Part shown: piece by piece, positions 1-64,000 of the stretch
How positions within the stretch are numbered: the first letter of the stretch is position 1
How the letters are laid out: every line of letters begins with the position of its first letter
DNA from: Candidatus Krumholzibacteriia bacterium
Lineage (GTDB): Bacteria > Krumholzibacteriota > Krumholzibacteriia > LZORAL124-64-63
Assembly: GCA_041390065.1 (NCBI GenBank)
Contig: JAWKQQ010000006.1
Location: 194 to 64,193, forward strand
Length of the DNA stretch: 64,000 nt
Reading direction: 5' to 3'
Position numbers and translations under genes: made by a program
Notes under the pieces: generated by a model
What the model was told of the DNA's origin: nothing
Seen by the model: only the letters and a program-made list of their open reading frames with translations
The model's database searches: none

Positions 1-166
1 TGATGCCGCGCTCACGCTCGAGATCCATGGAATCGAGGGTCTGCTCGGTGAGGTCCTTGCCCGAGAGGGTGCCGGTGGTCTCGAGCAGGCGGTCTGCCAG
101 CGTGCTCTTGCCGTGGTCGATGTGCGCGATGATGCAGAAGTTGCGCGTGTGCGCGAGGTCGGCCAT
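1..166 (-). CDS. lepA: Elongation factor 4 (LepA), N-terminal fragment; gene continues beyond window start
   Basis: Reverse translation from the ATG at comp(164-166) gives [32 protein letters not shown]...[12 protein letters not shown]. This is the GTPase G1 motif AHIDHGKST within a LepA-type N-terminus. Cut by the window edge. Confidence 0.9.
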
Positions 167-167
167 G

Positions 168-839
168 TCAGAACCGCCAGCCCCACTGGGCCATGATGTA
201 GGTGGGCGCCCCGGTCGAGCCGATCGGCTGCGGCGCGGCGTCGGGGAAGTACTGGTCGAAGCGGTCGGGCACGGGCACGGGCTCCTCGTCGAAGTTGTAC
301 AGGCCGGCTCCCACGTAAGCATCCACGGCGACGATGAGCAAGATGCCGCCGGACCACCAGGCGAAGTCCAGGTAGGCGTCGTAGCGCAGATCCGCCTGGT
401 CGTCCCAGAGCCTCCGGTCGGTATTCTCGCGCGGGAGCGTCCGGGCGTGGTCGCGGTAGCGCGCACCGTTGCGATCGGCCTCCAGCATGTGGCTCCAGAA
501 GAACCACTCGGCGCCGAAGGCCAGCATCGCCCGCCAGCCGCCGCCCGCGTAGAGCTGCCCCCAGCCCGGGAACACCGGGGTCATGAGCACCGCGGCAGTA
601 CCGTTGACGCCCGTGTCGAAGAAGTCCCGCACCCGCGGCAACGCGAGCGCCACCGGCACCGGCAACGAATCGGGCGAGGCGGCGGCGAACGTATCGGCGG
701 CCGCGGCCTGCAGGCTGTCCAGCGCGGCCGTGGTGAGCCGCTCCTGGGCCCACGCCGGGCAGCCGGCCGCGACCAGCAGCCACAGCGCGACCAGCGCCAC
801 CCGTCGGGGCCTCGTCAGTTCCATGCGTACCTGGCTCAA
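168..839 (-). CDS. Secreted/membrane protein, DUF5683-like (family assigned from memory)
   Basis: 223-aa ORF with a hydrophobic N-terminal signal ([18 protein letters not shown]). Central [14 protein letters not shown]...FGAEWFFW block resembles DUF5683. Its stop abuts the lepA start. Confidence 0.5.
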
Positions 840-1094
840 TCCTGGTCCTTCCCCCTGGCGATCGACGTTGCAACGCCGCGGTTCCGAGGAGGTTCCGGGC
901 CGTCACGCCGGCGACGGCCGGGGCCGAGCCAATATACCGTGCAGCAGGGCAGGGGCAACCACGAACTCCCTGGTGGAGCACCGATCGGAGGTCAAGGAAA
1001 CCTAAAGCGACGCCCGCGGTCGACCGAACACGCTCATGGATCTCGTCCGGGGGGACGACCAGAATCCGGTTCGCCGGGTCGATCGGGGGAAGCC

Positions 1095-1874
1095 ATGACG
1101 GACACCGCCGCGGAACCGGGATGCCGCGAAGCGCTCGCCAGGCTCGTGCTCGGCATCGCCCACGAGCTCAACAATCCCAACACGCACATCCGGCTAAGCG
1201 CCGCGAACATGTCTCGGCTGGTCCACCTTCTGCGGCCGGCGCTGAGCCGGTGCCCGGACCTGGTCGACGGCCGCACCCCGCTGGAGATCCTCGCGCTGCT
1301 CGAAGCCGCGGCCGCCGGCGTCCTGGACGCCTCCGCGCGCATCGGCGCGGCGGCCGAGCGGCTGAAGGCCTGCACTGTCGACGGCCTGCAACGCGCCGCG
1401 GCGGTGGACCTGGACGTCGTCGTCCGCGACGTCCTGGCCTGCCACGCCTACCTCGCCGGCGACGGCACGCGATTCCGCTACCGGTGCCATGCCGACCTCC
1501 CGGCGGAGGTCCCGGGCTTCCGGCTCCTGCTCGAGCAGGCGGTCTCCTGCCTCGTCACCAACGCCCACGACGCGGTCGCCGACCGCCGGCGGGCCGAGCC
1601 CGGCCACGTCGGCCGGGTCGAACTCGCGCTCGCCGACACCGCGGACGGGCTGGCGATCGAGGTCCGTGACGACGGCTGCGGGATGGACTCCGCCACCCGT
1701 GATGCCGCCTTCGATCTGTACTTCACCACCAAGGAGTTCGGCCACGGCGACGGGCTCGGCCTGCCGCTCTGCCGTTCGATCGCAACGCAGCATGGCGGCC
1801 GGATCGCGGTCGTCAGCGAGAGGGGCGCGGGAACCACGGTGACGCTGGTCTTCCCGCGGAAAGGGAGGACGTGA
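1095..1874 (+). CDS. Small cytoplasmic histidine kinase (DHp + HATPase only, no TM or sensor domain)
   Basis: ATG at 1095 in the frame of ORF 3..1874. H-box LGIAHELNNPNT; ATPase N/G boxes (VTNAHDAV, VRDDGCGMD, GHGDGLGL). The upstream part of the 623-aa ORF is Arg/Pro-rich GC artefact. Stop overlaps the next start (GTGA). Confidence 0.8.
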   Translation: MTDTAAEPGCREALARLVLGIAHELNNPNTHIRLSAANMSRLVHLLRPALSRCPDLVDGRTPLEILALLEAAAAGVLDASARIGAAAERLKACTVDGLQRAAAVDLDVVVRDVLACHAYLAGDGTRFRYRCHADLPAEVPGFRLLLEQAVSCLVTNAHDAVADRRRAEPGHVGRVELALADTADGLAIEVRDDGCGMDSATRDAAFDLYFTTKEFGHGDGLGLPLCRSIATQHGGRIAVVSERGAGTTVTLVFPRKGRT

Positions 1875-2302
1875 TGACGACGAAGCCTGACGTGAACATC
1901 CTGATCGTGGACGACGACCCGGACCTCGCCGCGAGTCTCCGGCTCTACCTCGAACTGCGCGGCCATGACGCCGAGGCCGTCACCGCGCCGGAGGCGGCGC
2001 TCGCCCGCCTGGAGGCCGACCGCTACGACATCGTCCTGTCGGATCTGATGATGCCGGGCATGGACGGCGTCGAGCTGCTGCACCGCATCAAGCAGCGGCA
2101 GGCCGACGCGATCGTGGTCATGATCACCGCCTCGGACAACCTGGCCAAGGTGGTCGCCGCCCGCCTCGAAGGCGCGGCCGACTACCTGCTCAAGCCGCTC
2201 GCGAACATGACCGACCTCGATGCCGTCATCGACCGCGCCGTGCAACAGGTCAGGCGCTGGGACGGCATCCTGGATCGGGTGCGCCGGAGCAAGGTCTCAT
2301 GA
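1871..2302 (+). CDS. Single-domain response regulator (CheY-like receiver)
   Basis: NILIVDDDPD..., phospho-acceptor context IVLSDLMMPGMDG, conserved Lys in YLLKP. No output domain. AAGGGAGGA Shine-Dalgarno sequence upstream; GTG start. Confidence 0.85.
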   Translation: MMTTKPDVNILIVDDDPDLAASLRLYLELRGHDAEAVTAPEAALARLEADRYDIVLSDLMMPGMDGVELLHRIKQRQADAIVVMITASDNLAKVVAARLEGAADYLLKPLANMTDLDAVIDRAVQQVRRWDGILDRVRRSKVS

Positions 2303-3144
2303 CCCGGGCCGGCCGGACCCTCGCGGCGCTCGGGGCGGGCTTCCGGGCCCCGGTCCTGCCGGAGAACCTGCGCGGCCTGGTTGCCGCGCTGAGCGATCCG
2401 GAGGCGGGTCTGGTCAAGCTCGAACGCATCATCGTCCGTGATCCCGGCCTCGTGATGCGGATCCTGCGCACGGTGAACGCCGCCACCTTCGGCCTGCCGA
2501 ACCGGATCGGCGACATCCGCCAGGCCATCATTCTCCTGGGCGTGCCCGCGGTCTCGACCTTGGCCGCGGGCTACCTCGTCACCGGGACGATCGGCGGGTC
2601 GCCCGGTCTGGCGACCGCTCAGGTGCGCCGCTGCTGGCGGCGGGCGGTGCGCGACGCGGCCGGGGTGCGGCTGCTCGCGCGGGACCTCCCGCCGGCCGAC
2701 GGCCAGGCCGTCCTGCTGGCCGCCATGTGCCAGCACGTCGGCCATCTCATGCTGGCGCGCCACTTCGGCGACCGCTACACCGACCTCGGCGAGGGCAAGC
2801 CGCTGCCCACTCCCGACCTGGAGACCGCGCTCGTGGGAATCGATCATGCCGTCGCCGGCTCGGCGTTGCTGTCGGGCTGGGAGTTTCCCGCCCCGGTGGT
2901 GGCGATGGTGGAGCTGCACCACACCGACGTCCGCGGCCCCGGAGCGGGCGACGGCGTCCGCCGGCTGCAGGCCGCCACCGCCCTGCTCGACGGCCTGGAC
3001 CGCGACCCCGGGCTGCTCGGCCGGCCCGCGATCGCGGTGGACGAGCGGCTGCGGGATGCGCTGTCATCAATCGGCTGGACATGGGAACGGGTGGCGGGCG
3101 AGCGGCGGAACTGGCAGGCGGCCGCTCTGGGCCCGGCGGAGTAG
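2299..3144 (+). CDS. HDOD domain signalling protein
   Basis: ATGA overlap with the upstream response regulator. Contains LERIIVRDPGLVMRILRTVNAATFGLPNRIGDIRQAIILLG and later GIDHAVAGSALLSGWEFP, typical of HDOD. Confidence 0.75.
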   Translation: MTRAGRTLAALGAGFRAPVLPENLRGLVAALSDPEAGLVKLERIIVRDPGLVMRILRTVNAATFGLPNRIGDIRQAIILLGVPAVSTLAAGYLVTGTIGGSPGLATAQVRRCWRRAVRDAAGVRLLARDLPPADGQAVLLAAMCQHVGHLMLARHFGDRYTDLGEGKPLPTPDLETALVGIDHAVAGSALLSGWEFPAPVVAMVELHHTDVRGPGAGDGVRRLQAATALLDGLDRDPGLLGRPAIAVDERLRDALSSIGWTWERVAGERRNWQAAALGPAE

Positions 3145-3146
3145 GT

Positions 3147-3245
3147 TGGCGGGAACGTGTGGGAATCGAACCCACCTCGGACGGTATGACGCGCCCGACA
3201 GAGGGATTTGAAGTCCCCGGCCGTCACCAGACGACACTCGCTCCC
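3147..3245 (-). tRNA. selC: tRNA-Sec (anticodon TCA)
   Basis: Minus-strand sequence GGGAGCGAGT-GTCGTC-TGGT-GACGGC-C-GGGGA-CTTCAAA-TCCCT-...-GTGGG-TTCGATT-CCCAC-A-CGTTCCC-G-CCA. It has a 6-bp D-stem with a 4-nt D-loop, a UCA anticodon in a canonical 7-nt loop, a long variable arm (7-bp stem TCGGGCG/CGTCCGA), acceptor plus T stems summing to 13 bp, discriminator G and an encoded CCA. Confidence 0.8.
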
Positions 3246-3288
3246 GCGCGTGCCAGAAACCTAATCTCGACCCGCCGGTTTGACCAGA

Positions 3289-5109
<1,821 letters not shown>

Positions 5110-5121
5110 GCTTCGAGCTCC

Positions 5122-6516
5122 TTACGAGGACGCGCTCACGCGGGCGATGAGATCACGGGCCGCCGCCGCCGACGCAGCCTCGGCGATGATGCGGACCACG
5201 GGTTCGGTGTTCGACGGCCGGACGTGCACCCAGGCGCCGTCGCCGGTCCACTTCAGGCCGTCGCGCTGGTCGAGGGTGCCGGGGCCGAGGGCGCCGAGGG
5301 CGGCCACGAGCGCCGGGCCGGTCGGCAGGGCATCGGCCGCCACCTTGTCCTTGACCATGACCACGGGCGGGAAGTCGCCCACGATCGAACTCAGCGGCCG
5401 GGCCTGCTCGGCCAGCAGCTGCAGGATCATGGCGATGCCGACCACGGCGTCGCGGCCGGCGTGCAGCGCGGGGTAGATGACCCCGCCGTTGCCCTCGCCG
5501 CCGATGGTGCAGCCCTGGCCCAGGAGCGTGGCCACCACGTTGGCCTCGCCCACCTTGGTGCGATGCACCGGCTGACCGTGGCGCGCGGCAGCCTGCTCGA
5601 TCAGGCCGGTCGTCGACAGGTTCACGGCCACCGGTCCCGGCTCGCGGCCCAGGATGAAGTCGACCGCGAGCACGAGGGTCATCTCCTCGCTCAGCGCCAC
5701 GCCGCCGTCGGCGACCAGCGCCAGGCGATCCACGTCCGGATCGACGGCCACGCCCAGATCGGCGCCGCTCGCGGCCACCGTGCGGGTCAGCTCCTCCAGG
5801 TGGGCCGGCGTCGGCTCGGGGTCATGGGGAAAGCGGCCCGTCCGACCGCAGCCCAGCGCGGTGCACCGTACGCCCAGGCGCTCGAGCAGGGCCGGCACGA
5901 TGCGCCCCCCCGCCCCCTCGACGGCGTCGACCACGACGTGCAGGCCTCGCCGGGCGATGAGGTCGCGGTCGAGCCAGGGCAGGGCCAGGATGGCCGCGAG
6001 ATGGCGCTCGTCGGCGTCCTCGGCGTAGGACACGGCGCCCACCCGATCCCAGGCCACGTGACCGGCCTCGGCATCGTACAGTTCACGGACCCGGTCGTTG
6101 GCCGCGGCGTCAAGGAAGTGTCCGTGGCCGTCGAGGAACTTCAGGGCGTTCCACTCGACCGGATTGTGGCTGGCGGTGATGATGATGCCGCCCACCGCGT
6201 CGGTCCCCTGCACGGCCATCTCGGTGGTCGGCGTGGTCGCGATGCCGATGTCGACGACGGCGTGGCCGGTGGAGTCGAGGGCCGCGCACGCGGCGGGGCG
6301 GATCATGGGCCCGGTGGGACGGCTGTCGCGGCCGACCACCACGGGACCGGCCGGACACCAGGCCCCGTACGCGGCGGCCCAGCGGGCGGCGGCCACGGCG
6401 TCGAGTCCGTCGCCGATGACGCCGCGGACTCCCGATACACTCACGCGCAGCAATTCAGACAGGTCCTTTCCGGGCATGATCTGCCCAGGCGGGGGTCGGT
6501 AGCTCGGGCTGGCCAT
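5122..6516 (-). CDS. glmM: Phosphoglucosamine mutase-like alpha-D-phosphohexomutase
   Basis: Active-site loop GIIITASHNPVEWNALKF and metal site GVAVDPDVDRL. Lies directly upstream of glmS. True start may be the internal MPGKDL (6477). Substrate specificity is not provable from sequence. Confidence 0.7.
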   Translation of the reverse strand: MASPSYRPPPGQIMPGKDLSELLRVSVSGVRGVIGDGLDAVAAARWAAAYGAWCPAGPVVVGRDSRPTGPMIRPAACAALDSTGHAVVDIGIATTPTTEMAVQGTDAVGGIIITASHNPVEWNALKFLDGHGHFLDAAANDRVRELYDAEAGHVAWDRVGAVSYAEDADERHLAAILALPWLDRDLIARRGLHVVVDAVEGAGGRIVPALLERLGVRCTALGCGRTGRFPHDPEPTPAHLEELTRTVAASGADLGVAVDPDVDRLALVADGGVALSEEMTLVLAVDFILGREPGPVAVNLSTTGLIEQAAARHGQPVHRTKVGEANVVATLLGQGCTIGGEGNGGVIYPALHAGRDAVVGIAMILQLLAEQARPLSSIVGDFPPVVMVKDKVAADALPTGPALVAALGALGPGTLDQRDGLKWTGDGAWVHVRPSNTEPVVRIIAEAASAAAARDLIARVSASS

Positions 6517-6666
6517 TCATCATATCAGCGTCCGGAGCGGGTGCAAGTCGCATTCCAGGCGAGATCCCCGGCGTGAGGATCGCCCTCATGGTTTGCAGGA
6601 AACCCCGATCCTTACTTGCCGGTCCGCGCCGGACACGTTACGATCAAACGTCTAAGGAGGCTCGCC

Positions 6667-7923
6667 ATGGAAGGATCCTGGCCCGGCTTCGCGTCCCCTC
6701 GGCTCCGGCGCACGGCGGCGTTCAGCCTGCTGCTCGTCTGCGCGCTGGCCACCACCGCCGAGGCCGCCAAGCTGCGCATCAGCAACCGTTACAGCGCGTT
6801 GAACCGGTACCGGCCCGGGCGCGAGCACACCGATTACATCGTGCTGCACACCACCGAGGGCAACGACGCCCCCTCCCTCGCCCGCGTGCGCCAGGGCGGC
6901 CTCGCCCACTACATCGTCATGCGGGACGGACGGGTCCACCGGGTGATCAAGCGGCAGCTGGTGGCCCGCCACGCCGGACGCAGCATGTGGGACGGGACCG
7001 AGAACCTCGACCAGCACAGCATCGGCATCGAGGTCGTGGGTTACCACAACCGGCCCCTGCGCGACCAGCAGATCACCGCGCTGGCCGAGCTCATCCGCCA
7101 GCTCCAGAGCACCTACGGCATCTCCGACGACCACGTCCTGACCCACAGCATGGTGGCCTACGGCAAGCCCAACCGCTGGCACCGACACCCCCACCGCGGA
7201 CGCAAGCGGTGCGGCATGCAGTTCGCCCAGCCGGAGTTGCGGGCCAGATTGGGCCTGGAGAGCCGGCCGCTTCGCGACCCCGACGTCGTCGCGGGCCGCC
7301 TGGTGGAGGCCGACCCGTACCTCGCGACGGTGCTCTACGCACCCGAAGAGCAATCCGAAGCGGTCGCTGCCGCCGAGTTCACCGGTCCGGACAACAACGT
7401 GATCTCGGGCACCCGCACGGCGTGGTTCATCGCCCGCGATCTGTACGACGCCCCGTCCACGGTCTACGTGCTGCCATCAGGCAAGCGCGTGCGCGGCAAT
7501 GAGATCACGGACTGGTCGCATATGCCGGCCGGGACGCAGGTGCTGCTGGACCAGGCGCAACCGGCCGCCCTCTCCCCCGCACCGGCCTTCCTGACGCTCG
7601 GCCCCAACGAAGCGGCCAGCCTCGTGGCCGGCGAGGCCTACGACCAGGGCACCACGGTGTACGTGCGCCCCGACGGGCGCATCCTCCGGGGCGACACCAT
7701 GTCCGAGCACGATTTTCGCCGTCTGCCGGCCGGAACCCGGGTGTTCCTGGGCTTCGAGTACGCGGGCAAGGTGACGGCGCGGCACACGGCGTACGACCTC
7801 TGCGGACCACGCTACCGCGAGGAGACGACCCTCTACCTGCTTCCAGGCGGACGGGTGAAGGCGGGCACCGAGATCCGCGAGGCGCGGATCCCCGGCGGCA
7901 CGCACGTGCTGGTGAGGTCGTGA
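6667..7923 (+). CDS. N-acetylmuramoyl-L-alanine amidase (Amidase_2/PGRP fold) with three C-terminal repeats
   Basis: AAGGAGG 6 nt before the ATG at 6667. Signal peptide AAFSLLLVCALATTAEA. Catalytic block DYIVLHTTEG...HYIV...ARHAG...HSIGIEVVGY...LTHSMVAY. Three ~50-60-aa repeats of the form T[VL]Y[VL].P.G+..+G. Confidence 0.8.
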   Translation: MEGSWPGFASPRLRRTAAFSLLLVCALATTAEAAKLRISNRYSALNRYRPGREHTDYIVLHTTEGNDAPSLARVRQGGLAHYIVMRDGRVHRVIKRQLVARHAGRSMWDGTENLDQHSIGIEVVGYHNRPLRDQQITALAELIRQLQSTYGISDDHVLTHSMVAYGKPNRWHRHPHRGRKRCGMQFAQPELRARLGLESRPLRDPDVVAGRLVEADPYLATVLYAPEEQSEAVAAAEFTGPDNNVISGTRTAWFIARDLYDAPSTVYVLPSGKRVRGNEITDWSHMPAGTQVLLDQAQPAALSPAPAFLTLGPNEAASLVAGEAYDQGTTVYVRPDGRILRGDTMSEHDFRRLPAGTRVFLGFEYAGKVTARHTAYDLCGPRYREETTLYLLPGGRVKAGTEIREARIPGGTHVLVRS

Positions 7924-7996
7924 GCGGGACGCCGGGCATAAAAAACCACAGCCTGTGAGGCTGCGGCGACCACGTCGGCGGTCCGTGCTCTTCTAG

Positions 7997-8072
7997 TGGA
8001 GCTGGTGTGCGGAATCGAACCGCAGACCTGCTCATTACGAGTGAGCTGCTCTACCAGCTGAGCTACACCAGC
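7997..8072 (-). tRNA. tRNA-Thr (anticodon CGT)
   Basis: 76 nt: GCTGGTG-TA-GCTC-AGCTGGTA-GAGC-A-GCTCA-CTCGTAA-TGAGC-...-GCGGTTCGATTCCGC-CACCAGC-T-CCA. Clean cloverleaf with encoded CCA. Confidence 0.9.
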
Positions 8073-8089
8073 TCCCAAGAAGAGTCGAA

Positions 8090-8165
8090 TGGTGCCTAGG
8101 GGCGGACTTGAACCACCGACACCCGCATTTTCAGTGCGGTGCTCTACCAGCTGAGCTACCTAGGC
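8090..8165 (-). tRNA. tRNA-Phe (anticodon GAA)
   Basis: 76 nt: GCCTAGG-TA-GCTC-AGCTGGTA-GAGC-A-CCGCA-CTGAAAA-TGCGG-...-GGTGGTTCAAGTCCGCC-CCTAGGC-A-CCA. Confidence 0.9.
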
Positions 8166-8198
8166 ACCCGGGGCCGGCAAGACCGGCCAGGACGGGCA

Positions 8199-8227
8199 AT
8201 TAAACAACCGAGATCCCCGGTTGTCAA
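8199..8227 (-). promoter_or_regulatory. Sigma70-like promoter for the tRNA-Phe/tRNA-Thr pair
   Basis: Minus strand reads TTGACA (comp 8222-8227), N17, TTTAAT (comp 8199-8204), about 33 nt upstream of the tRNA-Phe 5' end. Confidence 0.5.
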
Positions 8228-8246
8228 GGCACGGCGGCCAATCAGT

Positions 8247-8651
8247 TCAGGCCGGGACCGCGCGGACGAGTTCCTCGATGTGATCGATCACCTCGTCGAT
8301 GTCGAACGGCTTGTACAGCGTGCGATCGGCCCGCGACCAGGTGGCGATGAACTTCTCCCGCTCGGGGGAATCGACCTTGCGCGCGGTGAGCAACAGGATC
8401 GGGAACGCCCGGTTCTGCGGATCGTGCTCCATCCATTCCTTCAGGAGTCGGCTCACCTCATAGCCGTTGCAGCCGGGGAGCATGACGTCCAGTAGCATGA
8501 CCTCGGGCTTGACCCGCTTGGCCAGTTCCAGGGCCTCCAGGCCGTCCTCGGCGGTGGTCACCTCGAACCCTCGCAGGGCCAGGCTGTAGTCGAGGGTGTC
8601 GAGGATGTCCCGCTCGTCATCGACGACGAGGATGCGCAGGGACTTGTCCAT
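8247..8651 (-). CDS. Single-domain response regulator (receiver)
   Basis: Only the last 134 aa of ORF 8247..10034 look real: MDKSLRILVVDDERDILDTL...MLLDVMLPGCNGYEV...LLTAR...LYKPFD. ATG at comp(8649-8651). Confidence 0.85.
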   Translation of the reverse strand: MDKSLRILVVDDERDILDTLDYSLALRGFEVTTAEDGLEALELAKRVKPEVMLLDVMLPGCNGYEVSRLLKEWMEHDPQNRAFPILLLTARKVDSPEREKFIATWSRADRTLYKPFDIDEVIDHIEELVRAVPA

Positions 8652-8695
8652 CTCGGTCCTCCCGGTCGGGGGTCGCGCCCCCAGGTCTGCCGCCC

Positions 8696-10798
8696 TCAAG
8701 AGGCGGGTGTGTGGACGGTCGTCTCGGTTTCGCTCTCGGTCTCGGTCGCAGGCGACGCCGCGCCCTCGCCCAGGTCCAGGATCTGCCAGCGCGAGCCGGC
8801 CAGCAGGCTCGAGCTCTCCGGCGCTGCGGTGGCCACCTGCCAGGCGGCATCCAGGCGCGCGGGATCTCGAACCAAACCGAGCCACAGCCCGGCCGCCAGC
8901 GGCCAGGACACCGCGCGCACGCCGCGGATCGGTCCGGTGCGGCGCGCCAGCTGCTCCAGGAACGCCCGGGCCTGCGCGCCGGCGGCCTCCAGCTCCCAGG
9001 AATGGCTCGTCGTGATCAGATGGCGCAGGTCCAGGCTCACGGGCACGGGCGCGTCGGGACCGTCGAGCGCGGCGGCGAGCTGCCGTCCCACGGTGACCAG
9101 CTGGCCACCGGCCGGATCGCGGGGCAGCACCAGCCACACGCTGGTGCCGCGGCCGGGGTGGCTGCTCAGGCGGACCTCGCCACCGTGCGCCTCGGCCAGT
9201 CCCCGGGTGATGTGCAGGCCGAGGCCGGCGCCCGGCAGCAGGCTCTGCTCCGCTCGCTGGTCCCGGCTGAAAGGCTCGAAGAGGCGCTGCAGGTAGTCCT
9301 CGCTCATCCCCATGCCGGAGTCCTCGACCAGGATGGTGAAGACGTCGCAGGCGAGGCCGAAGCGCTGGGCGAGGCGAGGACAGAGCCCGGGCGCCCGGTC
9401 GGGACGCTCGAGCAGGGCGACCCGGACCACCCCCCCGCGCGGCGTGTACTTGACCGCATTGCTGAGCACGTTGTGGAGCATCTGCTGCAGCTTGTCGGCA
9501 TCGACGCAGGCCCGGAACGAGGTCGGCACGTCGGCGGCAACCAGGCGCACGCCCTTCTCCCTGGCGGTCACCTCGAAGAGCATGAGGTCCTGGTGGAGGA
9601 TCTCGGCGAGGTCGACGGCCGCGGTGTGCACAGCCAGCCGGCCCGCCTCGGCGCGCTGGGCGTCCAGCATGTCGCTGAGCAGACGGTTGAGGCGATCGAG
9701 GTTGCGCTCGGTGGCGCCCAGGAACTTCCGCTGCGGCTCGGTCAACGGACCGGTGTCGCCGCGCAGGACCAGACCGAGGCTGGTCTTCATGGCCGTCAGC
9801 GGGGTGCGGAGCTCGTGCCCGAGGGTGCGCAGGGCCGCTTCCTGATCCGTCACGTCGGACCGGGCGGACGGGGCGGTGGCCGCCAGGGCCACCAGACGGG
9901 GCTGGCCCGGCTGGTCGGCCTCGCCCAGGGTGATGTCCAGGCTGCGACGACGCCCACGCGACGCCACCACGGTGTCGTTGGTGAGACCGGCGAGGTCCAG
10001 CCGCTGCACGGCTCCGAGCAACCAGGACTCCCACGCCGCGCCGTCGCGGCCCACGTTGTCCTCCAGGAGCGCGCGGGCGCGGTCGTTGACCGCCAGCACG
10101 GCCCGTGGCGAGACCAGGGCCAGGGCGGCCGGTGCTCGGTCCCAGCGTCCGGCCTCGAAACCGACCGGCGGCGGCGGCGCGACGACCGCGGCGTTCGCCG
10201 CACCCAGACGCTCGCAGCAGATCAACCAGATCAGGCGCGCCAGGCGCACCAGCGTGTGGCGTTCATCCACCGCGTCGGCCCGGCCTGCCAGCAGCACCAG
10301 CGCGTCGCGGGATCGCTCGGCGTCATGGAGCGTGAGCGGCAATGCCTGCAGCCAGCGCAGATCCAGGCGCCGCAGGAGAGGCGCGCCCGGCTGGAACGCA
10401 TCGTCGCCGAGCCGCCACCAGCGCTGATCGGGACCGAGGTCGTGCAAGGGACTCTGCCGGCTCACCAGGGCTTCCTGGAGATCGCGCCACTCGTGTCGGC
10501 GAGCACGCCCGGCGACGTGCTCGACCACCAGGCGTCCACCCTCACGGCGGCGCTCGACCACCACCGCCACGTCGCAGACGTCCGTCCGCAGGGCCAGGCG
10601 ACACCCGGCCTCCAGCGCGCGCTGCGGCCGCGGTCCTTCGAGAAGCGCCGCGGTCAGGCGCAGCCCGTACGCCTGGTCGTCACCCTTGCGGGGGCGTCCA
10701 CGGCCGAACAGGCGGGCCAGGTGGGTCGGCATGAATTGCTCTCCGGTCGGCGGCGGCGGAATCGCCACATGCGATTCAAGCCATTGCGGATACGTCAC
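8696..10798 (-). CDS. Sensor histidine kinase, cytoplasmic, with GAF/PAS-like N-terminus and an unassigned ~150-aa C-terminal extension
   Basis: H-box LGHELRTPLTAMK. HATPase boxes (HNVLSNAVKYTP, VEDSGMGM, GAGLGLHITRGLAEAHGG). No obvious TM helices. Start uncertain (alternative MPTHLARL). Confidence 0.8.
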   Translation of the reverse strand: MTYPQWLESHVAIPPPPTGEQFMPTHLARLFGRGRPRKGDDQAYGLRLTAALLEGPRPQRALEAGCRLALRTDVCDVAVVVERRREGGRLVVEHVAGRARRHEWRDLQEALVSRQSPLHDLGPDQRWWRLGDDAFQPGAPLLRRLDLRWLQALPLTLHDAERSRDALVLLAGRADAVDERHTLVRLARLIWLICCERLGAANAAVVAPPPPVGFEAGRWDRAPAALALVSPRAVLAVNDRARALLEDNVGRDGAAWESWLLGAVQRLDLAGLTNDTVVASRGRRRSLDITLGEADQPGQPRLVALAATAPSARSDVTDQEAALRTLGHELRTPLTAMKTSLGLVLRGDTGPLTEPQRKFLGATERNLDRLNRLLSDMLDAQRAEAGRLAVHTAAVDLAEILHQDLMLFEVTAREKGVRLVAADVPTSFRACVDADKLQQMLHNVLSNAVKYTPRGGVVRVALLERPDRAPGLCPRLAQRFGLACDVFTILVEDSGMGMSEDYLQRLFEPFSRDQRAEQSLLPGAGLGLHITRGLAEAHGGEVRLSSHPGRGTSVWLVLPRDPAGGQLVTVGRQLAAALDGPDAPVPVSLDLRHLITTSHSWELEAAGAQARAFLEQLARRTGPIRGVRAVSWPLAAGLWLGLVRDPARLDAAWQVATAAPESSSLLAGSRWQILDLGEGAASPATETESETETTVHTPAS

Positions 10799-10867
10799 TT
10801 AGAGACCAGGCAATGGGCGCTGAGGGCCATCGCCGACCGGGACGTTGCAACGGACGTGCCACGGAGG

Positions 10868-11845
10868 CTACTTGCGGTACCCGTGCGGATGATCGCGGTG
10901 CCAGGCCCAGGCGTCGCCGAGCAGCGTGTGGACATCGCTGCGCAGCGGTTCCCAGCCCAGCAGCTCGCGGGCGCGGTCATTCGCGGCCACCAACCGGGCC
11001 GGGTCGCCCGGGCGGCGCGGATGCACCGGCGGGTCGACCACGCGGCCCGTGACCTCCGCCGCGGCGGCGACGATCTCCCGCACCGAATGGCCGGTGCCGG
11101 TCCCCAGGTTGATGGCCGAGAAGCCGGGCCGCTCGGCCCACAGGAGGGCTCGCGCATGGGCCTCGGCGAGGTCGCGGACGTGGATGTAGTCGCGGATGCA
11201 GGTGCCGTCGCGCGTGGGGTAGTCGTCGCCGTAGACGGAAAAAGTTTCCGCGCGCAGCAGCACCGACCGCAACAGGCGGGGAATCAGGTGGGTCTCCGGC
11301 GCGTGGTCCTCGCCCCGGCCGCCCCAGGCGCCGGCGGCGTTGAAGTAACGCAGCGCCACGGCCGAGAAGCCGGCGGCCGCCGCGGCGTCGGCCATCGCCC
11401 GCTCCATGGCCAGCTTGGTCTGGCCGTACGGATTGACCGGTTGCAGCGGCGCCTCCTCGGTGATGGGCACATCGTCGGGCTCGCCGTAGACCGCAGCCGT
11501 GGACGAGAACACGAACCGCCGGGCGCCGCCCCAGGCCACGCGCTCGAGCAGGGTCAGGGTGCCGCCGACGTTGTTGCGCCAGTACTTCAGCGGGTTGGTC
11601 ACCGATTCGCCCACCAGGCTGTGGGCCGCGAAGTGCACGACGGCGTCGAAGGGCCGGGCGAACACGGCGTCCAGCAGGGCCCGATCATGGAGGCTGCCCT
11701 CGTGGAACGTGGTTCCGTCGGGCACGGCGCGCCGGTGACCGCTGCTGAGATCGTCGATGATCTCCACCTCGTGATCCTGGTCGCGCAGATGGGCGGCCGT
11801 GATCGCGCCGATGTAGCCGGCGCCGCCGGTGACGAGAACGCGCAT
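10868..11845 (-). CDS. galE: UDP-glucose 4-epimerase
   Basis: MRVLVTGGAGYIG Rossmann motif, YGQTK catalytic motif, 325 aa, GalE-like throughout. Confidence 0.85.
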   Translation of the reverse strand: MRVLVTGGAGYIGAITAAHLRDQDHEVEIIDDLSSGHRRAVPDGTTFHEGSLHDRALLDAVFARPFDAVVHFAAHSLVGESVTNPLKYWRNNVGGTLTLLERVAWGGARRFVFSSTAAVYGEPDDVPITEEAPLQPVNPYGQTKLAMERAMADAAAAAGFSAVALRYFNAAGAWGGRGEDHAPETHLIPRLLRSVLLRAETFSVYGDDYPTRDGTCIRDYIHVRDLAEAHARALLWAERPGFSAINLGTGTGHSVREIVAAAAEVTGRVVDPPVHPRRPGDPARLVAANDRARELLGWEPLRSDVHTLLGDAWAWHRDHPHGYRK

Positions 11846-11846
11846 G

Positions 11847-14654
11847 TCAGGCTCCTTTGGCGCGGACCCGCGCCTGGTCGAGCCGCCGGGCCAGGAAGCG
11901 GCCGGTCACGCTCGCGGGATGCTCGGTCAGTTCGATCGGCGTGCCCTGGGCCACGAGCCGGCCGCCGTCCTCGCCCCCGCCGGGTCCGAGGTCGATGACC
12001 CAGTCGGCCTGCGCCACCAGATCGAGGTTGTGCTCGATCACCAGCACCGTGTGCTGACGATCAACCAGTTCATGCAGCACCGTCACCAGCGCCTGCACAT
12101 CGTCCGCGTGCAGGCCGGTGGTGGGCTCGTCGAGGAGGTAGAGGTTCTTCTTGCCCGACGGCATCACCAGTTCACGGGCCACCTTCAGGCGCTGGCTCTC
12201 GCCCCCGGAAAGGGTCGGCGCCGGCTGGCCCAGCTTGAGGTAGCCCAGGCCCACCTTCTTCAGCAGCCACAGGCGGTCGGTGATGATCGCCTGGCCGCCG
12301 AAGAACTGCAGAGCCTCGGCCACCGTCAGCTCGAGCACCTCGGCGATGTTCAGGCCGCGATAGCGGACCGCGAGCGTCTGCGGATTGAAGCGCTGGCCGC
12401 GGCAGTCCTCGCAGGGCACCTCGATGTCGGCCATGAACTGCATCTCGACGCGATGGAACCCCAGGCCCTGGCAGGCCGGGCAGCGCCCGCCGGCCGTGTT
12501 GAAGCTGAAGCGGCCGGCCGCATAGCCGTGCGCCAGCGCGTCCTTGGTCGCGGCGAAGAGATCGCGGATCGGCGAGAGGATCTGCAGGTACGTGGCCGGG
12601 TTGGAGCGGCTGGTCTTGCCGATGGGCGTCTGGTCGACCCGCACCACCTTGTCGATGGCGTGGCCGCCCTGCAGGGCGGTGAACGGATGCGCCCGGCCCG
12701 CGCCGCCGAGCACCTGGCCGGTGAGGCCGTCGTGCAGGCAGCCGTTCAACAGGCTGCTCTTGCCCGAACCCGACACGCCCGTCAGCGCCGTCAGTCGCTC
12801 GAGCGGGATCTTGACGTCGAGGTTGCGCAGGTTGTGCAGCCGGGCGCCCTTGATCGTCAGCATGGGCACGCGGCCGGAGCGCGGCACGCGGCCGCGCACC
12901 GGATCCACCTCGCCGCGCAGATAGCGGGCGGTGATGGTGTCGGCGTCGGCCAGGAACTCCTCCATCGGTCCCTGGAACATCAGGTGGCCGCCCGCCTCGC
13001 CCGCGCCGGGACCGAGCTCGACGAAATGCTCGCAGCGTCGCAGCACGTCCAGGTCGTGCTCGACGACGACCACGGTGTTGCCCGACTCCACCAGGTCCTC
13101 GAGCGTGCTCACCAGCCGATCGCAATCCGCGGCGTGCAGGCCGCAGGTCGGTTCGTCGAGCACGTACAGCGTGTCGACCAGCCGCGAGCCGAGGCTGTTG
13201 GCCAGGTGGATGCGCTGGGCCTCGCCGCCCGACAAGGTGCGCGTCAGACGGTCGAGCGTGAGGTAGCCGAGGCCCACCCGCTCGAGGAACGACAGCCGCG
13301 AAAGCACCTCGGCCAGCACCTCGCCGGCGATCGCCTGGTGGGTCTTGTTCAGGCGCAGCTTCCGCAGCTTGGCCAGGGCGTCGCCGACCGCGAGGCGGCC
13401 GAGCTGGCCGAGGTCGAGGCCCCCCACCTTGACGGCCAGGGCTTCCGGACGCAGACGCGAACCGCCGCAGCTGCGGCAGAGGGTGTCGCTCATGAAGCGA
13501 CGGGTGAAGAAGCGGTGGTGGGCCTTCTTCATCTCCGCGCGCATCTGCTCGAGGTACGGGATCACCCCGAGGTAGCCGCCGTCGCGGTTCTCGAGCACGA
13601 GCAGCTGGTGCTCCCGGTTGAGCTTCTCCCAGGGCACGTCGAGCGGGATCTTGCGGCTGGTGCAGAACCGCATCAGCCCGGTCAGCTGCCGGGCGAAGCT
13701 CTCGGTGCTCCAGGGCTTGACCGCGCCATCGCGGAGGGTGAGCCCGGCGTCAGGGATGATCCGGGCCTCGTCGAACTCCAGCCGGTTGCCGAAGCCCCGG
13801 CAGGCCGGGCACGCGCCCTCCGGCGAGTTGAAGCTGAAGAGCCGCGGCGTGGGCTCGGGGTACACCGTGCCGCACGCGTTGCAGACGAGCTTGCTGGAGT
13901 ACTCCCGCTGCTCGCCCGTATCGTGGTGGCGCACGGTGATCCAGCCGCCCGACTGCCGCAGCGCCAGCTCCACGGCCTCGGTGAAGCGCGACCGCGCCGA
14001 GGCGGCCAGCTTCAGGCGATCGACGACGACCTGGATGGTGTCGCCCTTCCGGGGTCGCGGGCCCTGGTCCGCGGCCGCGTCCTCGAGGCGCAGCACCTCG
14101 TTCCCCACCACCACCCGCTGGAAGCCCTGGGCGAGCAGCGAGTCCGTCCAGCCATCCTGACCGGTCGCCTCCTGCGGATAGGCCACCAGCACGGCCTCGC
14201 CGTCCCAGTCGCCGCGCACGGCCCGCCAGACCGACTCGGGCGTCTCCCGGGTGACCGTCTCGCCGTCAGCGGGGCAGACGATCTTGCCCGTGCGCGCGAA
14301 GAGCACCCGCAGGTAGTCGTTGATCTCGGTGACCGTCCCGACGGTGGAGCGGCCGCTGGTGACGGCGTTGCGCTGTTCGATGGCGATGGCGGGCGAGATG
14401 CCGTCGATCCAGTCGACATCGGGCTTGGGCAAGCGGGCGAGGAACTGACGGGCGTACGTGCTCAGCGACTCCACGTAGCAGCGCTGGCCCTCGGCGTAGA
14501 GCGTGTCGAACACGAGCGACGACTTGCCGCTGCCCGACAGGCCGCTCACCCCGGTGAGCAGACCCCGCGGAAAGGACACGTCGATGTTCTTGAGGTTGTG
14601 CTGGCGCGCGCCCTTGATGCGGATCCAGTCGTCCATGCCTGGCCTCGCGTGCAA
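11847..14654 (-). CDS. uvrA: Excinuclease ABC subunit A
   Basis: 935 aa. Starts IKGARQHNLKNIDVSFPRGLLTGVSGLSGSGKSSLVFDTLYAEGQR. Zinc-finger Cys clusters and a second Walker A TGVSGSGKSSL. Confidence 0.95.
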   Translation of the reverse strand: MHARPGMDDWIRIKGARQHNLKNIDVSFPRGLLTGVSGLSGSGKSSLVFDTLYAEGQRCYVESLSTYARQFLARLPKPDVDWIDGISPAIAIEQRNAVTSGRSTVGTVTEINDYLRVLFARTGKIVCPADGETVTRETPESVWRAVRGDWDGEAVLVAYPQEATGQDGWTDSLLAQGFQRVVVGNEVLRLEDAAADQGPRPRKGDTIQVVVDRLKLAASARSRFTEAVELALRQSGGWITVRHHDTGEQREYSSKLVCNACGTVYPEPTPRLFSFNSPEGACPACRGFGNRLEFDEARIIPDAGLTLRDGAVKPWSTESFARQLTGLMRFCTSRKIPLDVPWEKLNREHQLLVLENRDGGYLGVIPYLEQMRAEMKKAHHRFFTRRFMSDTLCRSCGGSRLRPEALAVKVGGLDLGQLGRLAVGDALAKLRKLRLNKTHQAIAGEVLAEVLSRLSFLERVGLGYLTLDRLTRTLSGGEAQRIHLANSLGSRLVDTLYVLDEPTCGLHAADCDRLVSTLEDLVESGNTVVVVEHDLDVLRRCEHFVELGPGAGEAGGHLMFQGPMEEFLADADTITARYLRGEVDPVRGRVPRSGRVPMLTIKGARLHNLRNLDVKIPLERLTALTGVSGSGKSSLLNGCLHDGLTGQVLGGAGRAHPFTALQGGHAIDKVVRVDQTPIGKTSRSNPATYLQILSPIRDLFAATKDALAHGYAAGRFSFNTAGGRCPACQGLGFHRVEMQFMADIEVPCEDCRGQRFNPQTLAVRYRGLNIAEVLELTVAEALQFFGGQAIITDRLWLLKKVGLGYLKLGQPAPTLSGGESQRLKVARELVMPSGKKNLYLLDEPTTGLHADDVQALVTVLHELVDRQHTVLVIEHNLDLVAQADWVIDLGPGGGEDGGRLVAQGTPIELTEHPASVTGRFLARRLDQARVRAKGA

Positions 14655-14685
14655 AAAACCGCGGGGCGACGGGAGGTGTCGCCCC
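14653..14685 (-). terminator. Rho-independent terminator after the 14741-16844 gene
   Basis: Minus strand: GGGGCGAC-ACCTCCC-GTCGCCCC followed by GCGGTTTTTTGC. Confidence 0.6.
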
Positions 14686-14740
14686 GAACGGAACAGGATA
14701 GCAAGGAACCGGGTCCAGGGAAAGCCAGGGATTCAGGCGC

Positions 14741-16844
14741 TCACTCGACGAGCGTGAGCTTGCGGCACCGCACCTCCCCGCCCGCCTGCACCCGGAGCAG
14801 ATAGACGCCGGCGGCGGCCGCGGCCCCCCGCTGCGCCCGCCCGTTCCACGCCAGATGGCGGCGACCCTCCGGCAGGTCGCCCTGCCAGAGCTCGGCCACC
14901 CGGCGGCCGGCGAGGTCGTGCACCGTGACCAGCACCGGGCCGGCCGCGGCCAGCGTCAGGACGATCTCCGCCTGCGGGTTGAACGGGTTGGGGTAGACCG
15001 CGAGGTCGGCGATCCGCGCCGGCGGCACCGGGGTGGGGCTACCCGCCACCCAGTCGACCAGCCGGCGCATGAGCATCTGGTTCTCCGGCAGCCCGCCGAG
15101 CAGCATGCCTCGGCTGGCGACCGCCGCCGCCCTCCCGGCGCCCACCGCCCTCGCCACCACCACCGGCGGCCGGCTGCCGGGCGGGAAGAACCCGTCGTCG
15201 GTACGAACGTCGTCGTCGCCGATGATCACCTGTTCGGACCACGGCGCGAGGATACCGCCGCAGGTCTCGCCGCCGACGGCGCCGAGGCCCGCCATGAGGT
15301 CGGCGGCGTCGGGATGACCGCCGAGCTGGCTGAACAGCGGCAGCTCGGCGGCGCCGTGGAGGTTGTCGGTGGGATCGAGCAGCCAGACGTCGTCATGGAA
15401 CGTCCAGCCGAGCCAGGCGAGGTCGCGGCTGGACTTGCCCGGGTCGGCCGGGTAGCGCTGGCGGATGACGCCGTATTCGCTGAGTTCGAGGTCGCCCGGC
15501 CCGACCTCCACCGAGCCCAGTGCGGGGACCGGCGGGGCGGTGGGCCAGGGCTCGGCGCCGCTGAGCCCGTCCGGGATATCGGTCACCCAGAACCAGAGCG
15601 TGCGCACCCGCCGCGCCGCGGCCGGAGCGGTCACCAGCGGGAGCAGGCGGTCGCACGTGGCCCCTTCCGCGCGGTAGAGAGCCGTCCAGCCGGCGCGCCC
15701 TTCGGCGGCCGCGAGGACGCGCTCGACCCAGTGGTACCGGGCCTGGAAGTCGGCGAGCTGGCCGGGGCCCACGCCCGCGGCCAGGCCGCCGCGGGTGATC
15801 GTGGCCGCCAGGGTGGCGGCCAGCTCCTCGCGCAAGACCTCGCGGGCGGGCGGCGCCGGACGGCTCGCGCCGGCCGCCAGGTCGCCGGCGCTGACGAGCT
15901 GCCAGCGCGGTCCGGCCAGGTGCCGGGCCAGCGTGATCTCGCGCAGCGGCTCGGACGCCTGGCTGCGCAGCGACAGCCGGTCGCCGGTGCCCACCTGCAG
16001 CAGCGGGTGCGGCGGCGACAACGCCACCTCGTAGAGCAGCTGCGCGCGCCCTCCGGCCGGCACCTCGACCCCGCCAGGTCGCGGTCATGCCGCCGGGGCA
16101 CTCCCGGGTCGCGCACGCCGGGTGGGCATAGCTGAGCCGGCCGCCCATGGCGACGGTGAGGTCGCACGCGAGGCCGGCGGCGGAGCCGAGATCGATCACC
16201 GGCTTGAGCGCCACCTCGGTCAGAGGTTGCCGCACGAGCAGGTTGCCGTGGCCGGCGGCCAGGTGGGCCTCGATCGCCGCGAGCTCGCGCGGCGAGCACG
16301 CCGGTTCCTCGCCATCGAACATCATCATGGTGTCGTCCCAGACGCGCAGCAGCACGTCGTAGAGGGCGAGCAACTCGGCCGTGAGCACGTGCGGACCGAT
16401 GCCGATGGTGTAGGGGCGCGGCTGCGGGTTCCAGTCCGCGTACTGGATCTCGTAGTCGCCCGGCAAAGGATCCTCGAGGTGGAAGGCCCCGCGGAACTGG
16501 CCGCAGACCCTCCCGCCGCCGGGGCCGTACACCGAGATGAAGGGATACTGCTGGGTGTCGTCGGGGCAGACGACGTGGCCGTAGAGCGCGGTCGTCCCCG
16601 GCGGGACCGTGACGGTGAACGAGGTCTGGTCGGTGTTGAGCACCCCGGAGGCGAGCACGGTCTGGATCGGGAAATCGAAGGGAGTCAGGGCCGTGACCTG
16701 GCAATCGGGCCACAGGGCCTGCAGCTGCGTGGCGTAGGGTTGTCCGTGGATCTCATCGACGAGGATGGACGGGCCGGCCAGCGCCGCGCCGGCGAGGGCG
16801 ACGAGGGCGCCGAGGCCCATGATCAGGCGGGTGGGAAGGGACAT
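14741..16844 (-). CDS. Secreted protein with FlgD-Ig/T9SS-type C-terminal domain; reading frame broken once as assembled
   Basis: N-terminal part: ATG at comp(16842-16844) with GGGAGG upstream, signal MSLPTRLIMGLGALVALAGAALAG, coding-like down to ...ECPGGMTATWRG. C-terminal part is ORF 14741..16063, ending LAVYPNPFNPQAEIVL...GVYLLRVQAGGEVRCRKLTLVE. The two frames meet at the C4 run 16069-16072. Confidence 0.65.
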
Positions 16845-17043
16845 GGCCGGAACCTCCCTGGGCGTAGGGGTCGGCCGGAAGGCGGCGACGCTCACCTGGG
16901 CGCCGCACACCGCCAGGCGAAGCCCCCGGATCATAGCACATCGAGAGCGTGATTTCAGCCGACGGGTTTCCTCGCCGCGGAGCCGGCCTTACCTTGTCGC
17001 CGTCACGGCCGCCCATCGTCTCCGATCCCGCGAGGTCCGCCCG

Positions 17044-17850
17044 ATGCTCCCCAACGTTGAGGCCCTGCTCCAGACCATCGACACCCTGCGTTCGCCCGGC
17101 GGTTGCCCCTGGGATCGCAAGCAGACCCTCGAGAGCGCGGCCCATCACCTCCAGGACGAGGCGGCCGAGGTGCTGGAGGCCGCCCTGCACGGCGACCTCC
17201 CCCACGTGCGCGAGGAACTCGGCGACCTCCTGTTCATGGTGGCCTTCGTCACCCGCATCCTGAGCGAGGACCTGCCGACGGATCTCGACGAGGTCGCGCG
17301 CGGCGGCAACGAGAAGCTCGTCCGACGCCATCCCCACGTGTTCGGCGACCATGCGGCCGAGGACGTGGCCGAGAGCCAGGAGCGCTGGAACCAGATCAAG
17401 GCGGAGGAGAAGCGCAGCCAGGGCGTCGACCCCGGCCGGGAATCGGTGCTCAAGGACCTGCCCGCGAGCCAGCCGCCCCTGCACCAGGCTTACCGCTACC
17501 AGAAGGACGCCGCCGAGGTCGGCTTCGACTGGCCCGACCTGGACGGCGTCTGGGACAAACTGCGCGAGGAGGAGGCCGAACTGCGGGAGGCCGCCGCGTC
17601 CGGCGACCAGGACGCCATCGAGCACGAGCTGGGCGACGTGCTCTTCGCCTGGGCCAACCTCGCGCGCAAGCTGGGCGTCCACCCCGACGTGGCCCTGCGG
17701 CGGGCGAACGCCCGGTTCCGGGGTCGCTTCCATGACATCGAGGCCCAGTTCGGCCACGACCGCCAGGCGCTGACCCGCGCCGGGTTGCCGGCCCTGGAAG
17801 CCGCCTGGCAGGCGGCCAAGGCGCGCGAGCGGAGCCGCGAACGCGGCTGA
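17044..17850 (+). CDS. mazG: Nucleoside triphosphate pyrophosphohydrolase MazG
   Basis: ATG at 17044: MLPNVEALLQTIDTLRSPGGCPWDRKQT...EELGDLLF...VRRHPHVFG, with a second EXXE-type repeat ELGDVLFAWANLARKLG. The upstream part of ORF 16765.. is artefact. Confidence 0.9.
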   Translation: MLPNVEALLQTIDTLRSPGGCPWDRKQTLESAAHHLQDEAAEVLEAALHGDLPHVREELGDLLFMVAFVTRILSEDLPTDLDEVARGGNEKLVRRHPHVFGDHAAEDVAESQERWNQIKAEEKRSQGVDPGRESVLKDLPASQPPLHQAYRYQKDAAEVGFDWPDLDGVWDKLREEEAELREAAASGDQDAIEHELGDVLFAWANLARKLGVHPDVALRRANARFRGRFHDIEAQFGHDRQALTRAGLPALEAAWQAAKARERSRERG

Positions 17851-17886
17851 CCGGAGCCCTCGCGGCCCGCCGGACCGGACCGCGGC

Positions 17887-19442
<1,556 letters not shown>

Positions 19443-19446
<4 letters not shown>

Positions 19447-19766
19447 GGGGTCGCGTCCTCGGCAGCCGGCGCGTCGGTCGCCGGCGCCGCTTCCCGGCGA
19501 TCCCGCTTCACCTCGTCCAGGTAGTTCATCTGCAGGTCCATCACGGCCTGGTCGAGCAGCTTCACCAGGGCCTGCGGCGACGCGTCGCGGCACTTGACCT
19601 TGAGCATCTCCAGGATGTCGATGGTGGCGCGGGCGGCGTCGAGGTCACGCTCGACCTCGCCCGAGTGCGGACTGGCGACCTTGCCCAGTTGCACCATGGC
19701 CATGGTCTGCAGGTTCACCACCAGGGCCATCAGGACGTGATCGTGTTTCGAGAACGCATCGTTCAT
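19443..19766 (-). CDS. DUF1844 domain protein
   Basis: 107 aa from the ATG at comp(19764-19766). HDHVLMALVVNLQTMAMVQLGKV..GEVERDLDAARATIDILEMLKVKCR...LDQAVMDLQMNYL matches the DUF1844 pattern as I remember it. Confidence 0.65.
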
Positions 19767-20788
19767 GGGTTCGTGGCCTCCGGTTGATCGAACTCGTCGG
19801 CGATGGCGCCGGTGACCTTCTCGATGAGGTCCTCGAGGGTGACGATGCCCAGCGCCCGGCCCTCGCCGTCGACGACGGCGGCCAGCTGGCGGCCGCGCGC
19901 GTGCAGCTCCTCGAACAGCTCGTAGGGCGAGAGCGCAGGATCGACGAGCAGCAGCGGCCGCACCAGTTCGCGCGGCACCGGCGCCGTGTGCGCCACCCGT
20001 CCCTCGGCCAGCAGAAGATCGCGCACCAGCAGATAACCGTCCAGGTCGCCGTGGGTTCCCTGGACCGGAAGACGGCTGAAGCCGCTGCTCGCGGCCGCGG
20101 CGAGGGCGGCCTCGAAGGTCACCCCGTCGGGCACGGTCACCAGGGCGGAGAGCGGGCGCATGAGGTCGCTCACCCGGCGCTTGCTCAGGTTCAGGAACCG
20201 CACCGTGGCGCGGCGGAACCTGGCCTCGCCGGCCAGCGCCTCGGACCGTGACAGCCAGGCCGCCAGGCCCACGCGGTCGAGCTCGGCGGCGCCGCCGCGG
20301 TCGCCCACGAGCCGGGATACCAGCGCCGCATAGCCGCCCAGCGCCCAACGCACCGGCGCGATGAGCCACTGGAAGACGCGCAGGCCGGGCACGGAGGCCA
20401 GGGTGAGCGCTTCCGGGTACTCGCGGTAGACGATCTTGGGAATGATCTCGCCGAACACCACCAGCGTCAGCGACGCGACGACCACGGCCACGCCCTCGCC
20501 CGCGCGGCCGAGCAGGGCCGAGAGCAGGGCGGTCGCCACCGCGCTGCTCGCGACGGTGCAGAGGTTGGTTCCCACCAGGCAGGTGAGCACGGCGTCGTCC
20601 ATGCGGCGGCGCAGGCGCTCGAGGCCGGCCACCCGGTCGTCGCCATCCCGTTGCCGTCGGACCAGCCGCACCCGGCTCGCCGACAGAAGGCCAGTCTCGC
20701 AGCCCGAGAAGAACGCCGAACCGAGCAACGCCGCCAGGAGCACGAGCGTGATCAGATCGGCGCCCCAGCCGAGCACGCCTTCGCTCAT
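19763..20788 (-). CDS. CNNM/HlyC-CorC family membrane protein (DUF21 + CBS pair, no CorC C-terminal domain)
   Basis: ATGA overlap with the upstream paralog. MSEGVLGWGADLITLVLLAALLGSAFFSGCETGLLS (DUF21) followed by a CBS pair. 341 aa. Confidence 0.8.
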   Translation of the reverse strand: MSEGVLGWGADLITLVLLAALLGSAFFSGCETGLLSASRVRLVRRQRDGDDRVAGLERLRRRMDDAVLTCLVGTNLCTVASSAVATALLSALLGRAGEGVAVVVASLTLVVFGEIIPKIVYREYPEALTLASVPGLRVFQWLIAPVRWALGGYAALVSRLVGDRGGAAELDRVGLAAWLSRSEALAGEARFRRATVRFLNLSKRRVSDLMRPLSALVTVPDGVTFEAALAAAASSGFSRLPVQGTHGDLDGYLLVRDLLLAEGRVAHTAPVPRELVRPLLLVDPALSPYELFEELHARGRQLAAVVDGEGRALGIVTLEDLIEKVTGAIADEFDQPEATNP

Positions 20789-22089
20789 GAGCCCGCCTCC
20801 GGCGCCGGCTGACCCCGCTCCACGCTCACGCGCACGATGCGGTGGCCGTCCATGTGGGCCACGGTCAGGCGCGACCCGGCGAACACCACCTCGTCGCCCA
20901 CGGCCGGAACGCGGCCGAGCTTCGCCATGAGGAACCCCGCCACCGTCACGTAGTCGCGCGACGGCGGCAGCGAGAGGTCGGTCTCCTCGTGGAACTGGCG
21001 CAGGTCCAGGCCGCCATCGACGAGCCAGCGGCCGTCGCCCAGGGCCACGGAGCCGGGCCGGCCGGTGCCGGGATCGCCGACCCGGCCGATGAGCGCCTGC
21101 AGGCAGTCGGCGAGCGTGACCACGCCCGCGAAGTCGCCGTGCTCGTCGACGACGGCAGCCAGGTGACCCGCGCCGCTGCGCATCTCGGCCAGCAGGCCGG
21201 CCACGTCCTTGCTCTCGGGCACGAAGAGCAACGGCCGCAGCGGGCCGGCCAGGGGCCGCGCGGCCCGGTTGGCCAGCAGGTCCTTGGTGTGGAACAGGCC
21301 CACGGGCATCGCCCCCGCCCGCTCGATCACCGGGAAGCGGTTGTAGGGAGCGTTGCGGATCTCGGCCAGGATGCGAGCCCGCGCCCAGTCGCGGCGCAGG
21401 CTGCACACGTCCGGCCGCGGCGTCATCACCTGCTGCACCTCGAGGTCGTTCAGCTGCAGGAGGCGGGCCAGGAAGTTGCCCTCGGTCTCGGTGAGCACGC
21501 CGTCGTCGGCGGCCAGATCGCAGGCGAGCTGCAGCTCGTCGGTGCGCAGGGGCAGGCTGCCCGTCCGCTCGGCGGGCAGCCGGCGCAGGATGCTCTCGAT
21601 GGCGTCGGTGAGACGGCCGACGAGCGGGCCGGTGGCCGTCACCCAGAGGGTGAGCGGCGCCTGCAGCAACGTCGCCAGCCGCCGGCGGCCGCGCAGCGCC
21701 ACCAGCTTGGGTGTGATCTCGCCGAACACGAGCAGCAGCAGGGTCGCCGCCGGCACCGCGATCGCCAGGCCGCCGGCGCCGAACTGCTGCACGCAGATCC
21801 GGGTGGACACCGCCCCGATCGCCACGTTCACCACCAGGTTGCCCAGCAGGATGGCCGACAGCAGATCGTTGGCCCGCTCGACGAGCCGGGCCGCCCCGCG
21901 CTCGCGCCCCCCGCCGGCGCGCAGGCCGGCGAGCTCGGCGTCGGTGAGCGCGAAGTAGGCGGTCTCCGAGCTCGAGAACGTGGCGGACAGGAGCAGCAGC
22001 ACCAGGAGCAGGACGAGTTCCAAATCGAGCCTCCGCAGTGGCCGGAGCATAGCCACTTCCTTGACGGCCTGCAAGGCAACGCCTAGCAT
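20785..22089 (-). CDS. CNNM/HlyC-CorC family membrane protein (DUF21 + CBS pair + CorC_HlyC domain)
   Basis: LLLSATFSSSETAYFAL (DUF21), a CBS pair, and C-terminal VTVAGFLMAKLGRVPAVGDEVVFAGSRLTVAHMDGHRIVRV. Start may be the second Met (22050). Confidence 0.8.
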   Translation of the reverse strand: MLGVALQAVKEVAMLRPLRRLDLELVLLLVLLLLSATFSSSETAYFALTDAELAGLRAGGGRERGAARLVERANDLLSAILLGNLVVNVAIGAVSTRICVQQFGAGGLAIAVPAATLLLLVFGEITPKLVALRGRRRLATLLQAPLTLWVTATGPLVGRLTDAIESILRRLPAERTGSLPLRTDELQLACDLAADDGVLTETEGNFLARLLQLNDLEVQQVMTPRPDVCSLRRDWARARILAEIRNAPYNRFPVIERAGAMPVGLFHTKDLLANRAARPLAGPLRPLLFVPESKDVAGLLAEMRSGAGHLAAVVDEHGDFAGVVTLADCLQALIGRVGDPGTGRPGSVALGDGRWLVDGGLDLRQFHEETDLSLPPSRDYVTVAGFLMAKLGRVPAVGDEVVFAGSRLTVAHMDGHRIVRVSVERGQPAPEAGS

Positions 22090-22097
22090 CGCCCGTC

Positions 22098-23105
22098 ATG
22101 CAGACGATCCTCCTGATCCGCTTCGGCGCCCTCGGCGACCTCTGCCTCACCGGCTGGACGGCCTCCCGTCTCGCGCAGGCGCCGGGGCGCGGCGACCGCC
22201 ACGTGATCCTGGTCACCAAGGAGCGCTTCGCCGACCTGGCCGCCGCGTTCACCGGCGTCGACCGGGTGGCCGTGCTGCGCGAGCCTGGCCGCCTCGCCGA
22301 CCTCGTGCGCCTGGCCGCCCGCCTGCGCCGCGATCGTCACGACGTGCTGATCGACGCCCACGGCGTGCTCCGCAGCCGGTTGCTTGTGGGTCTGCTCGGC
22401 CGCCGGCCCCGTGCGAGGCTGCGCAAGGACACCGTGGCCCGCCTGCGCCTGATCCGCGGCGGCGACGTGGCCCCCGGCCTCCGCCAGCACCTGCGCGACC
22501 GCCTCGACCGCCTGCTCGACCAGGCGGGCCTGCCCGCCGGCCCGGCCACGCCGCCGCTCGCCCACCTGGCCGCGACCGGATCGCGGCCCGCGGTGCTCGG
22601 CCTGGCACCGGGCGCCCAGTGGGATCCCAAGCGCTGGCCCGCCGAGCACTGGGCCGCCCTGGCCGACCTGGCCCTCGCCGACGGCCTGGACCTGCGGGTC
22701 TACCTCGGTCCGCGCGAGGAGGCCTGGTTCGACACGAGCCCGCTCGCCACGCGTCTGTCCGGCCACGCTCGCGTCGAGCTCGTGCGTGGACGCAGCCACC
22801 TCGAGGTGGCCCGCTCGCTGGCGGGCTGCCGCGCCCTGGTCTGCAACGACAGCGGCCTGATGCACCTCGCCGAGGCGGTGGGCACCCCGGTGGTCGCCTG
22901 CTTCGGCCCGACGGTCCAGGCCTTCGGCTACGCGCCGCGCCTGGAACGCAGCCGGGTGCTGGAGATCGACGACCTCGCATGCCGCCCCTGCTCGCGGGTC
23001 GGCGACCGGCCCTGCCACCGGGGCGACCTCGCCTGCCTGGTGCGCCTGCGGCCCGAGCTGGCGTGGCGGACGGTCGCTCCCCTGCTGCGCGACGGGGCGG
23101 ACTGA
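22098..23105 (+). CDS. Glycosyltransferase family 9 (LPS heptosyltransferase-like)
   Basis: MQTILLIRFGALGDLCLT at the N-terminus and CNDSGLMHLAEAVGTPVVACFGPT near the C-terminus, both typical of GT9. Confidence 0.8.
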   Translation: MQTILLIRFGALGDLCLTGWTASRLAQAPGRGDRHVILVTKERFADLAAAFTGVDRVAVLREPGRLADLVRLAARLRRDRHDVLIDAHGVLRSRLLVGLLGRRPRARLRKDTVARLRLIRGGDVAPGLRQHLRDRLDRLLDQAGLPAGPATPPLAHLAATGSRPAVLGLAPGAQWDPKRWPAEHWAALADLALADGLDLRVYLGPREEAWFDTSPLATRLSGHARVELVRGRSHLEVARSLAGCRALVCNDSGLMHLAEAVGTPVVACFGPTVQAFGYAPRLERSRVLEIDDLACRPCSRVGDRPCHRGDLACLVRLRPELAWRTVAPLLRDGAD

Positions 23106-23107
23106 CC

Positions 23108-24412
23108 GTGGGCGCCACGTTGCAGCTCTACCGCGTCCTATCGCCGGCCGTCGCCGCGCTGGTTCCCCTGGCGGCGCCCTGGCACCGCAAGCTCGCCGCC
23201 GGCGTGGCCGGACGCCGCGGCCTCGCCCAGCGTCTCGCGGCCGCGGCGCCCGGGCTGCAGGGATGCGTCTGGTTCCACGCCGCGAGCGTCGGCGAGTTCA
23301 TGCAGGGCGTGCCCCTGATCCACGGCCTCCGCGACGCCCTCGGCGTTGCCATGCCCCCGGTGGCGGCGACCCACTTCTCGCCCAGCGGCTACGAGTTCGC
23401 GCGTCGGCACCCCTGCGCCGATCTGCACGAGTACCTGCCCCTGGACACGCCGCAGGCCATGACGCGGCTGGTGACGGCCTGGCGTCCGCGCCTCCTGGTG
23501 TTCATGAGCGGCGACGTGTGGCCCAACCTCGTGCTGGCCGCCCACCGCGAACGGGTGCCGCTGGTGCTGATGGCCGGCTCGCTGCCGCCCGACTCGGCGC
23601 GTCTGCGGGGCCCGGGCCGCGCCCTGTACCGCGACCTGTTCGACCGGTTCGCCCACCTGGGCGTCGTGGCCGATGCGGACCGCAAGCGTTTCCGGGACGG
23701 GCTCGGCGTGAGGGCGCCGGTGAGCGTGACCGGCAACACCCGCGTCGAGCAGGTGATCGCGCGCTTCGAGGCGAGCGCGGGCGGCGAGGTGAGCGCGCGT
23801 CTGTCGCGGCTCGGCGGCCGCCGGCTCGTGCTCGGTTCCACCTGGCCGCCGGACGAACGCCTGTGGCTGCCGGTGCTGCCCGAACTCTGTCGCCGGATTC
23901 CCGACCTGCGCGTGATCCTCTGCCCCCACGAGCCCCACCCGGAACACCTCACGCGGCTCGCGGACCGACTCGCGGCGACGGGCCTCCGCTCGACGCGCCT
24001 CTCCGCCCTGCTCGCCGCGCCCACGGACGACCCGACGGTGTCGACCAGCACCACCGTCGGCGTCCTGGCCGAGATCTACCGCGCCGGCCAGCTCGCCCAC
24101 GTCGGCGGCGCGTTCACCACCGGCGTGCACAACACCCTCGAGCCGGCCGTCGCCGGCCTGCCCGTGATCTTCGGTCCGCGGATCCAGAACGCCCCCGAGG
24201 CCGCCGAGCTCGTGGCCCGCGGCGCGGCCTGGATCTGCCGCGAGCCCGGCGAGGTCCTGGCGCGGGCCACGGCCCTCTTCGCCGACCCCGCGGCCCTCGC
24301 CGCCGCGTCGGCCGCCGCCCGTCGGACGGTCCTCGACCAGCGCGGCGCCCTCGAGCGGTCGCTCGCGGTGCTGCTGCCGCTCGTGCGCCGCGTCAACGCT
24401 GACGATACGTGA
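23108..24412 (+). CDS. waaA: 3-deoxy-D-manno-octulosonic acid (Kdo) transferase
   Basis: GTG at 23108 in the frame of ORF 21980..24412. WFHAASVGEF motif and C-terminal GGAFTTGVHNTLEPA. About 434 aa. Confidence 0.8.
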   Translation: MGATLQLYRVLSPAVAALVPLAAPWHRKLAAGVAGRRGLAQRLAAAAPGLQGCVWFHAASVGEFMQGVPLIHGLRDALGVAMPPVAATHFSPSGYEFARRHPCADLHEYLPLDTPQAMTRLVTAWRPRLLVFMSGDVWPNLVLAAHRERVPLVLMAGSLPPDSARLRGPGRALYRDLFDRFAHLGVVADADRKRFRDGLGVRAPVSVTGNTRVEQVIARFEASAGGEVSARLSRLGGRRLVLGSTWPPDERLWLPVLPELCRRIPDLRVILCPHEPHPEHLTRLADRLAATGLRSTRLSALLAAPTDDPTVSTSTTVGVLAEIYRAGQLAHVGGAFTTGVHNTLEPAVAGLPVIFGPRIQNAPEAAELVARGAAWICREPGEVLARATALFADPAALAAASAAARRTVLDQRGALERSLAVLLPLVRRVNADDT

Positions 24413-25070
24413 TGGGGTCGACCACGCCGGCCCGCGCGAACCCGCGCAGCCGCAGCCGGCAGCTCTCGCACTGGCCGCAGGCGGCCTCGCTCTCGGTGTA
24501 GCACGACCAGGTCAGAGGCAGCGGCGCGCCGAGCGCCAGGCCGCGGCGCACGATGGCCGCCTTGTCGAGGGCGATCAGCGGGGTCGTGATCCGGATGCGG
24601 GTCTGGGGTCGGGTGCCCTCGTCGATGGCCTGCTGGAAGGCGCGGTAGAACGCGGCCCGGCAGTCGGGATAGCCCGAGCTGTCCTCCTCGACGGCGCCGA
24701 TGTAGAGCGCCGTGGCGCCCAGGACCTCGGCCCAGCTCGTGCCGATGCAGAGGATGTGGGCGTTGCGGAAGGGCACGTAGGTGGACGGGACATGGCCGGG
24801 CTCGGGCTCGCCGGTCTCCACGGCCAGCGCGGGATCGGTGAGGCTCGTGCCGCCGATCCGCCGCAGGTGGTCGAGGTCGCACACCAGGCGGCGCGTTGCC
24901 GGCACCCGGTAGTGGTCGGCGATCTCGGTGAAGGCCCGCAGCTCGCGCGCCTGGGTCCGCTGACCGTAGTTCACGTGCAAGAGGGCGAGGTCGTGCGCGA
25001 CCGCCGCCTCCGCCACGCACACGCAGCTGTCGAGGCCGCCGCTGGCCAGCACCACCGCCAGGTCTCGCAT
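24393..25070 (-). CDS. queC: 7-cyano-7-deazaguanine synthase
   Basis: MRDLAVVLASGGLDSCVC (PP-loop SGGxDS) and a C-terminal Cys cluster CYTESEAACGQCESC. ATG at comp(25068-25070) overlaps the queE stop. Confidence 0.9.
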   Translation of the reverse strand: MRDLAVVLASGGLDSCVCVAEAAVAHDLALLHVNYGQRTQARELRAFTEIADHYRVPATRRLVCDLDHLRRIGGTSLTDPALAVETGEPEPGHVPSTYVPFRNAHILCIGTSWAEVLGATALYIGAVEEDSSGYPDCRAAFYRAFQQAIDEGTRPQTRIRITTPLIALDKAAIVRRGLALGAPLPLTWSCYTESEAACGQCESCRLRLRGFARAGVVDPITYRQR

Positions 25071-25747
25071 CAGACGCCCCTCTCGGCCTCGGGCCACACG
25101 ACCTTGTGCAGCTGGATCTGGAACCGCACCGGCAGCCGGTCGGCCAGCACCCAGCCGGCCAGGTCGCGGGCCGACAGGTCGCCCCACCCTGGCGACAGGG
25201 TCACCGGCACGCCGGCCGGCAAGCGACGCCGACGGCCGTCCACGTCGACACCCTCGGTGATCAGCGCCCGGGCCCAGGCGTAATCCTCAGCGCCCGTGAT
25301 GACGAGCTTGATCTCGTCGTCCGCCCCGAGGTCGGCCAGGCCGTCCCAGTCCACCTGCGCGGGCGGGATCCCGCTGCCGGGCGTCTTGACGTCCACCACC
25401 CGGCAGACGCCGGCCGGCACCTCGTCCAGCCCGACCCGCGTGCCCACGGTGCCGCTGGTCTCCAGGACGACGGCCAGCCCGCGGGCCAGAGCCTGCTGCA
25501 TCAGATCGACCACCGGCGCCTGCAGCAGGGGCTCGCCGCCGGTCACCAGCACCATGCGCTGGCCGAGCCGCTCGACCTCCGCGAGCACCTCCGCGACGCT
25601 CCGCTGTTCGCCGCCATGGAACGCATGGGCGGTGTCGCAGTATACGCAGCGCCGGTGGCAGCCGGTGAGACGGACGATGACGCACGGCCACCCGGAATGG
25701 CGTGACTCGCCCATGACGGCGGGATATATTTCACTGATCCGGAGCAT
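25070..25747 (-). CDS. queE: 7-carboxy-7-deazaguanine synthase (radical SAM)
   Basis: MLRISEIYPAVMGESRHSGWPCVIVRLTGCHRRCVYCDT (CX3CX2C variant cluster typical of QueE). 225 aa, adjacent to queC. Confidence 0.85.
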   Translation of the reverse strand: MLRISEIYPAVMGESRHSGWPCVIVRLTGCHRRCVYCDTAHAFHGGEQRSVAEVLAEVERLGQRMVLVTGGEPLLQAPVVDLMQQALARGLAVVLETSGTVGTRVGLDEVPAGVCRVVDVKTPGSGIPPAQVDWDGLADLGADDEIKLVITGAEDYAWARALITEGVDVDGRRRRLPAGVPVTLSPGWGDLSARDLAGWVLADRLPVRFQIQLHKVVWPEAERGV

Positions 25748-25755
25748 CGCGTGGG

Positions 25756-27009
25756 GTGGTCCTTCCGCGACTCGCCTGGATCCCTGGACCGAGGAGACCG
25801 AGCCGCGTGCGAAAGATAGTCACGACCCCCCATCGCCACAATCGCGCCGCGCGGGCCTGCGTTCTGCTGCTCCCGCTCTGCCTGCTGGCCGCCTGCGGCG
25901 ACCGCAAGGCCGACATCCCGCCACCGCCGGCCCAGCCGCCCTGCGCGGTGACGGTGAACGACCAGGCCCTGCAACAGTTCTACGCCGTGGCCGACGCGCG
26001 GGCCGCAGGCAAGACGGTCGGCATCGAGGACCTCGGCAACCTCGCAGCCGCCGGCCCCCTGGACCTCTGGCGCCGCAGCTTCGCCCCCGAGAACGTCACG
26101 CCGGCCTGGGTGGGCCGCATGCTCTTCCTGGCCCTGGTGGGCGAGGATGAACTGCCCGACCGCTACCGCGACAAGCCGGTGCGGATGGACCTCGTCCTGG
26201 CCTACCGCGAGGCGCTGGCCCGCCGTGCGGAGATCCAGCAGACGGCCGCCGATCTCATGTCCGGCGACGTGCTCTGCCGGGTGCGGGGAGAGCTGGAGCC
26301 GTGGCTCGTACCCGGCGCCCTGCCGGACACCCTGCGCGTCGACCTGCTCGTCGGCTATCCCGAGATCCGCCTCTTCGAGGGTCACGTGCTGCTGGACGGC
26401 GGACTGGCCTGGGCGGCCGGACGTGAGCAACTTCCCCGCTTCGTCGCCGCCATCGTCTACAAGGACCTCGGCGAACGTCCCGGCCGCGCCCCGCGCGACG
26501 TGACCGGCGACGCGATCGTGCTCGAGACGTTGCGCCTGGTCACGAACCTGATCCCGTCGGCCATGATCGAGCGAACCGACCAGATCGTGTTCGACAAGCG
26601 CCACAGCCTGCTGAGCGGCGCCGCGCCGTCACCCGAATCGATCTGCGACCAGGCCTACCGCACCCTCGCGAGCCTCGACCTGGAACTCACCCGGGTGCGG
26701 CAGCTCGCCCGGCCGACCGACGAGGACTGGCTCAGGATCTACCGTCTGTTCGTGGGTGCGCAGAGCTGGCAAGCGTCGGCGTGGTACATGGGCCAGGTGA
26801 TCGACGCGCGGCTGGGGCGCGAACGCCTGCAGGCCGCCACCCACCATCCCGCCGACCTGCTGGCCGCCTATCAGGAAGCCTCGCTCATGCATGACGGCAC
26901 GTCGGCGGCCGATCCGCAGAGCGTGCGGTGGTACCTCGACCAGGCGCCGGCCTTCACGGCCGACAATGCCCGCTGGCTCGACGAACGGCTGCGGGCGTAC
27001 TTCCGCTGA
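25756..27009 (+). CDS. Hypothetical lipoprotein
   Basis: Lipobox LLPLCLLAACG. Coding-like composition throughout, no family recognised. Start uncertain (alternative GTG at 25807). Confidence 0.55.
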   Translation: MVLPRLAWIPGPRRPSRVRKIVTTPHRHNRAARACVLLLPLCLLAACGDRKADIPPPPAQPPCAVTVNDQALQQFYAVADARAAGKTVGIEDLGNLAAAGPLDLWRRSFAPENVTPAWVGRMLFLALVGEDELPDRYRDKPVRMDLVLAYREALARRAEIQQTAADLMSGDVLCRVRGELEPWLVPGALPDTLRVDLLVGYPEIRLFEGHVLLDGGLAWAAGREQLPRFVAAIVYKDLGERPGRAPRDVTGDAIVLETLRLVTNLIPSAMIERTDQIVFDKRHSLLSGAAPSPESICDQAYRTLASLDLELTRVRQLARPTDEDWLRIYRLFVGAQSWQASAWYMGQVIDARLGRERLQAATHHPADLLAAYQEASLMHDGTSAADPQSVRWYLDQAPAFTADNARWLDERLRAYFR

Positions 27010-27035
27010 CCCTGGCGGGCGGTCCGAGGACGACG

Positions 27036-27063
27036 ACGGCGGAGCCCCGCGGGGCTCCGCCGT
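27036..27063. terminator. Bidirectional hairpin between convergent genes
   Basis: Palindrome ACGGCGGAGCCCC-GC-GGGGCTCCGCCGT lying between the stops at 27009 (+) and 27095 (-). No clear U-tract. Confidence 0.45.
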
Positions 27064-27094
27064 CCTGGCTTCCGGCGATCGCCTCGCGACGTCG

Positions 27095-28825
27095 CTAGCG
27101 ATCCGGATAGTTGCCGAAGATCTGCTGGATATCCACCGGGATCGCGTCCATGCGCGCGAGGGCCTCCGACAGCACCGCCGGCATCTGCGCGTAGCGGGCG
27201 ATCATCGCCTGGGCGGCCGCATAGTCGCCGCGCGCCTCCATCACCAGCAGCTCGTTGAGCAGCAGCTCGATCACGGGCTGGAAGCGATCGAAGTCCACGC
27301 TGAACTTGCCCGTGGCCGCGTCATGCACGATGGCGCCGTGCTCGAGCAGGTAGTTGAACTGGATGGCGTTGGCCTGGCCGTGGGCCTCGGTGATGCCGAA
27401 GCGCACGGACCGGAAGAGGCCCGCCAGGAAGGTCACCGGCTGCCTCCGCGCGATGTCGTCCTGGAAATACGTGCGTCCGGCCTCGTGGAGCTTGAGGATG
27501 TCCCACATGCCCATGACGTCGGCCTTGGCCTCCTCGATGGTCGCGTAGGTGTCCTTCAGCTCCAGCCGCACCTCGGTCTCGCGGCCGTCGAGCACGAGCT
27601 TGCCGGGCCCGAGGCCATGGCTCATCTCGTGCCAGAGCGTGTGCTGGAAGAAGCTCTCGCCGTTGACCAGCCCCACCTGCTGGTCGGCCACCACGAGCGC
27701 GGCGATCGGCTGCAGGATCTTCGCGAACTTGGCGTCCATGACGTTGCGCAGCAGCACCTTCTTGCTGCCCTTGGCCTCGCGTACCCGCTCGTCATTGGGC
27801 AGGTTGAAGGCGATGGTCTGGATGCCGGCGCGGGTATCGCCCCCGGAGTACACGAGGTCGACCACGCGGATCGGCGATTCGCTGCCGCGGTTGGGATTCT
27901 TGTCCGCGTCGGGGAGCGGCAGGTGCATCTCCAGCCAGGGCAGCTCGTCCTTGAAGCTGGCGAGCAGGGCGGACTGCTCCGGATCGGTGATGGTCACGAA
28001 GGTCTCGAACGCCGCCTTGTAGTTGAAGAGGCCGTCCTCGTACACCTCGTACGGCCCGATGGTGATCTCGACCCGGGAGTCGAGGTCCATCCACAGCATG
28101 TCCGACGCGAAGTAGTCGTCGCTCAGGAAGGCGTCGGCGCGGGCGTTGAGGAACTCGCGGAGGCTCTCGTTCTCGGTCAGGCCGGCGGCCGTGCGCAGGT
28201 GCGCAGCGGCGGCCTTCAGCCCGGGTCCGAAGAACTCGCTGTACGGGATGGCCACGAGCTCGCCGTCGGCGTCGCGGCGCACCATCGAGAACAGGCCGTC
28301 GAGGCCGGCGGTGGGGTCGGCGATCCGGTCGCGGTCGGCCCGCGTGAGGTCCTGGGGATAGAAGTTGGCGCCCTCGGGATGGTCGAGCGGCCCGACGAAC
28401 GATCCGTAGTGCATGCGACGGTCCCAGGGACCGGCGTTGATCTCGAAGTAGCGGCGCAGGGCGTCGCGGTCGGCGCCGCGGTAGGCCTCGATGCGCGCCG
28501 CGAGCTCGTCGTAGCACGGCGTCGCCTGCACGCGGAACAGCTCCTGCATGATCCGGCCGGCGGCCACTAGTTCGTCGAGCACCGCATGCTCGCTCTTCGA
28601 CAGGGCGCTGAGGTCCGGCGTCACCTCCACCCGCGCGTAGGCCTCGGCCCTGGCGGCGAGGTCGCCGACGGGAACGACGGCCAGGTCCTGCAGGTGCTCG
28701 CAGTTCCGATCCACGTGGGCCGGATCCACCCAACGGTTCACGCGTTCCTCGCTTCCGCCTCCGCCACAGCCCACGGCCAGCAGGGACGCCAGCGCGAGGG
28801 TGGCGATGCTCCAATTACGCAGCAT
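27095..28825 (-). CDS. Zinc metallopeptidase lipoprotein, DPP III (M49)-like
   Basis: AAGGAG upstream of the ATG at comp(28823-28825). Lipobox LLAVGCGG. HEXXH motif LWHEMSHGLGP and downstream IEEAKADVMG, resembling the M49-like HExxxH...EExxAD arrangement. The longer ORF to 29026 runs through tRNA-Asp and is rejected. Confidence 0.65.
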   Translation of the reverse strand: MLRNWSIATLALASLLAVGCGGGGSEERVNRWVDPAHVDRNCEHLQDLAVVPVGDLAARAEAYARVEVTPDLSALSKSEHAVLDELVAAGRIMQELFRVQATPCYDELAARIEAYRGADRDALRRYFEINAGPWDRRMHYGSFVGPLDHPEGANFYPQDLTRADRDRIADPTAGLDGLFSMVRRDADGELVAIPYSEFFGPGLKAAAAHLRTAAGLTENESLREFLNARADAFLSDDYFASDMLWMDLDSRVEITIGPYEVYEDGLFNYKAAFETFVTITDPEQSALLASFKDELPWLEMHLPLPDADKNPNRGSESPIRVVDLVYSGGDTRAGIQTIAFNLPNDERVREAKGSKKVLLRNVMDAKFAKILQPIAALVVADQQVGLVNGESFFQHTLWHEMSHGLGPGKLVLDGRETEVRLELKDTYATIEEAKADVMGMWDILKLHEAGRTYFQDDIARRQPVTFLAGLFRSVRFGITEAHGQANAIQFNYLLEHGAIVHDAATGKFSVDFDRFQPVIELLLNELLVMEARGDYAAAQAMIARYAQMPAVLSEALARMDAIPVDIQQIFGNYPDR

Positions 28826-28934
28826 CGGGACACTCCTTGATCGGTCGGGAGAATGAGAATCGAGCAGAGACACGATGACGCAAGGGACCGGAAAGGTCAA
28901 CCGCCGCGACGGGACAGGGAGGGCCCGGAAGCGC

Positions 28935-28960
28935 AAAAACCGCCGGGAGGCGGTTTTTTT
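28935..28960 (-). terminator. Rho-independent terminator after tRNA-Asp
   Basis: AAAAACCGCC-GGGA-GGCGGTTTTTTT. The symmetric A/T runs make it potentially bidirectional. Confidence 0.6.
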
Positions 28961-28964
28961 GAGG

Positions 28965-29042
28965 TGGCGGGAGCGACGAGACTCGAACTCGCGACCTCCG
29001 GCTTGACAGGCCGGCGTTCTAACCAAACTGAACTACGCCCCC
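28965..29042 (-). tRNA. tRNA-Asp (anticodon GTC)
   Basis: 78 nt: GGGGGCG-TA-GTTC-AGTTTGGTTA-GAAC-G-CCGGC-CTGTCAA-GCCGG-...-GCGAGTTCGAGTCTCGT-CGCTCCC-G-CCA. Confidence 0.9.
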
Positions 29043-29063
29043 GCCAGGAATCGTAGGAGCGGG

Positions 29064-29092
29064 AATATAAGCGGCGGTCAGGTTTCTGTCAA
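29064..29092 (-). promoter_or_regulatory. Sigma70-like promoter for tRNA-Asp
   Basis: Minus strand: TTGACA (comp 29087-29092), N17, TATATT (comp 29064-29069), about 21 nt upstream of the tRNA 5' end. Confidence 0.55.
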
Positions 29093-29129
29093 ACGGGCGT
29101 CGCGAGGATTTTTCGGCCTCCGCGCGGAA

Positions 29130-30507
29130 TCATTCCTGGTGCAACAACGGTGCGAAATCCTCCGCGTCGCACCCCCTGAGCGCGCCGAACGTCCATCCCG
29201 GGCCGGCGAGCCGGCCGAGGTCGGCGGCGAGGCTCGGGTGCCCGGCCACCAGGGCTTCGCCGGTGGCCGCCAGCAGGGGCTCCAGCAGCGCCGCCGCGGC
29301 AACGGTGAGCGGACGGTGGGAGGTCACCAGGAGGCTCCCGAACGCCGCCTGAGGCGGCAGGCGGGGCGTCCTGGGGTCCAGGCGTTGCAGCCGCGGCCAG
29401 CGCACACGGAAGGCCGACTCCAGGCCGCCCGCCTCGCCGAGGCGGTCGCCGCCCGTGGCATCGAGCCACAGCAGGCGCGCCGACGCGTCGAGGGCCAGCG
29501 GCAGCGCGGCCACCACGCGCCGACGGGCTTCCCGTGCGCCGGCCGAACCCGGCGCCGCCGGCTGGGGCGGGCCCCACCCGAACGGCAACGGCACGGTGCG
29601 CCCGTCGTCCAGGGGCAACGCCCGCCAGGGGATGCCGCGCAGCAGCAGGCGGTCGCAACCGGCCGCGGCCACGGCCGTGAGCCAGGGCAGGCCCATGACG
29701 GCCGGATCCACCAGCCCTTCGGTGAGGCCGTCGCCCGCGCCGACGCCCTGGTCGGCGAGCCAGGGACGCAACGCGCCCATCGAGATGTCGTCGCACCACA
29801 GCGTGACCCGGGGTCCCAGTCGCTCACGCAGCGCCACCAGGCCGGTGGAGTCCAGGCTGAGCGGCGGACCGTCCGCCGTGGCTGGCAGGTGGCCCACCAT
29901 CACCGCGTCCAGCCCCGCCGCGAGCGCGGCCAGGAACGGCTGCGGGTCGGCTCCCGTGACGGCCGCGGCCTGCTCGTGCGTGTCGACCCCGGTGCCGCCA
30001 TGCCCCGGCCAGTGCTTGGCGCAGCCGCCGAGGCCCCCCTTGACGAGGCCCCGGGCCGCGGCCGCCGCATGGACGCAGACCCGCGCGGACGTGGCGCCGA
30101 AACTGCGCGCGCCGATCACCGGGTTGCGGGGTTCGGTGAGCACGTCGCAGCACGGGGCCAGGGCGCGCGTCAGGCCGAGGTCGCGCAGACGCGTGGCCGT
30201 CTCGGCATGCACGCGCTCGGTGAGGTCGGGATCGTCGAGATCGCCGAGCGTCCGCGGCGCCGGGGGGCGGCCGGCGGCGGCCGCCAGGAAGGACACGGCG
30301 CCACCCTCATGATCGGCGCAGATCTCCGCCCCCACGGGCAGGCAGTCCCGCACCGCGGCCACCAGGTCGCGCAGCCGGTCGGCCGGACCCGCGTTGCGGG
30401 TGAACAGGATGACGCCGGCGGGCTGGTAGCGGCGCAGCCAGGCCGCCTCGGCCGGCGCGAGGTCGGGTCCGGGCGAGCCCCACCACCAGGCGCGCGGCGA
30501 CGCTCAC
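29130..30507 (-). CDS. nagZ: Beta-N-acetylhexosaminidase (GH3, NagZ-like); N-terminus out of frame as assembled
   Basis: ICADHEGG and KHWPGHGGTGVDTHE are GH3 motifs. Homology (WLRRYQPAGVILFTRN) continues 47 codons upstream of the called GTG at 30362 with no start codon. A GTG at comp(30505-30507) overlaps the spoIID stop (GTGA) and reads MSVAARLVVG in the neighbouring frame. The frames join at the C4 run 30478-30481. Confidence 0.7.
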
Positions 30508-31894
30508 GGCAGCACGCCCCGGTCCAGGCGTTCGAGGCGCGTGCCGGGGTAGTAGTGCGCCAGGATGTCCTCGAAGCTCTGTCCGGCCCGCGCGCGGCCC
30601 ACGGCCCCCATCTGGCAGAGTCCCAGGCCATGGCCCCAGCCGCGGCCCGTGGCCACGATCGCGTGGCCCCGATCGACGTCCAGATCGAACCAGGCGCTGC
30701 GCAACAGGCCCGTCCCGCCCGGCGGCGGCTTCAGCACCCAGCGGGTGCGGTCGCCCCGCACGAGGTAGCGCCCGGCCGTCATCGTGATCTCGAGCTCGGC
30801 CACGCGGCCGCTGGAGGTGCGGCGGCGGACCTTCAGATCGACCAGCTGGCCCGGCGCCGCGGCCACCGCGCCGTCTCCGGCCGGTCGGAAGAGGTCGCGC
30901 CCCCACCGCACCTGCTCGCTCGCGCCGGCATAGGCCACGTACTCGGGCAGGGTGCGGTCGAGGATGGCCTCCAGTTCGGCCCAGGTCCACACCTCGCGCC
31001 AGGTGGCGTAGCGGCTCTCCGCACACCACGGACGCCCGTCGGGACGGCGGTCGGGCTGGCCGCGGAGCACCGGATCGGCCTCGTACGGCCAGATCGCCTC
31101 GATGGTGGCCGTATGGCCGCCGCACGTGGAATGGTAGTAGGTCGGCGCGAGGTCGGCGCCGCGGCGCAGGACGAGGCCGGCCGTCCGCTCCAGGGCCTCG
31201 TTGCAGAGCGGGTCCTCCCAGAGGACTCGCCGTAGGCCTGGTCGCGGACGTCGGCGTACAGGTCGAAGCCGCGGTCGCGCTGGGCGTCGAGGTGCGCGAC
31301 GGTGTAGGTGCGCGCGGCCACGGCCTGGGCGGCGACCGCGGCCAGATCGGCGCGCTCGCGGCCGTTGCCGATCTCGCGCGGCACGACGCCGGCCAGGTAA
31401 CGCTCGAGTTCCAGCACGTCGATCAGGGTGAGGCCTGTCCCGCCCGGCGTGGGGATCACGTGCAGTTCGCCCCGCCAGGCCTTGCCATCCCAGGTGAGCA
31501 CGTGGCTGGAATCCAGCGGCGCGGCCACCAGCCAGGCGGAGGCGATTCCCAGCGCGGAATCGGCCGCCGCCACACCGTCGCCCGCCCGCACCAGGGCCAC
31601 CGTGCGGTCGGCGGGCAGGTTCGCGGCGGGCAGCGTCTGGTCGCCGCATCCCAGGCGCCAGGGCCCGTCGGCGGTGATCACGATCCGCGGGGCGTCCTCC
31701 ACCATGCCGATGCGGACGAGCACCGGACCGCCCGGACCGGCCAACGGCGCGGGTCCCGGCGGACGCGGCACGGTCGTGATCCGCTTGGGCGCCATGCAGC
31801 CCCCCAGCAGCAGCAGGAGGCCGCCGACGATCAACACGCGCGCCGCCGCCCGGAGGCGGCGGCGGCGCGGATCGTCTGGCAGGAGCTTGGGCAT
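30504..31894 (-). CDS. SpoIID/LytB-like lytic transglycosylase domain protein; one frameshift as assembled
   Basis: N-terminal half comes from ORF 30833..31894 (lipobox-like LLLLGGCMAP...RTYTVAHL...DLYADVRDQAYGE). C-terminal half comes from ORF 30504..31649 (VLWEDPLCNEALERTAGLVL...YYHSTCGGHTATIEAIW...GRGWGHGLGLCQMGA). The frames switch near 31225-31228. Confidence 0.7.
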
Positions 31895-31907
31895 GCCGAC
31901 CTCCGTG

Positions 31908-34900
31908 TCAGCGCATGATCACCAGCCGTTGCATGTCGCTGCGCACGCGGCCCAGCGGGCCGTCCAGCTCCACGCGGTAGAGGTAGGTGCCGTTGGCGAG
32001 GCGGTCGCGCTCGCGGTCGACACCGGCCCAGGATACCACCTCCCGGCCGTTGCCGCCCAGCGTGAACGGTACCTCGGCGACCGAGCGGCCGCTCACCGTC
32101 CAGACGCGCACCACGCCGGTGCCGCTGAGCACGTTGGTGCCGAACACGAAGCGGGTCTCGCCGCGCATCGGGTTGGGGAAGTTCACCAGACCGGTGACCC
32201 CGCCGTCGGCCGGCTCGATGGGGCTCGTCTCCAACGACACGTAGGTCTCGAAGCCGTCGATCAACAGGCGCACGCCGCGGTTGGCCTTGGCCGCCGGGGC
32301 GGTCGCCGTGAACGAGGCCTCGAGGTGGTCGCTGTCGAGCACCGACCAGGTGATCGCCGACAGCTCCAGGTGATCGCCCTGCAGCTCCACCGTGGTCGCC
32401 TCGTCGAGCCAGGCGGCCGTGGTGACGGCCACCGAGAAATCGACCGGCACCCCGGGCTGGAACACGTTGCTCTCCGGGTCCACCTCGGTGCCGTCGGCCG
32501 TGAAGGTGGCGGTCCACTCGTGGGCCACCGAGAGGGTGAACGACGGATGGGGATCGGTGTCCAGGCGGTCGGACGCGTCGTAGACGCCGACGGTGATGTC
32601 GTGCGGGAACGGACGCACCGGCAGCGTGATCACGTAGTCCATGATCTGCGTGCGGCCGTCGGGGTAGAAGGGCGTCGCCTCCACCGTGCTCGCCGTCAGG
32701 TCGTTGCCGGCCGAATCGCGAACCACGAGGCGGTCGATGCCGGCCTCGTCGCGGGCCTGCAGGTTCACGACGCGCCGATTGCTCCCGTCGAGCGCCACGA
32801 GGGCGGTCTGGGCTTCGAGCGGACCGCCGCCCACGAGCGCGGCCTCGACCTCGGGCGGGCCGGCGTCGAGCATCAGCAGCGGATCGCCGAGGACCGAGTA
32901 CTGGTAGACCATCTCCCGCACGGTCGAGCTCTGGGAGATGCCGAGCATGTTCTGGCCGGACTTCCACATCAGCTCGCCGAGCATCCAGCGGGTGCCGGTG
33001 TCCCGGCCATCGACCGTCACCCGGGGCGGCGAGATGGCCAGGACGTCGATGAAGACCTCGCTGAACGTCTTGTTGGTGCTCAGGAACTCGTAGCCGCTGC
33101 TCGCGTAGACGGCGACCGCGCCGCCCTCGATCAGGAACAGGAGCTTCTCGCCCAGGCCCGGCTCGGTGTTGCCGTTGGGACCGGCGACATTCTGGATGAA
33201 GTCGCCGAGGTGGCAGCCCATGCCGCAGAACAACCAGGGACGACCCACATTGGTGATGCGGTCGAGGTCGAAGCGGTAGTTGTTGATCCGGGAATCGAGC
33301 AGCCAGTTCTCGTGCGCCATCACGTAATGGTTGGCGTGCCCCTGATAGTGGGCCAGGGTGGCTCCGGCGTTGAGCGCATTGATGAGGCTCGTGGTCGCCC
33401 CGCTCTCCTCGCAGAAGTTCCGCGCCTCCTCGAGGCCGACGACCATGTCGATGCTCGGATGCAGGGGCGTCATGAACGGCCGCAGCATCACCGTGTCGAC
33501 CACGAGGGACACCATGCCGGCGTTGTTGGCCCAGCGGTCGGCCAGCACCCGGTTCTCGCTCTGCTCGAAGGCCAGCTCCGAGCCGTGGTACTCGATGGTG
33601 AAGCCACCGGCGTCGAGGGTGCCGCTGCTCCAGGCGTCGTCGCTCAGGAAGATGCCCCGGCGGCGCCAGGCCTGGCCGTCGCCGGCCTCCACCTGCTGGA
33701 TCTTGCCGAGGACCCGCGCGAGGTCGGCCGGCGAGTCGCACGGGATGCGTCCGATGTAGAGCGACGGCACGCCGGTGATGTTGTTGCCGCCCGGGAAATT
33801 GGTCTCGTTGCCGGCCGGCGGGTAGCCGAACCACATGTCCGAGGCCAGCACCTCCGGCGGCAACCCCTGCCCCACGTCCTGCACGTGGAAATGCGTGGGC
33901 ACCCAGTCGCGCGACCATTGCCGTCCGTCCGACGCCACGCCGAGCTCCCGCGGGTTCTCGTTCGCGCCGCCGAGCAGCACCAGCGCCCAGCTGCCCCAGC
34001 CGGGACTCGCGAGCGCGTGGTTGACCAGCCGCTTGATGGCCCACGGGTTCTTGAGGCCGCCCGTGTACCAGTCGTACAGCGCCTGGGGCTCGACCACGTG
34101 GATGGTGAGGTCGGGGTCGCGCGCGCGCCGGTACTGGATCCAGGCCTCGGCCTGCTCCCGGAACTCCGGATGGCAGACCACCAGCACGTCGGCGCCGTCC
34201 TCGGCCAGCTGGGTGGGCGGCGTGGCGTCGGTCTGCAGGGACGCCTGGTTGTAGTCGACGTCGGAGACGCCGTTGCTGAACATGCGGGTCGCCGCATAGA
34301 AGCGCCGCTGTCCCGCCGACTGATCGATCTGCAGGGAGAGCGTGAGGCTCTCGCCGACGGTCACCAGATTGGCGGCCGTGAGGTCGACGAAGCGGGGGTT
34401 GCGGGGATCGGTGATCTCGATGAGTCCGAGCTCGTCGAGCGGGAAGCCGTCGATCTCGAGGTTGCCGGTCAGCACGTCGGGGTCGCCGCCGGGAAAGCGC
34501 AGGCGGCCGAACGGCGCGGAATACAGCGCCCGGTAGTCGATCTCCACCCAGTCCAGGAACGAGAACATGCGCAGGGAGGCGTTCTCACGCCGGACGCGCA
34601 CCGAGATGTTGCCCGCCGTGAGCGCGTCGGCGGGAATGGCGTCGGAGTAGACGCGGTCGAGCTGGTTGCCGGGCAACTCGTAGTCGTCGAGCCGGGCGAA
34701 CACCGCGTCGCCCTGCACCAGCTCGATGGCCATGATCTTGGGCGAGCTGGAGAAGTTCGCCAGGCCGGCCCTCAGCACCGCCGTGGTCTGGCCCGGGACC
34801 GGCGCCCAGAAATTCAGGGGCACCACCGCGTTCTGCGACAGCACCGAGTTGTAGCAGTAGCGGTCGGTGTTCACCGAGGTGACGTTCTCCCGGTAGGCCA

Positions 34901-36236
34901 CGGCCTCGTCGAAGCGATCGATGCGCCGGTACGAATCCAGCGGCGTTCCGGTCGACGCCGGCAACGTCTCGGGATTCATCCGCGCCCAGCTCTCGCCCGG
35001 CTCCGGGTCCGCCAGCTGCAGCCAGTAGATGTTGAACTCGTTGTTCAGCTCCTGGGGATCCGCCGCGCCCTCGAGGTCGCGCACGACCCCGTCGATCTCG
35101 CGGGAGTAGCCGACGTCATCGGCCGGACGCAGGCCCCAGAACAGGAACAGGTCGTCGTCCGCGAACGCGTCGCCCTCGCCCACCATGTGGATGGGCACCT
35201 CCACCTCCGCGTACGGGCGCGCCTGATCGTCGGACGGGTCGTCGTAGTCGGCGAGGTACTGACGCTGGTAGAGGCGGATCTGGGACTCCTGCAGGGTCAC
35301 GTCGCCGGGCACCAGACCGAGCGCCACCAGCTGGCTGTAGCGCACGCGCACCAGCTGGGTCCGGCCCACGGGCAACCGCACCTCGGGATAACCGAGCGGC
35401 GTTCCCTTCGTCACGCCGCGGGCCTTGCCACCGGGCAGGATCCCGCGGAACGCGGCCTCCGTCGGCAGGCTGGTGAGCAGGTCGCCGTTCAGGAAGCTCC
35501 CGCTGAACCGCTCGTCGCCGCGGTTGCCGACGCGCTGCAGGACGCCGGCGGGCAGGGCCTTGTCGGCCGTCGGGTCGTTCACGAACCGGATGCGCCAGCG
35601 GCCGCTCGCGAGCGCCCGCACGGCCCGGCCCTCCCCGTCGGCCTGCACCGGCAGCAGCGTCACGGACACCGTCCGGCGGCCGCGCCACCACGAGACCTCG
35701 CCCAGCCGCACGGCCGGGCCGGAGGTCGCAACGCGGTCGGGGTTGCGGTAATCCTCGAGCACGGACCTCGGAACCCGTTCGGTCGGCAACGGAACGCCGG
35801 CGCCGGGCACCCACGGCTGTTCCCAACCCTCGCCGGTCTCCGGATCGACCACCATGGTCGCCACCGGCTCGACCGCCAACCAGCGCCCGTCCAGCGACCG
35901 CCACTCCTCGCTCAGCACCTCGAGCTGGGGCCGGGTGCCGGGCGGCACGAGCAGCGACAGGCTGCGCCGCGGCAGGCGCACCTGCGCGGGGCTCGCCGTG
36001 TTCACGAAGCCGGGCAACTGGGCCTCCCAGGCAACCTCGCCGGCCCGTCCGGATAGGCCGCGCTGCCAGCCGGGCGCGTCGAGCCGCAACGAGAACTCCA
36101 CGGCGTCCCGCGAACTCGACTCCAGTTGCGGCAGATTCCCGGCGTGGACCATGAGCGGCAGGACGAGCGCGGCCACGAGCCAGACCGCCCTCCGGACGGC
36201 GCAGCGCTCGCGCCGCGCGAACAGGATGGTGGACAT
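31908..36236 (-). CDS. Giant secreted gingipain-like (peptidase C25 family) protein with FlgD-Ig/T9SS-type C-terminal domain
   Basis: 1442 aa with signal AVWLVAALVLPLMVHAG. The central region has a C25-like His/Cys dyad context (LAHYQGHANH ... PWLFCGMGCHLGDF). The C-terminus reads LVNFPNPMRGETRFVF...NGTYLYRVELDG...RLVIMR. Confidence 0.7.
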   Translation of the reverse strand: MSTILFARRERCAVRRAVWLVAALVLPLMVHAGNLPQLESSSRDAVEFSLRLDAPGWQRGLSGRAGEVAWEAQLPGFVNTASPAQVRLPRRSLSLLVPPGTRPQLEVLSEEWRSLDGRWLAVEPVATMVVDPETGEGWEQPWVPGAGVPLPTERVPRSVLEDYRNPDRVATSGPAVRLGEVSWWRGRRTVSVTLLPVQADGEGRAVRALASGRWRIRFVNDPTADKALPAGVLQRVGNRGDERFSGSFLNGDLLTSLPTEAAFRGILPGGKARGVTKGTPLGYPEVRLPVGRTQLVRVRYSQLVALGLVPGDVTLQESQIRLYQRQYLADYDDPSDDQARPYAEVEVPIHMVGEGDAFADDDLFLFWGLRPADDVGYSREIDGVVRDLEGAADPQELNNEFNIYWLQLADPEPGESWARMNPETLPASTGTPLDSYRRIDRFDEAVAYRENVTSVNTDRYCYNSVLSQNAVVPLNFWAPVPGQTTAVLRAGLANFSSSPKIMAIELVQGDAVFARLDDYELPGNQLDRVYSDAIPADALTAGNISVRVRRENASLRMFSFLDWVEIDYRALYSAPFGRLRFPGGDPDVLTGNLEIDGFPLDELGLIEITDPRNPRFVDLTAANLVTVGESLTLSLQIDQSAGQRRFYAATRMFSNGVSDVDYNQASLQTDATPPTQLAEDGADVLVVCHPEFREQAEAWIQYRRARDPDLTIHVVEPQALYDWYTGGLKNPWAIKRLVNHALASPGWGSWALVLLGGANENPRELGVASDGRQWSRDWVPTHFHVQDVGQGLPPEVLASDMWFGYPPAGNETNFPGGNNITGVPSLYIGRIPCDSPADLARVLGKIQQVEAGDGQAWRRRGIFLSDDAWSSGTLDAGGFTIEYHGSELAFEQSENRVLADRWANNAGMVSLVVDTVMLRPFMTPLHPSIDMVVGLEEARNFCEESGATTSLINALNAGATLAHYQGHANHYVMAHENWLLDSRINNYRFDLDRITNVGRPWLFCGMGCHLGDFIQNVAGPNGNTEPGLGEKLLFLIEGGAVAVYASSGYEFLSTNKTFSEVFIDVLAISPPRVTVDGRDTGTRWMLGELMWKSGQNMLGISQSSTVREMVYQYSVLGDPLLMLDAGPPEVEAALVGGGPLEAQTALVALDGSNRRVVNLQARDEAGIDRLVVRDSAGNDLTASTVEATPFYPDGRTQIMDYVITLPVRPFPHDITVGVYDASDRLDTDPHPSFTLSVAHEWTATFTADGTEVDPESNVFQPGVPVDFSVAVTTAAWLDEATTVELQGDHLELSAITWSVLDSDHLEASFTATAPAAKANRGVRLLIDGFETYVSLETSPIEPADGGVTGLVNFPNPMRGETRFVFGTNVLSGTGVVRVWTVSGRSVAEVPFTLGGNGREVVSWAGVDRERDRLANGTYLYRVELDGPLGRVRSDMQRLVIMR

Positions 36237-36305
36237 GGAACAAGGACTCCATTCTCAGGGGTGCTGAGGGATGCCTTTCAGGGGTGGGTCGAGCGTCTGG
36301 TCATC

Positions 36306-36334
36306 AGTATACCAATGCTCGCCGGAGCGGTCAA
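36306..36334 (-). promoter_or_regulatory. Sigma70-like promoter for the C25 protease gene
   Basis: Minus strand: TTGACC (comp 36329-36334), N17, TATACT (comp 36306-36311), about 70 nt upstream of the ATG at 36236. Confidence 0.45.
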
Positions 36335-36370
36335 ACGGCAGCGGGGTGGGCCATCGCCCACCCCGCTGCC
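36331..36370 (-). terminator. Terminator hairpin after paralog A
   Basis: Perfect 15-bp stem GGCAGCGGGGTGGGC-GATG-GCCCACCCCGCTGCC followed by GTTTGA on the minus strand. Confidence 0.6.
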
Positions 36371-36392
36371 AGTTCCGACCGATGCGGGTCGC

Positions 36393-36971
36393 TCAGTCGA
36401 ACAGGGCCTTGACCTCGGTCAGGCTGTGGGCTTCGGTCGCCGTCACGCCGCCGCTGTTGAGGGTGGCCACCACGCCACCGAGCGGATTGCCGCTGGTGAG
36501 GAAGCAGGCGATCAGGTCGTCCGGATTGGCGCCGTTGGCGATGCCAGGGCCGGCGGGGCTGAAGCTCGAGGGCGTGGAACCACCCATCGAGATGTCGACC
36601 GCCAGACCGGCGGTGTAGAGCAACTGAACGGTGCACAGCACCGCGGTGTTGTCGCCCGCGACCGGCAGCGGAGTCTGGAAGCCGGCGATGTGGTTGGTGG
36701 GGCTGCCGAAGTTGGTCCAGCCGTTGGCGCCGGTCGCGCTCAGCACGAATACGTTCACGTCCGAGAAGATCAGGGAGCACTCGTAGGCGCCCACCGAACC
36801 GACCGGGGCATCGAGCAGCACGATGTAGGCGTTGAACGGACTGAACCCGGCGTCGAAGTTGGTGTCGTTGTCACCGAAACTCGAGTTGCTGAAGAACACA
36901 CCCATACCGGGCTGCGCGAAGGCGGCGCCGGCCATCAGGGCCACGATGACGAGAGCTAGCAGTTTCTTCAT
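36393..36971 (-). CDS. Small secreted protein, unrecognised family, paralog A
   Basis: ATG at comp(36969-36971) after CAGGAGAGG. MKKLLALVIVALMAGAAFAQ signal. Shared blocks MGVFF, FNAYIVL, GAYE, GWTNFGSPTNHIAGFQTPLP, PSSF, NPDD, ATLNSGG and tail EAHSLTEVKALFD. Confidence 0.8.
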   Translation of the reverse strand: MKKLLALVIVALMAGAAFAQPGMGVFFSNSSFGDNDTNFDAGFSPFNAYIVLLDAPVGSVGAYECSLIFSDVNVFVLSATGANGWTNFGSPTNHIAGFQTPLPVAGDNTAVLCTVQLLYTAGLAVDISMGGSTPSSFSPAGPGIANGANPDDLIACFLTSGNPLGGVVATLNSGGVTATEAHSLTEVKALFD

Positions 36972-37149
36972 GATCCTCTCCTGAAGCAACGCAGGTCCTC
37001 AATCCTTGCCGGGGGAACTCCCTCCCTGCCACCCGCCGCCCGCATCGGCGGGGTGACATCCGGCGCATCCGGGGCTCGGTACGTCCGTGTAGAGCCGTCC
37101 CGTGGCCAAGCTAACCGGATTCCGGCCCGGAGACCGGTTTCACGCGATG

Positions 37150-37178
37150 AATATCCCCGCAAAGTTCGGTCCTGTCAA
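37150..37178 (-). promoter_or_regulatory. Sigma70-like promoter for paralog A
   Basis: Minus strand: TTGACA (comp 37173-37178), N17, GATATT (comp 37150-37155). Implies a ~170-nt structured leader. Confidence 0.45.
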
Positions 37179-37392
37179 GCGCGCAAACCGGATGGTCCAG
37201 CACGCTCCATCTCGGGGAATCACGGCGCCTCTCACGCCCCGTGGATGCGGGCCGCGGCCGTGCGAACTGCATGCCGGAGGGAGTCCGCACGCGCGGAACA
37301 CGGCCTCGGATCGCGCCCCGACGCGGGCACGACCGCCCGCCGGATCGCACACGCCGCAGACGGGGCGACGGCGGCCGGCGGGGATGCGAAGA

Positions 37393-37418
37393 GGCCGCCT
37401 CCCCGGAGGGAGGCGGCC
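37393..37418 (-). terminator. Hairpin after paralog B
   Basis: GGCCGCCTCCC-TCCG-GGGAGGCGGCC on the minus strand, about 25 nt after the stop. The following U-tract is weak (CTCTTCGC). Confidence 0.45.
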
Positions 37419-37440
37419 CGTGACGCGGGATCGCGAGCGG

Positions 37441-38085
37441 TCAGTTGGCGAAGAGAGACTTCACGCCGCGCCAGCTCTGAGCCTCGGTGGCCACGGGGAA
37501 CTCGATGCCCTGGCCGTTGAGGGTGGCGACCAGGCCGCCCATGTCCGGCCCGCTCGTGTAGGTGCAGAGGATGATGTCGTCGACGTTCAGGCCGTTGGCG
37601 ATGGCCGGGCCCGCGCCATTGACGCTGCTGGGGCTCGACGCACCCATGCGGATCTCGACGGTGCTGGAGCTCGTGTTGAGCAGACGCATCTGCGACAGGA
37701 CCGCGGCGACGCCGTAGGTGGGCACGGCGAACTGGAATCCGAACAGGTGATTGGTGTAGTCGCCGAAGTTCGTGCCGCCGTAGGAGAAGCCGTCGGGGTA
37801 GGTGTAGACGCCGCTGTCCCAGGTGGCGTCCGGGCCGGCCAGGCCGAGCACGAACACGCCGGGATCGGAGATCTCCAGGCTGCACTCGTAGGCCGCCACG
37901 GAGATCACGGTCGGGTTGAGCAGCACGATGTACATCTCGAACTCGGTGCCGGGCTCGACGTTCAGGTTGGTGGTGCCGGGGATGAAGCTGGCATCGTCGA
38001 AGAAGACGCCCATGCTGTTCTCGAGCTGAGCGAAGGCGGTTCCGGCGAGCAGAACGACCAGCGCGACCATGATCAAGGTCCTCAT
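37441..38085 (-). CDS. Small secreted protein, unrecognised family, paralog B (longest, most divergent)
   Basis: ATG at comp(38083-38085). MRTLIMVALVVLLAGTAFAQ signal. Shares MGVFF, FEMYIVL, AAYECSL, TNFGDYTNHLFGFQFAVP, PSSV, ATLNGQG and tail EAQSWRGVKSLFAN. Carries an extra DATWDSGVYTYPDGFSYGG insertion. Confidence 0.8.
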   Translation of the reverse strand: MRTLIMVALVVLLAGTAFAQLENSMGVFFDDASFIPGTTNLNVEPGTEFEMYIVLLNPTVISVAAYECSLEISDPGVFVLGLAGPDATWDSGVYTYPDGFSYGGTNFGDYTNHLFGFQFAVPTYGVAAVLSQMRLLNTSSSTVEIRMGASSPSSVNGAGPAIANGLNVDDIILCTYTSGPDMGGLVATLNGQGIEFPVATEAQSWRGVKSLFAN

Positions 38086-38293
38086 TGTTCTCGTCTCCCT
38101 GGTGCGGCGCAGGTCTGGACACTGTTCAACCCGGCCGATCATCGTCTGCACAGCCGCCTGCACCGGCTGTGCGGACCGACGGTGCGAGACGACCGTCGAC
38201 GACCAGGTTCCGAAGCTTGATAACCATGCATCGAAAATGATGTTTGGTCAACCCTATGTACGCGGATGCTGCCAAAAGGTTGCGTAGATGCTG

Positions 38294-38346
38294 AAAAAAA
38301 CAACGTCTGGTGATGACGCGAACGCCCCGGGCAGGGCCCGGGGCGT
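38294..38346 (-). terminator. Tandem-hairpin terminator after paralog C
   Basis: Minus strand: ACGCCCCGGGC-CCT-GCCCGGGGCGT, then CGTC-ATCACCA-GACG, followed by TTGTTTTTTT. Confidence 0.6.
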
Positions 38347-38379
38347 CGCACTGTCGTGTCAGCTGGTCGCAGGAACGAC

Positions 38380-38976
38380 CTAGTTGAACAGGGCCTTCAC
38401 GGCGGAGAGGCTGTGCGCCTCGGCGGCCACGCCACCGGGGAACGTGATGCCGTCGCCGTTCAGGGTGGCCACGAGGCCGCCCATGTCCGGGCCGCTGGTG
38501 TAGTTGCAGACGTAGAGGATGTCGGGGTTGCTACCGTCGGCCAGGGCCGGGCCGGCGCCGCCCACGCTGCTCGGGCTCGAGGGGCCCATGCGGACTTCGA
38601 CCAGGTCGTTGGCGGTGTAGAGCATCTGGATCGTCGACATGACCGCGTAGCCAGCGGAGCTCGGCAGCGGGGTCTGGAAGCCGGCGAGGTGGTTGGTGTT
38701 GCTGCCGAAGTTGGTCCAGCCGTTGGGGCCGGAGACGCTCAGCAGGAACACGGCGGGGTTGCTGATCTCGATGCCGACCTCGTAGGCGCCGATGGTGAAC
38801 ATCGTGGTCTGGATCACGGCGATGTAGGCGTTGAACGGAGCGGCGCCGTTGTCGAGGTTGGTGTTGGCCTCGGTGAGGTCGCTGTCGGAGAAGAACATGC
38901 CCATGCTGTTGTCCAGCTGAGCGAAGGCGGAACCGGCCATCAGAGCCACGAGGGCAAGCGTTAGCAGGGTCTTCAT
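38380..38976 (-). CDS. Small secreted protein, unrecognised family, paralog C
   Basis: MKTLLTLALVALMAGSAFAQ signal. Shares MGMFF, FNAYIAV, GAYE, GWTNFGSNTNHLAGFQTPLP, PSSV, NPD, ATLNGDG and tail EAHSLSAVKALFN. Confidence 0.85.
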   Translation of the reverse strand: MKTLLTLALVALMAGSAFAQLDNSMGMFFSDSDLTEANTNLDNGAAPFNAYIAVIQTTMFTIGAYEVGIEISNPAVFLLSVSGPNGWTNFGSNTNHLAGFQTPLPSSAGYAVMSTIQMLYTANDLVEVRMGPSSPSSVGGAGPALADGSNPDILYVCNYTSGPDMGGLVATLNGDGITFPGGVAAEAHSLSAVKALFN

Positions 38977-39113
38977 GGATTGAACTCCCGGTGCAATGCA
39001 GGTGGGGAAATCAGCGCCGGGGAACTGGTTTCCCCAACAGCCGGCGGCCTGCGTCTACCGGCTAGCGCGACAGTGAAACTGCGTGTGGCCCCGTGGCCAC
39101 TTGATCTTGAACG

Positions 39114-39142
39114 ATTCTACAAGTGATGGGCGAAGATGTCAA
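39114..39142 (-). promoter_or_regulatory. Sigma70-like promoter for paralog C
   Basis: Minus strand: TTGACA (comp 39137-39142), N17, TAGAAT (comp 39114-39119), in a locally AT-richer spacer. Implies a ~130-nt leader. Confidence 0.55.
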
Positions 39143-39192
39143 TAATCGATCCACCACCCACGAGAATCTTTTACATTGTCAAACGAGTGTAC

Positions 39193-39232
39193 AAAACCAA
39201 TAAAAACCGCCCCGGGGATCGCCCCGGGGCGG
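39193..39232 (-). terminator. Rho-independent terminator after paralog D
   Basis: Perfect 11-bp stem CCGCCCCGGGG-CGAT-CCCCGGGGCGG followed by TTTTTATTGGTTTTG on the minus strand. Confidence 0.75.
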
Positions 39233-39256
39233 TACATGCGATCAGCGCTCCCGATC

Positions 39257-39862
39257 TCAGTCGAAGAGGGCCTTGACGTCGCTGAGGCTGTGGGCCTCGG
39301 TCGCCACCACGCCGTCGCCGTTGATGGTGGCCACGTAGCCGCCGTCGCTGGTGAGCGGGCAAGCGATCAGGTTGTCCGGGTTGGCGCCGTCGGCGATGCC
39401 CGGGGTCGGGGGGTTGAAGCTCGAGGGGGTCGCGGCCCCGAGGTTGATGAACACGGTCGGGACGCCGGTGTACAGCATCTGGATCGTGCAGAGCACCGCG
39501 CCATCGGCGCAGGGCAGCGGGGTCTGGAAGCCGGCCAGGTGGTTGGACGGGGTGCCGAAGTTGGTCCAGCCGTTGGGGCCGGTGACGGCCAGCAGGAACG
39601 GGGCGCCGCCGTCGAAGGTGACGCTGGTCTCGTAGGCCGCGACGCTGGCGACCGTCGGGTTGACCAGGACGATGTAGGCGTTGAACGGGGCGAAGGCGTT
39701 CACGAAGTTGGTGTTGGGGTTCATGCCGCCATCAGCGATGGACTCGTTGATCACACCCAGGTCGTTCGTGAAGAACATACCGATCATGTTGTCTTCGCTC
39801 GTCTGAGCGAGGGCGCCGGCAGCCATGAGGGCCACCAGGGCCAGAACTAGCAATTTCTTCAT
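39257..39862 (-). CDS. Small secreted protein, unrecognised family, paralog D
   Basis: ATG at comp(39860-39862) after CAGGAGAGC. MKKLLVLALVALMAAGALAQ signal. Shares GMFF, FNAYIVL, AAYE, GWTNFGTPSNHLAGFQTPLP, PSSF, NPDN, ATINGDG and tail EAHSLSDVKALFD. The 241-aa ORF extension upstream is rejected. Confidence 0.8.
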   Translation of the reverse strand: MKKLLVLALVALMAAGALAQTSEDNMIGMFFTNDLGVINESIADGGMNPNTNFVNAFAPFNAYIVLVNPTVASVAAYETSVTFDGGAPFLLAVTGPNGWTNFGTPSNHLAGFQTPLPCADGAVLCTIQMLYTGVPTVFINLGAATPSSFNPPTPGIADGANPDNLIACPLTSDGGYVATINGDGVVATEAHSLSDVKALFD

Positions 39863-39916
39863 TGTTGCTCTCCTGAAGCAGCGCAGGTCACGGTTGCGGA
39901 GCCGTCGGGAAATCCC

Positions 39917-39949
39917 TGCTGCCCCGCCGCCTGCATCGGCGGGGCAGCA
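39917..39949 (-). promoter_or_regulatory. 13-bp-stem hairpin between the dockerin gene and paralog D (terminator and/or first element of the paralog leader motif)
   Basis: Minus strand: TGCTGCCCCGCCG-ATGCAGG-CGGCGGGGCAGCA, 34 nt after the dockerin-gene stop. Related hairpins sit upstream of paralogs A, B and C. Confidence 0.5.
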
Positions 39950-39982
39950 ACCGGCACTTGGTCGGGCCCGGTCCAGAAGCAA

Positions 39983-40597
39983 CTAGTTGCAGCTGGTGCC
40001 GATGCCCTGGGTGAAACGCGCCACGTCGGACAGGTTGATGATGCCGTCGTTGTTGAAGTCGGCATCATACGTGTAGGTGGCGAGCGCCTGCGTGAAGGTC
40101 GCGACGTCCGACAGGTTCACGATGAGGTCACCGTTGATGTCGGCACTGTTGAACGTGAGGGACAGGCCCGCACCGGCCAGAGGAGCGCCGGCCACGATGA
40201 CCCGCGTGGTCTCGCCAGCCGAGTTGCCACCGGCAGCCAACGGGTTGGACCAGGTGGTCATGCCGTCGATGTCGGTGGACGCGTCGGCAGCGGTGCCGCC
40301 GTCACAGAACGTGAGGCCGCCGAGGGACGTCTCGAGCCACAGATCCTCGAACGGATAGCCGAAGATCGGGTCGCCCGTGGTGTCGATCAGGGTCAGGGTG
40401 ATGGTGGCGTCAACCGTGCCACCGACACCGAAGGCCTGGTCGAGGGCCACGCCGGCCCCGTTGGGAAGGTTGAAGACACTGGCGCCGTTGGCAGCAGGGT
40501 CGATGGAAGCAGTCGACGTGTTGAGGTCGGGAACGCCGGCCCAAGCAATGGAAGCCAGGCTCACGACCAGCGCGCCGAGCAAGAACCTACGAAGCAT
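39983..40597 (-). CDS. Secreted protein with C-terminal dockerin-type (EF-hand-like) repeat pair
   Basis: GGAGGTG upstream of the ATG at comp(40595-40597). Signal MLRRFLLGALVVSLASIAWAG. C-terminus DINGDLIVNLSDVATFTQAL...DFNNDGIINLSDVARFTQGIG is two dockerin-like calcium-binding segments. The N-terminal ~130-aa domain is unassigned. Confidence 0.75.
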   Translation of the reverse strand: MLRRFLLGALVVSLASIAWAGVPDLNTSTASIDPAANGASVFNLPNGAGVALDQAFGVGGTVDATITLTLIDTTGDPIFGYPFEDLWLETSLGGLTFCDGGTAADASTDIDGMTTWSNPLAAGGNSAGETTRVIVAGAPLAGAGLSLTFNSADINGDLIVNLSDVATFTQALATYTYDADFNNDGIINLSDVARFTQGIGTSCN

Positions 40598-40871
40598 TAG
40601 GTCACCTCCAAAAAGTGATCCGTTCAAGCGAGGGTGGCTAACCCAGGCGGAGTACGTGCGATAACCGCGTCGAGGCCTCCTTCCCACTCGGAGTCCATCA
40701 CTTGACTGCATGAGGTTAGCACAATGGTCCCTGATGGGCAATAGTATTTTTTCTCCCAGTGTCAATAATTTGCAATACCGTATCTGCTTGCGTGGCATTC
40801 AGATGGAACCGCGTGGATCCATCATGAGGCAGGACAGGAAACATCAATCAAGATGTGGATAGTTCAATAAA

Positions 40872-40948
40872 TGGTGGGCGAAACAGGGTTCGAACCTGTG
40901 GCCTCCTGCTTGTAAGGCAGGCGCTCTGACCAGCTGAGCTATTCGCCC
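40872..40948 (-). tRNA. tRNA-Val (anticodon TAC)
   Basis: 77 nt: GGGCGAA-TA-GCTC-AGCTGGTCA-GAGC-G-CCTGC-CTTACAA-GCAGG-...-ACAGGTTCGAACCCTGT-TTCGCCC-A-CCA. Confidence 0.9.
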
Positions 40949-41115
40949 ACTCCTCGGCGGAAGAGCCGCCATACGAAGAGCGGCAACACCACGCAGTACC
41001 CCGCCACCAGCAGCACCGGTCCGAGGGACAGGCGGTTGTCGGCCAGCAGGATGTAGCCGACCACGATGGTCAGCAGGCCGACGAGCAGGAGCCAGACGTT
41101 GCGCAGCAGGGGCAT
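40939..41115 (-). CDS. Small two-TM membrane protein (DUF3098-like, tentative)
   Basis: MPLLRNVWLLLVGLLTIVVGYILLADNRLSLGPVLLVAGYCVVLPLFVWRLFRR has two hydrophobic helices and a short size consistent with DUF3098. Its last 10 nt overlap the tRNA-Val 5' end. Confidence 0.4.
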   Translation of the reverse strand: MPLLRNVWLLLVGLLTIVVGYILLADNRLSLGPVLLVAGYCVVLPLFVWRLFRRGVGE

Positions 41116-41174
41116 GGCGTTCCTTTCCAGGCGCGGTTGACGGACGCGAAGCATAGGCTCCGCCGGTCCTGCCG

Positions 41175-42233
41175 TCAACGGCGGCGCGTCCGCATGAGTT
41201 CCCGGTAACGCGCGACGGCGCGGTTGTGCTCGTCGAGCGTCTCGGAGAACACGTGCCCCCCCTCGCCGTCGGCCACGAAGTAGAGCGCGCGGCAGAGGCT
41301 GTCCGGCGCGGCGGCCGCGGCCACGGCGGCCGCGCCCGGAGCCATGATCGGCGCGAGCGGCAGCCCGCTGCGGCGATACGTGTTGTAGGGAGAATCGACC
41401 TCGAGGTCGCGGTAGAGCAGACGCTGGCCACGCTTGCCGAGCCAGAACGCCACGGTCGGATCCGCCTCCAGACGCAGGCCGCGCTGCAGGCGATTACGGT
41501 AGACGGCGGCGATCAGGCTCCGCTCCTGCGGCAGACGGGCCTCGGACTCCACCAGGGACGCCAACGTGAGCAGCTCGTGGTAGCGGCCCCGCTGCGCGCC
41601 CGCCTGCGCCAGGCGCGACAGTTGCAGATCCACCATCGCGGCGGCCACGTGCGCGGCGTCCAGCCCGAGGGTGAAGTGGTAGGTGTCGGGCGCCAGGTAC
41701 CCCTCGCACCAGTGCAGGGGACGACCCGACGGACGCGGTCCGCCGGCCACGACCGCGGCGAGGGCATCCCGCGTCTGCGGCGCCATCAGCGTGTCGGCGC
41801 CGTCCTGGACCCGGCGATCGGCCGCCGCGAGGATGGCGTCCGGATCGAGGCGCAGGCTGTCGGCCACCAGCGCGACCATGTCGGCCGCCTCGAGGCCCTC
41901 GCGCAGGGTGACCACCACCGGCACCGGCGGGCCGCCGACGAGGATGGCGAGGATGTCCCGCGCCGACGCGTCGGCCGGCAGGACGAAGGTTCCGACCTGG
42001 AGCGCCCGGTCACGGCCGGAGAGGCGCGCGGCCAGCAGGAACACGCGGCGGCTGCCCAGCAGGCCGCGCTGCGCCAGGCGGTCGGCCACCGTCTGGAGCG
42101 TGGCGCCGGCCTCGACCTCCACCCTCGCCTCCGGTTCCCCGTTGCCCACGGTGTAGGCCCGTCCCAGGATCGCGGCGACGGCCACGAGCCCGAGCAGAAG
42201 ACCCGCCGCGGCGAACGCGAGCCGGCCCTTCAC
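41175..42233 (-). CDS. mltG: Endolytic murein transglycosylase (YceG/MltG)
   Basis: N-terminal TM (LAFAAAGLLLGLVAVAAILG). YceG signature SLVESEARLPQERSLIAAVYRNRL...LEADPTVAF...SPYNTYRRSGLPLAPIMAPG. Confidence 0.85.
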   Translation of the reverse strand: MKGRLAFAAAGLLLGLVAVAAILGRAYTVGNGEPEARVEVEAGATLQTVADRLAQRGLLGSRRVFLLAARLSGRDRALQVGTFVLPADASARDILAILVGGPPVPVVVTLREGLEAADMVALVADSLRLDPDAILAAADRRVQDGADTLMAPQTRDALAAVVAGGPRPSGRPLHWCEGYLAPDTYHFTLGLDAAHVAAAMVDLQLSRLAQAGAQRGRYHELLTLASLVESEARLPQERSLIAAVYRNRLQRGLRLEADPTVAFWLGKRGQRLLYRDLEVDSPYNTYRRSGLPLAPIMAPGAAAVAAAAAPDSLCRALYFVADGEGGHVFSETLDEHNRAVARYRELMRTRRR

Positions 42234-42658
42234 GGCCGCTCCGCCCCGCCGCCCTGCAGGCGGTCGAGGTGGTCCTGGAGGATCATCTGCGCAGCCACGT
42301 CATCGACCTCGCCCCGGCGGGCCGGCCGGCCTCGCAAGGCGATCTGGCGCGCGGCCGCCTGGCTGGTGTAGCGCTCGTCGACGTAGACCACCGGCAGGCC
42401 CAGGGCCGCGCCCACGCGTTCGCCGAAGCGACGCGCGCGCCGGGCGATGTCGCCCTCGCTGCCGTCGGCCCGCAGCGGCAGGCCGAGCACGACGCCCTCG
42501 GCGCCGCGCGAGAGGGCGAGGTCGGCCAGCTGGACGAGCACCGAACCATCGCGGCCCTCGACGTGCACGCCGACGGGCAGCGCGACCTTGCCGGCCTCGT
42601 CGCTGACGGCGATGCCGATGCGTCGGGTTCCGTAGTCCAGGCCGATGAGCACGGGCAT
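42230..42658 (-). CDS. ruvX: Putative pre-16S rRNA nuclease / Holliday junction resolvase-like YqgF
   Basis: MPVLIGLDYGTRRIGIAVSD...VVLGLPLRADGSEGD...VYVDERYTS. 142 aa. Confidence 0.85.
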   Translation of the reverse strand: MPVLIGLDYGTRRIGIAVSDEAGKVALPVGVHVEGRDGSVLVQLADLALSRGAEGVVLGLPLRADGSEGDIARRARRFGERVGAALGLPVVYVDERYTSQAAARQIALRGRPARRGEVDDVAAQMILQDHLDRLQGGGAERP

Positions 42659-42666
42659 GGGTCGGG

Positions 42667-43083
42667 TCAGGCCTCGGCGGCGGTCAGGTTCTTGGCGAGG
42701 CGGACGAGGAACCGTCCGTCGGCGGCGCGGTCGTAGGTGAGTTCGTCGGTGAACTCGCGCATGATGAGGATGCCACGTCCCCGCTCGCTCATGAGGTCGG
42801 CCACCGGCTGCCAGGCTTCGAAGTCGAACCCGGGGCCGTTGTCCAGGACCTCCACCACGATGCGGTCCTCCCCCACCTCGATGTGGACCTCCACCGCGGT
42901 CTCGCCGGCCAGATGGTTGCCGTGCTCCATGGCGTTCGAGCAGGCCTCGATGACGGCCGTCCCCAGTTCCTCGATGAGCGCGCGCGGGCAATCGAGGTCG
43001 CTGCCGACCTCGAGCAGGACCGCGTCCGGGATGCCCAGGAAGGCCATCTGGCTGGGCAGCTTCAGTTCGATGCGGGAGTTCAC
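42667..43083 (-). CDS. Anti-sigma factor serine kinase (RsbW/SpoIIAB-like, HATPase_c_2)
   Basis: GTG at comp(43081-43083). EELGTAVIEACSNAMEHGN (N-box), VLDNGPGFD and ERGRGILIMREFTDE. About 138 aa. Confidence 0.7.
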   Translation of the reverse strand: MNSRIELKLPSQMAFLGIPDAVLLEVGSDLDCPRALIEELGTAVIEACSNAMEHGNHLAGETAVEVHIEVGEDRIVVEVLDNGPGFDFEAWQPVADLMSERGRGILIMREFTDELTYDRAADGRFLVRLAKNLTAAEA

Positions 43084-43123
43084 GTGTGGCGCCCCCAGAC
43101 CCTCCCGGCAATGCCTGCCGGCT

Positions 43124-43476
43124 TCAGGCGAAGCTCCGGACCGCCTCGTCCTCGTTCTCGAAGAACTGGAAGACGGTGGCAAGCCGCGAAACGATGAAGA
43201 TGCTCTCGATACGGTCGGTGACCTTCAGCAGTTTCAACTCGCCCCCGGCGCGGTTGACGGTGGTGTAGCCGGAGATGAGGATCCCCAGGCCCGTGCTGTT
43301 GACCCACTTCACCTTCTCGAGGTTCACCAGGATGTTGTGGATGCCCTCGTGCATGCAGGTGCGCAAGGCCTCGTTGAACGCCTCGGCATCGGGACCGCCC
43401 ATGAGGTTCCCGCTCAGGTCGAAGATCGCGATGCCGTCCCGTCTGCGTTCCTGATCTTCCGCCTCTCTCCTTGCAA
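43124..43476 (-). CDS. Anti-sigma factor antagonist (STAS domain, RsbV/SpoIIAA-like); N-terminus out of frame as assembled
   Basis: ORF 43124..43402 gives MGGPDAEAF...VNSTGLGILISGY...GELKLLKV...IFIV. STAS homology (RRDGIAIFDLSGNL) continues upstream without a start codon. A TTG at comp(43474-43476) is reachable only with a 1-nt correction near 43451-43453. Confidence 0.6.
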
Positions 43477-43543
43477 GCGACGGAGGCGGGCGGCCTCCGT
43501 CTCGACCCGGCCAGCATAACGGCGCGGACCGGCCGTGTCCACC

Positions 43544-44545
43544 TCAGAGCGCGGCCTCCGGGCCGACCTCGGAACGGCTCAGATCGCGGCGCAGGCCGGC
43601 CAGGGCGGCGGCGAAGTCGGACGCGAGCGGCGCCCGGTACGTCACCAGCCGGCCGTCGGCCGGATACCCGCAACCGCAGCACCGCCGCGTCCAGCAGCTG
43701 ACCCAAGGAGCCGCGCGCACCAGGGCGGCGGCGGCCGCGCGGTCACGGGTGCGGTGTTCCGCGCCCGTCCGTCGTCGCCATGGAGGCGGATCGCCCCACC
43801 GGATGGCCGAAATGCTGGAAGTGGACGCGGATCTGGTGCGTGCGCCCGGTCTCGAGGTGGACGCGGCAGAGCTGCACACGAAGGCAGATGCGTCGATGAC
43901 CTCGTAATGCGTGACGGCCGGAGCGGCCGCCCTCGGCGAGCACCGCCATGCGCGTGCAGTCCTGCGGGTGGCGGCCGAGGTTGCTTCCCGTGAGCCGACC
44001 GGAGTTCGCGCCACTGCCCCCAGAGGCCAGATACTCCCGCCCCAGCGTGTGGTCCTTGAGCTGGGCCGCCAGGCACGGTGAGCAGCGCCGGTGCGGGCCA
44101 CCACCAGCAGCCCGCTCGTCTCCTGGTCGAGGCGATGGACGATGCCGGGCCGCCGCGGGTCGCCCGTGTCGGCGAGGTCGCGTCCGTGGTGCAGCAGGGC
44201 GTTGACGAGGGTGCCGCCGTGATGGCCGGGCGCCGGGTGGACGACCAACCCGGGCGGTTTGTTCACCACCAGCAGGTGCGCGTCCTCGTGGATGATATCC
44301 AGGGGAATGTCCTCGGCCCGGGCCAGCAGCGGCGGCTCCGCGGGCAGGCAGACCAGGATCCGGGCGTCGGCCTCCGGCCGGTAGCTCTTGGGGCGTTCAC
44401 GGCCGTCGACCGTGACGCCGCGTTCCGCGAACGCCTTCTGGATCCGGTGCCGGCTCACCTCGGGCAGGAGCGCGGCCAGGACGCGGTCGAGGCGCTGGCC
44501 GGCCAGCTCGGCCGGAACCACGAACGGCCGCGGCCGCTCAGTCAT
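43544..44545 (-). pseudogene. rluD: RluD-type 23S rRNA pseudouridine synthase, disrupted by several frameshifts as assembled
   Basis: ATG at comp(44543-44545). The S4 domain and HRLDQETSGLLVVART are intact. Between about 44080 and 43600 the conserved blocks are spread over all three minus-strand frames: LAAQLKDHTLGREY, GRHPQDCTRMAV, AVTHYEVI, HLETGRTHQIRVHFQHFGHPV and YPADGRLVTYRAPLASDF. Confidence 0.75.
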
Positions 44546-45050
44546 GGGTGTCGACGGCCGCGGCCGCCCGACGTCGCCGGCGGTCGCGCCACTCGTCACC
44601 CAGCAGGCAGAGGAGCAGGAGGGCGCCACCGCAGGTGACGCCGATGTCGGCGACGTTGAAGGTCCAGAAGCGCGCCGATCCCACGCCGAAGTCCAGGAAG
44701 TCGACCACCAGGCCATCGTAGAACACGCGGTCGACGAGGTTGCCGAGCGCGCCGCCGAGGATCAGGCCCATGGCCAGACGCCGCCAGCGCTGCTCCGTCG
44801 CGGTGGACCGCAGGAACCAGACCAGGAGCACGGCCGCGGCGGCCGAGATCGCGACCAGGACCCAGCGGCCGAAGGGCGTCAGGCCCATCGCCGCCCCGGG
44901 GTTGCGCACGTAGGCGAGGCGGAAGAAGTCGCCCAGCACCTCCACGCGATCGAAACGCAGGGAATCGGCGTGGGCCAGGACCAGCCGCTTGGTGACGAAA
45001 TCCGTGCCGACGATCAGTCCCGCGGCCAGCCAGGCCACCCAGCGTCGCAT
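44538..45050 (-). CDS. lspA: Lipoprotein signal peptidase II
   Basis: ATG at comp(45048-45050) overlaps the dksA-like stop. FRLAYVRNPGAAMG...GGALGNLVDRV...VVDFLDF...FNVADI motifs. 170 aa. Confidence 0.9.
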   Translation of the reverse strand: MRRWVAWLAAGLIVGTDFVTKRLVLAHADSLRFDRVEVLGDFFRLAYVRNPGAAMGLTPFGRWVLVAISAAAAVLLVWFLRSTATEQRWRRLAMGLILGGALGNLVDRVFYDGLVVDFLDFGVGSARFWTFNVADIGVTCGGALLLLCLLGDEWRDRRRRRAAAAVDTHD

Positions 45051-45424
45051 CAGAGGGATCCTTCCTCTTCCTTTTCCTTGCAGTCGATGCAGAGCCGGGC
45101 GTGCGGCAGCACCTTGAGTCGCTCCATGCCGATCTTGTCGTGACAGCCTTCGCACAGTCCGTAGGTGCCGTCCTCGATCCGGGCGAGCGCTTCCTCGATG
45201 TGGTAGAGGTACCGCCCCTCGGCCGCCGCCGTGTGGATGGTGGCCTCATACTGGTATTCGTCCGAGCCCTGGTCGGCCATGTGGTTGGAGTGGGCCCGGC
45301 CGGCGCCGGCGTCGGCGGCGTCCCGGCCCCGGATGGCCTTCTCATGCTGGGCCATGGACTGGCTCACCCGCTCCTTCTCCGCAAGAAGCAGCTTGCGGAA
45401 CCGTTGCAGTTCGGTCTTGCGCAC
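45050..45424 (-). CDS. DksA/TraR family C4-type zinc-finger protein
   Basis: Coiled-coil N-terminus and C-terminal CEGCHDKIGMERLKVLPHARLCIDC. 124 aa. Confidence 0.8.
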   Translation of the reverse strand: MRKTELQRFRKLLLAEKERVSQSMAQHEKAIRGRDAADAGAGRAHSNHMADQGSDEYQYEATIHTAAAEGRYLYHIEEALARIEDGTYGLCEGCHDKIGMERLKVLPHARLCIDCKEKEEEGSL

Positions 45425-45446
45425 GCGAGGCTCCTTTCGCCGTGCG

Positions 45447-48593
<3,147 letters not shown>

Positions 48594-48624
48594 CGGCGCA
48601 GGTGTCCTTCGCTGTCTGGGTGCG

Positions 48625-49455
48625 TCAGGCGCGGGGCGCCCGGCGCAGGAAGCCGGTGACGAGGGCCTCGAGGCGGGGCTGGGCGTCCCGCGCGGTGCGC
48701 AGGATGTCCTCCACCTTGGCCGGATGCAGGTTGTCGGGGAAGCAGGCGTCGGTGATCACGGAGATGCCCAGGACCTTCAGGCCGCCGTGCACGGCCACCA
48801 GGTTCTCCGGCACGCTCGACATGCCGACGGTGTCGGCGCCGATCAGCCGCAGGAACCGGTACTCGGCGGCGGTCTCGAGGTTGGGCCCGGCGACGGCCGC
48901 GTAGACGAAGTGCCGCAGCGCGAACCCGGCCGCCAGGGCCACCTCGTCGGCCAGGGCGATGTACCCGCGATGATACGGCTCGCTCATGTCCGGGAAGCGG
49001 GGGCCGAGGCGGTCGTCGTTGGCGCCGATGAGCGGGTTGTCCCCCATCAGGTTGATGTGGTCGATGATCACGCCCACGTCGCCCGGCTGGTGCTTGGGAT
49101 TCATGCCGCCGACGGCGTTGCTCATGATCAGGGAATGCGCGCCGAGGGCCTTCATCACCCGCACGGGCAGGGTGATGTCCTCCATCGAGTATCCCTCGTA
49201 ATAGTGGACCCGGCCCTGCATGACGGCCACCCGGCGGTCCTCCAGGCGCCCGAGCACCAGGTTGCCGTGGTGGCTGATGGCCGTCGATTCCACGAAATGC
49301 GGGATCTCGCCGAAGGGGATGGCCACGGGATCGACGATCCGGTCGGCCAGTTCACCGAGTCCGGTGCCGAGGATCAGGCCGAACTCCACCGGTTCGGGGG
49401 ACCGGTTCGCGATGAAGTCGGCGGCGGCCTGGATGCGGGAGTGGAGATCGCTCAA
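48625..49455 (-). CDS. punA: Purine nucleoside phosphorylase (trimeric PunA/PNP type)
   Basis: GLILGTGLGELAD, RFPDMS and IGADTVGMSSVPE motifs. 276 aa. Confidence 0.85.
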   Translation of the reverse strand: MSDLHSRIQAAADFIANRSPEPVEFGLILGTGLGELADRIVDPVAIPFGEIPHFVESTAISHHGNLVLGRLEDRRVAVMQGRVHYYEGYSMEDITLPVRVMKALGAHSLIMSNAVGGMNPKHQPGDVGVIIDHINLMGDNPLIGANDDRLGPRFPDMSEPYHRGYIALADEVALAAGFALRHFVYAAVAGPNLETAAEYRFLRLIGADTVGMSSVPENLVAVHGGLKVLGISVITDACFPDNLHPAKVEDILRTARDAQPRLEALVTGFLRRAPRA

Positions 49456-49587
49456 CGGTTTGCCTCCGGGGCGGTTGCTGCTGATCGGGCAAGGTAAGGT
49501 AACATGCTCCCCGGCGCCGGTGAAGGAAAAAGGATCGGGCGGGAAACCGTGGTTTCCCGCCCGAATTCGGCCATCCGTGCCGTCTGC

Positions 49588-50349
49588 TCAGTGGTGCGGT
49601 GACTCTTCCGGTGCAGGATTGTGGGGTGGCTCGGCCACCGGCTGCTGGGCCGCCTCGGCCTGCTTGACCACCTCGGCGATGTGCTCGGCCTCGGGCTGGT
49701 CGGCCCTGGGCGCGGCCGCCCGGGCGGCCTCCTTCTCGGCGGCCACGTGGTATTCGCGCCACTGGTCGCGTTCCTGATCGGCGGCACGCTGCGCCGCACC
49801 GACCGCGCCATCGCTGGCGGCCAGAGCCGCGGCCGGACGGCTGGTCGCCGCCGCCGTGGCCGTGAGGTCGAACTGGTCGAGGAGCCGCCCGTCGAGGTCG
49901 CGGAAATCGCCCCGATGCTGCTCGACGAACTGGATCTGGGCCTCGGCGAAGCTGCGGAACCGGCCGAGGTAGGCCTCCTTCTCGCGGTGGATGGCGAGGG
50001 CCTCGCGGCGCAGGTCGTTGAGCTGCTCGCGCCCCTCGGCCAGCACCCTGGCCACCCGTTGGCGGGCCTCCGCCACCAGGACCTCGCCCTCGCGGCGGGC
50101 CGTCTCGCGAGCGTCCTGGGCCACCTTCTCGGCGGTCATCAGGGTGTCGCGCAGGGTCTGCTCGATGGTCCGGTACTCGCCGAGCTTGCCGTCCTGCTCC
50201 ACCAGCCGCTCGCGCAGCTGCTTGTTGTCCACCAGTACGGCCTCGTATTCGTCGGCCAGGTTGCTGAGGAAGGCGCGCACTCGTCGCTGTCGTAGCCACG
50301 CATGCCGCGCTTGAATTCCTGCTTGCGGACGTCCAGGGGTGATCCTCAT
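49588..50349 (-). CDS. divIVA: DivIVA domain protein; first ~25 codons out of frame as assembled
   Basis: VRAFLSNLADEYEAVLVDNKQLRERL... coiled coil. The neighbouring frame at 50280-50336 encodes the missing canonical LDVRKQEFKRGMRGYDSDE. Two offsetting indels are inferred at the G4 run 50336-50339 and near 50279-50281. Confidence 0.75.
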   Translation of the reverse strand: MRITPGRPQAGIQARHAWLRQRRVRAFLSNLADEYEAVLVDNKQLRERLVEQDGKLGEYRTIEQTLRDTLMTAEKVAQDARETARREGEVLVAEARQRVARVLAEGREQLNDLRREALAIHREKEAYLGRFRSFAEAQIQFVEQHRGDFRDLDGRLLDQFDLTATAAATSRPAAALAASDGAVGAAQRAADQERDQWREYHVAAEKEAARAAAPRADQPEAEHIAEVVKQAEAAQQPVAEPPHNPAPEESPHH

Positions 50350-50476
50350 CAGTCTTGCCTCCAGATGCGGCCAACCTGCGGGCCTCAGCGGCCAGTTTCC
50401 GACCAGCGAGGCCGGCGATGTCGCGTTCCAGCGTCCAACCCATCAAGAGCGGTGCCAGCGCCCCCGGCGGCCGCGG

Positions 50477-51184
50477 TCAGCCGCGCTCGCCGAAGATCGC
50501 CGTGCCGATGCGCACCAGCGTGGCGCCCTCGGCGATGGCGGCCTCGAAATCGTCGCTCATGCCCATGCTCAGCTCCGGCAGGGCCTTGCCCAGGCTCGCC
50601 GCCGCGCGGTCCCGCAGGTCGCGCAGGGCGGCGAACGTGCGTCGCAATGCGGGCTCGGGGTCGCCGTACCTGGCCATGCACATCAGGCCACGCAATTCCA
50701 GGTGGGCAAGATCCGCCACCCGGGCGGCCGTATCGACCAGCTCGGCCGGGTCCAGGCCGTCCGTCTGGGGCTCGCCCGTCACGTTCACCTGCAGCAGGAC
50801 CGGCTGCACCAGCGAGAGCGCGGCCGCCTGGCGCGAGAGCCGCGCCGCCAGGTCCACCGAGTGCACGCCGTGGATGAGGTGGAAACGGCCGGCCGCCCGG
50901 ACCGCCTTGTTGCGCTGCAGGTGTCCGATGAAATGCCATCGCACGGCCGGAGGTTCCGCGAACCGGGCGGCGAGCTCGGCCTGGCGGTCGACCGCCTCGG
51001 GCAGACGGTTCTCGCCGAGGTCGCGCTGCCCGGCGGCGACGGCGGCCGCCACCCGGTCCAGGGCGACGCGCTTGGAGACCGCCACGAGGGTGACCCGGGA
51101 CGGATCGCGCCCGGCCCGCACGCAGGCCGCGGCCATGCGCTCGCGCAGACGGGTCAGGTTCTCGGCAACGTCGCGGTGGGCCAA
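50477..51184 (-). CDS. yggS: YggS-family pyridoxal-phosphate homeostasis protein
   Basis: VAVSKR (PLP Lys), WHFIGHLQRNK, LSMGMSDDFEAAIAEGATLVRIGTAIFG. Start proposed at the TTG comp(51182-51184), just after the upstream stop. The longer 273-aa ORF overlaps the neighbour. Confidence 0.8.
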   Translation of the reverse strand: MAHRDVAENLTRLRERMAAACVRAGRDPSRVTLVAVSKRVALDRVAAAVAAGQRDLGENRLPEAVDRQAELAARFAEPPAVRWHFIGHLQRNKAVRAAGRFHLIHGVHSVDLAARLSRQAAALSLVQPVLLQVNVTGEPQTDGLDPAELVDTAARVADLAHLELRGLMCMARYGDPEPALRRTFAALRDLRDRAAASLGKALPELSMGMSDDFEAAIAEGATLVRIGTAIFGERG

Positions 51185-51194
51185 GGCCCCTCCA

Positions 51195-51899
51195 TCAGCG
51201 CCAGCGCAGCATCCGGGTCTCGGGGTCCAGCTCCAGGGACACGGCCGCGGGCTGCTCGCTGTCGTGCTCCTTGAGGATCTGCACGCGGATGTGCTCACCG
51301 TTGGCCTGCAGGCCGATGATCACGTCGAGGTTCTCCTCGTGCCAGGCCACTTCCTGGGGCACGCCGCGATCGTCCAGCTCCTGGCCCTCGCGGTGCAGGT
51401 TGCTGCCCGTCCAGATCTCGGCGTCGAGCTCGCGGGCCAGCTCGCAGACGCCGCGGATCTCCCAGTCCTCGCTGTACTCGAACCGCGGGGTGCCGTCCAT
51501 GATCACCATGTCGGGCTTGAACCCGGCGTCGTCGCGCAGGAAGGCGACCGACTGGCGCAGCTTGTCCAGGGTGAAGGTCTCGCGGTTGTAGACCAGGATG
51601 TGCCGACCGCGCTCGACCTCCAGCTCGCGTTCCATCATGCGGTCGAGCCCCAGCTGGCCGGCCATGGCCGCCAGCAGCTGGTCGTAGTACGCCCGCACGT
51701 GCTCGACCGTCTCCTTGGTGGAGATGTGCAGCACGCGGCGGCCCTGCAGCAGATGGTCGAGGGCCAGGGTGATCAGGAAGCCGGTCTTGCCGACGCCCGT
51801 GCGCGCCAGGACGACGCCGAACTTCCCGCGGCCGAGGCCGCCGCCGAGGGCCCGCTCGAGCAGGCGCACGGGACTCTTCTCGAAGACGTTCTTGGTCAT
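51195..51899 (-). CDS. RecA-superfamily (KaiC/DnaB-like) P-loop ATPase, function unknown
   Basis: Walker A VVLARTGVGKTGF and Walker B-like PDMVIMDG. 234 aa. No further family assignment possible by eye. Confidence 0.55.
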   Translation of the reverse strand: MTKNVFEKSPVRLLERALGGGLGRGKFGVVLARTGVGKTGFLITLALDHLLQGRRVLHISTKETVEHVRAYYDQLLAAMAGQLGLDRMMERELEVERGRHILVYNRETFTLDKLRQSVAFLRDDAGFKPDMVIMDGTPRFEYSEDWEIRGVCELARELDAEIWTGSNLHREGQELDDRGVPQEVAWHEENLDVIIGLQANGEHIRVQILKEHDSEQPAAVSLELDPETRMLRWR

Positions 51900-51908
51900 G
51901 CCCCTACC

Positions 51909-53996
<2,088 letters not shown>

Positions 53997-54180
53997 GGTC
54001 GTGTTCCCTTGTGGGCTCGCCCGGGGCGAGCGCGTTCCGCCGCGGCCCGGGCTGACATGACAAACGAGGTTGGCCGATGCCAACCTCGGTGCCGGGACGC
54101 GAAAACCGGCGGGAAGGTAAGCGCAGGACGCCCCCGTGGCAAGCTCCCGGAGTGATTCTGGTCGATTTTTTACCGTCGGA

Positions 54181-55341
54181 TCAAGGAGCCGAGGTGCGCC
54201 GCGTGAAATGGGGCGAGGTGCCGAGCTCGCGGTAGCCGACCGTCTCGCCGATGGCCGCCACCGAGCGTTCCAGGGCCCGGGTGCTCGCCTCGGACCCCTC
54301 GTCGAGCCCCGGCTTGCCGTCGTAGAGCTGATAGCCCCGCCGGAACCGCGTGTGGGTGAGGTTGGGCATGAGGATGTTGGCGCCGGCCAGGAGGCCCCGC
54401 TCGCGGCCGTCGGGCCCGAGGGCCTGCAGGGCGGTGGTCGAGGCGATGTTGACGTCGCGCAGGGCCAGCCGGGTGCAGGCGATCATCGTCAGGCCAAGCT
54501 CCAGCTGCCGCTCCCTGACGGCCGCGAAGGGCCCCAGGCTGTCGGCCATGGGCGTGTCCTGGTGCGGGATGAACGGCCCCATGCCCACCATGTCGATGTC
54601 CTGGTCGCGCATGAAGATGATGTCTCGCGCCAGGTCCGCGGCGGTCTGTCCGGGCAGGCCGATCATCACGCCGGTGCCCACCTGGTAGCCGCAGGCCCGT
54701 AGGCTGGCCAGGCAATCCAGACGCTCGTCGAAGCTCTGATCGTCGGCGTGGATGGCCGCGAACAGCTCGCGGTTGGTGGTCTCGATGCGCAGCAGGTAGC
54801 GCTGGGCCCCGGCCGCATGCCAGCGCCGGTAGGTCGCCTCGGTCTGCTCCCCCAGGGACAGGGTGACGCCGATCCCGCCGGCCCCGAACCCCTGCATGGC
54901 GCGGACGATCTCCTCGATGTAGGCCACGAACCGCGGGTCCGTGCGTTCGCCACCCTGCAGCACGGCCGATCCGAACCCCTGATCCCACCCCCAGCGGGCG
55001 GCCGCCAGCACCTCGTCGGCGTCGATCAGGTACCGCTCGACCTCGTCGTTGCTCCGGCGGATGCCGCAGTACAGGCAGTCGCGGCTACAGACGTTGGTGA
55101 CCTCGACGAGCCCCCGGAGGTAGACCACCCGGCCCACCTCGCGCACCTTCACCGCATAGGCCGCCTCGTACAGGCGCTGCAGGTCCCCCGGCTCCTCCAG
55201 CGACAGCAACGTCACCAGATCCGCCTCCTCCAGCCGTTCCCTCGTCAGGATCCGTTCCAGCGCATCCACCCTGCTCACCTCCGGTTGGTTCCCCCAAACC
55301 TCGCCGCCGGCACGCCCTCCGGCATGGCGGGGATGAACCAT
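54181..55341 (-). CDS. Radical SAM enzyme of the HydE/BioB-like subgroup
   Basis: [14 protein letters not shown] cluster motif, [42 protein letters not shown] and [10 protein letters not shown]. Start taken at MVHPR (GAGGA 5 nt upstream), because the longer ORF enters the 30-bp inverted repeat. Confidence 0.65.
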
Positions 55342-55357
55342 TCGGTCCTCTGGCGGA

Positions 55358-55476
55358 GGGGAAGGGAGGGGCATTCACCCACCCCTCAAGCGACTCCACA
55401 GCAGAACGGCGGCCCGTCCAGGGTCGCCGTTCGCGAGGACCCAGCGGAGGGGTGGGTGAATGCCCCTCCCTTCCCC
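55358..55476. repeat. Perfect 30-bp inverted repeat with a 59-nt spacer containing a nested hairpin
   Basis: Left arm 55358-55387, GGGGAAGGGAGGGGCATTCACCCACCCCTC, is the exact reverse complement of right arm 55447-55476. The spacer contains GAACGGCG...CGCCGTTC. Lies between the kbl stop and the radical SAM gene start. Confidence 0.85.
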
Positions 55477-55481
55477 GGCCC

Positions 55482-56678
55482 CTAGATCACCGAATGCTTC
55501 TTCCCCACCTTCCGGAACGCGTCCAGCAGACGGTCGAGGTGGGCGTCGGTATGGGCGGCGGACGCCTGCAACCGGATCCGCGCCTGCCCCCGCGGCACCA
55601 CCGGAAAGCTGAAGCCGATGCAGTAGATGCCCTCGGCCAGCAGATCGCGGCTGATGGCCTGGGCCAGGACGGCGTCGTTGTCGAAGCGTCGGAAATGGAC
55701 GGGCACGATGGGGTGGTCGCCGGGGTCGATGTCAAAGCCCATGGCCCGCAGCTCGTTGCGCAGGCGTTTCTGGTTGCGGTCCAGGCGCTCGAGGGGGCCG
55801 CGGTCCTCGCGGCAGATGCGCAGCACCTCGAGGCTGGCCCCGCAGACCACCGGCGGCAGGGAGTTGCTGAAGAGGTAGGGGCGCGACTTCTGCCGCAGCC
55901 AGTCGATGAGCTCGCGCGGGCCGCAGGTGGCGCCGCCGAGGGCGCCGCCGAGGGCCTTGCCCAGGGTGGTGGTGATGAGGTCGACGCGGTCCATGACACC
56001 CAGCTTCTCGTGGGTGCCCCGGCCGTTGGGGCCGGTGAAGCCGGTGGCATGGCTCTCGTCCACCAGCACGAGGGCCTGGTGGCGGTCGGCCAGGTCGCAG
56101 ATCTCCGGCAGGCGGGCGATGTCGCCGTCCATGGAGAAGACGCCGTCGGTGACCACGAGGCGGAAGCGAGCGTCCTGCGCCTCCTGCAGGCGGCGCTCCA
56201 GCGAGTCCATGTCCGCGTGGCGGTAGATGTGGCGCTGGGCCTTGCACAGGCGCACGCCGTCGATGATGGACGCGTGGTTGAGCTGGTCGGTGATGATGGC
56301 CGAATCCTCGCCCAGCAGCGGCTCGAACACGCCGCCGTTGGCGTCGAAACAGGCGGCGTAGAGGATGGCGTCGTCGAGGCCCAGGAAGTCGGCCAGCTCG
56401 CGCTCGAGCTGCTTGTGCAGCTCGGTGGTGCCGCAGATGAAGCGGACCGAGCTGAGGCCGTAGCCCCACCGGTCGAGGGTGCGCTTGGCGGCCTCGACCA
56501 CGCGGGGATCGCTGGCGAGGCCGAGGTAGTTGTTGGCGCAGAAGTTCAGGACGGTGCGGCCGCCGACGGTGATCTCGGCGCCCTGGGGGCTCTCCAGGAT
56601 GCGCTCGTCCTTGTACAGGCCCTGCTCCTGCAGCGCCGCCAGCTCGCCGGCCAGCACGCTCTGCATGATCTGATCCAT
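55482..56678 (-). CDS. kbl: Glycine C-acetyltransferase (2-amino-3-ketobutyrate CoA ligase)
   Basis: 398 aa, colinear with Kbl as I remember it: NFCANNYLGLA, VRFICGT, CFDANGG, NHASIIDGVRLCKA, DGVFSMDG, TLGKALGGA (PLP Lys), RPYLFSNSLPP. Confidence 0.8.
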   Translation of the reverse strand: MDQIMQSVLAGELAALQEQGLYKDERILESPQGAEITVGGRTVLNFCANNYLGLASDPRVVEAAKRTLDRWGYGLSSVRFICGTTELHKQLERELADFLGLDDAILYAACFDANGGVFEPLLGEDSAIITDQLNHASIIDGVRLCKAQRHIYRHADMDSLERRLQEAQDARFRLVVTDGVFSMDGDIARLPEICDLADRHQALVLVDESHATGFTGPNGRGTHEKLGVMDRVDLITTTLGKALGGALGGATCGPRELIDWLRQKSRPYLFSNSLPPVVCGASLEVLRICREDRGPLERLDRNQKRLRNELRAMGFDIDPGDHPIVPVHFRRFDNDAVLAQAISRDLLAEGIYCIGFSFPVVPRGQARIRLQASAAHTDAHLDRLLDAFRKVGKKHSVI

Positions 56679-56796
56679 GTCGCCTCCGCAAGATCGGCGG
56701 CCGCCCTGGGGCGACCGCCGGTGCCGGATCGGGTGTTCCCGAAAGATGGTGTGTGGGAGGGCGGAGGGAAAGGCGCTACTTGGAAAGACCGACCGT

Positions 56797-57640
56797 CTGG
56801 ATTCCGTCTATCAGTCCAGGATGTTCCGCAACCGTAACCTGACGCCGATCACCATGCCCGACATCGACCAGGAGGCTGTCAGACACCTTATCCGGTCTCG
56901 ACTCTCGCTGCGCCGCCAGATCACCCCCAGAAAGTACCGCATCTTGGGGATTCTGCGCACCACAGACTACCGGTTCGCCAGCCGCAAGACATACTGGACC
57001 AAGACCCGTCGGACTTGGCTCGCCAGACTGCGCCGCGAGATGACCGGACCGATGCCCATCGTGCCGGCCAGTAAGCTGGAGATGCGCGATTATCTTGATA
57101 CTAGCCAGCGGTCCATGGATGCTCGCACCGCGGACGTTGCCCAGCGACATCCCTGGCGAACGCCGGTCGAGGCATCGTGCTGCTTCCGGGGCATCAAGAC
57201 CGTGACGGCGACAACCACCCAGAGCGAGGTCGATGATATCGCGGGATTCCGGTCGCCCCGGCAGATCTTGGGTCACGCCGGGTTGGTCCCCAACGAGCGC
57301 CGTAGCGGAAGCAAGCAGCAGCGAGGACCGACTGCCAGAAAACTGGCAATTGAATCCTGTGCCGCGCACCCATCAAGAACGCGTGGTACGGCAGCAAACC
57401 CGCCTGCTCCACGCTTATCCTCGCAAGACGCCGCATGGGGTAGGACCCTGCTATCGTCGGCATCGTATTCAAGATTAAGCATCACCTACGTTGCCGGAAT
57501 CTCCGCCTGGCCAGGACCATGTATACCGACAATGCAGTCACCGAAGTTGCCAGAGAACTCGTTGGTATCGTCTGGCCCATGCCGTGGAAGGTCGACCGCC
57601 ACTCACTTGGTCAACAGAGTGCGAAGGAAAAAGACGGCCA
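56797..57640 (+). pseudogene. IS110-family transposase remnant (5'-truncated, frameshifted)
   Basis: The middle and C-terminal regions are recognisable across frames: PDIDQEAVRHLIRSRLSL..., GIKTVTATTTQSEVDDIAGFRSPRQILGHAGLVPNERRSGSK (Transposase_20-type helix-hairpin-helix region), then DNAVTEVARELVGIVWPM in another frame. No DEDD N-terminal domain; kbl ends at 56678. Confidence 0.6.
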
Positions 57641-57869
57641 GGAGAAAATCCGTGTCTCATGTTCGCGACGGGCCTCGGCTCGATTCGCGTTATCTGAGGG
57701 AGACAGCCCCAGACGGACGGCATCATGTGAGCAGACGAACGCGCGGATATCAGATTGACCCTCTGTCGACCGCGCTTCTTCCCTCCGATCATCGCATGCG
57801 AAATAGCCCCGACCGCAAGCGACCGGGGCCCAGGGATCGGTCTGCGCCTGCTCGTCTAGCCGCTCCATG

Positions 57870-60347
57870 TCACTTGGCGAGCGCAACCTTACCGACGGCA
57901 ACTCCTTGTGGCGTCGTTATCCGGTAGAAGTATACCCCTGACGCCACACGTCGACCACTGTCGTCCGTGCCGTTCCAGACCACTGCATTTGGGCCGGCCT
58001 CTAGCCGCGTATCCCGAACGAGCTGCCGGACCAGGCGACCCCGTGCGTCAAATACCGCAACCCACGTCAGGCCGGCCTCCGCCATCTGGAACCTGATCTC
58101 GGTTCTGGGATTAAAGGGATTCGGGCGAGCCGATGCCACCAGGGCTCTGACCGCCGAGGGCGGTTCGACCGACACCGGGATCGGTTGCTCCCGATAGCCC
58201 CAGATGAGCGCCTCGTCGAACCGGCAACTTGTGACCTCGCCCCACGTGGCGAGTCCGAACTTGGTGAATCCGCGATCTGCAGCCGGTCCCTGCAGGGCGA
58301 AGGTCGCTAGTGTGATCCCGTCTACCATGACGTCGAAGTCCGTCTCGCGCACCGCAAGCTCCAGCCGGTACCACTGCGTGCTCGTGTTGGCGAAAATAAC
58401 CGAGTGGTAGGACTCCCCATCGTGGACCCAGATGTCCTGGTACGAGCCACTGCGCAGATCGGCGTGGATGAAACCGTCGGCGTTCTTGAGGGTAATGTAG
58501 ACGTCGGTTCCGGCGGCCCGGTAAACGTCGACGGCCGCACGCACGATGTCGGCCTCACCGGCGGCGAAAAGGATCTCGCCTTGCGAGTTGCCTTCCAGAT
58601 ACCCGTCGTGCTCCGACCACATCCCGCTCTCCGGATTCCAGGGCGAGAGTTGGTTATCCTGGAAGTTGTCGACATGCAAGACGTTGTCGTGCCTCGTACC
58701 CATGGCGAAGGCATTGTCGAAGCGATTCTCGGCGTAATCACCCCACAGACCTAGCCCGAACTCTTTAAAACTGCTGGTTGCCGCTTCGCCACGTCGCGGG
58801 AAGGTCGCGAGGATCACGTCGTCGACGACCACGTCGTAGGCCGCGTCATGGACGGCGAGCGCCAACCGGTACCAGTGTTGATTCTCGTTGGCGAACGGGA
58901 TCGAATGGTAGTCGAGTCCATCGAAGGTCCAGATATCCTGGTAGCTGCCGCCGCGTAGGTTGGCATGGATGAACGTATGGTCGTTCCGCAGGATGACATA
59001 GACATCGGTTCCGCTCTCGCGATAGACGCTCGCACCGGCCCTGGTAATGGTCCAGCCCAGCGACGAGGTGAGCAACTCGCCGCGATCGAGACCTTCCAGG
59101 TATCCATCGTGTTCCGACCAGATGCCGCCGTCCTGCTGCCAGCGTGTCAGTTGGCCGTCCTCGAACTGGTCGGCGGCAAGAGTAAGGCCGGTGCTGAAGC
59201 CATCCACGGTCGCGTTGTCGAACGTGTTCTCCGCGTAGTTCCCCCACAGGCCGAGTCCGAACTGATCAAAGCCGTGCCTGGCCGCATCGCCGCCGAGCGG
59301 AAAGGTCTCCAGCACCGCTCCGTCCACGATCACGTCAAAATCGACGTCGTGAACGGCAAGCTCTAGTCGGTACCAGGTCTGATTCGCGTTGGGGAATGGG
59401 ATCGAATGGTCCCCCTCGCCATCGTGCACCCAGATATCCTGGTAGCTGCCGCCGCGGAGATTGGCGTGGATAAGAGTCGTGGCGTTTCTCAAGATGATGT
59501 ACACGTCCGTGCCGCTCGTGCGATAGACGTCGGCCGCGGCCCCCGTTATCTCCCAGCCGAGGTTGCCCGTGATCAGTTCGCCCAAGCCTTCGCCGTCGAG
59601 CCGCCCACCATGTTCCGACCACGCTCCGCGGTCGACGTTCCAGCCGACGATCTCGGCATCACCGAAGTCGTCGTGGAACAAGGTGGAAGGCGTTCCCAGC
59701 CCCGCGATGGCCACGTTGTCGAAAGAATCGTCGATCGTCCCGTCGTCGGCACCCCACAACCCGAGCCCACACCTGAAGAAGCCACCTTCGGCGGCGCCTC
59801 CACGGAGCGTGAACGTGGCCAGGACGGTACCGTCGGCAATCACGTCGAAGGAATTTTCGTGGACGACGAGTTCCAGCCGATACCACTGCTGGTCGAGGTT
59901 GGCGAACGGTACGGAATGACTATCCACGCCGTCCGAGACCCAGATGTCCTGATACGATCCGCCACGGAGATTGGCGTGGATGTAGGAGGTTGCGTTCTTG
60001 AGGATGAGGTAGACGTCGGTTCCGACAGACCGGTAGACGTCGGCCGACACGCGGGTGACGTCCCAGTCGGGATCTCCGATGATCGCCTCGCCCCGCTCGG
60101 TACCCCGCAGGACTCCGTCGTGCTCGGACCACGTGCCGCCGGTAGTCTCCCAACGTTCGAAGATGTTGTCGGAAAAATCATCGGTGTAGAGAGTCGACTG
60201 AGCCCAGGCACCGGCGCCCAACACCAGGGATAGGACCAGGACGAAACCGCGCAGCCACGTCGCCCCGTTCCGACAGGAGCGCGACCGGGAATCGGCCAGG
60301 GACGCTTGTGCCTTCGCGGCGGCAGAGATAGCAGTTCTGGTGGGCAT
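57870..60347 (-). CDS. Secreted protein with four ~160-aa lectin/glucanase-like (LamG/DUF1080-like) repeats and a FlgD-Ig/T9SS-type C-terminal domain
   Basis: Start taken at MPTRTAIS (comp 60345-60347); signal LVLSLVLGAGAWAQ. Four repeats each carry W.EH.G.L.G, GTDVY[ILV].L[KR]N, IHA[ND]LR[GS]GSYQDIW, WYRL.LAV and GLG.WG. C-terminus PNPFNPRTEIRF...GVYFYRITT...VALAK. Confidence 0.75.
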   Translation of the reverse strand: MPTRTAISAAAKAQASLADSRSRSCRNGATWLRGFVLVLSLVLGAGAWAQSTLYTDDFSDNIFERWETTGGTWSEHDGVLRGTERGEAIIGDPDWDVTRVSADVYRSVGTDVYLILKNATSYIHANLRGGSYQDIWVSDGVDSHSVPFANLDQQWYRLELVVHENSFDVIADGTVLATFTLRGGAAEGGFFRCGLGLWGADDGTIDDSFDNVAIAGLGTPSTLFHDDFGDAEIVGWNVDRGAWSEHGGRLDGEGLGELITGNLGWEITGAAADVYRTSGTDVYIILRNATTLIHANLRGGSYQDIWVHDGEGDHSIPFPNANQTWYRLELAVHDVDFDVIVDGAVLETFPLGGDAARHGFDQFGLGLWGNYAENTFDNATVDGFSTGLTLAADQFEDGQLTRWQQDGGIWSEHDGYLEGLDRGELLTSSLGWTITRAGASVYRESGTDVYVILRNDHTFIHANLRGGSYQDIWTFDGLDYHSIPFANENQHWYRLALAVHDAAYDVVVDDVILATFPRRGEAATSSFKEFGLGLWGDYAENRFDNAFAMGTRHDNVLHVDNFQDNQLSPWNPESGMWSEHDGYLEGNSQGEILFAAGEADIVRAAVDVYRAAGTDVYITLKNADGFIHADLRSGSYQDIWVHDGESYHSVIFANTSTQWYRLELAVRETDFDVMVDGITLATFALQGPAADRGFTKFGLATWGEVTSCRFDEALIWGYREQPIPVSVEPPSAVRALVASARPNPFNPRTEIRFQMAEAGLTWVAVFDARGRLVRQLVRDTRLEAGPNAVVWNGTDDSGRRVASGVYFYRITTPQGVAVGKVALAK

Positions 60348-60618
60348 TTCATCGCTTCCTCTCGCTGGATACCGCGCGCCGGATACATGGATTCGCACCC
60401 GGGATGGGCCAACAGTCCGGCGTCTCAGCCTAGAGTGCTCGGGGCTCATAACGCCAACAAGAGCAAGCAGTTGAATCGTCTGGAAATCTCTTGAAACGTT
60501 CCATGGCGACCATTTAGGATGGCCGCAGCTACGATCGATGCGTTTTCATCGCCGGTGACGCAACTGCAGATCGGTCAACCCGCGTTCGTGGCAGGCACGA
60601 AGGATAATTCGGCTGACT

Positions 60619-61953
60619 ATGTGTCCTCGTCCGCGCAATATCGATATCGATCCTGGCTTTGCTGGGCGCCTGATCGACCTTCGGGAGAAACGACGTCTTT
60701 CAAAGGCCGACCTCGCAGACCGTGCCGGCCTATCCTACCGGACCGTCCTCGACCTCGAGAGCGGGCAGCGCAGGCGAGCCCAGGAGCGAACTCTCATGCT
60801 CCTCGCGAAGGCTCTCGATGTCCCCTTCGACGCTGTGATTGGTCGAGATTCTCCGGCCGCTCTGAATGGAGGGACTTCGGAAGAGCCCGACCCAGGAGAT
60901 GAGCCGGTTTCCCTCAAGGATTCGGAGCAGCCGCTCACCCGGCGATGGCCATGGCTGATCGCGGCGGGATTTCTTGCCGTTGTTGTTGGGATGTCTCTAT
61001 GGCATTTCGGCAGTACCCACGCGGCATGGACCGTAGATCAAAGCGTCTTGACTATGCGGGATGGGCTATTCGGATTGAAGATTTGGTCGCTCGATTCCCG
61101 TCCAAACTTCTTGCGCTGCAGCGAGTCGCCGTGGTCTGACGAGATCCTGCTCGCGAGCACGAGCGCAACCACGACAGAAGGCGGCTGGTTCCGGGCGCTG
61201 GACAGAAAATCTGGTAGAGTCCTTTGGGAAGTGCGCCCCGACATCGACGCGGTCGCCAGGGCATTTGGGGAGGAGATCGCTCGCTCGGCCGGGTACTACT
61301 GTCTTGGCGGTACGCCGGTCGACTTCGATGGCGACGGGGATCCCGAGGTCGTCGTCCGGTTCTTCCATGGGATAGATTATCCAGTTTGCCTGTGCACAGT
61401 TGATCGAGACGGAAACCTGCTAGCCCAGTATACGCACAAAGGGCAGATTTATAGTATCCTGGCGTTCGATCTCGATGGCGATGGCAAGGAAGAAGCCATT
61501 GCCAGCGGCACTAACAATTCGAAAGCATATCAAGGCGCTACCGTTCTTCTCCTGGACGCGATCCACCGAAGTGGTGCTTCAGTCGATTCCCTAACGGATG
61601 CCTGGAGTCATGAGCCAGATGACGTCGTCGTCCGCATCGTCTTCCCGCATTTCCCGGAACCCTATCGGACTCTCCTAGGCGTCGAACGCCTCTGTGCAAG
61701 GAATCTCCAGATCTTCCACGGCCCCGACCACGACTTCCAACTTTCAGTAGACATCATGGCGGGAACGCAACCTGTCGTGATCGGCTGGCTGGACGCCAGG
61801 CTCCGCCCGCAGGGTTGCGAGATCCACGACGGGTTCCTCGAGACCATGCGAGCGTCCTGGCCCGACTCGCTGCGGGGAACGGGGCCGGCCGATTCTGCTT
61901 GGCGAGAACGCTGGCTGGCGTCCTGTTACCGGTTTGGCTCTAGTACGAACTGA
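60619..61953 (+). CDS. Membrane-tethered XRE-family HTH regulator with extracytoplasmic FG-GAP/beta-propeller-like domain
   Basis: HTH_3-like LIDLREKRRLSKADLADRAGLSYRTVLDLESGQRR...LLAKALDV. Single TM WPWLIAAGFLAVVVGMSLW. The C-terminal ~300 aa carry DFDGDGDPEVVV and FDLDGDGKEEAIASG calcium/FG-GAP-like motifs. Confidence 0.7.
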   Translation: MCPRPRNIDIDPGFAGRLIDLREKRRLSKADLADRAGLSYRTVLDLESGQRRRAQERTLMLLAKALDVPFDAVIGRDSPAALNGGTSEEPDPGDEPVSLKDSEQPLTRRWPWLIAAGFLAVVVGMSLWHFGSTHAAWTVDQSVLTMRDGLFGLKIWSLDSRPNFLRCSESPWSDEILLASTSATTTEGGWFRALDRKSGRVLWEVRPDIDAVARAFGEEIARSAGYYCLGGTPVDFDGDGDPEVVVRFFHGIDYPVCLCTVDRDGNLLAQYTHKGQIYSILAFDLDGDGKEEAIASGTNNSKAYQGATVLLLDAIHRSGASVDSLTDAWSHEPDDVVVRIVFPHFPEPYRTLLGVERLCARNLQIFHGPDHDFQLSVDIMAGTQPVVIGWLDARLRPQGCEIHDGFLETMRASWPDSLRGTGPADSAWRERWLASCYRFGSSTN

Positions 61954-62990
61954 GGCGGGTGCGCATTACCGTGGCCAGATCAGGTCGCTTCCCGTGGGCC
62001 CTTGGACGTCTCGTGCCTTCCTGAACCAACCTTGTCTCCAGGAAGCTCGGGTTGTAGAGAATCCGAAACCAGTTGGTAACGCATTCTCCATTCGGCATCT
62101 CGCTGCTGAAATCCGGGTTCCCATTGGAGGACCAATAATCGCCGCCAACCCCAGACGCATACTGGATCGCTGCGATCTGCCCGTGAAGAGTCCTCCACCT
62201 CCAGGAGGATCTCGTCGACGAGCACCGAATTGGCAGGCCCCGACCATGACCGGGGCCTGCATACCCTCCATGGATCCGTCTCTACCCATGCTTCCGCGCA
62301 ACCTCATCGATGAACGTCGCCAGAGCCTCCGCCCCCGCCACGGGCATGGTGTTCTTTACACGCTCGCCCCGGCATCTGCCAACCGAATGGCGCCCCTGCA
62401 GGCCGTCCGAAAGCTCGGCCGTTGCCTCGGCGACGTACTGCTTCACTAGATCCTCCGAGGGAAGGCGCCACGTCACCTTCATCTAGCTGCGGCAGTGCCC
62501 GACCACCGAGCAGTGGCAGACGCCGCCATGCTCGTTGAAACCTACCAGCACGAGCTTGGACGCCCTGACGCGGAACAAGGGTGGCGTGTTGCCGAGTGAG
62601 TCCCGTGGCGAGTGGGTATTCTAGCCCAGGTAGGCCGGCCAGACGTCTGGGCACGACTGGAGCTGGTTGTCTCTCAGGAACAAGGACACGCTCGCCGGAC
62701 GCGGGTTCTTCCGGGCGCCCGCGTAGGTCACGCCGGCCTACTCGAGTGGCAGTTCCCGCCCAAGGAAGTCGCTACTCATGCCGCAGCCGATGGGCACATC
62801 TACGTTGGGCCACTCCTGCCAATGCAGGCCGCCGATGGTCTCGTAGTTGGCGAGGGGCAGGAGAACTCCACAAACACGATCTTCGCGGTCAACTCGCTGC
62901 GGTTCATGGGGATCGTGGGTGAATCGGGTCCCAGGGCGAGGCGTGGAGGCTCGTGGCCGAGATGGCCAGGAGAACCAGCAGGAAACGCAT
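61940..62990 (-). pseudogene. Decayed or unusually coded secreted-protein gene(s); one minus-strand frame interrupted only by TAG
   Basis: The ATG at comp(62988-62990) opens MRFLLVLLAISATSLHA (signal-like) but stops after 28 codons. After about two frame changes, a coding-like frame runs to 61940 with in-frame TAGs at comp 62738-40, 62621-23, 62483-85 and 62282-84. ORF 62282..62482 (MKVTWRLPSEDLV...) is one piece. No family recognised. Confidence 0.3.
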
Positions 62991-63253
62991 GAATGTTGCG
63001 GAAATGGAGCAAGTCGGACGACGCACGACAGCCCTCCCCCAGGCTGAAGATCGTGTCAGGCCGGTAAGATGAGAGCGCCTGGCCTCAATGGAGCCAATCC
63101 TACCACTTTAAGATTAGGGGGGGGCAAGTAAAGAGTTCCGAAATTCCAGCGAAGCAGGCCGTGGCCCGAGGATTCGCGGCAGTTCCAGGCGGGTCGAGGG
63201 CGTCTCGCCGGAGTATGAGCCACCGGGCCGATCTCGGATCGCCCGACAACGAC

Positions 63254-63289
63254 GAGACCGACCATCACGCTTTCGCGATGGCCGGTCTC
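63254..63289 (-). terminator. Hairpin after fba
   Basis: Minus strand: GAGACCGGCCATCGCG-AAAG-CGTGATGGTCGGTCTC (16-bp stem with two G-U pairs), about 25 nt after the fba stop. Weak U-tract. Confidence 0.45.
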
Positions 63290-63314
63290 GTTTCCTTCCT
63301 GCCAGTCTCCAGTG

Positions 63315-64000
63315 TCAGCCGCCGTACCGCGCCGCCATGTCCACCAGACTGATGGCCTTGATCTTGTCCGCCCACCCCGCCTGCCCGAAGGCGATCATCC
63401 GCGCCTCCACGACCGCGGCCATGGCCTCCCGCGCCGGCTTCATGTAGTCGCGCGGGTCGAACTTGGCCGGGGTCTCGGCGAACACCTTGCGGATGGCGCC
63501 GGTGATGGCCAGGCGGTTGTCGGTGTCGACGTTGATCTTGCGCACGCCGTGCTTGATGCCGCGCTGGATCTGGTCGACGGGCACGCCGTAGCTCTCCTTG
63601 AGGTCACCACCGTACTGGTTGATGATCTCCACGAGCTCCCGCGGCACCGAGCTCGAGCCGTGCATCACCAGGTGGCAGTTGGGCAGCTTGGCGTGGATCT
63701 TCTCGATGACGTCCATCTTCAGGACGTCGCCCGTGGGCTTCTTGGTGAACTTGTAGGCGCCGTGGCTGGTGCCGATGGCCACGGCCAGCGCATCGCACCC
63801 GGTGGCCTCGACGAACTCGCCGGCCTGGTCGGGGTCGGTCAGGTGCGCGAGGGCCTCGTCGCCCGACAGGCCCGCGCCGTGGCCGTCCTCGATGCCGCCC
63901 AGGCAGCCCAGCTCGGCCTCCACCGTCACGCCCAGCGTGTGGGCCACCTCGACCACCTTCCTGGTGACCTCGACGTTGTACTCATAGCTGGCCGGGGTCT
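63315..64000 (-). CDS. fba: Fructose-bisphosphate aldolase class II, C-terminal part; gene continues beyond window end
   Basis: [50 protein letters not shown]. The frame is open to the window edge. Confidence 0.9.

Follow-up and report, generated by a model that had tools for sequence, protein, structure and literature searches.

A tandem family of secreted proteins with a predicted cohesin-like fold beside an X module–dockerin gene in Krumholzibacteria

Four tandem genes (A–D) in a 64,000-nucleotide stretch of a Candidatus Krumholzibacteriia genome (hereafter, the window) are best explained as encoding Sec-exported single-module proteins with a predicted cohesin-like β-sandwich. We tentatively favour a reading in which they are surface anchors, retained by a conserved C-terminal tail, for the X module–dockerin (X-Doc) protein encoded next to them, functionally analogous to the sortase-anchored cohesin ScaE. 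The predicted fold and the recurrent adjacency of the genes suggest that A–D bind the dockerin of this protein and form with it, at the cell envelope, a non-cellulosomal cohesin–dockerin pair; other dockerin paralogues of the genome are perhaps also partners. The tail would retain or sort the module at the cell surface and, more speculatively, would do so through the adjacent PorU-like C25 sortase.

Table 1 Features of the locus, in window coordinates
Feature	Position	Strand	Description
PorU-like C25 cysteine peptidase	31908–36236	minus	1,442 aa; CTD-like C-terminus
Promoter of C25 gene	36306–36334	minus	sigma-70-like
GC hairpin after A	about 36337–36370	minus	
Family copy A	36393–36971	minus	192 aa; ORF and alignment; adjoins C25 gene
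Tail of A	36396–36440	minus	TEAHSLTEVKALFD; alignment
5′ leader of A	36969–37043	minus	equivalent to leader of D
Promoter of A	37150–37178	minus	TTGACA-N17; 10/12 matches
GC hairpin after B	about 37393–37418	minus	
Family copy B	37441–38085	minus	214 aa; ORF and alignment; 14-residue insertion in GPNGWTNFG loop
Tail of B	about 37444–37491	minus	
5′ leader of B	38083–38161	minus	equivalent to leader of D
GC hairpin after C	about 38322–38346	minus	
Family copy C	38380–38976	minus	198 aa; protein used for AF2 model
Tail of C	about 38383–38430	minus	
5′ leader of C	38974–39052	minus	equivalent to leader of D
Promoter of C	39114–39142	minus	sigma-70-like, TTGACA-17-TAGAAT; 11/12 matches
Intrinsic terminator after D	39206–39233	minus	12-bp GC stem and T run
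Family copy D	39257–39862	minus	201 aa; ORF, alignment and family profile matches; cohesin-like module and C-terminal tail
Tail of D	about 39260–39304	minus	
5′ leader of D	39860–39934	minus	hairpin with loop AUGCAGG, then ACCUGCG anti-SD, then SD
X-Doc protein	39983–40597	minus	204 aa; signal peptide, Ig-like X module, two-repeat dockerin

A first-pass annotation had described A–D as four paralogous ORFs aligning end to end, and both the ORFs and the alignment bear this out, with a mean column identity of 65% and pairwise identities of 49–63% (copy A is identical to NCBI R3D98_02760). The signal peptides (ending AFAQ or ALAQ), every motif block that it listed, the insertion in B and the common tail EA[HQ]S[LW]..VK[AS]LF[DN] are all present. 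It was also right to call the family unrecognised: searches of Pfam, NCBIfam and PDB sequences gave no match, although the family numbers about 1,000 clusters at 50% identity. Copies D, C, B and A are the positional orthologues of copies 1, 2, 3 and 5, respectively, in another genome (L004), and B and C are closer to their orthologues there (64% and 66% identity) than to any paralogue in the window; the duplicates are therefore old, as had been supposed. The TTGACA-N17 promoters proposed for A and C were both located upstream of their genes, and promoter-like sites number four in 5.3 kb, against 0.4 expected. Each copy is followed by its own GC-rich hairpin, again as noted earlier. A 5′ leader with a conserved, covarying hairpin precedes every family gene; the composite motif is confined to the upstream regions of family genes, both in the window and at six other loci, and D's leader includes the hairpin that lies between D and the dockerin gene. 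The paralogues are old, positionally conserved and separately transcribed variants.

A strong promoter and a terminator for each gene, in two to five copies, fit high expression and would suit abundant structural subunits that self-assemble into a surface layer, sheath or fibril, with the cohesin-like fold a mere scaffold and dockerin recognition uninvolved. We consider this unlikely. The AF2 model of copy C (pLDDT 88.2, pTM 0.79) is a β-sandwich over residues 21–178, and Foldseek against the PDB returned almost only cohesin modules: about 46 of the top 50 matches, spanning types I, II and III and non-cellulosomal kinds, with probability 1.00, E-values of 1e-4 to 3e-3 and target-normalised TM-scores of 0.5–0.66. 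Neither pilins, S-layer proteins nor other self-assembling subunits stood among the top matches. The tail (residues 179–198) has low confidence in the monomer, as expected if it folds upon binding a partner; in structural subunits its docking site might be, for example, the next subunit or the X-Doc protein's Ig-like domain. Against the cohesin reading, the TM-scores are moderate and β-sandwiches match one another easily. Pfam Cohesin did not match the family at E ≤ 1, and hhalign of the family against a shallow CipA profile and a tail-bearing cohesin (L046, described below) gave nothing significant (best P = 0.056 over 32 columns).

The same model bears on whether A–D are secreted carbohydrate- or ligand-binding modules of the CBM kind, with the GPNGWTNFG.NTNH loop as a sugar or metal site. 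Polar and aromatic residues abound in this highly conserved loop, and the insertion in B falls exactly there, which fits variation in binding specificity; S8 peptidases and β-helix proteins carry the domain as an appended module, in the manner of a CBM, and cell-wall enzymes (YceG, SpoIID and GH3) are among the locus neighbours. However, the top Foldseek ranks went to cohesins rather than to CBM families, and no CBM Pfam model matches the proteins, making this function improbable.

The dockerin-repeat protein reported beside the array is confirmed, and its predicted structure makes a convincing X module–dockerin dyad. Its two F-hand repeats, DINGDLIVNLSD and DFNNDGIINLSD, are canonical and internally symmetric. 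The match to Pfam Dockerin_1 (E = 3.9e-4, 21 bits) falls just under the gathering score of 22.9, and several orthologues carry PF00404 or the name 'dockerin type I domain-containing protein'. The AF2 model (pLDDT 93.7) superposes on the type II dockerin 2y3n_B with a TM-score of 0.73, an r.m.s.d. of 1.8 Å and 37% identity, and its full-length Foldseek matches are the X-Doc dyads 4fl4_L, 3kcp_A, 5g5d_B and 5m0y_B. Cys98 and Cys203 are invariant. The X module is filamin- or invasin-like, a likeness that also suits structural subunits: filamin-type Ig domains bind peptides by strand addition.

Pairing of the two families is suggested by their genomic distribution. Across Krumholzibacteria the order dockerin, two to five family copies and C25 is kept, in every main locus examined (L001–L006, L008, L009, L011, L014 and L017/L018), even where family copies share only 30–34% identity. 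L012, which is non-syntenic and lacks C25, has a second dockerin paralogue upstream of a family copy, and dockerin–family adjacency is seen again at L107. This recurrent, specific pairing would stay unexplained if A–D were structural subunits; in favour of that alternative, the family genes are the fastest-evolving of the locus, as is typical of exposed surface components. Several observations count against cohesin–dockerin pairing. Family copies occur without a partner at L007 and L010, and dockerin paralogues alone at L013, L015 and L016; a single dockerin gene accompanies two to five family genes, an uneven stoichiometry; and conservation across loci is far higher for the dockerin protein (56–71%) than for the family (30–66%), so co-evolution is not obvious.

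A further link to cohesins comes from the tail. Its consensus, ATExxS[LW]SxVKALF[DN]-COOH (short form S[WL]SxVKALF-COOH; about 17 residues), has no transmembrane or LPXTG features; no NCBIfam model covers it, and it matches no CTD model. Nearly all stand-alone family members keep the tail, whereas it is missing from the long homologues, in which the domain is embedded in S8 peptidases, β-helix proteins and Ig-repeat proteins with FlgD_ig or Por_Secre_tail CTDs at their ends. Such company was counted for an extracellular role. The tail also ends unrelated secreted proteins (CHRD, DUF6923/DUF4394 and unannotated bodies); it is portable, standing where the multidomain homologues have their T9SS C-terminal sorting domain. 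Its presence on many unrelated, non-repetitive proteins points to a general role in sorting or anchoring and away from a family-specific polymerisation strand, a further argument against structural subunits. One such protein, L046, is a Pfam cohesin (PF00963, 29.6 bits against a gathering score of 24.1) with an architecture identical to that of A–D: a signal peptide, one module of roughly 135 aa and PVxxExxSWSxVKALFR-COOH. L046 differs from the window family in matching the Cohesin HMM, and the two bodies align only weakly. With the fold matches, the X-Doc dyad and the adjacencies at L012 and L107, it supports, as far as computation allows, the earlier suggestion that A–D are cohesin-like partners of the neighbouring dockerin.

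The downstream neighbour had been described as a gingipain-like C25 protease with a secretion CTD. Size, family (Peptidase_C25, E = 3e-43) and CTD-like end hold, but the protein resembles the T9SS sortase PorU and not gingipains: it scores 125 bits against the NCBIfam PorU model, far under the cutoff of 420, and 59 bits against the PorU2 N-terminal model, and its sole PDB-sequence match, covering the CTD, is PorU (6za2). Its QGH[AG]N and GMGCHLGDF motifs are invariant across six orthologues. This neighbour weakens the proposal that A–D are type V (FimA/Mfa1-like) pilins matured by a gingipain-type C25 protease and assembled by donor-strand exchange through the C-terminal strand. The adjacent protease and invariant C-terminus had suggested such a polymer. 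Type V pilins are lipoproteins, whereas A–D have signal peptidase I sites (AFA↓Q) and no lipobox Cys; FimA and Mfa1 are also twice as large, and the structural matches of A–D include no pilin fold. The proposal is largely refuted on these grounds.

The annotation's second use for the invariant C-terminus, as a C25-linked sorting tag, gains strength from the tail's portability, from its mutual exclusion with T9SS CTDs on one domain family and from L069, where, in a distant organism, a C25-like gene (26% identity) has two family-like ORFs with the tail in tandem upstream of it. This putative link of the tail to the C25 enzyme stays alive. Taken further, A–D might be primarily C25 substrates, the tail being a minimal sorting signal that is cleaved to leave the module covalently on a surface glycolipid, with the dockerin incidental. 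Family–C25 adjacency kept from 64% to 26% C25 identity and the invariant His and Cys motifs of the PorU-like enzyme favour this, and the KALF[R] end loosely resembles the final CTD strand of the long homologues (RKIMLLK, KLSLVR), a likeness we offer only as an idea. Against it, export and recognition of known PorU substrates require a folded CTD of 70–100 residues (PMC4560394, PMC8545088), compared with about 17 residues in the tail, most metagenomic tail genes lie on short contigs without a nearby C25 gene (L069 being the only case found with one), and the enzyme could simply be the genome's housekeeping PorU in a conserved housekeeping neighbourhood (IleRS...YceG...SpoIID-GH3). We regard this version as quite unlikely.

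PorU acts as the sortase of the T9SS (PMC4560394, PMC8545088), and the Porphyromonas gingivalis system resembles the locus in its PorU-related C25 enzyme, in the multidomain homologues as classical CTD-bearing cargo and in a conserved extreme C-terminus essential to the design (PMC4560394, PMC8545088, PMC5562754). A–D differ in having no folded CTD, and neither an A-LPS pathway nor PorV/PorZ genes were observed beside the C25 gene. The family proteins could be periplasmic, because tail-bearing proteins without a T9SS CTD have no evident outer-membrane route.

The closest functional parallel to the favoured anchor reading is in Ruminococcus flavefaciens, where ScaE, a single sortase-anchored cohesin, captures the X-Doc dyads of ScaB and CttA (PMC5301203). 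Both systems combine a single cohesin-type module and short C-terminal sorting motif with an X-Doc partner, a sortase-type enzyme and clustered genes. ScaE, however, is a Pfam-recognisable type III cohesin anchored by LPXTG and a classical sortase in a monoderm, whereas here the module has no detectable cohesin sequence similarity, the host is a diderm of the FCB group, a PorU-like C25 peptidase is the candidate enzyme, neither scaffoldin nor CBM is part of the X-Doc protein, and the putative anchors are two to five paralogues. Anchoring of cohesin–dockerin systems by T9SS CTDs has been inferred in Cloacimonadota, where Ca. Stygibacter, likewise an uncultured member of the FCB superphylum, combines cohesins and dockerins with T9SS-type CTDs for surface attachment and C25 peptidases (PMC8542988). 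There, dockerin-tagged enzymes accompany a giant scaffoldin bearing Pfam cohesins in tandem (PMC8542988); the Krumholzibacteria locus has free-standing single modules of a new family and a free-standing X-Doc protein, and no dockerin-tagged enzyme was found in the window, which also counts against the proposed pairing. Together, the predicted fold and the gene order suggest a previously undescribed cell-surface docking system.

The four consecutive minus-strand genes A–D proposed in the first-pass annotation lie exactly at the coordinates given there (table below), and the region carries locus tags R3D98_02760-02780 in a metagenome-assembled genome (MAG) labelled Candidatus Krumholzibacteriia. 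Their products align over the whole length, as had been claimed, with pairwise identities of 49–63%; all four have a Sec signal peptide ending in AFAQ or ALAQ, the shared motif blocks and a common C-terminus, EA[HQ]S[LW]..VK[AS]LF[DN]. The expansion noticed in B is a 14-residue insertion within the most conserved loop of the family. A GC-rich hairpin is likewise present 3′ of each gene, and the promoters assigned to A and C correspond to near-consensus sigma-70 sites upstream of both, that of C reading TTGACA-17-TAGAAT. Across the 5.3-kb array region, four promoter-like sites were observed compared with 0.4 expected, and G+C content is 64%, against about 70% for the window. Copies D, C, B and A are the positional counterparts of copies 1, 2, 3 and 5 at L004, one of the loci compared, so the duplications predate the split of those genomes. 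Taken together, these data show that A–D are old paralogues, as had been suspected, and are separately transcribed. The terminator hairpin after A immediately adjoins, and in part covers, the −35 element (TTGACC) of a promoter-like site of the downstream C25 peptidase gene, which suggests that the array and C25 are coupled by read-through or occlusion.

Features of the array, its surroundings and the compared loci (window coordinates unless a locus is named)
Feature	Position	Strand	Remarks
Family gene A	36393-36971	-
Family gene B	37441-38085	-
Family gene C	38380-38976	-
Family gene D	39257-39862	-
Family-gene leader	39860-39934	-
Family-gene leader	38974-39052	-
Family-gene leader	38083-38161	-
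Family-gene leader	36969-37043	-
C25	31908-36236	-	1442-aa PorU-like peptidase
C25 promoter-like site	36306-36334	-
Terminator hairpin after A	36337-36370	-
X-Doc	39983-40597	-
58-aa ORF	~40939-41115	-	two predicted hydrophobic helices (MPLLRNVWLLLVGLLTIVVGYILLADNRLSLGPVLLVAGYCVVLPLFVWRLFRRGVGE); between YceG and X-Doc at every locus; L001 7814-7990
tRNA-Val	40872-40948
tRNA-SeC	3147-3245	-	anticodon TCA
Cys-rich ORF	L015 522-1214		unrelated to the family; carries the tail
Two-module ORF	L042, ending ~994+		326 aa
Tail-bearing metagenome loci			L023, L029, L036, L044, L046, L049, L055, L057, L058, L077, L078, L087, L124, L130, L136 and others

The family had been called unrecognised, and A–D indeed have no Pfam, NCBIfam or PDB-sequence match; hmmscan against Pfam-A at E ≤ 1 returned no family, Cohesin (PF00963) included, and no cohesin appears among the PDB-sequence matches of the four-sequence profile. 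An AlphaFold2 model of C, built from a 78-sequence alignment (pLDDT 88.2, pTM 0.79), consists of an all-beta domain at residues 21–178 and a low-confidence C-terminal tail. When it was compared with the PDB by Foldseek, a search that the first-pass annotation had suggested, the top 50 matches were almost exclusively cohesin modules, spanning types I, II and III as well as Clostridium perfringens toxin-complex and Archaeoglobus cohesins (1g1k, 5nrm, 2vn5, 2vo8, 2jh2, 5m0y, 1qzn, 2xdh and others). These matches have a probability of 1.00, E values of 1e-4 to 3e-3, target-normalised TM scores of 0.5–0.66 and identities of 8–16%, and the predicted beta-sandwich, of about 140–170 residues, superposes on solved cohesin modules. 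At the sequence level, the 78-sequence family profile showed no signal when aligned by hhalign with a shallow CipA cohesin profile (Neff 1.7), a weak test because a database search with CipA cohesin 7 had returned only 11 close relatives. With tails removed, the family aligned with a tail-bearing cohesin, L046, over 32 columns (beta2–beta4; P = 0.056, compared with 0.32 for the reversed control). The sequence-level tests do not confirm homology to cohesins, and we therefore term the family cohesin-like in fold rather than a demonstrated cohesin member. A–D are shown to be secreted modules with a predicted cohesin fold. A main alternative that we rank low reads the family as carbohydrate-binding-module (CBM)-like binders.

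The fold also bears on readings in which the proteins assemble with one another. The hypothesis that they are type V pilins is rejected, because neither the type of signal peptide nor the size nor the fold agrees with it. In place of a FimA/Mfa1 lipobox, A–D and nearly all 78 homologues have signal peptidase I-type sites (A-x-A|Q) with no cysteine at +1, and in place of a FimA-like two-domain fold the model of C is a single beta-sandwich, with no pilin in the Foldseek top 50. A self-assembling surface subunit is another of the main alternatives to the reading that we favour tentatively, that of single-module, cohesin-like surface anchors for X-Doc, the product of the gene upstream of the array.

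X-Doc is a secreted 204-aa protein that forms its own uniform family of at least 267 clusters. Its two tandem repeats, about 22 residues long, each comprise an F-hand Ca2+ loop and a helix (DINGDLIVNLSDVATFTQAL and DFNNDGIINLSDVARFTQGI) and are kept in 36 homologues; as F-hand repeats, DINGDLIVNLSDVATFTQ and DFNNDGIINLSDVARFTQ, they are canonical and near-identical to each other. The match to Pfam Dockerin_1 (E 3.9e-4, 21 bits) lies slightly below the gathering score of 22.9, and several orthologues score above it. In an AlphaFold2 model (pLDDT 93.7), an Ig-like domain is followed by two helices that superpose on the type II dockerin 2y3n_B (TM 0.73, rmsd 1.8 Å, identity 37%; Foldseek), and the full-length structural matches are X module–dockerin dyads from cohesin complexes. 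The repeats and the dyad matches point to a free-standing X-Doc unit. Cys98 in the Ig-like module and Cys203, two residues before the C-terminus, are invariant in the 36 homologues, which suggests a disulfide clamping the dockerin onto the X module. A literature search found no paper connecting Krumholzibacteria with dockerins.

In all main loci examined, the gene order is conserved: IleRS … YceG, a 58-aa membrane ORF, X-Doc, two to five family copies, C25, SpoIID and GH3. This order is kept even at the most diverged loci, where family copies are 30–34% identical, X-Doc 56–58% and C25 47–53%; the family is thus the fastest-evolving part of the locus. Because synteny alone could be explained by inheritance, the non-syntenic loci are the informative cases. 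At L012, a second locus in MAG Glo_17, another X-Doc paralogue (43% identical) lies directly upstream of another family copy, among unrelated genes and without C25; the X-Doc–family pairing occurs again at L107; and at L069, from a distant organism of lower GC content, a C25-like gene with only 26% identity follows two family-like ORFs that lie in tandem and bear the tail. Family copies alone at L007 and L010 and X-Doc paralogues alone at L013, L015 and L016 speak against strict coupling. The linkage of X-Doc, family and C25, for which the first-pass annotation had proposed a survey of related genomes, therefore recurs, but both the family and X-Doc are also found solitary. Taken together, these data show that family genes recurrently adjoin genes for X-Doc and a PorU-like enzyme. 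In the window, the 3′ end of the 58-aa ORF overlaps tRNA-Val by about 10 nt, so its conserved GVGE end may mirror the tRNA sequence. A tRNA-SeC gene, also in the window, implies that this Krumholzibacteriia genome uses selenocysteine.

The family is large, with at least 170 clusters in a 90%-identity collection and 1,016 representatives in a 50%-identity library at E ≤ 1e-3 (379 of them at E ≤ 1e-10); a locus search with the four-sequence alignment yielded only 5 loci, and the GTDB taxonomic survey is correspondingly thin. The majority of members are stand-alone proteins of 180–220 aa that match the profile from end to end, including the tail. In a minority, the domain sits in a long multidomain protein beside an S8 peptidase, a beta-helix or HYDIN/ASH-type Ig repeats. 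These long homologues end in T9SS C-terminal sorting domains (CTDs) of the FlgD_ig/Por_Secre_tail type (P0122, P0149, P0173, P0186, P0203 and others), which makes the family domain an extracellular module of T9SS-type cargo. An apparent 23-repeat member (P0182, 5655 aa, 23 matched stretches) is a false positive, a low-complexity protein from a flatworm. One metagenome ORF, at L042, has two family-like modules in tandem ahead of the tail, evidence that a single chain can carry the module twice, like a mini-scaffoldin.

The tail, ATExxS[LW][ST]xVK[AS]LF[DNEQ]-COOH, forms the C-terminus of nearly all stand-alone members and is missing from the CTD-bearing long homologues; A–D, the only tail carriers in the window, have no T9SS CTD of either type. 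The tail and T9SS CTDs are thus mutually exclusive. It is also found outside the family. A Cys-rich ORF at L015 carries it, and when metagenomes were scanned for the sequence encoding it, 40 of 120 hits lay in frame at ORF ends, with the extended consensus PVxxExx[ST]W[ST]x[VI]KALF[RQDEN]-COOH. It ends a diverse set of proteins with signal peptides, in some cases of the lipoprotein type; among them are CHRD-domain proteins, a DUF6923/DUF4394 protein, several bodies with no annotation, the two-module family protein and the L046 cohesin. This last is a bona fide Pfam cohesin (29.6 bits, gathering score 24.1) laid out as signal peptide, module and tail. The motif is covered by neither Pfam nor NCBIfam models, and a literature search for it returned only noise. 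Its presence on unrelated proteins marks it as a portable C-terminal element that takes the slot held by the T9SS CTD in related proteins, and such placement is the signature of a putative sorting or anchoring signal.

C25 has the layout of PorU, with a full-profile Peptidase_C25 domain (E 3e-43) containing a candidate His/Cys dyad, and a CTD-like C-terminus that also has a weak FlgD_ig match. The candidate His and Cys motifs, QGH[AG]N and GMGCHLGDF, do not vary among 6 orthologues; by analogy with gingipain motifs, they are the putative catalytic residues. The best NCBIfam matches are the T9SS sortase PorU (NF033707; 125 bits, equivalog cutoff 420) and PorU2 N-terminal (59 bits, cutoff 450) models, both far under cutoff. 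Against PDB sequences, the full-length protein matched solely PorU 6za2, over the CTD (E 1e-5), and the catalytic domain alone had no match by phmmer. A further main alternative starts from this enzyme: the family would be coat proteins, purely substrates of PorU.

Every family gene has a conserved 5′ leader with a stem-covarying hairpin and a conserved AUGCAGG loop. Double compensatory changes occur in 6 of the 7 stem pairs, the covariation score was reached by none of 500 shuffles, and 93.6% of cells are paired, compared with 34–55% in slid registers. About 40 nt past the hairpin lies ACCUGCG, in which CCUG can pair with the Shine–Dalgarno CAGG and CCUGC is also complementary to the loop GCAGG; it can thus sequester the Shine–Dalgarno sequence or pair with the leader loop. 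The composite motif has four sites in the window, against a block-shuffle mean of 0.5. It lies exclusively upstream of family genes, occurs also at L001, L004, L005, L011 and L017, and is retained at the relocated solo family copy at L007. Rfam has no family for the leaders, and the only real match in the region is tRNA-Val. The leader looks like a dedicated translational control element and is a candidate new cis-regulatory RNA.

The proposal that the family proteins are cohesin-like partners of the neighbouring dockerin is thus supported by predicted fold and genomic context, from which we infer the binding itself. In the anchoring model, family modules would bind the X-Doc dockerin, the tail would hold them at the cell surface and, more speculatively, the PorU-like C25 would recognise or process the tail. 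In function, its nearest counterpart is the ScaE/X-Doc/sortase anchor of Ruminococcus flavefaciens (PMC5301203), and the closest phylogenetic precedent is a CTD-anchored cohesin–dockerin complex inferred for Cloacimonadota (PMC8542988). A stronger version, which we consider improbable, holds that the tail, as PVxxExx[ST][WL][ST]x[VI]KALF[RDNEQ]-COOH, is a new short sorting signal for a PorU-like C25 transpeptidase and that the locus is a complete diderm counterpart of ScaE. The signal, lacking a transmembrane segment or folded CTD, would then serve many proteins secreted by Krumholzibacteria and by other uncultured bacteria, and the locus would combine sortase-anchored, cohesin-like receptors, as several old specificity variants, with X-Doc as the ligand and a leader RNA dedicated to their translational control.

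The finding belongs to a known kind, cohesin–dockerin docking, and its uncatalogued components are the widespread C-terminal tail and the leader RNA. Although the organism has not been cultured, binding tests with recombinant proteins are simple, as both partners are small (about 170–180 residues when mature), and new orthogonal cohesin–dockerin pairs would be useful for protein-assembly engineering. The tail could be a signal for surface sorting or anchoring that has not been described before, a hypothesis made directly testable by its mutual exclusivity with CTDs and by a deeply conserved link with a PorU-like enzyme. Should the binding prove real, cohesin–dockerin chemistry would reach a large family, of about 1,000 clusters at 50% identity, to which current profile libraries are blind, and counts of cohesin-type docking in uncultured diderm phyla would be too low.

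Follow-up and report, generated by a model that had tools for sequence, protein, structure and literature searches.

For repZ to be translated, a pseudoknot must form immediately 5' of its ribosome binding site, and in the repZ/repA systems an antisense Inc RNA competes for the loop and turns translation off (review PMC8383071). The leaders described here, which precede four neighbouring genes for secreted cohesin-like proteins in a 64,000-nucleotide stretch of DNA from a Candidatus Krumholzibacteriia bacterium (the window), are laid out like those of repZ/repA of the IncI-alpha and IncB plasmids, with an upstream hairpin loop opposed to a short complement just 5' of the ribosome binding site, and this pseudoknot activator appears to be the closest match in layout and likely logic. 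The differences are nevertheless clear: the Krumholzibacteriota leader is unrelated in sequence and family, needs no leader-peptide translation (we rejected a leader peptide, as we saw no conserved upstream ORF and the loop AUG is not maintained), shows no antisense promoter on the plus strand in our promoter scan, and carries its hairpin within a three-way junction, before chromosomal genes for secreted proteins. Further details of the repZ/repA activator are reportedly given by Asano and Mizobuchi (1998).

Three other groups of leaders invite comparison. The preQ1-II, SAM-II, SAM-V, fluoride and NAD+-II riboswitches are likewise small and pair a loop with a 3' strand that adjoins or contains the Shine-Dalgarno (SD) sequence. 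However, no such family matched in Rfam even at E values up to 10, the pseudoknot strand leaves the SD uncovered and is located 5' of it, and the genes concerned encode structural secreted proteins, not metabolic or transport functions. Conserved pocket bases and ligand-pointing genes, by which a riboswitch would be recognised, were not found, the junction strands and the P2 loop being variable with no conserved pocket visible. The CsrA-controlled hag leader of Bacillus has one site in a hairpin loop and a second that overlaps the SD, and a GGA core defines CsrA sites. As in CsrA leaders, a purine-rich loop motif (GCAGG) resembles the SD (CAGGAG) about 50-60 nt away, before genes for abundant exported proteins, but the loop here has no GGA core, CAGG being followed by C, and the GGA expected of CsrA/RsmA targets in both loop and SD is present only at the SD. 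The ompA 5' UTR, S-layer leaders and the cry3A STAB-SD are 5' stabilisers of abundant mRNAs, and share with our leaders a long structured 5' UTR, 5'-proximal hairpins and SD-like purine runs before highly expressed envelope or secreted protein genes; unlike our leaders, they are not known to combine a constant loop with a matching constant box beside the SD.

Four leaders upstream of cohesin-like paralogs

Each paralog mRNA carries one leader of about 100 nt, in which a short helix (P0) encloses the long P1 hairpin and a short G-rich/C-rich P2 hairpin, followed by a variable linker of 10-25 nt, the box (R)CCUGC, the SD 7-9 nt later and the AUG. The preliminary description had listed the four P1 hairpins, the ACCTGC boxes and the SD sequences, and reading the minus strand we re-found all of them where it had placed them; P0 and P2, which make P1 one arm of a three-way junction, had been overlooked. 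Its hairpin-to-box gap of 35-50 nt holds when counted from the loop (47-50 nt); counted from the 3' end of the hairpin, the gap is 28-35 nt. The features, all on the minus strand, are as follows.

36969..37069, minus strand: core of leader A (model R1 93.2 bits, E = 2e-23; the single-sequence MFE is the three-way junction)
37064-37060 with 37012-37008, minus strand: P0 of A, GCCGG with CCGGC
37055-37030, minus strand: P1 of A, imperfect stem, loop ATGCGGG, GCGGG at 37043-37039
37026-37022 with 37017-37013, minus strand: P2 of A, GGGAG with UUCCC
36996-36991, 36983-36978 and 36971-36969, minus strand: box ACCUGC, SD CAGGAG and AUG of A
38083..38188, minus strand: core of leader B (R1 32.8 bits, R2 49.5 bits; MFE folding)
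38172-38148, minus strand: P1 of B, 9 bp, loop GTGCAGG, GCAGG at 38161-38157
38114-38109, 38101-38095 and 38085-38083, minus strand: box ACCUGC, SD CAGGGAG and AUG of B
38974..39076, minus strand: core of leader C (R1 40 bits, R2 64.7 bits; the MFE is the junction)
39068-39065 with 39017-39014, minus strand: P0 of C, GCGC with GCGC
39063-39039, minus strand: P1 of C, loop ACGCAGG, GCAGG at 39052-39048, a single A.C mismatch beside the closing pair
39035-39030 with 39024-39019, minus strand: P2 of C, GGGGAA with UUCCCC
39003-38998, 38990-38985 and 38976-38974, minus strand: box ACCUGC, SD CGGGAG and AUG of C
39860..39960, minus strand: core of leader D, in the spacer after the dockerin-like gene (R1 99 bits; MFE z-score -2.9)
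39955-39952 with 39904-39901, minus strand: P0 of D, GCCG with CGGC
39949-39917, minus strand: P1 of D, 13 bp, loop ATGCAGG, GCAGG at 39934-39930
39916-39913 with 39910-39907, minus strand: P2 of D, GGGA with UCCC
39888-39883, 39875-39870 and 39862-39860, minus strand: box ACCUGC, SD CAGGAG and AUG of D

In B-type leaders P0 and P2 are less clear and the fit is poor.

The elements are specific to these sites. The motif ACCTGC[AG][CT][CT]GC occurs six times on the minus strand of the 64-kb window, four times in the leaders and twice within coding sequence, and never on the plus strand. With filters off, covariance model R1, which was built from A- and D-type leaders with a structure given by hand and then realigned, scored the four leaders at 99, 93, 40 and 33 bits in 128 kb of searched strand, and the next best site at 12.7 bits (E = 0.12). 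Covariance-model matches with E < 0.01 in the related loci (about 390 kb) all stop at a paralog's ATG. The first set of leaders was biased, having been selected for the presence of both motifs, a demand that the later covariance searches did not make. Because the paralogous proteins are only 42-57% identical, recent duplication does not account for the non-coding elements shared by their genes. The preliminary description had argued for function from their conservation, and the four-site specificity together with the covariation reported below does point to a functional RNA element rather than chance.

The leader RNA is kept in relatives within Krumholzibacteriota, a phylum known only from metagenomes, and the motif is absent from more distant members of the protein family. 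A scan of the window with Rfam 15 at gathering thresholds returned tRNAs only, and when positions 36900-40100 were scanned with E allowed up to 10, eight weak matches of 15.7-21.1 bits appeared, all far below their thresholds; none covers a junction, and the ArcZ match reaches only the start codon of A and the spacer. Our literature search found no paper connecting Krumholzibacteria with RNA motifs. Judged by sequence comparison, this Krumholzibacteriota leader is a new cis-acting structured RNA with no Rfam entry; if real, it would be a previously uncatalogued structured RNA from this metagenome-only phylum, and the covariance model can be used directly for annotating such loci in metagenomes.

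The three-way junction and a probable loop-box pairing

Compensatory changes were found at 21 of the 22 pairs of P0, P1 and P2, a count that comes partly from alignments fitted to the covariance model. In the alignment 90% of cells are paired; sliding the partners by 1-3 columns lowers this to 35-46%, and none of 500 shuffles attained the observed values. The comparison with homologous loci that had been proposed as a check bears out the hairpin stem, as 10 of 12 P1 pairs, and also 4 of 5 P2 pairs, covary on a structure-blind MAFFT alignment. A strand test (49 G-U versus 29 A-C cells) leans modestly to the sense strand. Single-sequence folding places the junction in the unconstrained MFE of most A-, C- and D-type leaders, with modest z-scores (-0.7 to -2.9) that are too weak to inform in a genome of 70% G+C. 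RNAalifold, run on raw MAFFT alignments of all types, returned the loop-box helix only, because the stems are misaligned there. The leaders thus have the conserved secondary structure with compensatory changes that is expected of a structured mRNA leader; they also lie on the sense strand, within the 5' UTR as drawn from predicted start sites, and occupy a constant place before the start codons of a single gene family. Among the types, A carries an SD-like purine run (GGGAGG) in P2, and the P1 of D is a G+C-rich stem of 12-14 bp.

Two elements are invariant across leaders, the 7-nt terminal loop of P1 (NNGCRGG) and the box CCUGC. The complementarity between them, noted in the preliminary description together with the G-U case of leader A, extends over 5 bp in all 39 distinct leaders with letters at both sites, the sole change being A to G opposite U. 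The loop is closed by a G-C pair in 35/38 leaders and divides into 2 + 5 nt, so that the five pairing bases sit flush against the 3' arm with no spacer. Thermodynamic modelling gives the loop-box duplex -6.1 to -6.8 kcal/mol, or about -2.6 net after the opening cost. The loop is thus complementary to a downstream strand, with lengths that permit an H-type fold, and the variable loop-to-box distance (40-55 nt) suits an RNA tertiary contact. Covariation within the loop-box helix was seen at none of its pairs, four of which never vary while one changes on one side only (A-U to G-U); since no pair covaries, the case for the pseudoknot is made from strict conservation, complementarity and geometry. 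On this evidence, loop and box probably form an H-type pseudoknot, as the preliminary description had supposed when it named a pseudoknot among its options.

Promoters, 5' domains and codon 5

Our promoter scan found three near-consensus sigma-70 promoters upstream, against 0.4 expected. Those of A and C, with the conserved structures that follow them, are:

37178-37150, minus strand: promoter of A, TTGACA-17-GATATT
about 37143-37065, minus strand: extra conserved 5' domain of the A-type leader
37070..37178, minus strand: region holding the promoter of A and the extra A-type 5' domain
39142-39114, minus strand: promoter of C, TTGACA-17-TAGAAT (11/12 matches)
39100-39085, minus strand: 5'-proximal hairpin of C, GUGGCC/GGCCAC, with compensatory changes in orthologs
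39085..39142, minus strand: region holding the promoter of C and the 5'-proximal hairpin

The hexamers and spacing of the A-type promoter are identical in all 11 A-type orthologs. Scanning C-type orthologs for TTG-N3, a spacer of 16-18 nt and a -10 hexamer found the promoter in six of the seven closest; in the seventh, identical hexamers are separated by 18 nt, and the scan found no promoter in the C-type ortholog L045. Because these promoters are kept in orthologs, the junction is predicted to lie inside the 5' UTR in types A and C. At D-type loci no promoter is kept in 11 of 12. The sequence TGGCCACGGG, noted earlier as common to A and C, is part of their 5'-proximal hairpins, which are different in the two types.

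Two other readings of the region were set aside. P1 is followed by no U run, as an intrinsic terminator or attenuator would be, and the terminator scan reported the P1 of no leader, finding terminators after the D and C genes. The box could not be read as a sigma-54 or other promoter either, as the GG-N10-GC spacing is, by eye, absent.

Conservation does not stop at the start codon. Codon 5 is the leucine codon CUA in three of the window's paralogs:

36957..36959, minus strand: codon 5 CUA (Leu) of paralog A
38962-38964, minus strand: codon 5 CUA of paralog C
39848-39850, minus strand: codon 5 CUA of paralog D

It is CTA in 32/34 leaders with leucine at this position, compared with 4 of 297 leucine codons in seven genes of the window. 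The retention of so rare a codon indicates that the conserved sequence extends into the coding region and that RNA-level constraint continues there. A link of the rare codon to the adjacent tRNA gene was considered and discarded, as that gene encodes tRNA-Val. For types A and D, a local hairpin is predicted in which the box region would pair with the AUG and the first few codons; compensatory changes are absent from it, and the pairings differ in type C.

How the leaders may act

The reading we favour, and hold to be rather likely, is that of a folded leader with a pseudoknot at the edge of the ribosome binding site, acting after transcription on the output of the secreted paralogs. The five 3' bases of the loop would pair with the box to give an H-type pseudoknot stacked on P1, which would dock the junction against the ribosome binding site, at its 5' edge, and the fold would act on translation initiation and/or mRNA lifetime of the coordinately made cohesin-like proteins. 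Loop and box are frozen while all stems drift, which we take to imply that a third partner common to all paralogs constrains them; candidates would be the sequence near the SD, the first part of the coding region, or an RNA or protein that acts in trans and competes for loop or box. We infer both the existence of regulation and its direction: translation would most likely proceed from the pseudoknotted form, and the leader most likely tunes protein amount. The comparative support is unusually clean, and an invariant loop and box amid drifting stems points to control at the level of the ribosome binding site. If real, the leader would offer a way into the question of how much of these tandemly encoded, cohesin-like secreted proteins the bacteria make, and would be a chromosomal addition to the few leaders in which an SD-adjacent pseudoknot governs translation.

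It is possible, if on the unlikely side, that the leaders belong to a new class of trans-controlled translational switches in which a shared factor reads the loop or the box, with control reaching the CUA at codon 5. Such a factor would decide whether the pseudoknot forms, and could be a small RNA, an RNA-binding protein reporting on secretion or surface assembly, or a ligand. If true, this would coordinate the whole set of paralogous surface proteins and make cohesin-like output depend on the state of a Krumholzibacteriota surface system of cohesin-dockerin-like type.

The preliminary description had suggested an anti-SD/anti-anti-SD switch. In such a switch the box would pair with the SD-overlapping CRGG in the off state and with the P1 loop in the on state, and a signal such as temperature, a ligand or a trans factor would choose between them. 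We consider this three-element arrangement doubtful. The box/SD-flank helix (CCUG with CRGG) can form in 99% of cells, and either pairing could be made in 99-100% of leaders; the 22-nt segment of the box-SD hairpin, folded in isolation, has this hairpin as its MFE (-3.1 to -4.3 kcal/mol), and RNAalifold selects it for C-type leaders; and a box with two partners, one tied to 16S rRNA through the SD, would explain the invariance of loop and box. However, this helix has only 4 bp, covers just two bases of GGAG and has no compensatory change, thermodynamic modelling of full leaders gives it a mean ensemble probability of 0.03, and in the model the SD costs as much to open with loop and box blocked as without (3.6 vs 3.6 kcal/mol). 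The variable junction bases also offer no evident ligand pocket.

A static role, in which the GC-rich junction, pseudoknotted or not, and the 5'-proximal hairpins shield very abundant mRNAs from 5'-end-dependent decay with no switching, and in type D mark a processing or stability boundary within the dockerin-paralog transcript, seems improbable to us. It would fit the strong consensus promoters and own terminators of the genes, the covarying 5'-proximal hairpin of type C, and the D-type element with its long G+C-rich P1 in an intercistronic spacer that has no promoter of its own, but a stabiliser or insulator needs neither a conserved 7-nt loop length nor an unvarying loop matched by an unvarying box whose distance to the SD is constant.

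An element acting at the DNA level, either a GCAGG...CCTGC inverted repeat for a dimeric transcription factor, as the preliminary description had allowed, or a spread extragenic palindrome, is very improbable: the pentamers are mutually reverse-complementary and recur before all four genes, but the distance between them changes continuously over 40-55 bp, one of the two is always placed in a hairpin loop whose stem has compensatory changes, some of them G-U, the region is downstream of the kept promoters and inside the transcript, and there are no copies elsewhere in the window. A mobile repeat or REP element was rejected on the same lack of further copies, and because leader subtypes track paralog subtypes in other genomes, the leaders appear to have been inherited with their genes rather than spread.

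The cohesin-like genes adjoin the dockerin-like gene and a gene for a gingipain-type peptidase.

Conservation and distribution of the leaders

The four paralogs run head to tail along the minus strand. Their products, secreted proteins 192-214 residues long, share 42-57% pairwise identity and matched no family in Pfam or NCBIfam.

Paralogs of the array
36393-36971, minus strand, paralog A
37441-38085, minus strand, paralog B
38380-38976, minus strand, paralog C
39257-39862, minus strand, paralog D

The preliminary description had placed a hairpin, an ACCTGC box, a Shine-Dalgarno (SD) sequence and a start codon, in this order, in front of each gene. We found every one of these elements where it had been reported, and the upstream regions of the four paralogs align across all of them. 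The window has six copies of the longer pattern of the box, all of them minus-strand and none plus-strand; two of these copies, beyond the leaders, fall within coding sequence. The observation is confirmed, and it is extended by a larger structure around the hairpin.

Protein-guided scans and look-ups gathered 61 loci, and the same ordered elements are found upstream of homologous genes in 41 distinct leaders from at least a dozen assemblies. The leaders sort into four subtypes (types A-D) matching those of the window's paralogs, which indicates that the elements were inherited together with the genes. Homologues of the paralogs were found only in metagenomes and in metagenome-assembled genomes labelled Krumholzibacteria or Krumholzibacteriota. 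In more distant family members the motif is absent or degenerate. In two other lineages (L056, 320-438; L058, 4904-5003) the leaders of related genes have AUCUGC instead of ACCUGC and no clear copy of the hairpin. We regard them as degenerate forms of the motif or alternatives to it; with U in place of C, pairing with G would be kept. The leaders matched no Rfam family and we found no literature tying this phylum to RNA motifs. They appear to represent a new structured cis-acting leader.

A three-way junction upstream of the start codon

When single leaders were folded without constraints, the reported hairpin (P1) sat within a three-way junction in most leaders of types A, C and D. Its other arms are P0, a helix of 4-6 bp around P1 and P2 (GCCGG/CCGGC in types A and D, GCGC/GCGC in type C), and P2, a short hairpin whose 5' strand is rich in G and whose 3' strand is rich in C. 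The reported hairpin is real and forms one arm of a larger structure.

A covariance model trained on 23 A- and D-type leaders with the junction structure (R1) retrieved the C- and B-type leaders, which it had not seen in training, and in a search of ~390 kb all matches with E <0.01 ended exactly at a paralog ATG. A second model trained on all types (R2) gave the same picture. A search of the window without speed filters found the four leaders alone (99, 93, 40 and 33 bits); the runner-up scored 12.7 bits.

The covariation across homologous leaders to which the preliminary description had looked for support is present in the stems of P0, P1 and P2. In the model-guided alignment, compensatory changes were seen in 21/22 pairs, 90% of cells were paired versus 35-46% when the partners were slid by 1-3 columns, and none of 500 shuffles equalled the observed values. 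Since such an alignment is biased towards the model, we counted again on a MAFFT alignment blind to structure, where covarying pairs were kept in P1 (10/12) and P2 (4/5), and 83% of cells were paired overall versus 35-50% in the slid controls. P1 has at least 20 distinct stem sequences. Stability z-scores of single sequences (-0.7 to -2.9) are uninformative in a genome of 70% G+C. We consider the predicted three-way junction well supported.

P2 has a fixed polarity, with the SD-like GGGAG on the 5' side and the anti-SD-like CUCCC on the 3' side (37013-37026, 39019-39035 and 39907-39916), and its two core pairs are G-C in 33/41 distinct leaders, suggesting that P2 may have a sequence-specific role beyond helix formation.

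Loop, box and possible functions

The P1 loop has seven bases, NNGCRGG, and is directly closed by a G-C pair in 35/38 leaders. As had been proposed, the CCUGC of the box is complementary to the GCRGG of this upstream loop, in 39/39 distinct leaders with letters at both sites, the first sequence set having been selected by the presence of both motifs and the later covariance searches not; the sole change in the pairing is A to G opposite U. The geometry of H-type pseudoknots is established, and read against it, two unpaired bases and then five pairing bases that directly abut the 3' arm would give a classical H-type pseudoknot that stacks onto P1. Pairing of loop and box yields -6.1 to -6.8 kcal/mol, or a net ~-2.6 after freeing both strands, topology and stacking terms excluded. 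We saw no covariation in the loop-box helix. We consider the pseudoknot probable.

Across paralogs of 42-57% identity the stems drifted through compensatory changes and the loop and box did not. A contact between two partners could covary, yet this one is invariant, suggesting a third constraint common to all paralogs, which could come from the sequence near the SD, from the start of the coding region or from a shared trans-acting partner. Codon 5 would fit this idea: CUA, a rare codon for Leu, occupies this position in paralogs A (36957-36959), C (38962-38964) and D (39848-39850; all minus strand) and in 32 of the 34 leaders having Leu there, while CTA makes up 4/297 Leu codons in seven genes of the window, three of the four being codon 5 itself. 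This points to a possible constraint on the first codons, either at the RNA level or through codon rarity. A link of the rare CUA to the neighbouring tRNA gene was rejected, the gene being a tRNA-Val.

In the proposed translational switch, the box pairs either with the loop or with the CRGG overlapping the SD. The complementarity holds, the pairing being available in 99% of cells, and RNAalifold selects the box-SD hairpin for type C. Several results speak against a working switch: the hairpin has just 4 bp, amounts to -3.1 to -4.3 kcal/mol alone, reaches a mean ensemble probability of 0.03 in full leaders and is without any compensatory change, and when loop and box were forced to stay unpaired to mimic the pseudoknot, opening the SD cost as much as before. 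For types A and D, RNAalifold prefers to pair the box region with the start codon and early codons, and none of its box pairings in types A, C and D covaries. The switch function is unproven. The nearest known mechanism is that of repZ, whose translation depends on a pseudoknot just upstream of the ribosome-binding site (RBS) that an antisense RNA blocks (PMC8383071). The likeness is one of layout: the present leader is unrelated to repZ in sequence and lacks a leader peptide, and no antisense promoter was detected for it.

A static stabiliser of the mRNA is possible, but does not account for the invariant complementary pair of loop and box. A riboswitch is unlikely, as the junction bases vary and the downstream genes encode structural proteins. 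The protein-binding inverted repeat that had been offered as an equal reading, that is a DNA operator, and likewise a mobile palindrome, are unlikely: the loop-box spacing ranges over 40-55 bp, a covarying hairpin always has one half-site in its loop, G-U cells exceed A-C cells (49 vs 29), the element is downstream of kept promoters, and there are no further copies. Since P1 is not followed by a U run, an intrinsic terminator is excluded.

Promoters, 5' domains and gene neighbourhood

In this region the minus strand has three near-consensus sigma-70 promoters, versus 0.4 expected, before C, A and the peptidase gene downstream of the array. The A promoter (TTGACA-17-GATATT) has identical hexamers and spacing in 11/11 A-type orthologs, and the C promoter (TTGACA-17-TAGAAT) persists in the seven closest C-type orthologs, with an 18-nt spacer in one of them, and is absent from the more distant L045. 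With conserved promoters upstream, junction, box and SD lie within predicted 5' UTRs of ~130 nt (C) and ~170 nt (A), start sites being predictions from promoter sequence. The type D leader begins 17-50 nt after the stop codon of the upstream dockerin-like gene and is probably co-transcribed with it, since no kept promoter was found in 11/12 type D loci.

About 7 nt past its predicted start site, type C has a 5'-proximal hairpin (GUGGCC/GGCCAC, 39085-39100, minus strand) with compensatory changes in orthologs; this placement is typical for mRNA 5' stabilisers. Type A has an extra 5' domain of ~80 nt (37065-37143, minus strand) whose sequence is highly conserved across orthologs, e.g. GGCUCUACACGGACGUACCGAGCC, and whose CCGG element is a potential competitor of the P0 5' strand. 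Three of six B-type upstream regions have TTGACCAAWCATCAYWTTTGATGCATKGTT in common (window ~38212-38242, minus strand; L016/L014; L044 near 5921). It consists of a -35-like hexamer followed by an inverted repeat, CATCA...TGATG, with a poor -10 region, and could be an operator specific to B-type paralogs.

The structure model of paralog C (pLDDT 86) is a cohesin-like beta-sandwich that retrieves PDB cohesin modules at E ~1e-4 with target TM-scores of 0.53-0.68, and A, B and D would likewise have this fold. The gene just upstream of the array (39983-40597) has a weak dockerin-like domain (21 bits versus a cut-off of 22.9), and the peptidase downstream is a C25 peptidase of 1442 residues. The order YceG, small membrane protein, dockerin-like gene, paralog array and peptidase C25 recurs in several other loci, including L042, L044 and L051-L054, and together these genes look like a putative cohesin-dockerin-type surface system in Krumholzibacteriota. 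Elsewhere, the minus strand carries a selenocysteine tRNA gene (3151-3245 by Rfam, 3147-3245 by ARAGORN).

Follow-up and report, generated by a model that had tools for sequence, protein, structure and literature searches.

The 444-aa protein encoded in the analysed stretch of DNA (the window, 64,000 nucleotides) is probably a one-component, single-pass transmembrane transcription regulator, whose DNA binding and regulatory function are predicted from its domain content. The novelty is its sensor domain; the class of transmembrane transcription regulators is already known. In the proposed mechanism, an XRE-type helix-turn-helix (HTH) in the cytoplasm would be held by a flexible linker of ~35 aa to one transmembrane helix, and the C-terminal ~310 aa would form a calcium-loop, beta-propeller-like sensor located in the periplasm or at the surface of the cell. 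An outside cue, most plausibly a glycan or other surface or substrate signal, would alter the oligomeric state or the stability of the regulator. This would change the occupancy by the HTH of DNA near the regulator's own gene, and the changed occupancy would control the adjacent gene for a secreted, tail-sorted lectin-repeat protein and probably also the regulator's own promoter. We consider this explanation, taken as a whole, reasonably probable; topology, DNA binding, operator identity, ligand and the direction in which the gene is regulated are points that we infer. The features of the locus are collected in Table 1.

Table 1. Features of the regulator/lectin locus, in coordinates of the window.
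Feature	Position	Strand	Basis
Low-GC3 island, ~6.6 kb, bearing the regulator/lectin pair, between kbl and fba	56700..63300		GC3, synteny
Decayed IS110-family transposase remnant, left edge of the island	56782..57333	+	Transposase_20 E 2.6e-8; DEDD_Tnp_IS110 E 3.8e-5
Divergent gene for a secreted protein with a signal peptide, four ~168-aa lectin/ConA-like repeats and a C-terminal FlgD_ig/T9SS-type sorting tail	57870..60347	-	Pfam/NCBIfam, repeat alignment
Candidate cis-regulatory array: three direct repeats phased by 10 bp (CGTTTC aaga GATTTC caga CGATTC), then TTGC	60473..60498	-	Repeat scan
Sigma-70-like regulator promoter (TTGAAA, 18-nt spacer, TAGGAT); -35 hexamer overlaps the proximal repeat	60491..60520	+	Consensus scan
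Membrane-anchored XRE-type regulator gene, 444 aa (HTH, linker, transmembrane helix, ectodomain)	60619..61953	+	ORF, Pfam
Cytoplasmic XRE/Cro-C1 HTH domain, aa 14-74	60658..60840	+	HTH_3 match
Pro/Glu-rich linker, aa 75-110, ends RRW; predicted disordered, weakly conserved	60841..60948	+	AlphaFold2, alignment columns
Single transmembrane helix, aa 111-133	60949..61017	+	Hydropathy, K/R bias, AlphaFold2 helix
Extracytoplasmic all-beta propeller-like sensor domain with two C-terminal helices, aa 134-444	61018..61950	+	AlphaFold2, Foldseek
First DxDxDGxxE loop DFDGDGDPE, aa 235-243, FG-GAP-type putative Ca2+ site	61321..61347	+	FG-GAP/FG-GAP_3 matches
Second DxDxDGxxE loop DLDGDGKEE, aa 284-292	61468..61494	+	Pfam, family alignment

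The sequence-only reading had described the 444-aa open reading frame and placed an XRE-type HTH at about residues 10-75, and both were recovered. In the Pfam scan, HTH_3 (PF01381) matched aa 20-71 with an E-value of 2.2e-10 (40.8 bits vs a cut-off of 23), HTH_31 scored 31.3 bits against a cut-off of 27, and HTH_26 was also matched. This five-helix profile match above the gathering score identifies the domain as a member of the XRE / Cro-C1 family. The AlphaFold2 model of the 444-aa regulator (pLDDT 87.7) contains HTH helices at aa 14-24, 29-36, 40-47, 56-65 and 70-74. A search of the PDB with the HTH profile matched solved DNA-binding XRE proteins, namely 7t5u, 6jq1, C.AhdI, DdrO, 434 repressor/Cro and SinR, at E-values of 1e-9 to 5e-6. 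The HTH shows the highest conservation in the family alignment, with R41 and T42 of the recognition helix near-invariant, and full-length homologues of 41-49% identity share the N-terminus of the regulator. Neither the OmpR-type winged helix Trans_reg_C (at E<=1) nor zf-HC2 was matched in Pfam, and an NCBIfam anti-sigma model reached only E 0.05 (13.6 bits vs a cut-off of 100). The linker is modelled with pLDDT below 50 over aa 78-108, and its column conservation is 0.12. The sole strongly hydrophobic stretch of the protein, WPWLIAAGFLAVVVGMSLW, has a Kyte-Doolittle value of 1.86 over 19 aa. It had been proposed as a single transmembrane helix, which agrees with its equal position in 12/12 aligned relatives (Kyte-Doolittle 1.9-3.0, K/R richer on the N-terminal side) and with the modelled helix; at this position a value of at least 1.6 was found in 100 of the 101 canonical family members.

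The divergent lectin-repeat neighbour, said to start about 270 bp away, was also found as described: the two starts are 271 bp apart if the lectin gene begins at 60347, and 169 bp apart for the longest open reading frame (60449). Its tail scored 26.2 bits for TIGR04183 (cut-off 23) and 28.1 bits for FlgD_ig (cut-off 27), which indicates a predicted T9SS type A C-terminal sorting domain (~80 aa; TIGR04183 / Por_Secre_tail / FlgD_ig), a tail carried by ~170 of the 3,099 called ORFs of the genome. Among 5.8 billion proteins, the lectin-repeat body has only two homologues (P0162 and P0163, 45-47% identity). The body was absent from 207/207 other genomes of the phylum that were searched, and the repeat was found neither at other family loci nor elsewhere in the genome. 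Each of the two homologues is encoded immediately downstream of a family member of 435 or 442 aa, 40% identical to the 444-aa regulator, at loci (L037 and L039) of a different genus in the same taxonomic family. The findings named beforehand as fatal to the earlier reading were a missing HTH or transmembrane helix and a gene pair conserved nowhere else. None of them appeared: the HTH was recognised by profile, the transmembrane helix is conserved, and the pair stands beside both lectin homologues. As L037 and L039 are related and syntenic, the conservation of the pair amounts to two independent lineages. The idea that regulator and lectin diverged together was unsupported, as the L037/L039 regulators are not sister to that of the window in the FastTree phylogeny, both lying within one 33-member clade.

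The association extends to other secreted proteins of the same sorting type. The tail was present in 17/96 immediate neighbours of family genes vs 10/270 genes at least three positions away (Fisher p 3e-5). Counted by regulator cluster, 13/42 had a tail-bearing neighbour vs a background of 10.8% (p 3e-4); such neighbours were confirmed by Pfam and are missing in about two thirds of the clusters. Together with the adjacency, this suggests that the lectin gene is probably the target of the regulator, which would control it directly.

XRE dimers usually recognise inverted repeats, not direct repeats. The search for an inverted-repeat operator in 60348-60618, which had been suggested from the sequence, yielded only small palindromes that are not common to relatives, and no inverted repeat (dyad or k-mer) rose above shuffled controls in the 250-bp upstream regions of 20 family genes. 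The phased CGTTTC/GAAACG array is a candidate operator. A phased array lies between the regulator and the lectin gene at 3/3 lectin-linked loci, and the L037/L039 versions are stronger than that of the window, as are versions found upstream of other family genes. Arrays were found upstream of 12/53 family genes vs 11/423 other genes, in constant orientation. The best single array of the 4.23-Mb source genome is located between two family paralogues on contig 21, and that genome has only three intergenic arrays with <=3 mismatches, the window array among them. The window copy is degenerate, with 3 mismatches; at that threshold the genome-wide count is 6 vs a mean of 4.9 for permuted control hexamers, so such arrays are no rarer than permuted hexamers. 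The upstream DNA of the window regulator and of a homologue with 40% protein identity and a similar N-terminus (G024) is unalignable except for a common block, tGAAATCTCTTGAAA(C/G)-N17-TAGGATG, which supports the sigma-70-like promoter.

Exclusivity of the array to the family was rejected after phylum-wide scans. Across 208 genomes, 25 arrays were detected vs 2 for a reversed control; of the 25, just 6 lie next to family genes and 14 or more are in genomes without a family member. There they lie 50-300 bp upstream of unrelated genes, and no similar HTH was found in the five array-bearing family-less genomes tested. The array may accordingly be the binding site of another factor, and its operator status is unproven.

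The pair itself sits on an acquired island. The GC3 of the regulator gene is 0.65 and that of the lectin gene 0.76-0.77, compared with 0.96-0.98 for the flanking genes, and in three congeneric genomes (G001, G003 and G006) the island is absent, the kbl-fba gap being 28-115 bp. A TAG-interrupted minus-strand frame downstream of the regulator (61940-62992) had no Pfam match, and no hits came from Rfam or tRNA scans of the window between 50 and 64 kb. This setting, with its IS remnant, is compatible with a real regulator whose target is not the lectin gene. The two genes would then be mere co-passengers on the island, and the array would be the site of a different, phylum-wide factor that controls the regulator gene. 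The arrays in family-less genomes agree with such a factor, and direct hexamer repeats spaced by one turn resemble the classic site of winged-helix response regulators of the OmpR/PhoB type, which consists of direct hexamer repeats phased by 10-11 bp. We nevertheless regard this explanation as improbable. The two genes stand next to each other in two genera and in differing orientations, divergent in the window and tandem in L037/L039, and the family is enriched beside genes for tail-sorted secreted proteins. Intergenic arrays with <=2-3 mismatches in the source genome occur only at family genes and at one secreted-protein gene, too few for the regulon of a global factor, and only 14/165 family-less genomes have any array.

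In the ectodomain, FG-GAP_3 matched aa 235-293 (E 3.1e-7, 31.3 bits vs a cut-off of 26.9) and FG-GAP scored 26.0 bits against a cut-off of 22.1; the two above-cut-off repeats and the two DxDxDGxxE loops are of the integrin-alpha type. Both DxDxDG motifs are kept across 87 representatives; the first loop reads D.dGdg..e family-wide, and the second is followed by the family signature GTNN...GA....LD..H..GA..D. These matches bear out the earlier description of a ~300-aa ectodomain with FG-GAP motifs. The model of the ectodomain alone (pLDDT 84, pTM 0.86) is all-beta with ~20-22 strands, and its top Foldseek matches in the PDB are all beta-propellers with a probability of 1.0, but with TM-scores <=0.46 and an rmsd of 7-12 A. 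FG-GAP is matched by two blades only, out of the seven expected of a closed FG-GAP propeller; towards the N-terminus the blades are weakly similar to those of PQQ/BamB. With the whole model or the ectodomain alone, Foldseek returned generic propellers (TM-score <=0.46) and no specific structural relative, and the ectodomain sequence profile gave only partial PQQ/BamB/FG-GAP matches in the PDB.

The HTH, transmembrane helix and ectodomain occur in this layout in 101/150 inspected ectodomain proteins. The same transmembrane helix and ectodomain are fused to Pkinase in seven proteins, to zf-HC2 in two, to HATPase_c in one and to an HTH with TPR in one. The fusions to Ser/Thr kinases, zf-HC2 and a histidine-kinase ATPase suggest a shuffled extracytoplasmic sensor module, and being fusions to other signalling outputs they independently support the sensor role assigned in the sequence-only reading. 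Because all N-terminal fusion partners are cytoplasmic signalling domains, we infer an N-in/C-out topology.

The fusions also bear on regulated proteolysis, in which a signal at the ectodomain would lead to site-1/site-2 cleavage, the freed HTH would act or be destroyed, and the membrane form would not bind DNA. The zf-HC2 anti-sigma factors, on which the same ectodomain occurs, typically signal via regulated intramembrane proteolysis, and the long disordered linker of the model would be open to proteases. A precedent among membrane regulators is TcpP, for which regulated proteolysis is documented in references given in PMC10269533. The ectodomain is also carried by Ser/Thr kinases, however, which signal without release, and no protease gene was seen to be conserved beside family members in the neighbourhoods inspected. 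Cleavage and tethered action would look alike in sequence; we consider the proteolytic route unlikely.

A tethered regulator would have close counterparts among known systems. Transmembrane transcription regulators (TTRs), defined by a DNA-binding domain and at least one transmembrane region, are common, with 4,523 HTH_3-type examples counted (PMC10269533, Demey et al. 2023), and the 444-aa protein has both parts, the first by HTH_3 and HTH_31 and the second by hydropathy and the AlphaFold2 helix. DNA binding and transcriptional control from within the membrane are predicted, with the conserved adjacency and the candidate array as indirect indications. The earlier suggestion that the domain combination is not a described class thus did not stand for the class, whereas the ectodomain family and its combination with FG-GAP appear undescribed. 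The single-pass TTRs that have been studied are ToxR, TcpP and CadC (PMC10269533). Like them, the regulator is predicted to unite a cytoplasmic DNA-binding domain, one transmembrane helix and a periplasmic sensor in one polypeptide, and its gene adjoins its probable target, here the lectin gene. ToxR binds direct repeats (Goss et al. 2013, as cited in PMC10269533), which may parallel the candidate phased array. The three proteins differ from the regulator in having an OmpR-type winged helix (Trans_reg_C) instead of an XRE HTH, and small alpha/beta periplasmic folds instead of a ~310-aa propeller-like domain. Unlike ToxR and TcpP, the regulator family has no conserved ToxS/TcpH-like partner gene in the neighbourhoods inspected.

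BcrR has four transmembrane helices, in contrast to the one helix and large ectodomain of the regulator, and their sequence kinship is confined to the HTH. It is a membrane-bound bacitracin sensor/regulator of Enterococcus faecalis with an XRE-type N-terminal HTH, a gene beside its target operon and no obvious extracellular domain (PMC3968067), and PMC10269533 counts it among the characterised TTRs. The regulator resembles BcrR as a membrane-bound one-component protein with an N-terminal XRE-type HTH. Extracytoplasmic beta-propellers serve as signal-input modules in Mycobacterium tuberculosis PknD and in Bacteroides hybrid two-component sensors (e.g. BT4663), the latter of which recognise glycans and govern loci that encode secreted or surface proteins for glycan acquisition. 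Those propellers are of the NHL or Reg_prop types, and the output is either a kinase or a phosphorelay together with AraC. The regulator family shares with them a propeller-like input on membrane signalling proteins, including Ser/Thr kinases; its ectodomain is probably unrelated to theirs in sequence, and its output is an XRE HTH in the same chain.

A RodZ-like role, in which the HTH would be a protein-interaction module or sequester a cytoplasmic partner, the protein a structural or scaffolding part of the envelope and the adjacency a shared part in surface assembly, is very unlikely: RodZ, which binds MreB through its XRE-like HTH, is likewise laid out as an N-terminal HTH, one transmembrane helix and a periplasmic domain, but it is a conserved single-copy morphogenetic protein built of HTH_25 and DUF4115, neither of which matched the regulator at E<=1, whereas the HTH of the regulator fits HTH_3/HTH_31 and solved DNA-binding repressors, and the family is patchy (43/208 genomes of the phylum), multi-copy, often tandemly duplicated and here island-borne, a pattern that fits accessory regulators and not core morphogenetic proteins. 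RodZ-type HTH_25,DUF4115 entries are found among the membrane HTH proteins in the supplement of PMC10269533.

The preferred reading of a tethered one-component regulator allows a further, speculative extension, a "sense and secrete" cassette. Tethered XRE regulators would be arranged on one DNA face along helically phased GAAACG repeats at the membrane, an outside cue, read by a new calcium-dependent propeller sensor, would be passed to the adjacent tail-sorted gene in a transertion-like manner, and regulator, array and cargo would move between lineages as a unit. We hold this extension to be doubtful; if it is true, the gene for the neighbouring secreted protein would be transcribed at the membrane in response to a cue from outside.

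To our knowledge, the action of membrane-fixed transcription factors is little understood, and work so far has centred almost entirely on proteins of the ToxR/CadC type from a few pathogens. The family adds to their study a different DNA-binding fold and a large, well-modelled, uncatalogued sensor domain, which is found on kinases and anti-sigma factors as well. With a secreted lectin-like protein encoded next to the regulator as candidate target, and with a candidate site of short length in the DNA, reporter and binding assays would be feasible in E. coli for organisms that are unculturable. The locus also hints at the way in which secreted proteins may be regulated one by one in an uncultured FCB-group lineage whose genomes each encode ~170 tail-sorted ones.

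The regulator family comprises 183 representative clusters at E<1e-30. A single strictly conserved neighbourhood for the whole family was rejected, as gene contexts differ by subclade and include a Na+/H+ exchanger/PCMT/polysaccharide cluster, FGE-sulfatase and others. A search for related loci with a 7-row alignment recovered two true relatives only, one of which is from an uncultured Fibrobacteraceae.

In the regulator, the Pfam search revealed an HTH_3 match at aa 20-71 (E 2.2e-10), together with HTH_31 and HTH_26, which bears out the XRE-type HTH proposed in the sequence-only reading; the HTH matches in NCBIfam were all sub-threshold. The protein contains a single strongly hydrophobic segment with its centre at aa 113-131. 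In an alignment of 12 relatives, this segment was found at the same position in all 12, its sequence itself being variable, and K/R residues are enriched N-terminal to it. An AlphaFold2 model with this alignment as input (pLDDT 87.7) placed a long helix there, in agreement with the single TM helix. In the case of the ectodomain, FG-GAP_3 (aa 235-293, E 3.1e-7) and FG-GAP were both matched above the curated cut-offs, and the two FG-GAP-type motifs noticed earlier are DxDxDGxxE loops (aa 235-243 and aa 284-292), each of them kept across 87 family representatives. The observation made for this ORF is confirmed. The predicted features are collected in the table.

Features of the regulator, its predicted structure and the intergenic region of the window
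Feature	Position	Strand	Details
Regulator ORF	60619-61953	+	444 aa
Five-helix HTH	aa 14-74		AlphaFold2 model
Disordered linker	aa 78-108		AlphaFold2 model
Long helix	aa 111-133		AlphaFold2 model
All-beta domain	aa 136-402		AlphaFold2 model; followed by two C-terminal helices
Weaker array	60498-60473	lectin strand	CGTTTC-N4-GATTTC-N4-CGATTC, then TTGC; intergenic

The top Foldseek matches were all beta-propellers (WD40, clathrin terminal domain, BtuG, cd1 nitrite reductase and the PL11 lyase YesX), with TM-scores of at most 0.46, and this held when the ectodomain was modelled by itself (pTM 0.86). Its sequence profile gave partial matches only, to PQQ-dehydrogenase/BamB blades and FG-GAP proteins. 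Because of these low scores and partial matches, the modelled ectodomain is described as propeller-like, without a close solved relative.

A word-based search yielded nine full-length homologues with 41-49% identity, and 183 clusters at E<1e-30 emerged when 1.84 billion representatives were searched with a HMMER profile. Of 150 inspected proteins with the ectodomain, 101 have the HTH-TM-ectodomain layout, with a TM segment of Kyte-Doolittle score at least 1.6 in 100 of these. The family is patchy in the phylum (43 of 208 species genomes, 20 of 81 genera), with one to five copies, often tandem, where it is present; one relative is encoded in the genome of an uncultured member of the Fibrobacteraceae. 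The source genome (4.2 Mb, 37 contigs, 85% complete) encodes two further tandem paralogues with 31-34% identity on contig 21 (64440-67361; locus L030, 8420-12661), at a native GC3 of 0.93-0.95. Three nucleotides downstream of them lies a gene for a 413-aa lipoprotein-like protein without a Pfam match.

Neither Pfam nor NCBIfam holds a model of the whole ectodomain. Profile matches revealed the TM-plus-ectodomain unit also behind Hanks-type protein kinase domains (seven proteins), zf-HC2 anti-sigma domains (two proteins) and an HTH plus TPR array, and in a HATPase_c-containing protein. A domain that has been shuffled onto various cytoplasmic outputs is typically an extracytoplasmic input domain, and the domain architectures argue that the ectodomain is such a shuffled sensor module. 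Since all N-terminal fusion partners are cytoplasmic signalling outputs, they independently support a predicted N-in/C-out topology. One relative (P0075, a 1159-aa ORF at locus L071, G119:C2) begins with FG-GAP/PQQ-like repeats, continues with HATPase_c and ends in the TM and ectodomain, an unusual histidine-kinase-like layout with propeller-type domains at either end.

The evidence best supports a single-pass transmembrane transcription regulator (TTR). An outside cue would be read by the propeller-like domain and would alter the oligomerisation or stability of the protein; occupancy of the tethered HTH might thereby change both at the promoter of the regulator itself and at the secreted-protein gene next to it. 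A live variant is that the HTH is freed by regulated proteolysis, which fits the use of the same ectodomain by anti-sigma factors. A RodZ-like role without DNA binding is unlikely, as the regulator has no HTH_25 or DUF4115 match and belongs to a patchy, island-borne family. That the ligand would be a glycan is a guess, drawn from the lectin/CBM/hydrolase cargo and a weak resemblance to PL11 lyase propellers.

The combination of a DNA-binding domain and a TM segment is already known from the survey of Demey et al., who counted 50,302 TTRs, of which 56% are single-pass, 4,523 carry HTH_3 and 1,471 carry HTH_31 (PMC10269533). In the part of their supplementary tables that was available, PQQ_2 occurs 8 times and Kelch_1 9 times among partner domains, and FG-GAP is absent (PMC10269533). 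The studied XRE-type membrane regulator BcrR lacks an ectodomain (PMC3968067), unlike the window regulator, and ToxR-type proteins have a different DNA-binding fold. A literature search found no published description of the family. The architectural class is therefore known, and the ectodomain family appears undescribed.

The divergent lectin gene encodes a secreted protein of which only the C-terminal tail of ~100 aa is widespread in the phylum. No homologue of the lectin body was found in the 207 other genomes of the phylum, and only two were found among 5.8 billion proteins (45-47% identity, three repeats versus four). Both lie directly downstream of a family regulator on the same strand, with a 143-bp spacer. 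These partner regulators (435 and 442 aa) are full-length family members, 40% identical to that of the window. A housekeeping gene from the lectin-linked contig shares 90-92% identity with one from a different genus of the same taxonomic family and only 66% with the source genome's copy, so the pair occurs in two genera and two orientations, divergent here and tandem there. The pair is thus kept elsewhere, as had been asked of it; the two lectin-linked contigs are mutually syntenic and count as one extra lineage. In both loci (L037, 941-9887; L039, 571-7807) the pair has as neighbours a TonB-dependent receptor and further tail-bearing proteins, one or two in number, with a body of no known kind, a layout reminiscent of a nutrient-acquisition locus.

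The genomic context varies within the family: some members have a Na+/H+ exchanger on one side and PCMT plus a polysaccharide cluster on the other, and others face an FGE-sulfatase lipoprotein gene. For neighbour statistics, 52 loci were subjected to crude GC3-based gene calling, and the sorting tail was marked with an HMM built from the source genome. Tail-bearing genes made up 17 of 96 immediate neighbours versus 10 of 270 genes at least three positions away (Fisher p 3e-5), and 13 of 42 regulator clusters had such a neighbour versus a genome background of 10.8% (p 3e-4), p-values that are approximate given interrelated loci and a simple gene caller. Ten of these neighbours were confirmed by Pfam, with diverse bodies (PETase-like hydrolase, LVIVD, CBM53, sortilin-like, FG-GAP). 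About 170 of the 3,099 called ORFs (5.5%) of the source genome end in a FlgD_ig/T9SS-type sorting domain, and a first look at its relatives gave 55-315 candidates in each genome; this tail-sorted secretome is very large.

The flanking genes kbl and fba have a GC3 of 0.96-0.98, compared with 0.65 in the regulator and 0.76-0.77 in the lectin gene. The left edge of the segment bears a decayed IS110 transposase, and kbl and fba are 28-115 bp apart in three congeneric genomes. Together, these features show that the pair lies on an insertion of 6.6 kb. Downstream of the regulator, a protein-like minus-strand frame (61940-62992) is broken only by TAG codons (four internal) and has no Pfam match; it is probably a decayed island gene.

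The spacer between regulator and lectin gene in L037/L039 contains four CCGTTTC direct repeats at exactly 10-bp spacing and a fifth copy nearer the lectin start; the array of the window (table) is a weaker version of it. Across ~650 kb of family loci, no array of three or more phased hexamers was more than 170 bp away from a family gene. Arrays with up to three mismatches occur upstream of 12 of 53 regulators versus 11 of 423 other genes, always in the GAAACG sense relative to the regulator. The only array with up to two mismatches in the 4.23-Mb source genome lies between the contig-21 paralogues; of six with up to three mismatches, three are intergenic, namely this one, the window site and a contig-end site that precedes a signal-peptide ORF. 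The block tGAAATCTCTTGAAA(C/G)-N17-TAGGATG is common to the otherwise unalignable upstream DNA of the window regulator and a homologue in genome G024 (40% protein identity, similar N-terminus). It coincides with a predicted sigma-70-like promoter of the regulator, in which the -35 and the proximal repeat of the array overlap.

An unbiased scan of 208 genomes found 25 arrays versus 2 for the reversed control. Such arrays, with three or more CGTTTC hexamers exactly 10 bp apart, are a real promoter-proximal element across the phylum. Only six arrays adjoin family genes, and at least 14 precede unrelated genes in genomes without a family member, which rules out exclusivity to the family. As for the suggested control of the lectin gene, adjacency kept in a second genus and the tail enrichment speak for it. 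Binding of the HTH to the candidate array is proposed tentatively, at slightly less than an even chance. The main alternative is that a different direct-repeat-binding factor occupies the array; no HTH similar to that of the regulator was found in five tested array-bearing genomes without the family.

The contig-end site (contig 19, 1-1595) has its array at 329-354, just upstream of the truncated signal-peptide ORF; beside it, in a lower-GC stretch, lies a tail-bearing ORF (471-1595) without start codon or signal peptide. Most arrays of the phylum precede a gene start by 50-300 bp, and several of the genes concerned encode secreted proteins; example sites are L082 (G045:C15:9892-9927), L091/L092 and L094.
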